Source: Mobula hypostoma
Lineage: Eukaryota
Length of the DNA: 64,000 nucleotides
Direction: 5' to 3'
Assembly (NCBI RefSeq): GCF_963921235.1
Contig: NC_086108.1
Coordinates: 84,880,001 to 84,944,000, forward strand
Shown: piece after piece, positions 1-64,000 of the stretch
Numbering within the stretch: position 1 is the first letter of the stretch
Layout of the letters: every line of letters starts with the position of its first letter
Program-made: the position numbers and the translations under genes
The notes under the pieces: model-generated
Told to the model about the DNA's origin: nothing
Databases searched by the model: none
Seen by the model: only the letters and a program-made list of their open reading frames with translations

Positions 1-2954
1 TTATTTAAATGCAGAGAGCCTGGCAAAGCAGAATTTATCATGCCTAATTTTATGAACCGATGGCCCTATGACAGCAACCAATCTTATCTCTGATCTCTAC
101 GTATGTGATTCTACAATTACACTTGGGATGTAGAGGATGATCTACTCATGTTCTACCCAAAATAAATTAAACCAATAGAAAAGAAAATTTTACATAGAAT
201 TGAAGCCTCCACTATAACAGAAGTTTCTTATAAAATCTGCTGCTAAAAATGAGACCATGATACAAAAGATCTGCTCTTAATAAATAAAACTGCCAGTAAC
301 TACAGAAAAAAAAACATAGGCATGGAAAAATGGGCATTAAACAGGCAAAAAAAATTGCATCAAATAAACTAGTTAAAATTCAAAATATCAATGGATGAAG
401 GTATCATTACTCTAGACCTGACACAGAAGTGGAATCTAATTTGGGCAAGATGTCCAGCAAAACTATAGTCTTTGTCTACTAGTTTAATCTGCTAACAAGC
501 CATATTTTGTTCAAATTACACAGGTTGACATTTCAAATTCAGCCTTTTTCAATAACATCCATCCCAGTTCCAACTGAAACCAGGGTTCAACTGATACTGA
601 TGTCAGCACTGGGCCAATGCTAGGACATTATCTCATCTTGGCATTCTGTGCATAAGTGTTTAGCAGGTACACTATTTTGAAAGTTTTCTAAAATTTTTGG
701 GGAAAATTGCGTAATATTGTTTGTAAGCGTAAGTATTTTTAAAACTTGCATTACAAATGAGATACTTCCAACTATAATTGATAACTTCGTCATCACTAAG
801 CTGCTGAAGCCTTTTATTTTCAATCCTTCATGTCCGCACTTTCCAACTTCTATTCAACCTTGTCACCTAGCATTGGCAGCAAGAACATTTCTGAATGGAG
901 ACTGCAGCAGTGATGCTTTTATTTGTTAGACGTAACATTTACTTGTTACATAAAGAACAAAAGGCAGGCAGAACTCCAAATATTTCATGCAAGAATCTAT
1001 TAAGCACAAATTCACAGAGGAAAAATAAAGAGGGAGAAAATAATAATTCAACATGCACTGACAGATTCACATAACATTAGCATTGAGCATATATTGATTA
1101 CTCTGTCACTTTCAAGCTGGTAGCTGATATGTTTAATGGCTTTAAATTAGGCCATTATTGGTTCTATAGAGACCTCAAATTATGCTGTCAGCCAAGAGAC
1201 AATAAAAAAGTTATGTGAACACTCTTTAAAAAAGATTGACATCACTTACACTTGGAATTAGATTTTAAAGTGATGACTAGAAAGGTGGAAAGCACTGATG
1301 TAGCCAACAGTGATATGATCCAGTTACAAGTCCAGTTTTCCTCCTTCATTTTCACACTCTCCAATAAGAAGGAAATAAATAGAAAGAAAAAAAGAAAATC
1401 TAAACTACTAAATGTATCTAAACACCTGAATAACTAGGACAAATGGATGTGCAGAAAAGAACTAAGTTTGAATCTTAGCTAGGGTGTATTTATGTTGCTC
1501 TGAAAATTTTGTTACAATGGGTATTTTCACAACTTTGCAGTCACAGTTTCATTATTTACAAAGATCTGAAATAAATGGCGAATGATGAAGCAACACGGGT
1601 TGCCACTTATCTCAAAGATTGCTGCCCACAAAGATCAGTAATCGCTGTGGTGAGAAGTTCCTCTAAAAGATGTGACTGGCTGTAAAATACTTTGAGGTCC
1701 TGTAAGCAACATGAAAGACACCACCTAAATTTAAATCTGTTTTCTTGATACAAAAAACTTAGATATTCTGGAAATTTTATAGTGGTATTGGTTTATTAAT
1801 CATTCAAAACTCGTATTACTTTAAGGGATTTTCCTTTAATTCTTTGCGAAAGGTTGCCTGCAAAGCAGCTTGGCAGATGCACAAGGAAAAACACCAGTCC
1901 TACAAGTGCCTACTTTTCTTCTGCATTCTTGGGACTTGGTTCATATTAAAAGAGACAGATAGATTACTGTTGAAACACAATGGTGACCATCAGGATTACT
2001 CGGATGTAGAAAAGGAGCCCATTATCATCATTGTGTGTTACAGAGTTATTACAGAGACAATAAAGAAATGGAAGAAATGGGCCAAAGGGGGGAAGAAAAA
2101 ATTGCTGGAGATAACAAGATACAACTGGTGTAACAGAGTGGATTGTTAGGCCAATTCAGAAACAATTAAGAGGCAAATATGTGCAAAAGGACCTCCAAAA
2201 ATATTAATAAACCAACTTCAGACTTTAGAAAGAATCAATTCACATTATAGACACGAGAAAGTCTACAGAAGCTGGAAATTTACATCACAGAATGCATTTC
2301 ATGGCATAAGTACTTTCCAGAGGTTCTCAACACTCATCAAGAGAACCTCTTTTTTATTGACCAATTCAATTTCCTACAGAAAACATGACACAAATAAGCC
2401 AAGATCTTTAATACATATGGTTTCTGATTTGATATTTTAAGGCTCAACACTTCTCCAAAATTTAAATGATCAAACCATGGTTGCACAATTAAACCAGTGA
2501 ATATCACTTAGAAAGTATGAGTAAAACTACTTAAGAGGGCTTTGCATTTTAACTCAATTCTGAGGTCTTTCCAAGCATGTGAAATATTTGTTTGACAAAG
2601 ATTCTTTTGAAACCAATTAAAATCAAAACATTGCCCTGATGTGTATATGTATGCATTACAAAATCTGGGATGGTTTTTAAAAAAAGGAGTTAAACTCCTT
2701 ATGAATCCATAAATTTGCCCCATTTTATACTATTTTAATCTCTATTAGAATATTTCAATCAAATTGCCATAGCATTTCACATCAAGGGAGCTGGACAGAA
2801 ATGACTGATTATTGTTAAAGAAATTATGGTGTATAAATAAAATCAGATTCAGAAACTTGTTTGTTTGTAAGAAACTACAACATATTTAAGTAAAATCTCA
2901 GAACTCGTTTTTTTAAAAGCCCCAACTGCTTCGTTTAAGAAGGATTACATTTCA

Positions 2955-2975
2955 AATAATAATAATAATAATAAT
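2955..2975. repeat. (AAT)7 microsatellite
   Basis: Read directly from the sequence. Confidence 0.9.
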
Positions 2976-3376
2976 ACCATTGTAGCTTCTAGGTAACAGC
3001 AGGTGGTGTATAAGTAAAATCCCCAATTAGATATTAAGGGGAAAATACTGCAGGTGCAGTTTCACTGTTTTTCTCCCCACAAGTATAGCCTAATCTGAAT
3101 ATACCAATATTCTTTTTTCTAAATTTACCAATGTATGATTATTTCTGCTAGCATCTATATTTACAATTCATATTAACTTTTAATGCTCCAGAATACTAAT
3201 TTAGGAACTAGATTTGTTTGTGTTAATAGCAGTTCAATTTCTGAGCAAGCTGATACATGTATGAAATAATAGGATTTGGTATGATGAGAACATGAAATCT
3301 GAGCAAAAATATAAAAGCATTTTTAAAAGCTGATTTTCAATCTGGGATTCTAGGATGACTGCTTCAAAATAATGCT

Positions 3377-3482
3377 CATGCAGCTACCAACTGTGAAAGA
3401 AGCAGAGCGCAAGCAGTTGAGATTCTCCTCGTGGCACATAGCAAAGCCAGTGATTGAGAACAGAAATCAACATTATCATGCA
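3377..3482 (-). promoter_or_regulatory. Two Rbfox-type TGCATG motifs downstream of meB
   Basis: Plus-strand catgca at 3377-3382 and 3477-3482, i.e. TGCATG in the pre-mRNA about 180 and 280 nt after the meB donor. Confidence 0.5.
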
Positions 3483-3657
3483 GCACGCTGACACTTCCAT
3501 AAGGTTTTAAAGACACTTAAGCAGAAAGTCATTAGATTCCAACAGGTAGGGCTGGGCTGTGACTGGCAAGGAACCAGAAACCCCAGCTCTCCTCTGTCTC
3601 ACTACAGGACAATCCGTTTGGCGTGGTGTAGATGGATAAGAAGTGAAAGAGACCAAC

Positions 3658-3669
3658 CTTCTCGCTGAT
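3658..3669 (-). CDS. PTPRF: Microexon meB (12 nt, encodes D-Q-R-E; Ig2-Ig3 linker)
   Basis: catctctcag|ATCAGCGAGAAG|gttggt. Phase 1-1, long pyrimidine tract with an upstream TGC. DQRE is the LAR-type meB (ELRE in PTPRD/PTPRS). Confidence 0.9.
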
Positions 3670-3824
3670 CTGAGAGATGAAGGGTTTGATGGTAGAGTGC
3701 AATGAGGATGAGGAGGGAATAAAAAGACAAGGAAAAACACAGAGAGTAAAAACAGGCCAGGCTTCATCAATCCTCTCAGCACTGAAAAAACAAGACAAGA
3801 CAATAGCATGGTGGTTTTCAGCTT

Positions 3825-3868
3825 CACACACACGTGCGCACACACACAGACACACACACGCTCACACA
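3825..3868. repeat. Imperfect (CA)n microsatellite upstream of meB (UG-rich in the pre-mRNA)
   Basis: cacacacacgtgcgcacacacacagacacacacacgctcacaca. Confidence 0.85.
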
Positions 3869-5938
3869 AAAAAGCACAAGATTAATTGTTTTTGAATAAT
3901 GATATCATGTGTCACACACCTGAAAAAATTACCCAATTCTGTACATGAGGATATTTAACTTTACAATTACATTTGCTGGAAGGGAAAGTAATTATGAAAT
4001 ACTTAAATAACACACAAATAAATTAATTCTGGGCTGGGAAGTGCTATGTAGACCTCTATGGTTTTAAAAAAATTATGAGGCAACTACTTCAGCAAATGGG
4101 ATTTACTTACAGCATATCAGGCAGCACACACATAGATTTTTCCAACTTGTAATATTATCCCTTGTTTTAAAAAGTTATAAAAACAGTAATTATAAATAAA
4201 TTTGCCCATTTTTGTCACTAAATGGCAGACCTTTAATCATGATTGGAATTTCACTGTCGTAATTGTACTTGGAAATGTATCAAGTTTTGGCATTTTGACA
4301 TGTTTCAATTCCCTTTATCTGTTCTGTTATACTCTGTACTTCACTTCCCAACCTTTCTCATATTTGCAATACTTTAAAAGGAAAAGAAAGGAACAAGATA
4401 CAATAATGTTGTCAGAGTGCCCAACAAATTGCCTTTGTGTTCTAATCAAACAATGTGGATAGAAATATTGTTAAATGCAGAGAAATTAGTGATAACACTC
4501 ATACACAGATGCACACATGCACAAACTCACAGCTGAAGTATCCTGTTCTTTGAAACTGGGTTACCTTAATTGTTCAAGTCAGATGAGATATTAAAACTGA
4601 AATTTCAAGATAAAGGTTATGACACAGGTCTGTAAGCTTGAAATGGGTGCGAAAATAGGAAAAAATGCAATAAAACAAATATTTCAGCATTCATTTAACA
4701 AGGATGATTCATACTTCATTCAGGACTTGGTTTTAACAGAAACAGAAAGGCTGAAATAGCTCAGCATCAGTAGTTCTAATAGTTTAAGTATTCAGGCAAT
4801 GTTTAAAACTGATTTTATTTGCAGATTCAATTATTTCTCAAAGCATTTTCTCAAAAATAAGACATTACTTATGTCCCTTTCAAATTAATGGAGTGCTGCT
4901 GAATGTCAATTTTCAGTTTTCCTGTCACCAATGGTATGCCCCATGATTTACAAATTGATCAATTTCAATGAAGATCTAAGAATACAGGTTTCGAAACCTC
5001 TTCAAAATGTATTCCCATTGAACTATAAGGTGTGCTTAACTAATTTGATACAATCCAATAATAAATCAACTGTTCTTCATCATTAATTCCTAGGCTTAAT
5101 GTGAAAGAATCAGAAATATATTAAATAGGAAATCAAATCATCCACAGTGGCTTAACCAGTCAAAAGGACCAGTTCATTTCCAGCACGGCGTGCAACATTT
5201 TAGTTTAAAAGATTTAAGTATTAGGTGAGTTAAATATACAAAGATTTCTGCATTTATGACTTTTTCAGCCATTGTATTACAGAAACTAAACATCATCTGG
5301 GTTAAAATATTTTCAGCTTCTGTTCATCACACTAAAACTCTTTGTACCTGGTTACTGACTCGGTAAGAGAAATGGGTTCTACTTATCCACTGTTATAAAG
5401 AAAACCTATTCAACCTTTCATTAGAGTTCTGTTTCATCCATCCTGCCAAAGTCAATCATTCTCTTCCTTCTCATGCAAAATATTCTTTCTTTATTGTGGC
5501 AATCAGAGTAATACTCTAGCTGCTGTTTAATCTGTATATCATGCTATTTACTGTATCTACTTTCTATAATTAAATTAATAAATAAAAGCATTTTGTATGC
5601 CTTCTTACCTGCATCAACCATGTTTTGTGCTGCCTTCAGGAATCTATGGGTATGTCTACATTTGACTTACCTTTTTTTGTCCTTCTCAAATGCATTATCT
5701 CACATTTCCCTGGACTGAATCATACTTACCATTGTCCTGCACACCTCATCAGCCCACTGATTTCTAGTCCACAGCTTTCTTTCTTACTTAGTGTCAAATG
5801 AGAGGGAAATTTGAAAATAAACCAATTTGTGTAGTTCTCTCAATTTTAAGTAAGGATATTTCAGAATTACAAGATTAAGTCTAGTCTCTTGTTATTTACC
5901 AAAATTCCTGGTCAGGACTTCTGCGCAATACCAACCCT

Positions 5939-6245
5939 TTTTTTAAATAGGCATCCGTTAGTCTCGTGAGACCATGGATTTGCACCTTGGAAGGTTTCCA
6001 GGGTGCAGGCCTGGGCAAGGTTGCATGGAAGACTGGCAGTTGCCCATGCTGCTAGTCTCCCCTCTCCACGCCACCGATGTTGTCCAAAGGAAGGGCATTA
6101 GGACCCACACAGCTTGGCACCAGTGTTGTCACAGAGCAACGCGTGGTTAAGTGCCTTGCTCAAGGACACAACACGCTGCCTCAGCCAAGGCTCCAACTAG
6201 CGACCTTCAGATCACTAGACAAACGCCTTAACCACTTGGCCACGC
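5939..6245 (-). mobile_element. tRNA-derived SINE with CORE-like segment
   Basis: Minus-strand head has A box TGGCCAAGTGG and B box GTTGGAGCC, then GTGTCCTTGAGCAAGGCACTTAACC and an A-rich tail. Flanking direct repeat accaaccct (5930-5938, 6246-6254). Confidence 0.85.
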
Positions 6246-6559
6246 ACCAACCCTACAGATCTGACAACCCAGTAGAAGCAAGAAAGGGTGAAAATAAGAC
6301 AGGTTATTTTGCCTTTGGATGACCAGATGATGACGTGCTTTGCTCATAGATTACCTCTGAAGCCAGATTGGGTTCATGTGACACTTAAAGAAGATCATTA
6401 TTTTGAAAGGCTCTTGGGATGTGGTGATCGATATTCAAGTTGTCACAGACATCCTTATATATCAAGTGCAGAGACAGAGCTACAAGAACAGATCAGAATC
6501 AGAATCAGGTTTATTATCATCGGCATGTGATGTGAAATTTGCTAAGATTTAAAAAAAGT

Positions 6560-7420
6560 AGTGTTCAAGTGGTAACGATAGATGAACAAAATTGGATTAG
6601 GAGCAGAGTTCTTAAAAAAAAAGCATGAGAAAATCTGTGTGCAACCGGCCAAAAACACAGGAAACAGGAGGAAATCAGAGGATCAAGACAAAGGTGGTTG
6701 AGCAAGTAGTTGGTTATTTGGGTACCACAGCAGCATAAGTAAGAAAAAGGAATAGCCGAGCAGAACACAAGGAATGTCCGTTCTGAAATGAGAATCTGTA
6801 AGCTAAATTTAAAGTACAGAAGGAGTTAGTGGGCACATATGTGTTGAGACAAGCTATATACAATATAGGAAGCCAGACTATGGATCTGAAGAAGTACATC
6901 CTGTGGTATCTATATTACACTAAAAGTTAAGCAAGATAGTCCAAAACTTCCAAACAAGTCCAATAAAGAAGAAAGAGATATTGATCAGGGTAGCATGGTC
7001 GAATGTTTCAATGGCTGTAATCAGCATGGGGAGAAGAGATGAGGAGACAAAATCTCAATCCATGAGATGTGCAGGAGTTTGTTTTTACTGACGTTCTTGT
7101 GATGTGGAGAAAGCCAAAGATGAAATTCAGATTCAATCATGATAATCCTGCAACTGCAAAAACAAAATGGAAGTTGACCGCTTTGGAAGGCAACAAGACA
7201 TTCGAAGACTATAGAAAGGACTGAGAGTTTTGAAATGTGGATAATGACTGTGATTTTGAAAGCAAGGGTGGACAGCATCCGGAATCAGGAAAGTTTATAA
7301 TTTCAACTGGCATGGGATCAGCATAGCACTGATGTTTATTGCCACTGGCAATGGAAATGCATCATAAACCACTTTTCGATAAGAGAAGCTTTGAAATAGC
7401 ATGAAGAGAGGTGAGGATGA
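6560..7420 (-). mobile_element. Highly degenerate L2-like LINE fragment
   Basis: Purine-rich plus strand resembling decayed L2 ORF2. No intact ORF; boundaries approximate. Confidence 0.35.
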
Positions 7421-8449
7421 GAAAAATAGACTTTTAGGAATAAATAAACATCAAAGTGAAGCCACTAGGACCTAAATCATAGTGAACATAGTCTATGCAT
7501 TCTTGAGGTTCTTTTACAAGTCTTGTTAAAACAAACACAAATGACAACTGATAAAGAAAGTTGGCAGTGGAGAGAAAATAACTCAGGTGTAATCTCTGAT
7601 TTCTGGCATCATCTTGGAATACTGGGGAGATGACAGCAAAACCTAACAGCAATTAATAAAAATCCAGCAGATCAAGTAGAAACACAAAGTAGGAGGAATA
7701 TGCCATTCGTACCCTCACAGATGCTGCCTGACCCATTGAGTTCCTCTGGTAGATTACTTCTTGCAATGGATGAGAGAAACTGTTCATTATGCAAATTATT
7801 TTTTATATTCACAACTACTTCAGAATCCACATATTGTTTTGAGAATGGTTGAAATTAACCCTTTTTTTGCATGTCAGTTTAAAACTGGACTTTTTCCATA
7901 TCATCTTTTTCCCATGCCCACCTACTGGCTAGGCATTTTTCTCCTTGAACAATCATTGAGTGAAAAAGCCTCTGTTAGAAATGCTAACCCCTTTTTCCTT
8001 ACCAAATGCTGTTTGACCTGGCCAGTAATTCAACTTCACTCTAAGGTCCAGTGGTGAATTCTGATGCAAGGTTTCAAACAAAATGTCAACAATTCCTCCC
8101 CCCCCCCCCAGAGTTGCTATCTGAGCCACTGAGTTCTTCCATCATATTTAGTTGCTGCTCCAGATTCCAGCACCTGCAGTTCCTCCTGTCTTCTGCAATA
8201 ATCCGCTGTTTGCCAGTACATCAGTACAAATAAAATATCCCAATTTCCACTTGATCTTCAGGGCCTCGATAGAGTGAGCAGATTTTATTTGACTGAGGTT
8301 TAAATGGCCAGCTCTTCTTGCTGTCCATGGGATTTGCCAGAACCATTTTAAAAATGTCACTCTGCTTTCTCTCACTCACCAAGTTCAGAAATTTGCATCT
8401 GCACAAAGATGAAGACTGAAAGTCTCTACCAGCAACAAACATTTATCAA

Positions 8450-9505
8450 AAACACTGCTGCTTCTGGAATCTGAAAAAGAAGTTTTCATAAAACACTGGT
8501 AATACTGAGGTCAGGCAGAATCTAAGAGAAAGTTGAAATGTTAGAAATGAAGCAAGCTTTAAGTTACAGTGAAAAGGAGAAGAATGAAGGGCAGAGAGAA
8601 TAAAAGCGAAAATATGTAAACAGGTGAAGATCTTGAGAAGGTGAATGATTCAACTGGTGATAGTGCTGGCTAAAATAGGGTGGTAAAGACAAATTAGAGA
8701 AAATGAATGAAACCAAAAAAGGAAAAATTACTCTCTGCTGGAGAAACACAACTGGAAAGGTTGTTTATCTAAAATTGTTGGAATCAATATTGAGCACTAT
8801 TTTGTGCCAGGGTGGAAGGTGAGAAGTTATGACCAGTGAACATATTTATCCCTCTCCATTGTTCCAATGAGACCATTTGTGTTCCACCCTTCCATTTCCA
8901 CCAACATCCCCCTGTCATTGTCTTTCTATGTCACTATGTTCCTGCTTTTTTTTGTCACCTGCAATCTGATCTTCCAAGTGAAGCAGCAATTCACTGTATT
9001 TGATGATGTTTTGTCTAATGTTGGGAAACCAATGCAGATATTAATTTTCAGACCATTTCTCTTTAGTCTGTAGGGGTGATCGTGAGCCTGACATTTTAAT
9101 TCTTCATCCTCTTCTTACTGTGATCCACCATTGGTCTCAAACAGTTCAATGTATACTCAAGGGTCAGCATCTCATCTTCAGTCCTGGCACTTATGACCTA
9201 ACATTGAATTCAACAATTTCAGATAATTTTACATACCTTTACAACTCTTTTTCAATTGGTACCACTACACTTGTGTCATTCAATCTCTTCTGGTCTTCAC
9301 CCTATTACAAACCTTCTCTTTTATTCTTTTTGCCCCTCTCGCCCTTCTTCAAAACAATATTTGTATAGTATTTGCAACATACTTGACATCTCTTTTTCCT
9401 TGCACTGATGAAAAGTTATTAAACTGAAACACAAGCTATTTTACCCCTTCATAGAAGCTGGATGACTGACCTTCTGGGAATTTCTTGTAGTTTCGGCTTT
9501 TATTT
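8450..9505. mobile_element. Old Penelope-like element with inverted 5' part
   Basis: Decayed GIY-YIG-like segment (about 8900-9230) similar to 37003-37350, and a 3' hammerhead relic CTGATGA...GAAAC at about 9404-9430. The left part resembles the reverse-complemented terminus. Confidence 0.55.
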
Positions 9506-9744
9506 TACATATTTAGCTCCAATGAGATACTGACAGCAAGATTCAGAAGGGAGCTCAAGAGGAATTATAAAGTACATTTAAAGTAAGCAATAATGAAATG
9601 CCAAGAGGGCTATCTTTCAGGACATGCACACAGGAACAAAAGGAATGGTCTGCCGACAGCAGAATAATGGACTTCCCTGGTACATTCATTAGCAGCTCGC
9701 AAGGGATTTTCACATTTGACATCAAAGCTTGTTAACTCTCAAGG

Positions 9745-10070
9745 CTTAGTGTCAGTCTTGACTCACAGGAGGCACTGTTGCCTCTGAGTCAGAAGACAAT
9801 GGAATCACTTCAGAATATAACTAGGCTGACAGTTTATGCCAGTACTTTAGGATATTAACATTAGTGCTTTGCTGGTAATTCATAAGATTCCATCCCATTA
9901 TATGAACTGGAGCAAGAATGTTGCTTAATGCTTTGGCACACATTTTCCTCTCAACAAATACAATTAAGTTAGATTAACTAAACATAAACTTATAATATTT
10001 ATGGGACAATATACATAATAAACCATCTTTCTCTCTGAGACAATAGCATACAGCAAGAGCTACTGGTTGA
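9745..10070 (+). mobile_element. Ancient Deu-domain (SacSINE/AmnSINE-like) SINE relic
   Basis: Decayed motifs gcctctgagtcagaag, ggctgaca, gagcaag and attttcctctcaacaaa in the order expected for Deu-SINEs. Confidence 0.45.
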
Positions 10071-11098
10071 AATTTTAACCAGCTCATTTCTATGATAACT
10101 TATTAAATACTCTATGAAACAAACAGCACACCAGAGGTGAAATATTAAATGTGATAAGGAAGTGACAATCATCAATTGTTGTCAGAAATAATACGACACA
10201 ACCAAAACTGGCATGATTAACATCTATTTCAAAAGACTGCTCATTCAGAATGTGCCTTCTGCAACGGCCTAAATTAAAGACAATAAGGAAAGCTCCAAAG
10301 TAGCTGCAAACTTGACAGGTGTGCTCACGGGCTCTATTCGGTACACTAGTGCCATATTTTCATTTTCAAGCATGGCCGTAAGGAGTCTAAAATCAACGCT
10401 AATTTCTTCATTGTTGTGTCATCTCACATGTTTGAAACTTAGTTTTCTGACTTTGCCCAGGATTCTGTGTCACAATGTAATGAGAACGATAAGGGAAGTG
10501 CAGTGATGGTCACTGGAAGCGAAACTCATACGGTTCTACAAGTTTGTATCTGTATCGATAAGAAGAAGTAACAAGCATGTTCAGTTAGGAAATATCCCAC
10601 CAAAATTTCTACATGCTGTAAATAAATATGTGACAAACGCACTCACTTTGGAAGATTTAAAGTCTTTAGGTGGAATTTATTCATCATTTACATTACCCAC
10701 AAAAGTCTGGAGATCTTAATATGCTGGTATCCTAACCAAGTGTCCATTCATATCTTCCTTGGTTAAAACAGAACCTCAGGAGACAAAACAAAGCACAAAA
10801 AAACCCAAAAAAAAACCAAAAGCAGCAACACTGCACTCTTAATGTAGGTACTTAGTACTCTGGTTACTTAGAAAAGAGAAAGCAAACTTACACAGATGTT
10901 TTAGTAGATATTTCTAAAGCACATTTATGATTTTAAAATGTTACTAATTCTCACCCATAAAATACACAATTTCAATCTTGAATAATATCTTCATTATTGA
11001 ATGCAAATGCATTCCAGCCCAGAAAATTTCTTACTAAGCTCTACATTTACAACAGAATGCTAAAACTGTGGGACAAGTAGCAGAAATGCACTTCTTAC

Positions 11099-11209
11099 CT
11101 CTGACGTACAAGTTGGCTGGAGCAGAGTAACGTGTTCCAGCACTGTTAGTTGTTACACATTCATATTTGCCCTGGTCAGACTCTTCACTGTTCTCAATTT
11201 GCAAGGCAC
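11099..11209 (-). CDS. PTPRF: LAR-RPTP constitutive exon, Ig2 C-terminal part ([37 protein letters not shown])
   Basis: 111 nt, phase 1-1. Acceptor ttgttatacag|GT, donor AGAG|gtaaga. Contains the Ig F-strand motif D-x-G-x-Y-x-C. Confidence 0.97.
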
Positions 11210-14200
11210 CTGTATAACAACACAGACAAATCAGGTCACTTCTGATCCATTAACAGGCTATCCAAATTTGAGGCATTAATATGGTGCAGCATAATGGTCT
11301 ACAAGTGCAAAAGTTCAGGACTCCTTTTTGAGTTTCTCCTAACTTGCAGAAGAATGAAATGAAGACATATTATTGATATTTGATTGCACACTTGGGCTCT
11401 GTCTTCAGTTTTTTAACTGGTATGTACCTACAAAGATTTCAGCATATGTAGTGAGTAGAAAAATAAATTTTAAGAATTGGTTTTTTTCCAATGATCACAC
11501 TCCTTAAAAAGGTACAAATCTTCATTCATGAAACTGAACTGACTTTGAAACAGGACTCTATTGTCTCCACTAACCCTCAGCCAGCTTCAGAATTCCATAC
11601 TGTTGTAGTTCTTACCTGACTGAATAAATATGGATCAGTTTTATTGACATACCTTGTGTTTCATCCTTATTCTACACAAACAGTACATGGTGGAGTTGGT
11701 ACTTCAACCCATACATGACAAGTTACATGAACATATGATGGATATTCGACTCCTTACTCAGCTACTGAGAAAGCTTGTATGATTATTCTAATGCAACAAT
11801 CAGCAGTGTAATGACCAATTTGTGTTCAATAATTTAACTGGATGTTGATTTTTTTAAAAAGATTTGCCTAAAAATACCTTCATGATGTATAATTTTCTAT
11901 ATGCTGTCATGTTTAACATAAAGAAAAACATTGAATAAAACTAGATTTTCACAGTTTAAACAGTTTACATCATCACTATCTTGAAAACATTTTAACTGCA
12001 TCTGTGTGGTCACATTTTTGTTTTATAGAAAACAAAATTGTATCAGCAATACAAAACAAAGATAACCAATTTATTTACAAGATGCAGGCTTGCTCTGTTG
12101 AATAGGATTATAGTTCCTTATAGTAATTTTTTAAAAAGAAAATGTAGCCAATATAACAAGTAAAACACTGAGTTTAGACATTAGAAGTTTGGCTGAGTCA
12201 GACCCTGGGGATTGTCCAGACTTAATCAGCAGAAAGTAGTCTCCATTTTAGATAGTTTTATTTTTTTTGTATAAAGTCTGAAGGAATTTCAATATCTTAT
12301 GTACAATTTATAAATTATTTGATAACAGTAAAAGGAAATTCTAATAGCTCATGGAGTTCCATTTCATGTGGGAAGATAACTGTTCTGGGATATTTCCCCA
12401 TGAGTAATTGCAATCTCTTATTTTAAAAATGTATTATTTTATTACAAAATGCTTTGTGTGAAATAATTTACAAATATGTTTTAGAGTAATTTATCATTGT
12501 TATATCATTTTCTGGCTATATAAGATAATTGAAACTGGTAAATCTTTCTCTCTCAAATCAGTAGGCTAATCTTAATTATAATATTTCGAAATGATCTTTA
12601 TTCACCCACACTAAGCTGTAGAACCTTTTTTGAAGTTGTATATTACATGCTGAAAATTAAATCCTATTGTAGTTTCTATTTTAACCGTAAACAAAAGTTT
12701 TGAGGTGCTTTTTTTTTGGTTATGCACTTTAACCAAAGATAGGGAAGAGAAGAATGTGTAAGAAAAGAAAAGCAATAGCAAAATTATTTGTTTGCAGGGG
12801 AGGGCTGTGAAACTAAAATCTAGCATAGAACTTGGTTGCTTCCCTCCTTTTTGAAATTTACAGCAGTAAGTAATTAATTCAGAACAGGGTATCTTGCACA
12901 AACTGAAAGACAGTAGTTCTTGTGCAGTATGCTATCTAATAAGTTTTATCAGCAATGCAGATTGCTTTGTAAATTTTATAAACTGATGTCAATTATTAGT
13001 CTCATTTAGTTTTAAAATGGAACAAAAAGGAATCTGTAGCTTTAGGAGATAAAATATATTCCAAATACGGCATATGTACAAAATTAGTATGAAAATATTA
13101 GAAAACCTCTGTGAACACCAATAATCATGCCACTTTGGTTTGGTAGGTCTTAAATGTTTTGGAGAATCTAACTTCACAATTTTAGAAATTCAAAAGAGGT
13201 AGACAAATAAAGAGACATTGTAGTAAAACATAGTTTTCCAACTGAATAGTAAAGTATAAGATACTACAGGTCTAAACTGGCAGAGATGTTAACTAACAGA
13301 ATGCTGCCAAAAGCTCCCTTACTGATCAAAGCTTTAAAAAAATGCAGGATACTTCGAACAGATAGCAATTTAGTAGGTCAGAACTGAATTAAGCAACTAG
13401 GAATCATTAGTGAAACATATCTAAACATATTTTGGGACAGGTTCATTTTTGATATCCCAATATGACTTTCAACTAAAAATATTTGGGAACAAGTTGCAGT
13501 ATCCTAAGGTAGTATCCTACAGGGTGTATTTACATAAAATAAATCAAATTCTTCTAGAAAAGAGTAGGAAAACACTAAATCTGGGAAACAAACTTGACGC
13601 ATCAGCATAAACAGTCTATCCATAACAAGATAAAACATTACCTTGGATTCTTCCTCTGAATGTGCATTTAAGACTTTCTTTTTTAGTTTATATAATCCAC
13701 CAACACCTCTGTTGTGGCTACCTTGTTAAAATAATTAAAATGTCCATACGTCGTGCACCCTCAGATGCACACAGAAAGTGTCATTTGAGCAATATGATAC
13801 TCGTGAGTTCACAATAAATTGTTTTTGTGATCAATGAGCCATTTCAATGGCCATCAAGGAGTATGAAGCCAAGAGCTCTTTCTGTCTGTAGACAGGTTCA
13901 AAAATTATGGTAAAGCAAATGCTGTTGCTGTTTAAAACATCAAATAGCATCAATGAGACAATATTTCCCTAATTAATCACCTTACATTCAAAGGTTGCCA
14001 GAGTTTTACCCAATCTGCAATTTTTTGAGAAAAGAATGCAATAACCTTAACATGGATCTCACATAATTTTTCTTAGCCACCAGCGATGGGGAGCTGTCAT
14101 TTACAGAATTCTGGCTGGTTTAAATTTTAATGTTTAAGAAAAATGAAAACCCAAGAAATGAACTACTTCATTATCCCCCAATCTTTTCCCACTAAAGTTT

Positions 14201-14369
14201 AACCATACTCACACTAGAAAACAAACAAGATGCTGACATTCATTATCCTCTTGTTTAAATATTTTGAGCTTTTTAAATGGGTAAATGCGCGTTCAGGTAT
14301 TAACAAGGTGAAAATGGTGATGTCCGGGATTAGGGTTATTATTCCAATAAATTGGAATTAGAAACTTCA

Positions 14370-14710
14370 GCTACTGTTTAGGCCTCCAGTCTCTTTGATT
14401 GCTACATCAAATGAATCTGGGTGCAGTTCCTTCCAGGCCTTGTTAGGGAACTGAAGTTGAAGCTGAGCGACCTTCAGCTCATTTGGAATAATAATGAGGT
14501 GACAGATAGGAGCTTCTGGGAGGTAGTCACACCTAAGCTGCAGGAAGCAGGTAGCTGACTGACTGTCAGGTGAGTGAAAGGGAATGGGCAAATAGTGCAA
14601 AGTAGCTTTGTGGCCATTCCCTTCAATAATAAAAATACTGCTTTGCATACTGTTGGGGGGAACACTGCAGCGACCAGGTCTCAGGCACTGTGGCTCAAAA
14701 GGGAAGGGCG
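14370..14710 (+). mobile_element. CR1 LINE 5'/ORF1 fragment
   Basis: gtgactgtcagg...gaaagggaat...tgtggccattcccttcaataat resembles the CR1 ORF1 region. It lies next to a CR1 3' fragment. Confidence 0.5.
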
Positions 14711-14764
14711 GAGAACAGCAGAATAGTGGTGATATGGGATTCAAGTTAATGTTGAGCTCTATAA

Positions 14765-15260
14765 AAATTCTTAAGTTAGACCACACTTAGGATACTGCAT
14801 TTGGTTGTGGTCACCTCTGGAAGGGAAGGAAGGTGCAGATATTTACCAGGATGCTTCCTGGATTGGACAGCATGTCTTATGAGGATAGGTTGAGCAAGCT
14901 AGGGCTTTTTTCTTTGGAGCGAAGGAAGATGAGAGGTATATAAGATGACAAGAGGCATAAATAGAGAAGACAGCCAGAGACTTTTTCTCAAGGGTGGAAA
15001 TGGATAATACAAGAGGGCATAACTTTAAGGTGATGTCAGAAATAGGAGTTTTACAGAGAGCGGTGGGTGCGTGGAATAGATCGCCAGGGATTGGTGGTAG
15101 AGGCAAATACACTAGCGACATTTAAGAGACTCTTGGATGGGCACATGGGATGAAAGAAAAATGGAGGAACATGTGGGAGGCAGGGGTTCATGCGATCTTA
15201 GAATAGGTTAAAAGGTTCGCACAATATTATGGACTGAATGGCTTGTACTACACTGTAGTA
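14765..15260 (+). mobile_element. CR1 LINE 3' fragment
   Basis: Decayed RT C-terminus (RPHL.YC..W.P, YEDRL..LGLFSLE) plus CR1 3' UTR. Confidence 0.9.
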
Positions 15261-15442
15261 TATTAAACACTACATTCATTATAAGCAGAAAATTTTTACT
15301 AATATTTTGTCACAGCAATTAACATGAAATATTTTCTCTTTATAGAAATATGCACAATTATTATTTCTGCCTAAATCCATGTTCAAAAAGAAAATTGGCT
15401 TAGTATTTGTAAGGTTATATGAAGCCACAAATACACCATGTA

Positions 15443-16251
15443 CAGTGAATTCTTGTTATTTGGGGCAGCCGTTTACTTGGGTCAACTCAAAGAACATAAA
15501 TTAATTAAAAATTACCCAGAATTCCCTTTGTTTACTTGGGACACCATGCTGCTTAATTAGAAACAGGGCCTGTTGCCAGACAGCTTTTACCTAGTGCCAG
15601 CCATGTACATTTAGACACTACAACTTGTTTAGAGTGTACAGTTTTTAAATAGTAGCAGTCGCACATGCTTGTGCCCAAAATACGGTGATTTCTGTCACTG
15701 ATAGTTGGCGAGAAATAAGCAGTAAGACAATTCAGAACTGTTTTACTCAGTGCAGTTTCAACCATTCAGGCTTGGAGATGCCAGAAACAGCAAAGAGTGA
15801 AAATGAAACAATTTTACTACTTCAACAAGTTAGGAATTACAAAGAATTTGAAGGTATTGACAATCATCTTGAATGTTGCAATAAATATGAAGATTTGGAG
15901 GATGCAATCGTCAAAAGGATTATATGAAGGCAGTCCATTGTCTGCGCTAGGTATCTGCACCAATTTTGTACATTTACAGTCAATCAAAAGAACACAGCAG
16001 CATACACTGGATTAATTCCTCTGTTGATAACTGTTAGGAACTAATACATAGCTTTGTAGTACTGTAGTAGTTAGTATTGATAGTGTCCAAATTTGTTCTG
16101 CTTTTCATTTAAATACATAATTTGTTATTCAGTTAAACAGTAGCCTGTCTATTTTATACCTTTTTAACCATTTCCATTAAACTTTAGCTAACTGAGGCAG
16201 CTGCTTAATTGGGTCAAAATGTACTGGTCCCAATTAACCAGCATCGGTGTG
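15443..16251 (+). mobile_element. Tigger/pogo-derived non-autonomous DNA transposon
   Basis: TA-CAGT start. Residual transposase peptide DSWREISSKTIQNCF (ORF 15685..15927). Subterminal inverted motifs aattggg/cccaatt. Confidence 0.7.
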
Positions 16252-17632
16252 TGATTTCTTTGATTTTTTTTAAAAGAATAGAACTACTGTATTGTCCAAC
16301 TTCTGAGATGTTATCCACTTTTTCTTTGCAAGTTAACAATTATGGACTACATAAGGTTACCACATAAAGATACTGCAACTTCTGAAACAATCATAGCAAC
16401 TTTTAGGCATGTTAAAAGTACTGTTAAAATACCTGCAGATTCATAGAAGAGTATTTGTCACTCTTAATTTATTTATTGGTACAGCTATTGTAACCATTTA
16501 GTTTTACAATAACACACTTTACACCACATTAACAGTCTAGGTTATGACTATGACAGTTCTACCAATACATTTCTTTATAATATTTCTTAATTGAAACAGA
16601 TCTACTCTTTTAATTCGTATAAAGTATATAGCAATGTATTAAAAATATAAATAGTTTAATGATTTAAATGAAATGAATGATTTAATTGGCAATGCTATGC
16701 AAATGATGGTTAAAATGGCTCCAATGCCTAGATACTTTAATGTCACCAGGAGGTGGAACACTATTTCTTGACCTCAATACTGTAGAATAGGTATGAAGTG
16801 GATCCTCCTCAGATACGCAGTTTTGTCCAGATGCTGCCTGGGGGTTACTTGAGTTGTGATATTCACACTACAATTTGGTATATAAACTTACTGGCTGTAT
16901 TTTTGCCAATATATGACAAATGTTAGATATATTTTAGATGGGCAATCTGTTATGAAACCATGTTTGCACAAGAATGATTGTAAACCAGTTAAACTGAGCC
17001 TTAATGAAGGTGGCTAAAAGTAATGATTTACAAACACTGCAATAGTTCACATTTAATTATAGAATGTGCTGGAAGCAAGGAGTCCATAAACATCGAGTTG
17101 GTTTTAAAGCAGGACTTTGTGTGTGCGTGGGGGGGGGGGGGGTTCAAAAATTATTTTAGAAACTTAGTCAGTTCAAGTATTTGTCCCGCATTGTTAGCAC
17201 TCAGAATGGCTTGTCCTCTTTTATACTGTCCTTTCAAAATTCTTTATTTTCAATTACTGATCAACATGCTTATTAAAAGTAATTATTATTCAGTGTTTAC
17301 CTCTCTGCCATCAGTGGATATACCATTTTATCAAGCCACTGCTAAAAAAAAAATCATCAAATCTCTAGTTATTTCTCTGATTAAGTTTTCAAATTTATGT
17401 TATATATATTGTTTTACTCCGTACTTCATTTAATTACAATAATTTGATTAACCCTCATCTAACCTCAATGAAAACATTTCATTTCCTAATCACTTATCTC
17501 TCTTTATACCTCTTTGGTTTGATATAAATCCTTTGAAGAATTCTTGGCATTCCTTTTAATAGTTTTTACCCTAATTATATAAAGGCTATTGCAATATTTA
17601 TTCAGCAGGTCGGGCAGCATCCGTGGAAACGA

Positions 17633-17672
17633 TCAGTCAATGTTTCGGGCCAGAACCCTTCGTTAGGACTGA
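17633..17672 (-). ncRNA. Degenerate type I hammerhead ribozyme motif
   Basis: tcagtc-CTAACGA-agggttctggccc-GAAA-cATT-gactga. The core carries a G-to-A mutation. Confidence 0.6.
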
Positions 17673-18033
17673 AGAGGTAAGGGGCAGAGGCCCTATAAAG
17701 AAGGTGGGGGCAGGGTGAGAAGGAGAAGGTTGGTAGGTTCCAGGTGAAAAACCAGTGAGGGGAAAGATAAAGGGGTGGGGGAGGGGAAGCAGGGAGGTGA
17801 TAGGCAGGAAAGATGAAGAAGGAATAGGGGAAAGCACAACGGGTAGTAAAAGGAGGCGGAACCATGAGGGAGGTAGTAGGCAGCTGAGGGAGGGGGCAGA
17901 GTTCCGCTTCCTTCTACTACCCATTGTGCTTTCCCCTTAAACACGAGGAATTCTGCAGATGCTGGAAATTCAAGTAACACACAAAGTTGCTGGTGAGCGC
18001 AGCAGGCCAGGCAGCATCTCTAGGAAGAGGTAC

Positions 18034-18069
18034 AGTCAACGTTTCGGGCCGAGACCCTTCGTCAGGACT
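18034..18069 (-). ncRNA. Minimal type I hammerhead ribozyme motif (intact core; sense in host pre-mRNA)
   Basis: agtc-CTGACGA-agggtctcggccc-GAAA-cGTT-gact. Confidence 0.85.
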
Positions 18070-18127
18070 AACTGAAGGAAGAGCTAGTAAGAGATTTGGA
18101 AGTCTCTTACTAGCTCTTCCTTCAGTT

Positions 18128-18163
18128 AGTCCTGACGAAGGGTCTCGGCCCGAAACGTCGACT
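18128..18163 (+). ncRNA. Minimal type I hammerhead ribozyme motif (intact core)
   Basis: agtc-CTGACGA-agggtctcggccc-GAAA-cGTC-gact. Predicted cut after 18159. Confidence 0.85.
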
Positions 18164-18386
18164 GTACCTCTTCCTAGAGATGCTGCCTGGCCTGCTGCAT
18201 TCACCAGCAACTTTGATGTGTGGTGCTTTCCCCTATTCCTTATTTACCTTTCCTGCCTATCACCTCCCTGCTTCCCCTCCCCCACCCCTTTATCTTTCCC
18301 CTTACTGGTTTTTCACCTGGAACCTCCAGCCTTCTCCTTCCCACCCTCCCCCCACTTTCTTTACAGGGCCTCTGCCCCTTCCCTCT

Positions 18387-18426
18387 TCAGTCCTGATGAA
18401 GGGTTCCGGCCCGAAACGTTGACTGA
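18387..18426 (+). ncRNA. Minimal type I hammerhead ribozyme motif (intact core)
   Basis: tcagtc-CTGATGA-agggttccggccc-GAAA-cGTT-gactga. Predicted cut after 18420. Confidence 0.85.
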
Positions 18427-18564
18427 TCGTTTCCACGGATGCTGCCCGACCTGCTGACTTCCTCCAGCGTGTTGTGAGTGTTGCTTTGACCCCAGTATCT
18501 GCAGAATATTTTGTGTTTGCAATATTTATTCTATGTGCATCTATTGAAGAAGATTCATTGATGC

Positions 18565-18818
18565 AATTGAGGAACAGCTTCTTCCCCTCTGCCATCTGAT
18601 TCCTAAATGGACATTGAACCCTTGAACACTGCCTCACTTTTTAAATATGTTATTTCTTTTTTGCACAATTTTTAATCTATTCAATATAGATATACTGTAA
18701 TTGATCTATTTATTGTTATTATTTCTTCTATGTTATGTATTGCATCGAACTGCTGCTGCTAATTTAACAAATTTCATAACATGCTGGTGGTAATAAACCT
18801 GATTCTGATTCTCATTCT
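18565..18818 (+). mobile_element. Rex1/Babar-like LINE 3' end
   Basis: aggaacagcttcttcccctctgccatc (RNSFFPSAI), then a 3' UTR ending aataaacctgattctgattct. Confidence 0.7.
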
Positions 18819-20057
18819 AATGCAGACAAAGGAAATTTGGAGATCCTAGTGGATTGCAGAAGCCAAGTTGTGTATATATGGTGTTAAATTAATGTCCCAC
18901 ATTGAGCGATATGTAAATGAGTAACAATAATAAAAACTGGATTCTTTCATTTTATTCTAACTAATGGTCTCATTTAGTGCACTCGACTTGTGAAATGTTT
19001 GTTCTCACAGATGGTGTAAATTGTGGAGCCTGGAGGGCCATTGTCAGGTGAAACAGTCTAGGTATGTAATTTAAGGTAAAACCAAACTTTAGTTATTTTG
19101 TGTATACTTCAAAAAGTGAGTATAATAGCAAAACAGGTGTGACCCTTTTTATGACACATCTTATAATGCATGAACTGTTAAACCATCAAGCTCTTAATTT
19201 CATAGTTTAGTGAAGGTAACTTTATTGTTGCCACATTTTCAAAACTGACCATGTTCTTGAGTCTATTTTAAATTACAAAATATGAGTGAAAAGATAAGAC
19301 TAGTACCAATCCAGAAGGTAAAAAAAAGTTTCACCATCACTGTGAACCAAGCAGCAGATCTACTGTCACTTTTTTTTTAAAAACTCCAAGCAGAAAAACA
19401 GGCTCTTTTCTCTGATCTCAAATTAATTTAGTTCTGATTTATCTGTACATTAAAACTAGCAAACAGACCAACTTTAAAATCTGAAATTAACGTATGTGAA
19501 TTTACCTGCACCACAATGTTTTTGCATTAATTGCTAAGAATAAAAATAAAGTTGAATTGATAACACAAATGATTATTGATTATTCATCATACAATGACAT
19601 AACAGTTAGCCAATCAGAATGCAAATGTCATAGAAAAATGTTTTAAACTGGGCCACTTAAGGCATAAAATGTTGCAGTCGTTTGTTGAATTGTTCTTATT
19701 TCATAATGGTCAGTCCTCCTGGAGACATTAAGTTCCTACATACAAGACTAGTTTTTGGTATTGTACATCTTCAAAATTAAAAACACATGTTCATCAGAGT
19801 TTATTTGAGTGATTAAGTGGTTCTGACAAATGATAACTTGTGTCCATTTTGTGTAAAAAGTATTTAAACAATAGGAAACAAAAGCCACTGTACGCTGGAG
19901 TATAAACAGATGGGGTCAGGGTTTAAGAATGAGATAAGGGGAAGAATAGGCAAAAAGTAAAGTGTTGGGGCCAAGAGAATGCAAGGAAATGAGAACATTC
20001 GGGTAAGAGGGGAAATGGGGTGTGGATGATGATTCTGAGCACGTTCAGCATTCTTAC

Positions 20058-20075
20058 CTCTGATTGGTGTACCAC
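20058..20075 (-). CDS. PTPRF: Microexon meA6 (18 nt, encodes G-G-T-P-I-R)
   Basis: cctcaccag|GTGGTACACCAATCAGAG|gtaaga. Phase 1-1, matches the known meA6 peptide GGTPIR, with a long upstream pyrimidine tract. Confidence 0.95.
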
Positions 20076-20175
20076 CTGGTGAGGTAATTTGAATGCAAAT
20101 AAGATTAAAGAGAAGTATTAGTACACAGAGGAGAGAACAAAAAATAAAGAAAACTGAAAGAAACAGGAAAGAATT
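20076..20175 (-). promoter_or_regulatory. meA6 3' splice region: TACTAAT branch-like motif, pyrimidine tract and SRRM4-type TGC
   Basis: Minus strand reads ...ttctttattttttgttctctcctctgtgTACTAATacttctctttaatcttattTGCattcaaattacctcacCAG. Confidence 0.6.
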
Positions 20176-20579
20176 AGATTTTTTGTTATATATAGTAAAT
20201 ATATATATTTATTTCTCAGCAACAGAAAGGGTTGATGCAAAATAACAAATCAGAGCAATTTCTTAGGAAGGTTAGTAAAGCTGTTCTCAGCAGTGCAGCA
20301 TCCATGTAAGTGCCTGGACTTCTCCAAGTTCTGAATTAACAATCACTCTTCTGCTAGTTAACTCATACAGAGAGCAGTGTGCTGCGGGTGGAATAACAGG
20401 GAAAAAGGTTCATGTTCTTTCATCATTTTTTATTAAAACACTTCAACCACTGCATAATTTTTAAACCTTTTCTTGGACAGCAAGAACAATATATCATTTA
20501 GTCAGGGTTCATTAGATGATATTTTATGTTATTACAAGGAGCTTGTTATGAGACATGGTGGGTGAATGTGTATGCCTCA

Positions 20580-20601
20580 GTTAGTAGAAGAATGCCATGC
20601 A
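20580..20601 (-). promoter_or_regulatory. Rbfox (TGCATG) and QKI-type (ACTAAC) motifs downstream of meA3
   Basis: Plus-strand catgca at 20596-20601 and gttagt at 20580-20585, about 45-65 nt past the meA3 donor. Confidence 0.5.
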
Positions 20602-20645
20602 CCACTGCTTTTATGCAAACTGCATTCTGAACACCAAGCACTTAC

Positions 20646-20654
20646 CAAAGGATT
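20646..20654 (-). CDS. PTPRF: Microexon meA3 (9 nt, encodes E-S-F)
   Basis: ttctcag|AATCCTTTG|gtaagt. Consensus donor, phase 1-1, correct position, resembles PTPRD meA3 (ESI) and PTPRS ETF. Confidence 0.85.
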
Positions 20655-22599
20655 CTGAGAAGTTCAACTGAGAGACAGAAAACAGAATTAAATAGGACAC
20701 ACAGTGCCTTGTGAGCCTTTAAATAAAGCTACTGATAGATAAGGTGGTTCAATAACTTTATATTGAATGCTTGGATCTCAACTCAAGATATACTTGTACG
20801 AATTTATTTGGCACAGTGGATAATCAAAGCCCCTTTTTCTGAATCAAGTGCTATAAAAGTTAACAAACACATGGCCTTTACTAAGAAAAATGGCATTTTG
20901 CAGAAGTCTGCATATCAGTTACCTGCAGAGATTTAGTAAACTTAAAAGGACACAGTACAACATTTAAGTGCAATTCACAAATCACCAATATCTAACTTCT
21001 TCTTCCATTGTGCACAAAACAATTTGAAACAATTTTACACAGCTGAAATAAATTGTTAGCATTTACAACAATTCACAGTTGTTCATTTTCAGGTTTCACT
21101 TCCAAGAATACTACAATTTAGTGTACAGCTGGGACCCTTTCTGAATTCAACAGTTTCAGATTACTGTTTTTTTTCCTGTTTGTATTATAACTGTCTAGTC
21201 CTGCTGTAAGACTATCCATCTTCATTATTAACACATTTGACTCTGTCCTCATCCATTGTTTAATCTATTGGGTACTTCCAATATTCTCTCCTTTCAACTT
21301 CAGTTCTCCAAAATAGTTCCAACCTGCATTGCATGGCTTTGACCTGCCCCTTTTGTTTTCTCTCTCTAATTGCCATAATTAATCTTATCATCCAGGTGAC
21401 TTTGTAAACAGCTTACTAAAGTGGAAAGCCCTGCCTCAGCCCATAAGAGATATTCCCATTATTCATTCAAACTCACTTTGCCCAGTCCTCTGCAACTTAA
21501 ACCTAACTTGTTTTCTCACTTTTCCAGTTCTGATGAAGGATATTCAACCTACAGCAATAATTCTGTCCCCCCTTCCAAAGATATCTACTGAGTGAGTTTG
21601 GCATTGTTTTTTGTTTCCATTTCCAATACTCACAAGGCCTTTTAGCTCCAGCAGTAATTAGCAGTGATATAGCAAATCTGCGTTTGGAGCTTCTCCATAA
21701 ATTTTGTAAGGTCAAGTATTTGCATTAAAAATGCAGGGTACAACTTCAAATTCAGACACAAAACTTAGAGGTGGAGAGACAGATTCCTGAGAGCTAGCAA
21801 ATAAACCGAAGTGTACGCACTGTTCTTAATTCCAGTCTCAGAGACCAGTCATCAGGATCCTTCCATGTTGTTTCTGCTAAAATGTGACACACACACCTCG
21901 CGTTTCGTAAGTCAAGAATAGCTCTACCAGCAGAATGAGGAAGCTTCGATTTTGATACAGGGTTTCCAGAAATGCTGGCATTCATAGAAGTCATTGTGTC
22001 CTTATAGATGTCTTTCTGGTGCCTTTTTCAATTTTTTTGAACAGTTTATTATTCATTTTTCATCTGATAAATAATGTGTAACTTTTCTTCCTGTAGGATT
22101 TCCTCTGGCACTTCTAGTTACATAACTTTGAGAAGTAACCTGCTTGAAATCATCCGGATGTGGTGATTGAATCCCAGTTTAGATCAGTCAACTTATTCAA
22201 GATCTGTATAGCATGCTAGCTACGATGTAAAGAAATAATGCTCCATTTCCTTAAAAAAAATTTACTTTGTGTGTAAGCAGTATAAAAACTCTTGTTTCTG
22301 TGAAAGATCAGCACCAGTAATTTCAGACAAATGTGATTGAAAATCTTGGGAAAAAAGCATTTTCAATATCACCCTCCTATTTTTGTCAGACTAACTACAA
22401 TAAAGCAATTAGTAGGATGGGATTTATAAATGTGTCAAAACAAAGTCCATCCTCATTTAACCAGTAATGTCAATTTACACAAAAACATGGGCAAAATTTA
22501 CTAACGCTCATGTTTTATCCGTAAGCCAATTTTGGGTGTTGTGCAAATGAATTTCACAGTCTTTTTCTCTAACTAGTGAAAAACTAACCATTAACCGGA

Positions 22600-22992
22600 T
22601 GTCCTTGGAGCAGTGGAGGATGAGAGGTGACCTGATAGAGGTATGTAAGATGATTAGAGGCGATAGTCAGAAGTTTTTTCCCAGGGCTGAAATGGCTAAC
22701 ACAAGAGGGCACAGTTTTAAGGTGTTTGGGAAGTAGATACAGAGGAGATATCAGGGGTAAGTTTAATTTTTTTCTTACGCAGAGAGTGGCGAGTGCGTGG
22801 AATGGGCTGCCAGCGACAGTGGTGGAGGCTGATACGATAGGGTCTTTTAAGAGACTCTTGGCTGGGTACATGGAGCTTAGAAAAATAGACGGCTAAGGGT
22901 AACCCTCGGTAATCTCTAAGTACGTACGTGTTCAGCATAGCATTGTGGACTGAAGGGCTTGTGCTGTGCTGTAGGTTTTCTATGTTCTATAT
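22600..22992 (+). mobile_element. CR1 LINE 3' fragment
   Basis: RMRGDLIEVCKMIRG-like RT tail and (ttctatg) terminal repeats. Confidence 0.9.
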
Positions 22993-24799
22993 CTGGTGTG
23001 CATACTCACTTGGGATAAGAGAGGGCTTTCTGTGACACATTATTTTCAACTCATACAGGTAAGGAGCTTGCAAAGCATTACTATTCTTACTTTACAATTA
23101 TTATTATTATTATCCAATCTTTCAACTTGTAATTTATTTAAAAGGCTTTAAGGATATACACAAGATCTTATGACAATTTATTTATGATCTGGTTCTCAAC
23201 TCCAAGACAGATAAAACATTTTGCTATCAAGTAATTTCAAACAATGCATCTGACCAATCTGAAGAGAATTTTGATTATTTTCTGCCCTTAACATTTTAAA
23301 ACAAATTGTTAGCAATTATCAATAATAATTGATGGCTGGTTTAGCACACAGATATGACATTGCTCTATTGATTAATTGAAAATTACAACAAAGCCTTTAA
23401 GACTTCGGATTAGTGCCCAACGTTATAACTGCAGTTAACTTGAATAAGTTAAATACTATTCTTCAACGGTAAATACTGGTGAAAATTCTTCCTCTGACCT
23501 CTGGAAACTGAAATCAATACATCACATGTATGAAAGCACAATATGAAGGTGCAGGAAACTGGTGCTGAACTTTAACAGTCAGATGAATCTGTCCATTTCA
23601 TTTTTGGAGTTTATAACTGACCGTGATTGCTCAAGTTTCTCCTGGTAGTCCAAAGGTACTAACTATTCAAACACAGGACAGAGTGCGTTCTCTAGTTTCT
23701 ACGCTACCAGACACTCAGATTGAGTAGTTAATTTACTGTACAGTTTTCAAAAATATTAAATATATCTAAATATTACAACTTACTCCCAAACAAGCCAAGA
23801 GTGATATAATGTAGTAATATAACAGATATTTTAAAATTAAGGAACTATTACCATCAATCCCACTACTTACTTTGGTTCCAATCTTTGGCAGTAACAAGGA
23901 TGCTCAAAGCCAGTTAATGCATCTGAACTGGGTAAGATTTTCTTCCTCTCAAGAAAGCAGCTGTAACTAATCTTAAAGCACATAAACTTTCAAATTATCA
24001 CCGCTTCCAAGAACTTCCTTTGTAGAAAATTGTTTCTGTTTTTCAGCAACTGATCTGTTTAGCTTCACCAAATAATCTCCCCTTTATCAGCAACTCAGGA
24101 ACTATTGAGCTACTCTTCACACTTTTATACTTCAAGTTCACAATTATGCATTATCAATATTATGAACTTCTATTAACTTCCAATGCCAGCAAAACTCAAA
24201 AATCACAGGTTGAAATATTAAAATATTAAATATCTGGTGGTTGTCACATTGTCCCATTTGATAGGATAATCATATGCAAATTTTAAAATGCAATCCATGC
24301 TATTTTAAATGTTCAGAATCAGAATTGTTATCACCGGCATGTGTCGTGAAATTCTTCTGCAATAAGTGTTTTTTGTTACTCATAGTGCATATAATTGTAT
24401 GAAAAGTACACTACCTAAATGTGTTATTTAATCAAACCAGTTCCTACTGATTGGATTGAGGAATAGTATTAGTCTCAGCTACCGTTATTCCTATTTCCTT
24501 TGAATGGATATTAACAGAATTTCTTCAACAGCAGCAGAGTGGGAAACTTCTAGGGCTGGAGGTTGCTTTACAGACTGTATATCCCATTGACTTCCATCGT
24601 ACGTATAAGAAGGTTTTTCTAACTCAGGGGTCTAAGTTTCATTAATATTGTCAATTTGTACCTTGCATTCACTGGAAACATTTTGTTTTAATCTACTCCA
24701 CCCAACGTTGATAATTTTAAAAGTTTGTTATTGAATTCCCATTTAATCACCTATTTTGCAAATGAAAAGCACCATTTTTTTGGTCTTCAAATTGATACT

Positions 24800-25430
24800 T
24801 GTTCATATCAGGCAATTTTTTGTTGCTTTGGCAGAGGGAAAACATTCTCAGGGAATAGGCAATGAATGTCAAGGTAGAGGAACAAAGACATCTTGAGTTA
24901 GAAATGGGTGTCTACAGATCCTTGAAGGTAACAGAAGGTGATCAAGAAGGCATAAGGTATGCTTGCTATTCTTAGTTTGGCCAAGAATCTGGAAATTATA
25001 CTACAGTTATATAAAAAAGTTAGACACAGAGAGAAAATATGCACATAGTATCATTCAATATAACATAGGAATGAAGGAACAACATTTCAGAGGTTGCTCA
25101 GATCTATGAACATGTGAGTGAAGAACTGTAGTGAGCAAGAGGGACTATGCTGGATTGTTTTTACTGCAACAAAGGAGACTAAGGAGAGATTAACTAAAAT
25201 ATACAGAATAATGAGAGACCTAGACAAGGCGAAGGAGAAGATTTTATTTCCCTTGATGTGGTGGTCAATAATTAGAAAGCACTTCAATGCAATTAAAAGG
25301 GGTGGTCAGGTGTTGAACTGATTGCTTTAGGAAAATAGAGGATAAAACTCTAACCACATTTATATGATACCTGGATAATCTCTTCAATAGCTGTAATCTT
25401 TACATTAGGAAGTGGGAGTAATACAAATCA
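24800..25430 (+). mobile_element. Degenerate CR1 fragment
   Basis: Decayed RT C-terminus (ORF 25118..25321: L.KIYRIMRDLDK...LFPL). Confidence 0.6.
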
Positions 25431-26149
25431 TTCTTCAAATATCTGAATACACTAGCATTTGCGATCAGAATTATGTACATGTCCAGTGCACAGATGGAGG
25501 CCAAGAGCAGTATGCTAATAAAGTTTTCAGTTTCTAAGCAATCAGCCAAACTATCCTCAATGTCATTTTACAACATCCTCTTTCCAAAATGTTAATTCAA
25601 TTTTCACCTTTGTTCTAATTTTCTAAATGTTATTTTTCTACAATAAAACTTCTCTGTAACCTATTAAAGCCTCTATTAACATCATATGCATTGTTTTACT
25701 CGTATCTGTCATATCTATTTCTTCCACAGAGCATTTTATTAGATTTGTCAAGCACAATTTCCTATTCTGAAAGTGGAAGTGACCATTTCTAATTTCTCTA
25801 TTAGAAATCCCCACTTCCTTTCTATTACTTTCACCAAAACTTAAAGATGCTACCACTTTGTCTCTATTCTTGAAATTAGATAATACAGTGGCTGCTATCA
25901 GTCTTCTGGGGCCTTATTACAGGGAGAGGTTGGCCAGGCTAGGACCTTATTCTTTGGAACATGGGAGATTGAGGGATGAACTTGTAGAGTCTAAATACAA
26001 AAGAACCATAACATTTCTTTCCTATGATATCACCCCCATATTTAGAACTCTATTTATAGAGTTGCAAGATGTTTTCCTGTTACTATTTAAAGTTTCTGAG
26101 TCTGCCTCATTATCTCTTTTTGGTATCCTTCTTTAATGTCTCCTAAAGT

Positions 26150-26640
26150 CAGGGAGTAATACAGCATGGAAATAGGCCCTTCCACGCAACTTCATCCATG
26201 CCAACCATGGTGCCAATCTAAGTTAGTCAAATCCCCCTCTCTCTCCCTCTCTAAACCTCTTCTATCCAAATTAAAAGATATTCTTATCCAAATATCTTTC
26301 AAATGCTATTATTGTACCTGCCTCAATCACATCTCCAGCAGCTCATTCCAAATACATACCATCCTCTGTGTGAAGAAGTTGCCCTCAGGTCACTGTTAAT
26401 CTTTTATTTCTCACCTTAAATTCCCAAGGAAAAAGACTATGTGCATTCACCCAATCTCTATCCTCGTGATTTTATACACCTCTATAAAGTCACCCCTCAA
26501 TTTCCCCACATTCCAAGAAATAAATTCTTAACCTGGTCAAACTCTCCCTGTAACTCGTATGATAAAGTGCTGGGAGCTTATATTCTCTTTGCAATCTTTC
26601 CAGTTTAATTATAACTTTCCTACAACAGGATGACCAGAAT
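26150..26640 (-). mobile_element. CR1 LINE 3' fragment
   Basis: Reverse complement of the CR1 RT tail and 3' UTR (atacagcatggaaataggccc; ctctgtgtgaagaagttgccc). Confidence 0.8.
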
Positions 26641-26859
26641 TATCTGTAGATTTTTAGTATTAACTTACTCCATTTCCCTTGAAATTTTATTTTTATTTCT
26701 AAACAATTTATAGATCTTCATAACTTTTTTAAAACTGCATTCATGCATATGTTCTGAAAACTTTGGATATAGAACTGAACAGCAGAAATTGGGTAAAACT
26801 TCTATGAAACCAAGAAAAATATAATGCATATTTCTAGCCTGTATTAATGGAAAGGATAC

Positions 26860-27320
26860 AGCAGCATTGGAGAAGGTGCAAAAAAGATTCACAAGGATGA
26901 TACTGGAACTGAGTGGATATAGCAGGAAAGGCTGAAGCTCTTTTCTCTGGAAAAGAGAAGGTTGAGGGGTTTATGTAATTGAGGTCTATCAAATGATGTC
27001 AGATTGTGATAGGGTTGTTGTAAAGGAATTGAAAGTAGAGGTCATAAACAAGATGGATTCTGACAATTCCAGTACAGGAACTCGAGAGATACTTCTTCAC
27101 CTGAGCCAATAATGTGAATTGCTCAACCACAAGAAGTAACCAAGGCAAACAGCACAACAGCATTTAAGGGAAAGCTAGTTAACATGAGAGAGGAAAGAAC
27201 AGAAGGATATGCTGATAAAACTAAAAGTAGTATGACCAAAGGAAAATAGTGTGGATTAAAAATACTGGCTAAGGCTAACTGGCCAGAATGGTCAGTTTCA
27301 GTTATGAGTGTTTTTTCTAC
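26860..27320 (+). mobile_element. Degenerate CR1 3' fragment
   Basis: gcattggagaaggtgcaaaaaagattcacaaggatgatac (ALEKVQKRFTRMI). Confidence 0.75.
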
Positions 27321-28427
27321 AGTTCCCTCTTCCAATGTGAACTCAGCCTACTCTTAGGTCTTTTCAAATCCTGCAGTATTCCATTTGGTTGGGCCTGTGG
27401 TATTCAAGCAGCCTCCAATTTACAGAGTTCACTGGGATTCCTAATCCCGAGTGGGTAATGAGGCCTGATTGTAAAATATGATTCTGAAAGGATATGCCTA
27501 GCAGTTAAGATTTGGAAGCAAGTCAGTTCTCTGTATTATTACTATTATCAGCACTGTGAATAATTGCTGATGATTGCCTTGCTGTACTGGCTTGCTAAGG
27601 GGATCCTTTACTGATTTTGTCAAACAGGTCTCCAAATAATTCTAAACTCAAAATTCCAAAAGAGGAAGAATGTGCTATTTACTATAGCTGATGGTAAACT
27701 GCAGCTTTTACAGATTAAAATTAAATACTATCCTCATGCACACTCAGTTATGTGGGATTGTAGTATCAGAAAGTCATATCAACCTACACACAAACATTCC
27801 CCATTTGGGACATTTCTTTATTCCACTGGGTGAAGTGAGCAAGCAGAATACAGGAATATTCCAACAAGGTGACAGCACGCACATTTACACTGGGCCACAG
27901 ATTTCTTAACATCTTGTATATTTATTCAAACATGGTGATAAGACTTCCCATTGATTTCCAAAATTGAATAGAATATGACTTATTCATCCGTTATCTACCA
28001 CTTCCTGTTTATACAATAAAGGTTTTTATATGCAAAGTGCAATGTAATTACCAACTGATAAAACAAACTTAATTCCTGATATCCAGACTTAATTAAATCA
28101 GTACTGCTTACTACCATTTATCAGCTGGACCAGAGATAAATAAAGCTCAGACATACTTTACTCTTGTTTGGACATTTTTTACAGCTCACTTTCACTGCAC
28201 ACAAAATCAAATGACAGCAACACTGTATAGACCCAAATAGACTGTCTAGTAAACCAATCTAGTTCATGAGCTGTAACAATAGATGTGTTTTTTAAAATCA
28301 AAAAATACCAGGAAACTGGATATTAAATACAATTACAAAAATAATATACCAATTCAGATGTTGATAAAGCATGAACCTCCAAATTACTGTGTTGCCTAAA
28401 GTAAAGCTGATATTAAAAGCATCCTAC

Positions 28428-28616
28428 CTGATCTGAGCTGTTTAATTCGCCCATTGCTGTTACTTGTGTCCACTGGTAGGAAGTCCTTGAACCATGTTAT
28501 TTCTGGATCTGGGTTCCCACTGGCAGCACAGAGCATTGTAGCTGTGCGGGTCCGTTCCACTACTTTCAGCTGAGGGCCCATGTCAATAGTGGGGAAACCA
28601 TGAGGCAGCTGATCCT
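28428..28616 (-). CDS. PTPRF: LAR-RPTP constitutive exon, Ig2 N-terminal part ([63 protein letters not shown])
   Basis: 189 nt, phase 1-1. Acceptor ttttgtatttttacag|AG, donor CAG|gtagga. The peptide is near-identical to Ig2 of PTPRF/PTPRD/PTPRS and overlaps ORF 28396..28581. Confidence 0.97.
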
Positions 28617-31329
28617 CTGTAAAAATACAAAAGATATTCTCTATTAATCAGAACAAATGGTAGGCAATTTTTTCAACATTAACCCCTTTTCCATTTCTGT
28701 AAGTTGGAAAATGCATAAAAGCCCCTCAATGTGATGACTGTACCATCATATATTGTAATGAATGACATCAAATACGCATAAAATTGGTAAGAAATAATGA
28801 TTACTAAAAGTGGAGGAAGAGGAATGAACTTTAATGCATAGGCAGACTTTTCAATTTAATTGCAATATGGGATCTCGTTCTTATACAGGGCATTAAGTCC
28901 ATAAATCAGGAATTCTTAACCCAGGGACCGCCAGTATTCTTTGGTGTCGTCATAGAGCTTGTACAGCATGGAAGGCAGCCTTCCAGCCGCCAAATCTATA
29001 CTCACCATCATGCCCATGTATAACCGATCCCAACTGCTTCCATGAATTCAATTAGTCTCCATGCCTTGCTCATTCAAAAACATGTCCAGGTGCCCCTTAA
29101 GTATTACTGTTCCTGCCTCCATCACCTCCTGTACGTATTATTCTGCTCAAGCTTTTTTCCTCTCTTTCTCTTCCCTTTTATCTGGCCCCTCTATGCTTTC
29201 TCCTCCCCATTCATCAAATCAAACTCTATTGCCATCCTTGTACTTCAAGATTGAAGTCTTTGAAATAACCCATAGCTTTCCCCCACACTTTTCTAGGTGC
29301 TCTCCAAAATGTTACCTCACATCCTAAGTATCAATTCAAATAATCTTTCCTCTTATTACCCCCATGGATTTGGTCAAGTAAACTCATTTTCCAATTCTAT
29401 CTACAATTCATTTGCAAACAAGAGTTTTACCTCCAGGAAATCCTTTCTGCATTACCTCTTAATGGTCTTGCTTTGAATGAAATCTGGTAAATGGATGACA
29501 GCATTCGACCCTTTACTGAAATACTTACATACCTGGCTTGATAATAAATGTACCTTAAGCTACCAGCTCTTCGGCTGTTTCAGAATTTTTACTTAATTGT
29601 CAAAATGCTCAACTATCCCGTTTTCTTGAGGATTTGTACACACACACAAAAAAACAACTTCCAATCATCTTTGGTCCTTCAAGCTATAGAGTGCACACAT
29701 TAATACATTCATAATACAGCGTTTAATTACTTGCAAAGCCAAAAACCTAGAACACATATTCTAACAGCATGTATACAACAGACTATTTGAAATACAGGAG
29801 ACTAAGAATCAAGGTTGAAAAAGTGATTGCATCTTGAAATATCCAAATATTCAAAACATAATTAAATGCTGTTAATATCTTTAAGCCTGCATAAATAAGA
29901 GATTAGTATTGACTTGGGATTCTTATTGAGAAATAATTTCTTTTCATGTATGATTCTTGTAGATGCAGAGCAGCAACTTCTCATTTATTTCTTTCTGTAC
30001 GAGTGAAAATGCACTGGGACTGCCTTCTTGAAAAGCTGCAATCTCCCTGCTGATAATATTCTTACATTGCTGTTGCATAGGGAGGTTCATAACGCGTACC
30101 ATCAATGATGGAGGAACAATGAATGATATATTCCAGGTGGTTGTTTTCCTATGCCCTTTTGTATTTTTAGTGAATTGTCTTGCGGATTCGGAATTTACCT
30201 TTGTTGTTCTGTTGTGATGCTGTGATAGCCCAATCAAAAAACGTGTGCAGCACAATCTGTTCCAAATGATGGAGAAATTTCTTTTTCATTTTCCTTCTGC
30301 ATTTTGTGTTGCTCTGCGTTTCCTGCATCTGCAGAATCTCTTCCGGTTTTTCATTTTCCACCTGTCTTTCATGTATCCACCATGGTCTATCTGGATGCAG
30401 TTTACTTTTCCTTAACTTATGTGGAAGAATGCCAGGATCCTTCTATATCAGACTTTTGTCTGAGTATCTCTTGGGGGCTTCTAGGAAGCTTTGTTTTCCA
30501 AAATTTCACAGAGGTATATTTGGATCTGGAGGAGCTTGCATAACTTTGGCAAAGCCCTCAATTCACAGTTTGATAAGGTAGTAATATTGCCAACAGGGGC
30601 TGCCAATGCACTGAAGGAAATTTGATGCACAACACTGTGATGTTCAGCAAAAAGTTTGCTGACCTGAAAGTTAACTCCATGAATTCAGTCTATCCTGCTG
30701 AATACTATCAGAATTTAGATTTATTTTGGATTTCCAGATTTTCATGCTCTTCTCCCCCCACCCCCCGCCCCAAACATTTTCAGTAATTGCAGAATTTTGT
30801 TTCTAGAGCAATGTGGATATTGAGTTTGTGTATAAACAAGTCAGCTACCACTGGAGCTGGTCCATATCAGCATACATACAGGTTACTGCACATTCAAGGA
30901 CTCTCAGTGATATATGTATTGCTGGCCCTCAGCTTGTGTTTACAAACTCTGCATCATGTTGACCCCCTTATTTCAAGAACTTTGAATACTAATCCGCAGT
31001 CCAGAATCATTCTGAGATAGAACGGACATAGGTGATTTCTCACATTGCTGCTGCATAAGGTTGCTTTCAGAGTATTTCTGGCATCCTCATCATCAAGATG
31101 GAAAACAGTGACTAGTGTTTTCTAAGGGGGTTTGATCAGTTTCCAGAAACATTCCATCATTGTGTTTAGACCCTTCTGTAGTATGGTCTTGATATTATTA
31201 AGGTTGCCTGCTTCCACGACCAACAGTAGATCATTCTGTATGCAAATCTGTGCTACCATTGAGAGCCTTGTCTTTATGTAGACATTACAGAGCATTGGGG
31301 AGTCCTAGGCTGGACATCCTGCTCACTTA

Positions 31330-34234
31330 AGGAAGGTGAAGGCTCATAGCAAATCCTTGACGTGGCATTCCTGTTCTTAATGGGTTTGCTACGTCATGGC
31401 GCAACCAAGTGTCCCAGCAGTATAACTGAACAGGCAGCCTTGGCTGGTAGTCAGCCGAGGAGAAAGACAACTCTGATTCCAAACCCAGGTAGATGGGACT
31501 CGTTGGCTTTGCCAGGCAGTCTGTCTAAAAGGAAAACTCTGATACTTAACCTACAGCTTTACCGCCGCCGCAAACATCATAGCTCACGGTGCCATTGTGG
31601 AACATCCCCTGGCCTAAGAGTGGAATCGGTCCATGCGCACTGATCCTCACTATAAACCTACGCAGCACAGGCAGGACAAAGTCTTACATCAATGGAGAAG
31701 GGATGAAATGACAGGTGTTAGATGACACTGGAAGGCATAGTCTTAACTCTGCATGTTGGCGGCTCAGACCCATGAGTTATCCATCTGTTGACCTGAGGCA
31801 ACAATAGCATTCATCAGTCCTCTGGGTGACCAAGCAACCCTCTTCAGGGATAGCTTTGCTTGCTCCAGATGGAGACTGATGTAGGTCCAAAAAAAAACAA
31901 CAACAACAAACGGTTGTTCACCGTGGCCAATGGGCATCTCACTCAAGCAGTAAGATAAAGGAGATAAATCAAATAAGGCAACTTATCTCAAAATCGCGTG
32001 CTGGAATATACGCATATTGCGTATATCTACAGAAGGTGACCGACCCCAAAAGACGCTCTGCACTTGTGGCACAAGAAATAGCTGGGCTGAACATTGACAT
32101 GGCTGCTATAAGCCAAGAAGATTTTGCAGATCAAGGACCTTTGATATAGCATGGTGCAGGCTACACTCTCTTCTGGTCAGGCATTAGCAGCAATGAAAAC
32201 AGACTCTCAGGGGTGGGCTTCATGATCAAAAACACCACAGTCAATAAGCTTCAAAGCCTAACGGTCAGACACTCAGATCGACTTATGTCCCTGTGACTCC
32301 CACTGCAAGACAACCAATCTGTCACCCTTGTCTACGCCTCCACACTGCATACAGACCCTGCTGTCAGAGGCATTCTATGGGGAGCTGAAGTCCCGCCTAT
32401 TGGAAACAACAAGGCATACAAGAGCATTGTCCTGGGCAATTTCAAAGCCAGGTCAGGTAGGAATCTCAAGGTATGGCCAGGAGTCTTAGTTCATCATGGT
32501 GTCAGAAACTGCAACAACAATGGGAAAATGCTCCTGGAGCTCTATATGGAATTAGGCCTGGTTATAACAAACACGCTGTGTCAACAGAAAGCTAGGTTTA
32601 AGACAACCTGGAGACACCTCCAATCCAAACACTAGCATCTCCTGGACTACTGCATCCTGGTGCACCACAAGGGTGCGTTGGATGTTCTACAAACCAGGGT
32701 CATGCCAAGCACAGACTGTTATATGGATCACAGATTGGTCAGGGCGACATCAGTCTGGCTATCAAGCCAGCAATAAGGAAAAGGGGACCAGGGTCGAAGA
32801 AACTCCAGGTGGATAAGCTCTTTGGCTGCCAAGATGAAAACCAGATCAAGCTGAGGGAGAAACTGGACAGCAAAGGCACCCCAAGTGCAGACCCTAAAAC
32901 AGGAAAGAAATGTGAGTACCCGAAGACTGCCATCTAAGATTCAGCTGTCAAGGTAGTTGGGTATTCCTCAAGTAGTTACAAGGACGGGTTGATGAAAACG
33001 ATGTTGAAATCTGGAACCTGCTCCAGAAGAAACGCTCCTCCCATCAAGTGTTGCCGTCTAGACCGACAACCAAGCAGCCTAGGCAGAATACAGAGCTGCA
33101 TGCAGTACCATCCAAGCCAAACTGAGAAAGATGTAAAATGATTGGTGGACTGCCCTAGCAGAACGGACACAGTGCTATGCAGACACCAGCAATACTCAAG
33201 CCTTCTACGAATCACTGCACATATTGTATGGTCTAACTTGATAGACTCAAGCCCTTGTACGCTCATCTGACAGCTCCAGCCTGCTGACAGACAAGGAAGT
33301 CATCATGATACGATGGGCAGAGTACGACGAGAGCCTTTTCAGGGATAATCAAGTACAAGAAGCATCTATAGAAATGATCTCCAAGCATGATGTCAAGCTT
33401 AAGCTTGATGGCCCACCAATTCTGGATGAGGTCAAAGCCACTTCTCCAAGCTGAAATGCCATAAAGCTCAGTTATTGATGGGATCCCAGAGGAAGCATAC
33501 AAAATGAGCAGAGACATTCTCCTGAGCGAACTCACAAACCTGTTCACACTCTGTTGGGAGAAAGGCTCACTCCCAAATTACCTGTGTGACACTGTAATTG
33601 TCTTCCTGTACAAGAACAAAGGGGAGAAATCGGATTGCTCAAACTACGGAGGCTTTACCCTGCTTTCCACCACTGGGAAGAACCTTGCCAGAATTCTCTT
33701 GGGCAGAATCATCCCTCCCATTGCTGAAAGCAACCTCACAGAGAGGCAACACGGATTCAGCGTGAACAGAGGCACATCTGACATGATCTTCATCCTGCAC
33801 CGGATACAGAAGAAGTGACATGAACAGAACATGGGGCTGTATGGGGCATTCATTGACCTGATCAAGGCATTTGATACAGTCAGCCACGATGGTCTGTGGA
33901 AGACTGTCCCGAAGCTCGACTGTCCCCGAAAATTCCTCACCATCCCACAGCAGCTCCACAAAGGTCAAAGCAGTCAGGTTAAACACGACGACAACCTGTC
34001 GAACCCATTCCCCATCAGCACCGGCATGGAAAAAAAGGCTGTGTTTTGGCACCAACACTCTTTGCCCTCTTTTTCAGCATGATGCTATGGGAAGCAAGAG
34101 ACATCACCTCGGAGAGCATCTACATTTGTCTTCGCATCTAAAGAAATATCTTCAACCTCTGCTGCCTTCTCATTTGAACAAAAACCATGCAAAAGCCCCA
34201 TTGCCGAACTACTACATGCAGACTTTGGTGCTCT

Positions 34235-34277
<43 letters not shown>

Positions 34278-35205
34278 ACACACTACAGGCTGCAGTCACT
34301 CAGTTCACCAAGGCTGCAAGGGCTTTCAGGTTAACAGTTATTCTGAAGAAAACAACAATCCTTCATCAGAAGCCTCTTTGTGGCGTTTACAACCCATCTT
34401 GGATCACCACTGACGACCACCCTTTCACCGCGCTTGAGCAGTTCATCTACTTGGGCAGCGTCATCTCCAAGGATGTTATGGTAGTAAGGAACTTTGACAA
34501 TCGAATCACCTGAGCCAGCAGTGCCTCCAGAAACATGTGCGAAAGAGCCACCAGCTGTGTCTGTCCACAAAAATCCAGGTGTACAGGGCTGCTGTGGTCA
34601 CAACACTGCTGTACGGCTCCAAAGCTTGGGTCTTGTACCACAAGTAAATCCAGTTGCTTGAACGCTTCTATCAACACAACCTCAACTCGATTATGGGTAT
34701 CAGCTGGCAGGATTGTGTTTCCGACAATGAGGTCCTGGAGAAGGCTCAACTTCCAAGCAATAAAACCACTTTGCCGCTCAAGCAGCTCCACTGGTCAGGC
34801 CATATGCCTTGCATGAAAAACTCTGGGCTAGTGTGGCAGTACTCTACAGAGAACTCTCTCAGGACAAAAGAGATAGTAGTGACCCATGCAAGAGGTACAA
34901 AGACCAACTTAAGCAGCAGCTCTCTCAAGCAAATAGAGGTCGAGTGGCAGCAGTTGGCTTGTGACAAAGACCGCTGATCCACGGAGCAGCCAAGAATTTT
35001 GCGGAATCCAGAAGAGCCAATGGTGAAGAAAAAAGAAGATGCAGGAAGGTTCCTACTACCCAAGCGCCCACATCCCAAGAGTCCCCATGAAGCTACTGCT
35101 CCAGAGTCTGCAGATCCAGAATTGGCCTTGACAGTCACCAATGATCATGCCTTCACTCCTGAGGACTCTTCTCTCCTCCTGATCTTCACAAGCAAAGAAC
35201 CAGCC
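31330..35205 (+). mobile_element. Near full-length, disrupted RTE-clade (BovB/Expander-like) LINE
   Basis: AP endonuclease start KIACWNIR at about 31990. RT motifs YKNKGEKSDCSNY, QHGF..NRGTSDMIF and FIDLIKAFDTV (ORFs 33504..33818, 33831..34082), and FIYLGS. Many stops and frameshifts. Confidence 0.92.
34235..34275. repeat. (CT)n(CA)n microsatellite inside the RTE RT domain
   Basis: Read directly from the sequence. Confidence 0.95.
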
Positions 35206-35640
35206 ACCTCATTCTCAAAGAGTTTTGGCGTCAATATTGAACCTACAATTGTCCATTATTAAGAAGCTTGGGGAACTTGCTCAGCCAGACATGGAAGTTA
35301 CTGGTTACACATTATCTTCCACATTAGGCTTATAATTGCACAAATCACGTACGACTGTTGGGACAGATATTGATGTATATGTGAGTACCAAAACTTGATA
35401 ACATCAGCCGTGCTTAAGCCAGAATCCTACTTGATCTTAGGCAGTTTCTGGCTTTAAAAAAGACCTAATTTTCTGGAATGATGCACTCCAGCAGTTTGTA
35501 GGTTGTGCACAGCCATGAAATTGGTCTACAGTATTCTGGTTTTTTGGTTTGTTCTGTTGAACAGATTTATGATTTTTAGCCATTATGGATGTTGTGACAG
35601 AATATGGTTCAAGGAACAAAAAAAGGTATGTATCTCTGAT

Positions 35641-37395
35641 AAGCAACACACATAAAAGTTGCTGGTGAACGCAGCAGGCCAGGCAGCATCTATAGGAAGA
35701 GGTACAGTCGATGTTTTGGGCCGAGACCTTTCGTCAGGACTAACTGAAAGAAGAGATAGTAAGAGATTTGAAAGTGGGAGGGGGTGTGGGAGATCCAAAA
35801 TGATAGGAGAAGACAGGAGGGGGAGGGATAGAGCCAAGAGCTGGACAGTTCATTGGCAAAAGGGATATGAGAGGATCATGGGACGGGAGGCCACGGGAGA
35901 AAGAGAGGAGGAGGGGGGGAGCCCAGAGGATAGGCAAGGAGTATAGTGAGAGGAACAGTGGGAGAAAAAGGAGAGAGAGGAAAAAGAATAAGGTCTCCCA
36001 GTCTGCGTCGGGTCTCACCAATGTACAGAAGGCCGCATCGGGAGCACCGGACGCAGTATATCACCCCAGCCGACTCACAGGTGAAGTGTCACCTCACCTG
36101 GAAGGACTGTCTGGGGCCCTGAATGGTGGTGAGGGAGGAAGTGTAAGGGCATGTGTAGCACTTGTTCCATTACAAGGATAAGTGCCGGGAGGGAGATGGG
36201 TGGGGAGGGGCAAATGGACAAGGGAGTCGCGTAGTGAGTGATCCCTGCTGAAAGCGGGGGGGGGGGGGTGGAGGGAAAGATGTGCTTAGTGGTGGGAGCC
36301 TGTTGGAGGTGGCAGAAGTTATGGAGAATAATATGTTGGACCCGGAGGCTGGTGGGGTGGTAGGTGAGGACAAGGGGAACCCTATTCCTAGTGGGGTGGC
36401 AGGAGGATAGGGTGAGAGCAGACGTGCATGAAATGGGAGGGATGCGTTTGAGAGCAGAGTTGATGGTGCAGGAAGGGAAGCCCCTTTCTTTAAAAAAAGG
36501 AGGACATCTCCCTCGTCCTGGAATGAAAAGCCTCATCCTGACAGCAGATGCGGCAGAGACGGAGGAATTGCGAGAAGGGGATGGCATTTTTGCAAGAGAC
36601 AGGGTGAGAAAAGGAATAGTCCAAATAGCTGTGAGAGTCCGTGGGCTTATAGTAGACATCAGTAGATAAGCTGTCTCCAGAGATAGAGACAGAAAGATCT
36701 AGAAAGGGGAGGGAGGTGTTGGAAATGGACCAGGTAAACTTGAGGGCAGGGTGAAAGTTGGAGGCAAAGTTAATACAGTCAATGAGCTCAGCATGCATGC
36801 AGGAAGCAGCGCCAATGCAGTCATCGATGTAGCGAAGGAAAAGTGGGGGACAGATACCAGTGTAGGTTTGGAACATGGATTGTTCCACAAAGCCAACAAA
36901 AAGGCAGGCATAGCTGGGATCCATACAGGTGCCCACGGCTACACCTTTAGTTTGGAGGAAGTGGGAGGAGCGAAAGGAGAAATTATTAAGAGTAAGGAAT
37001 TTACTACCATTCAGGGCCCCAGACAGTCCTTCCAGGTGAGGCGACACTTCACCTGTGAGTCGGCTGGGGTGATATACTGCATCCAGTGCTCCCGATGCGG
37101 CCTTCTATATATTGGCGAGACCTGACGCAGACTGGGAGACCGTTTCGCTGAACACCTACGCTCTGTCCACCAGAGAAAGCAGGATCTCCCAGTGGCCACA
37201 CATTTTAATTCCACCACCCATTCCCATTCTGATATGTCTATCCACAGCCTCCTCTACTGTAAACATGAAGCCACACTCAGGTTGGAGGAACAACACCTTA
37301 TATCCCATCTGGGTAGCCTCCAACCTGATGGCATGAACATTGACCTCAAACTTCCGTTAATGCCCCACCTCCCCCTCATACCCCATCAGTTATTT

Positions 37396-37426
<31 letters not shown>

Positions 37427-37797
37427 TTATTCTTTTTCTCTCTCTCCTTTTTCTCCCTTTGTCCCTCTCACTATACTCTTTGCCCATCCTCTGGGCTCCC
37501 CCCCCCCCTTTCTCCTTAGGCCTCCCGTCCCATGATCCTCTCATATCCCTTTTGTCAATGAACTGTCCAGCTCTTGGCTCCATCCCTCCCCCTCCTGTCT
37601 TCTCCTATCATTTCGGATCTCCCCCTCCCCCTTTCAAATCTCTTGCTAGCTCTTCTTTCAGTTAGTCCTGTCAAATGGTCTCAGCCCGAAACATCGACTG
37701 TACCTCTTCCTATAGATGCTGCCTGGCCTGCTGTGTTCACCAGCAACTTTTAACGTGTGTTGCTTGAAATTCCAGCATCTCTGGATTTCCTTGTGTT
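35641..37797. mobile_element. Penelope-like element (RT + GIY-YIG endonuclease) with inverted duplication
   Basis: Minus-strand RT with YIDD (ORF 36490..37047). GIY-YIG VIYCIQCSRCGLLYIGET present on both strands. Inversion junction at about 37000. 14-bp TSD tatgtatctctgat (35627-35640, 37798-37811). Degenerate hammerheads in both termini. Confidence 0.95.
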
Positions 37798-39148
37798 TAT
37801 GTATCTCTGATTACAGATTTCTGAATCAGATATCTAAATGGTCCATTAACTTCACTTTCGCACTATTTATTTATTTATCCATCTTTCATCATGCTTTCAG
37901 AAAAAAATGGTGGAACAGTATGTTTTATTCGGAAGTCTTACTGCTAATTATAGTTACTGACATCTATTGTATTGAATGTTACAAAGCCAATTATATTGAA
38001 AAAATGCAAATGAGTTATTGAATATAGATGCAATTCAACCACAATTCAAAAATCAAGATATCAAATATTCAGCTGTATTGTAGCTAAATCCAATGTTCCC
38101 ATTATATCAGAACCATTAAATGAGAAAACCTGGAAACTAAGCAATATTCAGTCAAGAATTTCTATGATATATTACAGCAGACTATCATTTGAGTTACTGT
38201 GACTACCTTTGCACAAGTCTTTTATACCAGTGTGTGCGTCTCAATGTTGATCAATAGATGAAACTATGTGGGATATACACACACATACACAAAAACAGAA
38301 TTTCATGACATATTCGAGTGATGATAAACCTGATTTTGATATGGGACTCTATTGTTAACTGAGAGTGGGAAGGGGGCAGGGAGAGCGGAATGATGGTTTG
38401 GAAAAGGGGAAGGGGGAGGGGAGCGAGCAGGAAACACCAGAGAGACATTCTGTAATGATCAATAAATCAATTGTCCGGAATCAAATAACTCCTTTGCTGC
38501 CACCTGTCCCACACCCCTCCAGTGGTGCTCGAGCCTCACCACTCCCAACATCCTTCTCTCCCGCCAGATTTACAAACTCGCTCTCTGCTCCACATTGACA
38601 AATACACTTAGGCACCCTAGCTCAATATTATATTATTTTACACACACACAATTGCATGACAGGTTGGGAATAAATTCCCTGTATTAAAATCCACCTGCAA
38701 TTAGGGTTGGCAGATGCTCAGTTATCTTTTAATCTAATTAATTCTGACTTATTTGTATTTTAGTCTGACCAGAAGAAGGTGCCTCATTTTTAGAAGTCCC
38801 TCTAGTGTTTGATTATGAAACTACTCAGTTTCCATGCTCAAGTGAGCAGCAAAGCACGAAAAGAAAGTAGAAAACACTATGTTTTGATATACATGTGCCA
38901 AATAAAGTTCATCTTTATTATTTTAATCTAATACACTCTCTGAAATGGCAATAAAGAATTTAAGACAAGGAAGGGGAGAACTAGTAGTCGTCTCGAGTGA
39001 AGTGAGATAGGAGGTAGAAACTGGCAAGAGGAGGATACTGCAAAGATACAGCCACTGGTAGTTGAGCAAAAAGCCAAGAAATGGCATCCAAGCTGAACAG
39101 AAATAAGGAAAATTCCCTGGATCACAGAGAAACAACCACGCTATATCT

Positions 39149-39246
39149 GTTCAACACTCACAACACGCTGGAGGAATTCAGCAGGTCGGGCAGCATCAGT
39201 GGAAAAGATCGATCGATGTTTCGGGCCGGAACCCTTCGTCAGGACT
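39149..39246 (-). mobile_element. 98-bp Penelope 3' terminus containing a hammerhead motif
   Basis: 11-bp TSD acgctatatct (39138-39148, 39247-39257). Minus strand agtc-CTGACGA-agggttccggccc-GAAA-cATC. Confidence 0.88.
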
Positions 39247-39289
39247 ACGCTATATCTATTAGTTGGAGAAAGTCAGGAAGTTAAAGCAA

Positions 39290-40260
39290 AAGTAATTCAA
39301 AAAGAGAATTTGCTCAAGCAATCAGGGAAGGGTGGCAGATGGAGCTTTTGCTGAAGAAGTAGTGAAAGGCTTTCAGGTATGGGATGGAGGTATAGAAGGA
39401 TTGGATGTGGTAAGACAGTTGCAGACAAGAAATTCAAAATGAGTACTGTGTGACTGGGAACAGACAGTAAAAGGAGAGAATGAAAACAGGAAAGGTAGGA
39501 AAAACTGTTGTGAAGAGCAGAATATGCTGAAACATTGGATCAATCAGGTAGGTTTGCTTGTGGATCTTGGAGAAGAGGAATAGTTGCTTGTGATGTGTTG
39601 AATGAACTATGAGATTGTAGGCTATGGAGAGAAGAACCCCAAAAGAAATCAACTCATGGATTATCTGGGAAAGAAAAATATCCTGCACTAAGGTCATGGC
39701 CGATGGAGTTAAAAGATAGCAGTAAAATCTGAAAACAACAACAGCACTACCCTCATCAGATTTAATAGCATTTCTGGGGCTGATGCTTAGTAAAGTGAAT
39801 GCTGCCCGTTGAGAGTGGTTGAAAAATTAAGTGGTAAATTTAAAGTGTCGATGTCATGCTGTTTGCAATGAAGAGACCTAGAGAAGATAAGGGATGGGGG
39901 CGGGGGGGCACAGGCAAAGCAAAAATTCTGCAGATAGGATGAGGTGTTATGTTATATGAAGACTTCAGACCAAATGAGCATGAATACGAAGGCGAGATAT
40001 GGAGAGGTCGGGCTTGGAATTCATTGAGATGAGAAGTGGAGTGAACCTCACAGATCAAACGTGCACCATTTGAGAAGCAGTTACTATCTTAAGGATATTT
40101 ACTTAACCAAAACTGGATCTGAAATGTGAAGGGTGGAGTTCCAGTTGGAATCCATGCAGAATAAGAGAGGGCCAGAGACATTCATTGAGGAAAGAATTGT
40201 TGCTGTGAAAACAAGCTTTGGTCAAGGGGTAAAAAGAAACCAAAAGGAGGTGAACCATTA
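39290..40260 (-). mobile_element. Degenerate L2-like LINE fragment
   Basis: Purine-rich plus strand with decayed LINE-like motifs. Boundaries approximate. Confidence 0.35.
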
Positions 40261-41054
40261 AAACCTAATGTTATGGCCAGCAGCTGAATTCAAAATGTAA
40301 AAACTCTTTTACGTTGCTATATGTAGTTAAGTTTTCCTTTGCTGTTTGGATGATAACCACTCATAACTTTCTTCAATATGTTAAAAAACTATTTCAAGAC
40401 AATATCTTATTTCTTGCTCAATCTCAAATGACATGACAACCATGAATCAATTCTTAAGGGCTTATGGGTAGAAAAATAGCCCTTGAGACCTGATTTCTAA
40501 TTTGGTCATGAGTATTATAGCGCAATACAAATACAAGACTGCCCGGTTATGAACAACTGACTGGACCTGACTGTATAAATAAATAGATGTGCAAAATTTT
40601 GACTATATGAAGTTTTTGAACAAGTTAAACTTCCCTAAATTTATAACAGAACTTCATAGGTGAAGGTGAATCAAGTGATTTGGAGTTAGCCAGTGCAGTT
40701 AGAGGCCAACTGTGCAGCTATATGCTGCTGAGGCAAAGACTATATATTCAACGGTTTTAGTGGTTTGAGCCACTGTGGTAGCTTTTTGAGATCTACAAGG
40801 GAATAGATTTGCCATTTGCGGTCGGGTTACTGGCAGTTATTTTTGGGATTGAGCTGGATGATTCCATGGGTATTTTGAGAGACCAGTAAAATGTATGAGA
40901 ATGTACTTGTTGGCTGTTGCAGGCATATTCTGCCAGGCGGAAATGTGACTTCTCTCTTCAGCCACTCCTCACCACCCCATCCCCTTTTACCCTTCAACCA
41001 AGCCAAGCAGAGCTGATACCACTGAGTAGGCTCACTTTACATTTCACATCACAT

Positions 41055-41800
41055 TTCAAGTTTAATTGTCAGTCAACCATACATGAGTACCTATGAACAC
41101 AGCCAAACAAAATAGTGTTATTCTGAGGCCAAGGTGGAAAACACAGTACAACAGTCACACATAGCACAAGGGACATATAATATAGCAAGATATCAGTAAA
41201 ATCCAGTACACACAAAAAAAATCCAAGACCCAGAGTCCATGAATTTTGCAGAAATCTGCCATCAGCCACAATACAGGTTGTCTTCTGCCAAGCAATCACT
41301 GGGGGGCAGTACAGACTCCAGCTTGGATGCCACGCAACACTGTCTCCAGTGGAGCATGCCAACTCTGACACACCTCTCTTGCTGGCGGCTGCAAACAGGC
41401 AACGAGTCAAGGTCTAGTCCTCGCTGCAACCGAGATCACACAGCTCCCCCGTCGTCCGCCAATAAATTGGTGAATCGGACTTGCAGCATTCCACATCAAC
41501 AACGTCCAACAGGGTCTTGTGATCACAAGAAAACTGACTAAGATGGTCACTCACTGTTAAAGACTACACACCTCCTTCGCGAACCGACTCCCTGATGCCT
41601 CTCTGATACAGGTAGCAACATGATCCGTACAAGGTCCAGATCCTTCACTTTATCTGCCAATGATTAACTTAGAGCTAGGGTAGACCCGCAGAACTTCAAG
41701 TTATTTATCCAGCAAGGTCTTGTGATTGGTGAAGAAAAACAAGTTTACAAAGGTTGACCCCATAGAAGTCGCAGTGATCGAACATGCCACCATCTTACCA
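41055..41800 (-). repeat. Interspersed repeat, probably non-LTR derived (unclassified)
   Basis: Begins with caagtttaattgtc...aaccatacatg, a reverse-complemented LINE-type tail, followed by a GC-richer body. Confidence 0.4.
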
Positions 41801-43859
41801 GAAACATTGCTGAATTATTGACAGTCAGTGATGCTGGCCGTTGACCATTCTTCCTACTCCTTTTGCTACCCCATCACACCCATTTCTGTGATCTTATGCC
41901 ACTACTTTGGTTTATTTCTAACTTCAGGTAATTAACAGTTCTCAGGAACAGAAACCTTTCACAACCCATGGACTGCCTGTACTTCAACATGTAAGGGAAT
42001 ATTTTACACTTGTTTAAGACAGAAACTGTATCTATTGGGCTCAATACTGAATTGTACAACTTCAGGTAAAATGCTTTATATTTCTGCTTTTCTCTCAAGT
42101 TTTTTTCCTTTCCATTAGTACATATGCTACTGACAGGTATTTGACATCTTTCCACATTCCTCTGTTGTACTCTCATTCATTAAATGCCCTCCTATCACTA
42201 CTCTTACTCTATTTTTCTTCTCTCCCCAACTGGCCATTCAACCATTGATTTGATTGTACCTACAAATTGTCCCCCTAGGAAAGCTGGCCTTATTTTATTA
42301 ATAGACAGGGATCTGCTGGGTTACAAATTACCTAACCTGGGAAACCCAACTTTACATAACTCTCCCACACATTTTTAAAAGTGTTTTTGAAGCTAGTAAT
42401 AAAAAGAGTTTCCGAGCACTCATTAATGATTTCATACAGTATATATTCCATATTCTCCCCAATAAATTAAGTTGGGAATAACTAATGAGCAAATTCTTAT
42501 AGCACTGTGTAATTTTTGTTCGTTCAATTATCGCTCTGTTTAGGAATATTAGTACAAGCAGAATCATCCCAAAATGAGAATAAGAGGGAAATAGTTAATC
42601 TCGGATTGTTTATGTATAACATTCTGACTGTATAATAATGACTGCACTCTGGATCCACAGTACCAATGTACTTCACTACCAGAGTACATACCAAATTATT
42701 TTTCAGTTCCCCCTTGTTACATATTTCATGATCTTCAAATGCATTTTTTTTTAAACCTGTGCCTCTGGGCACCTTTCCCAATTCCACTCTTCTTGGGTCT
42801 GGCCTGGAATGACATTTTATGTTGAAATACAATTCTATGTAAAAAGATGTCTGGTTTTAGCACGAACCAAAGCCAAGTCTATAAATCTTACGAAGTCAGA
42901 AAAATTGCTAAAAGGTATTTTTTAAAATAATCTATTTAACCTGACCCAATTACCTCAGATCACATCCCAAAGCTATTGCTGTCATCAACTATAAAGACAG
43001 TCTTCACTCACTACTTCAACAATAATGAGGAAAAATAAGATTTTATTAGCCCATTTTCCTCATTTCCTATCTCCACCCTTTTTTCTCCCTGAACAGCAAT
43101 CTACTAAACTGTTTGAACTCAAAATAATTAAGTAATGCCAATAGTAATTTGGCATTGTTTTGGTTGAGCATAAATCACAACTGTTGCTTGGAACTCTGGA
43201 CTTCTTGACCCTAAGACAAAAGGAATTATCACTAGCTGTCTTTGTTTCAAGTAGATAATGAATATAGTTAATAATGAGCATTCAGCCACACTTTAGATGG
43301 AGATACCACAACATATCTCTTATCTAGAAGTGAGTTGTAAAAAAGCAAACATTCATGCTAATAACAAATTTTATAGAAGATACGTGAATAGCATTTCTTC
43401 CTCTTCCTCTATTGCCCATTATATGAAAATACACTAAAAATCTGTAGACTGAAGCAATATTGCCATCCTCCGCTACAAAGGGTAGTAACTCAAAGATGTC
43501 TATTTAACTAGTACATTTCCTCCCAGCCTAACACCTGATTAGATAAGTATACAGAAAAGAACACAAATGAAAAAGGACATTTTCCTTCTCCATATCAAAA
43601 TTTATCTATGTCATTCCAGTACCAAGAAATCTTACTCTCCAGATTTTAAATCTGTGGCAACACCATCCGATGGAAATGTCCCAAGAAACAAGAAGTTTTA
43701 AAGGGATGAGGAGGAAGAGCAGGTGGTGGACAGACAAATACATGACAGATGTGAAAAAAAGAGGTAATCCAGTTTGGGAGATAAAAATTTTTTTAAAAGC
43801 TTGATCTTTTATTTCTAAATGATGAGCGGTTTAAAAGTTTTACATTTAGAAAGACTTGG

Positions 43860-44380
43860 TTGTCTATCCACGGCCTCCTCTACTGTAAAGATGAAGCCAC
43901 ACTCAGGTTGGAGGAACAACACCTTATATTCCGTCTGGGTAGCCTCCAACCTGATGGCATGAACATTGACTTCTCTAACTTCCGCGAGGCCCCACCTCCC
44001 CCTCGTACCCCATCTGTTACTCATTTTTATGCACACATTCTTTCTCTCACTCTCCTTTTTCTCCCTCTGTCCCTCTGAATATACCTCTTGCCCATCCTCT
44101 GGGTCACCACCCCCCCGTCTTTCTTCCCGGACCTCCTGTCCCATGATCCTCTCGTATCCCCTTTTGCCTATCACCTGTCCAGCTCTCGGCTCTATCCCTC
44201 CCCCTCCTGTCTTCTCCTATCATTTTGCATCTCCCCCTCCCCCTCCAGCTTTCAAATCCCTTACTCACTCTTCCTTCAGTTAGTCCTGACGAAGGGTCTC
44301 GGCCTGAAACGTCGACGGCGCCTCTTCCTATAGATGCTGCTTGGCCTGCTGCGTTCACCAGCAACTTTGATGTGTGTTGC
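43860..44380 (+). mobile_element. Penelope-like 3' fragment (GIY-YIG tail + pLTR)
   Basis: MSIHGLLYCKDEATLRLEEQHLIFRLGSLQPDGMNIDFSNFR. Same family as 37003-37797. Confidence 0.92.
44282..44317 (+). ncRNA. Minimal type I hammerhead ribozyme motif (intact core)
   Basis: agtc-CTGACGA-agggtctcggcct-GAAA-cGTC-gac. Confidence 0.8.
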
Positions 44381-45833
44381 AAGAAAAAAAATGTCGTCTT
44401 TGATTGCAATTTGTTTTATCAGACCCCTACGCACTGACTGGAATATAGAATCACAAGAAGTTTCAATGCATTTAGAATGCAATGATGTCTTTTTTTGTAG
44501 TAGGTCATCTGTAGCATTTGCCATTAATTAAATGTGTTTTTCTGTGTTTCAACTCAGAATGGCTTTGGTCACTAAAATGCTGAAAGTTTAAGGTGATAAT
44601 AGCACAGCAAGAAAAGAAAATAGCATCTGGGACCAAAGGGACCTGGACAACTAACAGGAAATCTCTTTAATCAATAAGATTTAACATTGGGAATAAACAC
44701 TGGAAGGATCAAGGTGAAGAAAATGAGAGTAGGTGAATTCAATATAAATCAACTACAGAGTTCTGACAAGAGGAGAAAAACAGATAATTATAAACACAAC
44801 ATTTCAAAAAGCAGTTGTAAAATACAAAGTTTGAAATAAGAATTCAAAGTTATTAATTTTTAATGTCAGAGGGGTTGATTGCCAGACATTAGCACTTATG
44901 ACTTACTGCAGTACAGTGAGTTTAATGGGCAATGGTCAATAAAGCACTGAGCTCTTTGAAAGCTGAAAGCTAAGATGCATTGGATTTATTCAACCAGCAC
45001 TTCCCATATCCACAAGCTCTACCAGCAAGAAGGACAAAGAGAGTGCATACATGGGAAGATCACTGACTACAGATTTCCTTCCAAGTCACGCAGCATCATG
45101 GCTTGGAAAAACAGTACATCATCCACACATCAATATCACAGGGTTTAAATCATGAAACATTTTTCACAACAGCCCTGTTTGAAAATCTCCAGAGGACTGC
45201 AGTGGTTCGGAGGAAGTTTAAATGGTAAATGGGAATGGGGAATAAATGCTGTTCTTTTGAGCTCCTTAAAATGAATGAATAGAAGTCCCACTCTATTGCA
45301 CTCTTGCTCACAATTAACAAATAAGGAATGAGTATTCTGGATACATCTGTTTGACCTGCAAAGCATTAACCAATTATTTTTGTGCTCAGGTCTGTAATTC
45401 ATTTCATGAAAAGAAATCTTAAGGTATGAATATATATTTCTCATCTAGGAAAAGCAATAATCACTGAGGTCCGTAAGTGAACAGTACAAACTATTACCTT
45501 ATTCTATAAGCGGGATCGACATGCTGATATACATAGTAAATTGTCAATCTAATGAACAGTGTGCTTGAAAATAACCACAAGCGGGCAGCAGAATCCTCTT
45601 AATCTCTGTACATCATTCAAAAGATCAGGAAGCCTCTAAAAGGGATGAGGATTGATGTGTGAATGAGAAGAGATGCAACTATGCCAACCTCTTGAAAAAA
45701 AACAAATTGAAATACAAAGCAGCATTGCTGCACCAGTGACCATTGAAGAAAGAGACAGTGTTCAGCCCTTCAAAGAAAATGAAAGGGGTAACTGACAGCA
45801 GGATCAGAATCAGGTTTAGTATCACTGGCATTT

Positions 45834-46784
45834 ACTCAGTGACTACTTTATTAGGTAAGGAGTGGAACACGGAGTAGCCTTTAGCTGCTGTAGCTCAACC
45901 ACTTCAACGTGTTGTTCATTCCAAGATGTGCTTCTGCACACCCTGTTGTAATGTGCGGCTATTTGAGTTACCATCACCTTCCAGTCAGCTTGAATCAGTC
46001 TGGCCATTCTCCTCTGACCTCTGTCATTAATAAGGCATTTTTGCCCACAGAACTGCACTCACTCACTTGATTTTTTTTTAGCATCATTTTCTGTAAAAAC
46101 TAGAGACTGGAAATAACTCAGAAAATGTGTAACTTGGGTAGTTGACGGTTGGATTGAGTTGTTCTCTGATCTTGGCAATCCATTTGCAAACGCTTTGTCA
46201 CCGTATGAGGAGACTGATTGCTTGTGTGGCAAATTTTTTCTGCAAAACAACTCTGTAACAATCATGTTGATCTCGATCCCATTTGTAAGCCAATGTGGAC
46301 AAAATTCCAGACAATGCACAGAATTCACCATGCAACCAATCAGCAGTGAGACCCCCTCCCTACATCACAATTGACGTTCCATAATGACGACCAATCAACT
46401 GATTGATATGTGTATAAAAGCCAGGCATTCAGAGAACACACCACAAATGCAAAGCACAATGATGATGCCGAACCATTTGCAAATGGATTGCAAAGACTGG
46501 AGACCAACTCAACCCAGTCACTTTAGAGACTGTTGTGCATGAAAAGCCCAGTGGGTCAGCAGATTCTGAAATACTCAAAGCACCCCCTCTGGCACCAACA
46601 ATCATTTCATAGTCAGCCACTTAGATTTCTTCCACATTCTGATGTTTTTTCCTAGATAATAACTGAATCTCTTGTCTATGTCTGCATGCTTTGTGCATCG
46701 AGATGCTGCCATATGATTGGCTGATTAGTTATTTGCATTAATGAGCAAGTGTACAGGTGTACCTAAAAAAGAGGCCACTGATTG
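45834..46784 (-). mobile_element. Internally deleted Tc1-like transposon
   Basis: TIRs actcagtgactactttattaggta / tacctaaaaaagaggccactgattg. HTH remnants MIVGARGGALSISESADPLGFSCTTVSKV and GQKCLINDRGQRRMARLIQAD. Confidence 0.85.
46110..46523. mobile_element. Insertion within the Tc1 with inverted ends, probably a different Penelope pLTR family
   Basis: 9-bp TSD tagagactg (46101-46109, 46524-46532). Inverted segments gcaatccatttgcaaa / tttgcaaatggattgc. Decayed TGATGA hammerhead-like core. Confidence 0.6.
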
Positions 46785-46789
46785 AATAG

Positions 46790-47720
46790 CTGCCGGCGTG
46801 CCTTCTTTGTAATTGCATCAATATGCTGGGCCCATGATAGATCTTCAGAGATGTTGACACCCAGTAACTTGTAAATGCTCACGCTTTCCACTACTCGCCC
46901 CTTGATGAGGACTGCTGCATGTTTCCTCTACTTTCTCTTCCTGTTCTTACTAGCGTTGACTGCAGGGTTGTTGTTGCAACACCACTTTATCAGCTGATCT
47001 ATGTATCTCACCTCTCTATGCCTCCTTGTCACCATCTAAGATTCTGCTGACAACAGTTGTACGATTCACAACTTTATAGATGGCATTTGTGCTGTGGCTA
47101 GCCACACTGTCATGAGTGTAGAGAAATTAGTGCAGCAGACTCAGCATGGGTCCTTGAGGTGCACTTGTGTTGATTGTCAGCAAGAAGATGATGTTGTTTC
47201 AGATCCTGCTGACTGTGGTATCTCAATGAGGAAGTCATGAATCCAGTTGCAGAATGACTACAGAGGCCCTGGTTTTGAAGCTTATTGATGAATGCTGAGA
47301 GGATGATGGTGTTGAATGCTGAGCTGTAATCAATAAATAGCAGCCTGACATAGGCATTGCTATTGCCCAGGTGATTCAAAGCTGAATGGAAGGCCAATGA
47401 GATTGTATCTGCTGTAGACCTATTGTGGCAATAGGCAAACTGCAATGGGACCAGGTCCTTATTTAGGCAGGAGTTAATTCTAACCAAGATCAACCTCTCA
47501 AAGCACTTCATCATAGTAGAAATGAGTGCAACAGTCACTGAGGTAGCTAATCCTGCTCTTCTTGGACACTTCTGTGATTATCATTCTTTTGAAGCAGGTG
47601 GGAACCTCTGACTGTAGCAGTGAGAGATTGAAGATGCTCTTGAATTGAACACTCAGCCAATTGGCTGGCACAGGTTTTCAGTGCCCTACCTGGTATACCA
47701 TCAGGGCCTGATGCCCTGCA
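46790..47720 (-). mobile_element. Rex1/Babar LINE RT fragment
   Basis: ORF 47110..47538: VALISTMMKCFERL...PLQFAY..NRSTADTI...YVRLLFIDYSSAFNTI. Confidence 0.9.
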
Positions 47721-48284
47721 ACAGGTTGCACATTATCTCCCTTATACAAAAGCTAACTGATCACAGATGACATCATCAACACCATTGCAGCCCATCAAGT
47801 GACAAAATACAGTGGTTTTACTATTTTGAGGTCAGCTATCTCCATGAATGATCAAAGGTAAAATTCTATTTGCCTACAATACAGAAGAACAGAAAAACCT
47901 TTCCTCAAAGGTGCACAGTTGGACTCAATAGTCATTAAGAATGCATGACTCACAACTGCCATAAGCTGTATCTCAATGGATGTGTTTTGCAGCCATGATT
48001 CTCTTAAGTTTTTCCCTAATGTTTTATCAAATTGTTCCAGAACGACTGGTTGTCACATTACTGAGACCCATTACATAATCACAGCTGTGTTTTACCCTTC
48101 TTGGATTACTTGTGTTTTCCGATTACAGCCATTCAGTATGTACTTTAGTTCCCACTCAGAATTAATCGCAAGCAAAAAAGAAAAGCAATAGAAGACTGAA
48201 GGTTCATTCAAAGCCCCAATCATCTGGAATTCTTCTTAGCCATCTTGGGTTCACTCCCAGTTTTAATGAAGGGTATGCCAAACA

Positions 48285-48635
48285 TTTCATCATCAAAGAC
48301 ACCCACCACCCAGGCTATGCTCTCTTCTCTTCATCTACCATCAGGCAGGAGGTTCCAGACCACAGGGCTCAAGAACAGCATTATCCTACAGTCATAAGTC
48401 TTCTGAACACACTGCAACTCTGAACTGATTCTACGATCTATGGACTCACTTTTTACAACTGATGTTCTCAGTATTACTTCTTTATTTACACAGTTTGTCA
48501 GTCTTTGTTATGTATGATTTTTCATAGATTCTATTAGGTTTCTTTATTTTTCCAGTAAATGCCTGCAAGAAAATGAATCTCAAGATAGTGTATGGTAACA
48601 TATGTACTTTGGCAATAAATTTATTTTGAAATTTG
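48285..48635 (+). mobile_element. Rex1-like LINE 3' fragment
   Basis: IIKDTHHPGYALF...PSGRR...RLKNS, followed by a 3' UTR ending in aataaa. Confidence 0.75.
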
Positions 48636-49587
48636 AATTCAAACGCTACTCTCTGCCTCCTATCAAAGTCAATTTACAAAATCCAATTTACCGATGCTCT
48701 TTGATAAATGAACCTTGCTAAAATCCATGTAATCTATGTCTACCAATCTGCCTTAACTAATTTTTCTTAGCTACCTCGTCATAAAAAATTCAAATCCTGT
48801 TTGTGGGAAGGACTGCCCCTGCACAAAATCATACTGACTCCTCCCAATAGGAGTGTTTTCCTGCTGAGTATTGCTTGAATGATGCAGGATCTTTGCCCAA
48901 AATGCTGACCACTTCTCTGTCTCCCACAGATGCTGCTTTACCACCCGAGTTCCTCTGCCAGCACCAACATTTTCTTGTGTCTTGGTTGAAAGAAATTTGT
49001 TTAATTGCTGTTGTAGATCATGCACAACAGGATTAACTACAAAAGAAGCTGCAAAAAAGATAAACAGGTTTCTATAGAAGGAATGGCAGCTGGGAACTGG
49101 AAACAGGGTATAGGGATGCTTTTGATAAGGGTAGAATTTGAAACAGCATAAACCCATTCAAATTTTTTTTGTCACAGTTTATCATATAGATGTAAATTTC
49201 TGCAATGTCATAAACAATAGTGGTGGTGGCACTTGCACGCCAACGAAGAATGGGAGACATACTTGCGGTCTCGCGTTATACCACAGAACCACATTGCATG
49301 ACTAGTTACACAGTAAGTGCATGAATAAGCAGAAGATTTCATGATCTAGATGCAAGACTAATTATTCATTGGCTTGTCTGGACAAGTAACTTGTATTACC
49401 TCATTTTAAATGAGCAAGTCTTGCACAGCAGCCTGCAGGTAACCTCCAAATATATAATTCAGACAATGTAAAATGAGAAACTTTGATACTCCACGTGTAG
49501 GAGTGAGCTTATACAATGGGTTGATAATGTATTTGAATGATGAAAAATTGTTAGCACCTTGTTTGTCATTTGGATCTAGTCTAAATT

Positions 49588-49869
49588 TATTTATTTATTT
49601 TTTTAAGCATGTCACACCAGACAGTCAGCCATTTTTGTTTGGCATGCGGTGTCAGGGTTAGTCTCCTTTCGGATTAACCGGGTCACGGTATGAACGTTCC
49701 TGACTCAGCCCTTTTTTTTACAAGGCTGAGTGGCTAGCTCAACGCTCCACCCGGTACAGATGGAAAGCGTGCACGGGGGGGGGAGGGGGGGATGGCCCGA
49801 CTTGCATTCAAACTCGGGAGCCTTCGCTCCAGAGTCTGGCACTGATGCCATTGTGCCACCAGCTTGCCT
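49588..49869 (-). mobile_element. tRNA-derived SINE (second family)
   Basis: Head with TGGCACAATGG (A box) and GAGTTTGAATGC (B box-like), (AAAT)n tail, 11-bp TSD tagtctaaatt (49577-49587, 49870-49880). Confidence 0.85.
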
Positions 49870-50577
49870 TAGTCTAAATTAAAGATCATCATACTTTGCT
49901 TCATGTGTTTGATACCAAACTCATAAGAACAAAAGAGGTATGTAGCAAAAGAGTAGGGTGTGTGCATGATGCAGCTTCAACTCCACTACATAACAATTCA
50001 CTCAGTGATCAAAATATTTAGTGGATATAAAACTGTATTGCTGTTAAAATGAACATAAACAATCTTTAAACATTCAATGCTCTGAATCATGAAATTGTGG
50101 TTCCAAGCTCTATTAGTTGATCCTGACCAAATACTAACTGGTGGGAATTAATTACCCTGGACTTGTAGCAAAGAGTCCAATATTCCACAGCACCCTACTC
50201 CTCAACCTGGCAGCAACTGCATAAACACATCTATTCAGTTTGCAACACTTGTTAGCAGGACCTTAAGCATGCAAATATCAATCACTCAGCAGATACAGAC
50301 ATCATTTGTCAGCATATAATAGTTGGAGGTTCCTGGTTTCAATGTAACTGTATTCCAGCATGAAAGCAAAAACTTCACAACAGGATTAAATGTAGGATCT
50401 GTACAAAGAGGCCAGCAGGAGGTGGGAAAAAAAGGATACCTATTTTATGAATCATGCAAAATGTTCTTAGCTTTTGCGATCACTACTGCAGTAAACATTG
50501 CATAATTCACAGAAGTACAGCATCCTGTATATTGTTAAAATGAGTAAAGACAACAGGTATGCAAATTTCATTAAAGT

Positions 50578-50838
50578 CATAAACACAAGAGATTCTGCAG
50601 ATACTTAAAATCCAGAGCAACACATACAAAATGCTGAGGAACTCAACATGACAGGCAACATCTATGAAAGGGAATAAACAGTCAACGATTCAGGCTGAGA
50701 CTCTTCATCAGGACTGGGAAGGAAGGGGGAAAAGAAGCCAGAATAAGAAGGTGGGGGAGGGGTAGGTTCAATCTGGCAGGTGATGGGTAAAGCCAAGTGA
50801 GGAGGAAGGTGGAAGGTGGGTAGGTTGGGGAGGGGGAT
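50578..50838 (-). mobile_element. Penelope pLTR fragment with degenerate hammerhead
   Basis: 12-bp TSD tttcattaaagt (50566-50577, 50839-50850). cagtc-CTGATGA-agagtctcagcct-GAAT-cGTT-gactg. Confidence 0.85.
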
Positions 50839-51774
50839 TTTCATTAAAGTTGTTGGCGTGTAATGCACTTTTTTTTGAAGCATCTACTGACAGGCAGTCA
50901 TCCATCTCTCAATAAAACTAAAACACAGATTTTGAATAGAAATGTATTAAAAGATGGGAAAGTTTCTGCTGTCGTGAAACAAGGATGTCTGCAGAAATAT
51001 CAACTCACATAACATTCCTGTATTTAATACTCAAAGCATAGATGTCCAAACAGTAGATGGTCCAGCAATTTAGGTAGTGTCATCACTATGCTTTACAATA
51101 TCTTAATGACAACCCCAAATATTTAGTTTCTATAGGTTAGTAACCAGAGATTACAACGAATTTATTTGTGGTACGTTTCACTAAATGGTTTAGAAACACA
51201 GATGAAGATTTAAATGCTCCTGCACTATTATACAGTGCTTTCTGCATGCCATTAAGGGAGCAAATCTGCGCACAGACCTCCAGGTATATATATATATATA
51301 TCCTCACCAGTACTCTGAACAATTGTAACAATATTTTCCATATTTTTAAACTCCAACCCTTTTCCAATAAAAGCCAATGTTCCCACAGACAATGACTGAG
51401 ACTGAATGTGAAACCCCTCCTCCCACCCCCCCAACCAGCTCATGAAGTCCCGGGATCGGAGGTCCACGGAAGTCTGAATATCAAGGCCCAAAAGGTCAAA
51501 GTTCTGTGATCATTGAGTTCTGGGGTTAATACCTAGAGGTCCGCATAGTTGAATCAAGAAGTCGAAGACTAAAGTAACTGAATCTGGAGTTTGAGGCCCA
51601 AAGGTTGAACTCAGTCAACTCATCTTGGTCAGAGGTCTGCAAGTCTGGCCAGGGACTGGGGGTTAGACATCTGCAAGTCTGAGAGTTCAGGGCCGAGGAC
51701 TGGAGGTCAGAGGCCCAAAAGTGGCCTACCCTGGGTGGGGGTAAGAATAGGATGACATGGCTGAGGACCTGCTG

Positions 51775-54485
51775 CAGGGTGCAGGGTTTCAGATTTCTTT
51801 ATCATTGGGATCTCCTCTGGGGAAGGTATGACTGTACAAAACAAACATATTATATCTGAATCCAAGCAGGACCAATATCTAGGTTTGTTAGAGCTGTTGG
51901 GGAGGATATAAACTAATCTGGCAAGAGGATGAGAATCAGAGTGATAGAGCTGAGGATGGAGCAGCTGGTATCCACCTAAATGCAGTGTGCAGTAAGACTG
52001 CCAGGAAGGACAAGCAGGCAATAGGGCAAATTTGCAATCAGTGGGACAAGTTGGAAAATCAAAAAGGGTGACAAATAAAAGACTGAAGATGTTAGATTAG
52101 AATACAGTATAGAGAACAAGGAAGGTGATCTTGTAGCGCAATTAGATTGGTAAGCATGATGTTGTGGGCATCACTGAGTTGTGGCTGAAAGAAGATCATA
52201 ATATGGAGCTTAACATCCAAGGATACACATTGTTATCAAAAGGACAGGCAGGTAGGCAGAGGGGGTGAGTGGCTCTGTTGGTAAAAAACTGAAATCAAAT
52301 CCTAGAAAAAGTTGACATAGCTTGGGAAGATGTAGCATCATTGTGGATAGAATTAAGAAACTGCAGGATAAAAAAAAACGCTGAATGGAGTTAAATACAG
52401 GCCTCCGAACAGTATGATGATGTGGGCAACAAATTACAATGGAAGATAGAAAATGTATGTCAAAATCAAGTTAGTGTTGGATACAAAGAGAGTTAATTTG
52501 TAAAACGCCAATGAGATGGGCTTTTAAGAGTAACTTGTGGTTGGGCACACTAGGGGAAAGGTGATTCTGGTTAGGGTGTTGTGTAATGAACTGGATTTGA
52601 TTAAAGAGCTTAAGGTAAAGGAACCCAATGGAGACAGTGGTCATAATATGACAGACTTCACCCTGCAATCTGTGAGGAAGAAGCTAAAGTCAGATATATC
52701 AGTATTACAGTAGAGTAAAGGGAATTAAAGAGGCTTGAGAGAGGAGCAGCCTAAAGTTGATTGGAATGGGACACTAGCAGGGGTGATGGCAGAACAGCAA
52801 TGGCTGGCGATTCTGGGAGCAATTTGGAAGGCGGAGAATAGATAGACCCCAAAGTAGTAGTATTCTAAAGGTTGGATAACACAACCACGTTTGACAAACA
52901 AAGTCAAAAACAATATAAAAGCAAAAGAGAGGACATACAATAGAGGAAAAATTTGTGGAAAGTTAGAGGGAAGTTTCTAAAGATAACAGAAGACAACTAA
53001 AAAGCCACAAGAAGAGAAAAGATTAAATATGAAGGTAAGCTTGCCAATAATATGAAAGGGGATACAAAGATTTTTTAGATCTATTAACAGTAAAAAGGAG
53101 GAGAGAGTAGATATAAAACTGCCGGAAATTGATACTGGAGAGGTAGTAACGGAGGACACAGAAACGTGGATGAACAGAATAACTACATTGAATCTGTCTT
53201 CCCTGTGGAAAACACTAGCAATATGCCTGAAGTTCGAGAGTGTAAAGGGGCAGAAGAGAGTGCAAATTGACATTACTAGGGAGAAGGTACTTGGGAAGCT
53301 GAAAGGTCTGAAGGTAGGTAAGTCACCTGGATCAAATGGACTACATACCAGGGTTGTGAAAGAGATAGCTAAGAGATTGTGGCGACATTAGTAATGATCT
53401 GTCAAGAATCAATAAATTCTGCCAAGGTTCTGGAGGACTAGAAAATTGCAAATGTGACACCACTCTTCAAGAAGGGAGAGAGGCAGAAGAAAGAAAATTT
53501 TAGGCCAGTTAGCTTGACCTCAGTGGTTGGGAAGATGTTAGAATCAATTGTTACTGAAACCACATGATAAAATAGGCTAAAGTCAGCATGGTTTCCTTAA
53601 GGAAAAATCTTGCCTGACAAATCTGCTGGGAATTCTTTAATGAAATAACAAGCAGGGTAGTCAAACAAAGGAGAATCAGTGGATGCTATACACTTGGATT
53701 TTCAGGCAGCCTTTGACATGATGCCACACATAAGGCTGCTTAACAAGTTAAGAGCCCATGGTATTACAGGAAAGATACTAGCATGGATAGAGATGGATAG
53801 AGGATTGGCTGCCAGTGACTAGTGGTTTCCATAGAGGTCGGTGTTGGGACCGCTTTTTTTTTTACGATATATGTCAATTAAATGGATGACTGGAACATAA
53901 AAGCAAGGATGTAACATTGAGGCTTTATAAGGCATTAGAGAGGCCTCACTTGGACTACTGCGAGCAGTTTTAGTCACTTAGCTAAGAAAGGAGGTAACGA
54001 CCTTGGAGAGAGTTCAGAGGAGGTTCACAGAAATGATTCCAGGAATGAACAGGTTATCTATGAGGAGCATTGCTGGTTCTCAGCCTGTGCTCACTGGAAT
54101 TTAGAAGAATAAGGTGGGTGTCTCATTGAAACCTATCGAATGTTAAAAGGCCTAGATACAGTGGATATGGACAGTATGTTTCCAATTGTGGGGGAGGCTA
54201 GGACCAGAAAGCACAGCCTCAGAATAGAGCTATATCCATTTAAAAGAGAGATAATAAGGAATTTCCTTAGTAAGAGAGTGGTGAATCTGTGGAATTCATT
54301 GAACAGGTGGCTGTGGAGGCCAGGCCATTGGGTGAATTAGAGGCGCAGGTTGATATTTTCTTGATTAGTCAGAGCTTGAACAGTTATGGGGAGAAGGTGT
54401 TGCCAGGATGAAATGGATCAGCCTTGATGAAATGGTGGAGCAGACTCAATAGGCCGAATGGCCTACTTGTGTTCCTATCTCTTAT
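51775..54485 (+). mobile_element. Long disrupted CR1 LINE (ORF1 end, endonuclease, RT with internal deletion, 3' UTR)
   Basis: Endonuclease remnants (VGITELWL, YRPPN) and RT remnants (KSPGSNGLH, RPVSLTSVVGKMLE, SQHGF). Jump at about 53890. CR1 3' UTR. Confidence 0.93.
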
Positions 54486-57029
54486 TTGGTGTGTGTGTCT
54501 GTGTGTGTACGCCCCCAGCACATTCTCAGGTTGTGTTGGTTTCTAATGCACATAACGTATTTCACTGTATGTTCCGATGTACGTGTGATAAATAAATGAC
54601 TGAGTCTGTTTGCTATCTCAAGATGAAAATGTTAATTTAGTTGGTTAATTTGTTGAAGCAGATGCTCTTGCTTTCTACAGACAATTGATAGAAGTGACCT
54701 GAACTACTCAAGATAATTATTTATAATCACACACACACTGTACCTAACCTCAGCTACACATATTCATGGTGGTTTACTTAATGAACAAAATGTGGATAGA
54801 TCTATAAAAATTAATCATTTAAATGCATGAGAATTCAGCAATTCTTAAAACAATAGTATGCTTTCACTGCATTACAACTGCAATTAGTAACTACTTACAT
54901 CAATGATTTTGTCTGCTCTCTGAGCACATTTGTTGTCGCTTCCTAGCCTAGCTATCCAGCATTGTTTGCTATTTTCAAAGTGACTTGAGAAAAGAGAGGA
55001 CAGCCAAGCTCTTCTACCTATATGAAGTTCATTCCCACATCCCGGTCTACTGAAGGACTGCAATCTAGTGGGAAAAGTTCATAAAAGATTAACAAAATCT
55101 TTAAAAATGTACTCTGGGATTTAAATATTTTCTCAGTCAAGTGTACATTTTTAATGACTGGGCTTAGCGTTTCACACCCATTGTCGTTTGGAACAAGTCA
55201 GTTCAAAGGTAGAGTAATCCACATCACCATGGATTGGGAGTCAATTTTAAGCAAGACCAAGTAGTAAGAGTCAATAACCTTCCCTAAAAGACATTAGCAA
55301 ATTAGATAGGTTTTATAACAATAGCCATTAATGATATTACCTTTTCTAATGTCAGTTTATTTAACTAGCTGAAATATTCACCATATGCTGCATGGGATTT
55401 TCATTCATATCCAAAAAATCTTAAATTCAGCCCTTCAGATTATTAACTAAAGTAATACAAACTCCGCACTACAGATCTCTGTGTACGTTGGCAAGTGCAT
55501 ATCACACAATGGTTTTAAATCAAGAATATTTCATGCCCAAATATTACGAGAAAAAAATCCATAGAGTATCAATTCTACTCTTCATTGAGCTAGAGTACAT
55601 TATAACAAAGTAGGTTAGATCTACTGGAATCTGATTGACTTGACTGCTTTTCATAATGTTTTATGTGAAACATTAATCTCAATATGAAGTCTGGAATTAA
55701 TATAGAAAAATTGACTTGAATATTACTCAACAAAATCTAGTAACAGTAGAATGAAAGTAATTCATGAATGGAAAGGACTGATACAGTTGCCACCCTGAAA
55801 TTATTTTCTGCCACAAATGCTGTGAAGAGCCACGTCCGTGATGCCGCATTAACCTCATAGCACAGCTGCTTGTATCTGCAGTTGCAACTTCAGGAGATAA
55901 ATTTGCAGCTTCTGGACTGGTATGCACATGCAAACCCATATTAAGTCTTGTTGACAAGTAGTACTTTGTTGGAATTCATTAGTTCATTCTAGTAGACATT
56001 TCCTGCAATACACAGATTCATTTTATATTGACTTTTCCATGCTAGGCCTTGTCCCTGACATACAATAAGTACTTCCCCTTTTCATTATTTATCACTGAAA
56101 AACCCCTTGGACTTTACTGATAAAATACTGGAAGCACATAAAAACAACACAATCCAAATAGCTACAATCCCCAAATGTAGAAACATTCATATTCTGAATT
56201 CTGTTAAGCCAATTAATTTCATGTTGCAATAGTTAATTCAAGATCAGAGACTTTCACCCTCAAACCTGCTGGTTTCTGAAATCTATACAGATTTAGTCTG
56301 CATCTTTGTGAAAACATTTTATCGGAACGATCTCTTGGATACGTTTTCAAAATTTATGCAACAGCAGGTGCATTGTGTAAACTTGCAAATATTATTTCAA
56401 AAGCAACAGTGCACACCTTTAATAGAATAAATATTGCCCTACACGAAAGGTAAACCGGTCACATGGAATTAATTGCATTCAATAGTCTAACTGATAATTA
56501 TTTCAAAGTCATGAGCGTGATGGTATATTGGGTGGTAACACGCAATATTTTTGAGTGTTATGCCTGTACAGACACGAGTATGGGTGTATTTTTTCTTGCA
56601 GTCCTATGTATTTTTACAAAACATCTGAGTCACAACTGTTTTATGTATGACGCACAAGTTTTTACATAAAATGATTGTATCTGTAAATGTGTTTTGCCTA
56701 CCTGGTTCCAGAGAAATAAATCTTTCTAAATGACTGAAAGGGAACTTGGAAACCAAAGGATGAGGAACCTGTAGCAGCACTAACAACAAACAGAACAAGC
56801 CTAATAAAAAAGAAGGAACTTCAGAATTAATATCCATATTGACACTGGGATAAGCGATGAAGAATGTGAGTGCACAGCAGAAGCATTAGTTTGAAAAGTG
56901 AATCCATTTCATTTTCTAAAATACTAGAACCAAAACGGACACAGATATTTATAATACTGCAACCAAAATCGTCAATGAATCAAAAAACAGGAGAAAGGAC
57001 TTAAACCAATTTGGTGAAACGGTATCATA

Positions 57030-57180
57030 GTAAAAGGTGGAGAAACTCAAGTCAGGCAGCGTCTATGGAGGGAAATAGACCACTGACATGTTGGGTTGAG
57101 ACCCATCATTGGAATCAGAAAGAAAGAAAGATGTAAAATCATGGGGAAGGGGTGGAGCATGAGCTTGCGGGCATACAATG
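57030..57180 (-). mobile_element. Degenerate Penelope pLTR fragment
   Basis: gtcaggcagcgtctatggagggaaat...ttgggttgagaccc resembles the other pLTR copies. Confidence 0.6.
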
Positions 57181-57204
57181 ACACACGGAAAGATTTTGAA
57201 CCAG

Positions 57205-57390
57205 AAGATCATTAGATTTCTGAATGAACAATACCTCAGTAGTTTTCCTCTTTTTGCACTCCTTATTTAATTTTTTTAAACTTCAAATTGTGATTGACAG
57301 GTTTTATATGTATTGCAACGCACTGCTGCCGCAAAACAACAAATGCTATGACATATGCCAGTGACATTAAACTTCATTATGATTCTATGA
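57205..57390 (+). mobile_element. Rex1-like 3' UTR fragment
   Basis: Similar to 18600-18818 (tgtattgca...ctgctgccgcaaaacaacaaat...gattct). Confidence 0.6.
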
Positions 57391-59023
57391 GAATTTTCCA
57401 TTTGTAAGACTGCTAATGTTACCTTAGGAAATTATTTACTTTTTTTCAACCATGTAAACACAAAAGTGCCAAAACATATACAAGAAAATCAATGAAGGAT
57501 AAAACAAGTAAATCCCCTGCAGTGGCTAAAAGGTGCAGATTAATCAAAGAGAATTAGAAACATCCATTACTGATGAATACAAGAGATCTTTATTTTAAGA
57601 TTGATGACAACAAAAGATACTTGCCTCTTTTAATGTAACAAACAATAGTGAAATACTGACAATGGAGTTCTATTTGAGCAGCATGAGTAGTTATTTCTAT
57701 CTCCCAGGCAGTCTACAGATTTTTTTGGATGCCATAGCAACAAAAGAAAAGCAAGGCAAGCTAAAACACTCATACACAACTGAAGAGGCAGTGGTAGGAT
57801 GGACCTTTAGAAAACAAAACCAGAAGTGAGGTGGGCGGGGGGAGAGAGAGAAGAGTGAGAACTTCAATTTGGGATGAAAGACTTGAATTTACATAGCATC
57901 TTCACGTTCTTAAGGTGCCCCAAAGTTCACCACAGCCACTGAAACAGTCACTTTGGAGAATAGATAAAGGTGAATGTAGAAATTTCAAGACATATCTAAT
58001 GATATAAATGTCCAGGCTGCCGTTAGTGTTGGTCCATTCAAGGGTGTCAACAAAAGTATTCGATAAAATAACTGCTCATGTTCTTTTTATTGACTGAAAA
58101 AGACAACGGACATTTCAACTGGAAGAGGGTGCAGTTACAAATGTATTATTCATAGCAACAGTATAAACAACCACACAGATATAGCTCTGAAGAATGTCAA
58201 TTGCATTCAGTCTCTCCCCAAGAAATGAAGAATAAACTCAATCCTACAGTGCTCCACAATGCAAGTTCTATACCTTTATCTATACTTAATGCAATGACAA
58301 GCAACATCTGCCTCCATTTTCATGTTATAAACCAATTTTCAGAACGGAGTCCAGATCCTGGTGTTGAAATTTAACATTTCAAGTTTGGGATTACATTTTT
58401 TTTTATTGAATGGGAGTATAAAATATATGAAGGCAATTGCTGGTGAAATTAAGTTATACCTAGTGAATGGCCTGCTCCTATAATACCAAAACATTTAATG
58501 GGGGAAGCTTTAATTGTGGAACACAATGCAGCTTGACAAATTTGAAAGGTTTTAGTTAGGTACCTAAATAAAAGTTTGAAAAGGAAACAGGAATAATATA
58601 TTTATCACATGAATGGTAATTATAAAGCAAGTTAGCAGTGGGTTTTGCCTTTAATTTTAGTCCACGGCGTTCAGCCAAGCAGTAGAGTACACGTCAAAGA
58701 GAAAATTCTGGAAGGAATTACAAAGTTAGTTAAAAACTAACATCAAAAGATCTTGCTTAACTTCATTTCTGCTTGCTGTCTAACGCTGTGTCCTCTGGTC
58801 CCAGACCCTCCCACCATAGGAAACATCCTCTCCCCGTCCACTCGGTATCAAGGTCTATCATGTATCAGAAGTAATTTGTAGATCAGACAGCAACAGTAGA
58901 GTGGAGACTCTTCCTTTTCTCATCAGGCAGAAGATACAAAGGCCTGAAAGCAGGTACTACCAGGCTCAAGGATGAAATGATAAAATGATAAAATGGACTC
59001 TTGACTTCACAATCCATCTTTTT

Positions 59024-60390
59024 ACAATAGACAATAGGTGCGGAGTAGGCCATTCAGCCCTTCGAGCCAGCACTGCCATTCACTGTGATCATGGCTGATC
59101 ATCCACAATCAGTACCCCGTTCCTGCCTTCTCCCCATATCCCTTGACTCCACTATCTTTAAGAGCTCTATCCAACTCTTTCTTGAAAGAATCCAGAGAAT
59201 TGGCCTCCACTGCCTTCTGAGGCAGAGCATTCCACAGATTCACAACTGTCTGGGTGAAAAAGTTTTTCCTCAACTCCGTTCTAAATGGCCTACCCCTTAT
59301 TCTCAGACTGTGGCCTCTGGTTCTGGACTCCTCCAACATCGGGCACATGTTTCCTGTCTCTAGTGTGTCCAATCCCTTAATAATCTTATATGTTTCAATC
59401 AGATCCCCTCCCATCCTTCTAAATTCCAGTGTATACAAGCCCAGTTGCTCCAATCTTTCAACATATGACAGTCCCGCCATCCCAGGAATTAACCTCGTGA
59501 ACCGATGCTGCACTCCCTCAATAGCAAGAATGTCCTTCCTCAAATTTGGAGACCAAAACTGCACACAATACTCCAGGTGTGGTCTCACCAGGGCCCTGTA
59601 CAACTGCAGGAGGACCTCTTTGCTCCCATACTCAACTTCCCTAGTTATGAGGGCCAACATGCCATTAACTTTCTTCACTGCCTGCTGTATCTGCATGCTT
59701 ACTTTCAGTGACTGATGAACACGGACACCTAGATCTCGTTGTACTTCCCCTTTTCCTAACTTGACACCATTCAGATAGTAATCTGCCTTCCTGTTCTTGC
59801 AACCAAAATGGATAACCTCACATTTATCCACATTAAACTGCATCTGCCCACTCCCCCAACCTGTCCAAGTCACCCTGCATTCTCATAACATCCTCCTTAC
59901 ATTTCACACTGCCACCCAGCTTTGTGTCACCTGCAAATTTGCTAATGTCACTTTTAATCCCTTCATCTAAATCATTCATGTATATTGTAAATAGCTGCGG
60001 TCCCAGCACCGAGCCTTGCGGTACCCCACTAGTCACTGCCTGCCATTCTGAAAGGGACCCGTTAATCCCTACTCTTTTCCTGTCTGCCAACTAATTTTCT
60101 ATCTTTGTCAGTACCCTATCCCCAATACCATGTTCTCCAATTTTGTCCACTAATCTCCTATGTGGGACCGTATGAAAGGTTTTCTGAAAGTCCAGGTACA
60201 CTACATCCACTGGCTCTCCCTTGTCCATTTTCAGAGTTACATCCTCAAAAAATTCCAGAAGATTAATCAAGCATGATTTCCCCTTCATAAATCCAAGCCG
60301 ACTCAGACCAATCCTGTTACTGCTATCCAAATGTGCCACTAATTCATCTTTTATAATTGACTCCAGCATCTTCCCCACCGCTGATGTCAG
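59024..60390 (-). mobile_element. Young 5'-truncated CR1 LINE (RT nearly intact)
   Basis: ORFs 60091..60378, 59833..60090 and 59109..59873 (YLDFQK, SGVPQGSVLGP, KFAGDTKL, RPHLEYCVQFWSP). (ctattgt) tail. Confidence 0.97.
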
Positions 60391-60517
60391 TCTTGCACCT
60401 TGCTGCCTATCTGCACTGCACTTTCTCTATAGCTGTTTTATTTTATTCTGTTATTGTTTTATCTTATACTACCTCAATGCACTGTGTAATGAATTGATCT
60501 TTATGATCAATACGATC

Positions 60518-60965
60518 ATAAGATATAGGAGCAGAATTGGGCCATTTAGCCCATTGAGTCTGCTCTGCCATCCCCTCATCTCTGATCCATTTTTCCCCTA
60601 AGCCCCAATCTTCTGCCTCCCACACCCTCCACCCTGTGTCCCTTCATGCCCTGACCCATCAAGAATCTATATATACATAAATACCTGGCCCCCACAGCTG
60701 CCTATGGGAACAAATTCCACAGATTCACCATTCTCTGGCTCAAAAAATCCCCCCTTGTCTCCTTTATAAAAGGATGCCCTCTAATCTGAGGCTGTCCCCT
60801 CTGGTCCTTGACTCTCCCACCATAGGAAACATCCTCCCCACATCCATTCTATCAAGGCCTTTCATCGCTCCATAGGTTTCAAACAGGTCACTCCTCATTC
60901 TTCATATGACAAGCTGTTTAATCCGGGAATCATTTTCGTGAACCTTCTTTGAACCCTGTCAAGTG
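60518..60965 (-). mobile_element. CR1 LINE 3' fragment
   Basis: cataagatataggagcagaattggccatt tail and RT C-terminus remnant. Confidence 0.85.
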
Positions 60966-62258
60966 CCAACACAACCTTTTCACTGTACCTGGATAAATGT
61001 GACAATAATAATAATTCCTCTGGAAAATTAATGCTGCATTATAGTGCGTGCTTAGAATTTCTCCTCCCACTCCAGGTGTGGTCTGACATGTCTTTTTTCC
61101 CCCTCCAGACATAAAGGAGAGAATTTCAATTGCCTTTTTAATTATTCTCTGTGCCACCCCAGTCATGACTTATGACTTATGCACATGATTTTTTTTTAGG
61201 AACTTCATTGCTTCAAATTTTTATCCACTATGTTCTACTTTTATGGTTAAAAACTCAACAATAAAAATGGAAGAAAATAACAAAACACAAGCAGGAGTAG
61301 GCACAGTGAGAAAATGTGCAGCTCTCAAGTTGTACAGAAGGGGGAAAGGAGGGGAGAACAAAGGCTATGTCTGTAATGCAGTCAAGACCAAGAGAGACTG
61401 AAGCAAGTGTCAACTTTTACAGCTACAACAGGGTGGTGAAGGCTCGTTGACTGCACCAAATCCTTTTCAAAGTTAAGCAGATGGGAGATGAATGATGAAA
61501 GTTGAGAGAAAAAGGGCTATAACGGTGAGATACAGTGTACAGGATCCAGTGGGATTTTAAAATAAAGGAGAACACTGGAAATAAATTCAGCTAGCATGTG
61601 TGGACAGTAAAATAAACTGAGTTAACATTATAGGTCAATATCAACTGACATGAATTGCTTTAATGATACTTCCTGAGATTAGTATTCATCCATACCAACT
61701 TCCCTAAAACAATGAAACTGAGAAAAAGGAATACTCAAATATAAGCTAAGAGTGTCACCTATTACAGCCATGTTTCTAATATTTGTCTTACTTTTTCATT
61801 AAACCACAATTCTAGTCATTTAATGACTTCACAGAAAGCCATATGTCCAAGTCTGAAGTTGCATCAAATGGAATAAACAAGCATGGAAACACCAAATTAG
61901 TAAGATTTATTACTCGTTTAAGAAAACACACAAATCATGTTGAATCTCTGGAGCTCTCTGCTCAGAGGTGGGCCGGGGGATTGTGGTGAGTGGCAGGGAG
62001 GCTAAATTTCTGGAAATAAGATAGGGAAGTACATCAGCTATGATCATAATGAGAGGCTAAGTGACTTATTCTTTCTTGCCTTCTTGGAATTCAATATTCA
62101 TTTTCAACTTTAACCAAAAAAAAAGGATGGAATGGAGTTGATGAAAATCTAGAGACAATGAAGCCCAAAATTACTTTGGAATTCATGATCATAGATCATC
62201 AAAATGCTTAAAATAGTACAACGAATAATTAAAATTACTATTGAAACACTTAGTTTGC

Positions 62259-64000
62259 CAGTGCCTTGAAAAAGTATCCAGTACCCACAACAATTTTCAC
62301 AGTTCACTGTCTCATTTTCTAAATTCAAAAATATTTTGAAGTAGGATTTTTTGAGCTAATTCACAAAACACTGTGCACCATGTCAAGTCAAAAGAAAAAT
62401 ATCCAACACCTATCAACAAATTACTAAAAATTTAAAACAAAAATTGTGAGGCTTAAAAAGAATTCATCCTCTTTGTAATTTCCTCAGGTGCAATACACTG
62501 GTATTCCCTTACCAACTCACCAAATTTGTTGATGTAGAAAATTGAAGGATCACCTGTTTCCAATGAGTTGATAAGAATAAATCACCCTCTCTCTGAGTTC
62601 CAACAGTGCGGTAGATTTTCAACAGACCAAACCAAGATGAAGACAAAAGAGCATTCAAGACTGGTCAGGGAAATGATAATAGAGAAGCACAAATCTAGGG
62701 AAGGGCACAAGACCACCTCATAGGCATTGAACATACCTCAGAGTTCAAAGCAGTTCACTGGGAAAAAATATGAAACCACAGCCACACTGTCTAGGTTAGG
62801 CCACCTCTCTACACTTAGTCTCCAGAGAAGAATGGCACTTTTAAAAGAGGCCACTGTGATGCCAACAGTCATTCTTATGAGCTGCAGAAGTCAGTCGCTA
62901 CAACTGGCGATAAAGTTCATGGCTCCACAATCTCCAAGGCCTTGCACAAAGAGTATTTTTTTAATTAAATACAATCATGAACAATAGCCAGATCAGAAAT
63001 GCTGATCAAGTCAACTAGTTCAATCAGATGGTTCACTGCTGCTCAGTGATAGAACACAAAAAAATCCTATGTACAATTAAGAAACATTTAAGAATAGTAG
63101 AAATACTGGAGTCATGATGATCATGATGAAGTCTGCTGGCGAGAGACATTTATACACGTGCTGTCCTCCATAATATAAAAAGATTATGGATAAAGGATAA
63201 AGTTGCAGGGTGACAAAACGTGGCAGGAGCACTTGGAATTGAAAACTAATCCCTACTGGGAGAAAACAGCACCTGTTCTTTCCGCACTGTTCTCCAGCAG
63301 TTTAAGGAATAAGTCCAGTATGTATGGAAGAGTGGCAAGGAAGAATCCCTGGCAAAAAAAATACATCCTTGCCCATAAAGACTTTGCAAAGCATCACTTA
63401 GAAGATACTCTGAAGATGTGGAAGGAGATCTAGAGGTCGGATGAGAGTAAAGTGTAAATTTTTGGCCTGAACACAAAACGCTATGTGGCGTAAATACAAT
63501 ACGAGGGGTGATTGATAACTTCGTGGCCTAAGGTAGAAGGAGTCAATTTCAGAAAACCTAGCACATTTATTTTTCAACATAGTTCCCTCCCACATGTACA
63601 CACTTAGTCCAGCGGTCGTGGAGCATATGATCCCTTCTTTGTAGAAGTGGTTCACAGTAGGGTTGATTGATAATTTCGTGGCCTAAGGTAGAAGAAGATG
63701 AGTTATACAGCTCTTGTTACATGCACGTGCAGCTCAACTCCTTGAATGAAAATGCAGAAAGTTTGAAGTTTCTCCTCATTTCCTTCTACTTTAGGTCACA
63801 AACTTATCAATCACCCTTGTTGTGGTCCACTTTCTGGAGTTCCAAGACGCCGACTTCTACAAAGAAGAGATCCGTATGCTCCACGACCGCTGGACTAAGT
63901 GTGTAAATGTAGGAAAAATAAATGTGCGAGGTTTTCTCAGATCGACTCCTTCTACCTTAGGCCATGAACTTATCAATGACCCCTCGTACTATGCATCTAC
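62259..64000 (+). mobile_element. Tc1-like transposon with interrupted transposase, running off the window
   Basis: Left TIR cagtgccttgaaaaagtat. Transposase MKTKEHSRLVREMIIEKHKS from 62637, resuming MYGRVARKNP...FAKHHLED...SDESK...FGLNTKRYVWRK. Confidence 0.9.
63502..63986. mobile_element. Mariner-type MITE inserted in the Tc1 transposase
   Basis: TA TSD (63500-63501, 63987-63988). TIRs cgaggggtgattgataacttcgtggcctaaggtagaagg and its reverse complement. A second internal TIR pair is present. Confidence 0.92.

Follow-up and report, generated by a model that had tools for sequence, protein, structure and literature searches.

Inverted, 5'-truncated copies are described as 'often' present among Penelope-like elements (PLEs) (PMC8557442). 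Work on Adineta describes inverted pLTRs, an optional 31-bp tail, TSDs and the insertion of one Penelope into another in opposite orientation, including a Penelope with an inverted pLTR, a 31-bp tail and a 9-bp TSD that is itself a secondary, reversed insertion in another Penelope (PMC3846280). The palindrome analyzed here, in an intron of PTPRF (LAR), shares with Pen2a_Av in Pen3 (Arkhipova et al. 2013, PMC3846280) and with the general PLE layout (Craig et al. 2021, PMC8557442) its head-to-head arms, a tail of ~30-40 nt on one arm only, a short TSD and reversed nesting. Unlike Pen2a_Av and Pen3, both elements at this locus are pLTR-only stumps, and the outer short arm lacks ~60 nt and not 30-40. 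Because both elements are reduced to such stumps, their arms adjoin and are predicted to form a compact branched hairpin.

Cervera and De la Pena (2014, PMC4209133) also described minimal type I hammerheads at the termini of metazoan PLEs, including pairs that are separated by 100-700 bp and have one member on each strand. The motifs found here share with that description the type I order, the absence of helix III, palindromic cut-site nucleotides, an extra base before helix II, a G-C closing pair and the spacing of opposite-strand pairs. Their helix II falls short of the 7-8 bp given for the Schistosoma motifs in the same work, and these candidate motifs differ from the published ones in that three of the four copies are changed at or near the core.

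Two further systems bear on what such a structure might do in a transcript. Inverted Alu pairs likewise produce retroelement-derived duplexes in intronic pre-mRNA (Lev-Maor et al. 2008, PMC2533698; Denisko et al. 2026, PMC13019027). In those pairs the arms are two independent copies, whereas the arms here come from single insertion events, lie neither beside a 3' splice site nor on either side of an exon, and have only a hypothetical effect on editing or splicing. The CPEB3 intronic self-cleaving ribozyme is a conserved, HDV-like ribozyme that is active as a monomer. Both loci place a ribozyme motif in the intron of a neuronal gene, as a potential competitor of splicing (PMC10919898), and, unlike the CPEB3 ribozyme, the motifs here are decaying, dimer-dependent, multicopy and predicted to be locked in a duplex.

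We consider it very likely that the palindrome is the product of two successive, 5'-truncated insertions of endonuclease-bearing PLEs, each left as a pLTR-only two-armed stump. This is a known pattern and, at this locus, most likely a neutral one.

Two nested two-armed insertions in an intron of PTPRF

The window (the whole stretch of Mobula hypostoma DNA that was analyzed, 64,000 nt) carries on its minus strand part of a gene that was named by its best protein match. Both exons that flank the region of interest encode protein identical to PTPRFa of Mobula birostris (64/64 and 37/37 aa), and PTPRF (LAR) is therefore the most fitting name for the gene. PDB matches had at first suggested PTPRD, which was dropped in view of this exact match, as mammalian PTPRD is 94-95% identical over the same two exons. 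When the first 700 residues of the protein were compared with the window (E<=0.01), only those two exons matched and no further one. Between them lies a candidate meA6 microexon, bounded by AG/GT and encoding GGTPIR, a peptide named in earlier work on meA inserts (PMC8711739).

28426-28617, minus strand: PTPRF Ig2 exon, upstream of meA (span of the protein match)
20058-20075, minus strand: candidate meA6 microexon of PTPRF (GGTPIR)
11100-11210, minus strand: PTPRF exon downstream of meA6 (span of the protein match)

The intron after meA6 is 8847 nt long. It contains the palindrome 1526 nt downstream of meA6, which agrees with the 1.5 kb originally given; another 6378 nt separate the palindrome from the acceptor that follows. 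From left to right on the forward strand, the palindrome consists of the following parts.

17589-17603, plus strand: left copy of the outer TSD, 15 bp, its last 3-4 nt microhomologous to the short-arm end
17604-17900, minus strand: inverted short arm of the outer element, shorter by 57-60 nt at the 3' end
17826-17837, minus strand: one copy of the inner target 12-mer, uninterrupted, which preserves the empty site within the sister arm
17901-17937, plus strand: 5' part of the outer element's complete arm, through the left inner TSD
17926-17937, plus strand: left copy of the inner TSD, 12 bp
17938-18097, minus strand: complete arm of the inner element, with a 3' tail of 34-40 nt at ~17938-17977
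18100-18222, plus strand: inverted, tail-less arm of the inner element, without the last 34-40 nt
18223-18234, plus strand: right copy of the inner TSD, 12 bp
18235-18516, plus strand: 3' part of the complete arm of the outer element, with its natural 3' end
18517-18531, plus strand: right copy of the outer TSD, 15 bp

The outer unit is a two-armed PLE 3' stump between TSD copies that are identical at 15/15 positions. Its arms are 93% complementary over 239 nt (17602-17840 / 18220-18457), with an additional 37 bp of complementarity between 17826-17862 and 17901-17937, and positions 17863-17900 of the short arm have no partner and would form a loop. Within this unit, in opposite orientation, lies a second PLE pLTR family with a TSD identical at 12/12 positions and arms that are ~95-97% complementary (17977-18097 / 18100-18221). 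Its target site starts 25 nt past the outer inversion point (17900/17901). The inner 34-40 nt tail is present on the complete arm only, as expected for the optional 30-40 bp tail of PLEs. By a rough estimate, a TSD match this good would arise by chance within +-10 nt of the two ends with a probability of ~3e-6 for the outer and ~2e-5 for the inner element. The original prediction had proposed exactly this arrangement, an outer pLTR insertion with an inverted arm and a second, different pLTR hairpin near its inversion point, and both levels were recovered with TSDs of the predicted lengths.

The order of the two events can be read directly from the locus. Because the sister arm of the outer element is free of the insert and contains the 12-mer target once, the inner element is the later of the two insertions, with a TSD that is a genuine duplication. 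Arm divergence agrees with this order, with 17/258 aligned positions (6.6%) differing between the outer arms and 4/119 (3.4%) between the inner arms. The uninterrupted sister arm, which keeps the empty site, makes the locus a textbook specimen in which two PLE insertions within 1 kb can be placed in order.

Assemblies from short reads are known to have difficulty with inverted PLE structures (PMC8557442), which raises the question of a fold-back chimera created during assembly. Such an artefact would be expected to have identical arms and to lack TSDs. The arms instead differ at the 17 and 4 positions given above, six of them of CpG type, as well as by indels; TSDs occur at both levels, an empty-site copy is kept in the sister arm, and the window contains no N. 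The tail asymmetry is also the same as in an independent insertion elsewhere in the window. We therefore regard an assembly artefact as extremely unlikely. A search of sequencing runs with the right flank listed 24 runs, of which 20, from 12 studies, contain part of this flank, and no RNA run was among those listed with it; this listing counts neither for nor against the structure.

Under the preferred reading of two successive insertions, the GIY-YIG nuclease would make a staggered cut in the target, and each free DNA end would prime reverse transcription close to the 3' end of the element. Priming would take place at the extreme 3' end for one of them and further inside the element for the other, the latter aided by short microhomology, after which the two cDNAs would be joined head to head and the target duplicated during repair. 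Later, the second element would have inserted, reversed, into an arm of the first. We infer that one arm was primed from each end of the staggered cut; short matches between target and short-arm end, 3-4 nt in the outer element and 5 nt in the inner element, fit such a scheme. In vitro work ascribes the tail to reverse transcription that starts at two sites (PMC11167929). Self-priming on an antisense template, the alternative preferred by the authors of the Adineta study (PMC3846280), may also apply here. A counterpoint to our reading is the outer short arm, which lacks 57-60 nt, compared with the canonical tail of 30-40 nt; the solo copy at 39.2 kb stops near the 30-nt tail boundary.

PLE families and related copies in the window

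The inner family is represented by a further two-armed PLE insertion 17 kb away, at 35641-37797 (35627-37811 with its 14-bp TSD). The inner pLTR is 86-92% identical to both ends of this insertion, whose arms differ from each other at 22/338 positions. Its short arm and that of the inner element stop at points only a few bases apart, which leaves this insertion a tail of 32 nt. Between its outward-facing pLTRs are a broken RT (YIDD) and then GIY-YIG fragments. Because Pfam was silent on all five of the window frames from this element (35.9-37.7 kb), its identity was taken from homologs, and the fragments share 43-56% identity with a protein in which Pfam recognizes RVT_1 and GIY-YIG domains. 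A CX2-5CxxC linker between RT and endonuclease is, together with phylogenetic placement, a criterion for the Neptune clade of PLEs; the CxxC part of this linker is present in a window fragment, and the full motif is present in the homologs P0019, P0058 and P0100. A PLE origin and nesting, as proposed at the outset, are supported by the TSDs, by the two-armed pLTR form and by this tie of the inner pLTR family to RT and GIY-YIG.

The palindrome itself contains no ORF, and none linked to the outer family was found in the 64-kb window. In the region of the hammerhead and the 3' end, the two families are only 75-81% identical.

Additional repeats were observed in the window. A solo stump of the outer family at 39138-39257, sense to the gene and with an 11-bp TSD, ends near the tail boundary, and its truncation point coincides exactly with the first base of hammerhead helix I. 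A 3' fragment of the inner family at ~43880-44390, antisense to the gene, has a canonical hammerhead core and ends at the tail boundary; no TSD was found for this fragment. An older pLTR copy at 50566-50850, with a damaged hammerhead core and a possible TSD of 12 bp, represents a third family that has diverged further. Inverted structures of other kinds were also noted, including a 490-bp self-inverted element (69%) at 63500-63988 with terminal inverted repeats flanked by TA, which resembles a Tc1/mariner-type miniature element, and an inverted pair of 74 nt (25917-25989 / 26480-26553) whose copies are 78% identical and 490 nt from each other, located between the microexons and the Ig2 exon.

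Predicted fold and hammerhead motifs

The plus strand of the palindrome is predicted to fold with -785.6 kcal/mol (z = -52), a value reached by none of 20 shuffles, and the transcribed minus strand with -775.1 kcal/mol, with 798 of 961 nt paired. The predicted structure is branched, with two stems, the outer of ~240 bp and the inner of ~120 bp, and a hairpin to the side. A fold-back of ~0.9 kb had been anticipated; a long pre-mRNA duplex is indeed predicted, but as a branched structure and not as a single 0.9-kb stem. On the sense strand the predicted duplex comprises ten helices of 15-97 bp, the longest running 97 bp without interruption, and includes 177 paired A; the stretch 18235-18457 has 70 sense-strand A. 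The local arm duplex is also predicted to be more stable (-245 kcal/mol) than pairing with copies 17-26 kb away, across the microexons (-206 to -216 kcal/mol). Since a second fold-back, with an arm duplex of -630 kcal/mol, sits in the upstream intron of PTPRF, such duplexes are not singular in this gene.

Each of the four arms carries one minimal hammerhead-like motif, giving two per strand.

17634-17670, minus strand, sense to PTPRF: minimal hammerhead motif with a G5A core change, a non-palindromic loop and U17
18033-18069, minus strand, sense to PTPRF: minimal hammerhead motif with intact core boxes and palindromic loop, U17
18128-18164, plus strand, antisense to PTPRF: minimal hammerhead motif, fully canonical, the only such of the four
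18389-18425, plus strand, antisense to PTPRF: minimal hammerhead motif with intact core and palindromic loop, U17

These motifs were called by eye, as matches to the published minimal type I descriptor. The CUGANGA and GAAA boxes, the UH site, the palindromic loop and the extra base before helix II are present in three of the four, the exception being 17670-17634. Rfam returned no hammerhead at gathering score over the whole window, and at E<=10 over 17500-18600 hammerheads were likewise absent from the 27 matches, which were all below gathering score and mostly to hairpin-type miRNA models. The hammerhead call thus rests on the manual descriptor match. Two hammerheads per strand, as originally predicted, are therefore upheld as far as four motifs fit the descriptor, but Rfam is silent and only the motif at 18128 is fully canonical. 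A G5A change inactivates hammerhead cleavage, and U17 slows it. From its sequence, the motif at 17670-17634 is predicted to be inactive. Because 18128 is fully canonical and 18389 has only U17, the pair capable of forming an active dimer would lie on the non-coding strand.

In the pre-mRNA, the palindrome would fold back co-transcriptionally and bury both sense hammerheads. The predicted fold pairs 18033-18069 with 18128-18164, and the complement of this sense motif is transcribed before the motif itself. Freeing the two sense hammerheads from the full palindrome would cost ~68 and ~52 kcal/mol. Forcing the hammerhead fold at 18069 is calculated to cost 68 kcal/mol in the full palindrome, 66 kcal/mol in a nascent transcript ending just past the 18069-18033 motif, and 3-5 kcal/mol without the partner arm, and the hammerhead fold inside the duplex is predicted to be negligible. 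These values favor, in silico, the earlier proposal that the sense hammerhead at 18034-18069 is masked, and masking as an automatic outcome of the inversion is a sound prediction.

Whether the masked motif has any activity worth masking is doubtful. The suggestion that it might otherwise cut the intron is opposed by published activity data, in which cleavage by a single minimal hammerhead was undetectable and dimers had low activity (PMC4209133), and in which a PLE hammerhead from Anolis cleaved only with the protein of the element and reads ending at the cut site were absent from the data reported (PMC11167929). The nearby sense dimer partner is also damaged, and an unmasked solo sense copy at 39246 in the same gene has intact core boxes and an 11-bp TSD.

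The same observations weigh on the idea that the inverted arm is a built-in silencer, in which sense PLE hammerheads harm introns and intact ones persist when they are masked. Apart from the unmasking cost and the order of transcription, this idea draws on the distribution of motif copies, of which the 64-kb window contains nine. Core and palindromic loop are kept in 1/5 sense versus 3/4 antisense copies (Fisher p = 0.21, not significant), fully canonical motifs number 0/5 sense versus 2/4 antisense (p = 0.17, not significant), and the single sense motif that retains the core as well as the palindromic loop is the duplex-locked one, which hints at a trace of selection. Core positions have decayed in 4/9 copies, as would be expected for unselected remnants, and the lesions are mostly at CpG sites. 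The unmasked copy at 39246 persists, and Naiad PLEs also form inverted arms, though without canonical hammerheads (PMC8557442). Together with the weak or protein-dependent cleavage cited above, these points make a silencer very unlikely.

A broader version of this idea holds that the mirror arm is an automatic antisense lock, that intact sense ribozymes occur mainly in fold-backs, and that the edited duplex tunes LAR meA3/meA6 in one ray lineage. We consider this combination quite unlikely. Should fold-backs shelter intact sense hammerheads genome-wide, this would be indirect evidence for cutting in vivo by PLE hammerheads, which is treated as an open question in the literature (PMC4209133, PMC8557442), and the finding would carry greater weight if the duplex altered LAR microexon choice.

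Editing and splicing of the PTPRF pre-mRNA

The preferred reading, two insertions of most likely neutral effect, leaves room for by-products of the duplex. A long intramolecular duplex on the transcribed strand, as is predicted here, is what an ADAR substrate requires, and edited intronic Alus mostly pair within one intron (PMC2533698). By analogy, the PTPRF duplex is likely an ADAR substrate and is probably edited as a by-product. As a counterpoint to neutrality, a duplex of such high predicted stability could possibly entail both editing and some cellular consequence. The locus also shows that rays have a one-step source of long intronic dsRNA, comparable to the inverted Alus of primates. 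A survey of titles and abstract openings found no literature on PLE duplexes or their editing in sharks or rays.

The same origin could be combined with a measurable shift in meA3/meA6 inclusion, caused by ADAR or other dsRNA-binding proteins, by altered splicing kinetics or by shortening of the intron, on the model of inverted Alus at some human exons. Besides the very stable duplex predicted on the transcribed strand, this proposal can point to RABL5, in which a pair of inverted Alus within a single intron shifts splicing of the downstream exon (PMC2533698), and it would matter because meA inserts govern ligand binding in the LAR family (PMC8711739). The geometry at this locus argues otherwise. 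The RABL5 Alu lies 24 nt before the exon and its effect weakens with added distance (PMC2533698), and loop-out skipping requires arms on either side of an exon (PMC13019027), whereas both arms here lie in one intron, 1526 nt past meA6 and 6378 nt before the next acceptor. The inverted-Alu type of arrangement, with arms flanking an exon or tens of bases from an acceptor, is thus not found. The fold would shorten the 8.8-kb intron by only about one tenth, and pairing across the exons is predicted to be weaker than local pairing. The sense strand of the palindrome contains two words resembling 5' splice sites (18305 and 18110) and no strong acceptor. We judge an effect on microexon inclusion to be quite unlikely, and most likely the palindrome has no role in the choice of meA6.

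The microexons of this region were also searched for in their own right, with peptide names following PMC8711739. A strict search of the window for ESI-type meA3 and ELRE-type meB returned no match. Neither an ESF nor a GGTPIR insert was present in any of the seven chondrichthyan PTPRF proteins examined. A looser search yielded eight 12-nt candidates, none of them meB-like (0/8), and two 9-nt candidates, of which one, ESF at 20654, is plausible.

20646-20654, minus strand: candidate meA3-type microexon of 9 nt (ESF), bounded by AG/GT, from the looser search

The ESF candidate (20654-20646) has a pyrimidine tract and lies 571 nt upstream of meA6. If it is a true microexon, ray PTPRF would have a split meA3 and meA6 layout, as PTPRD has with ESI and GGTPIR.
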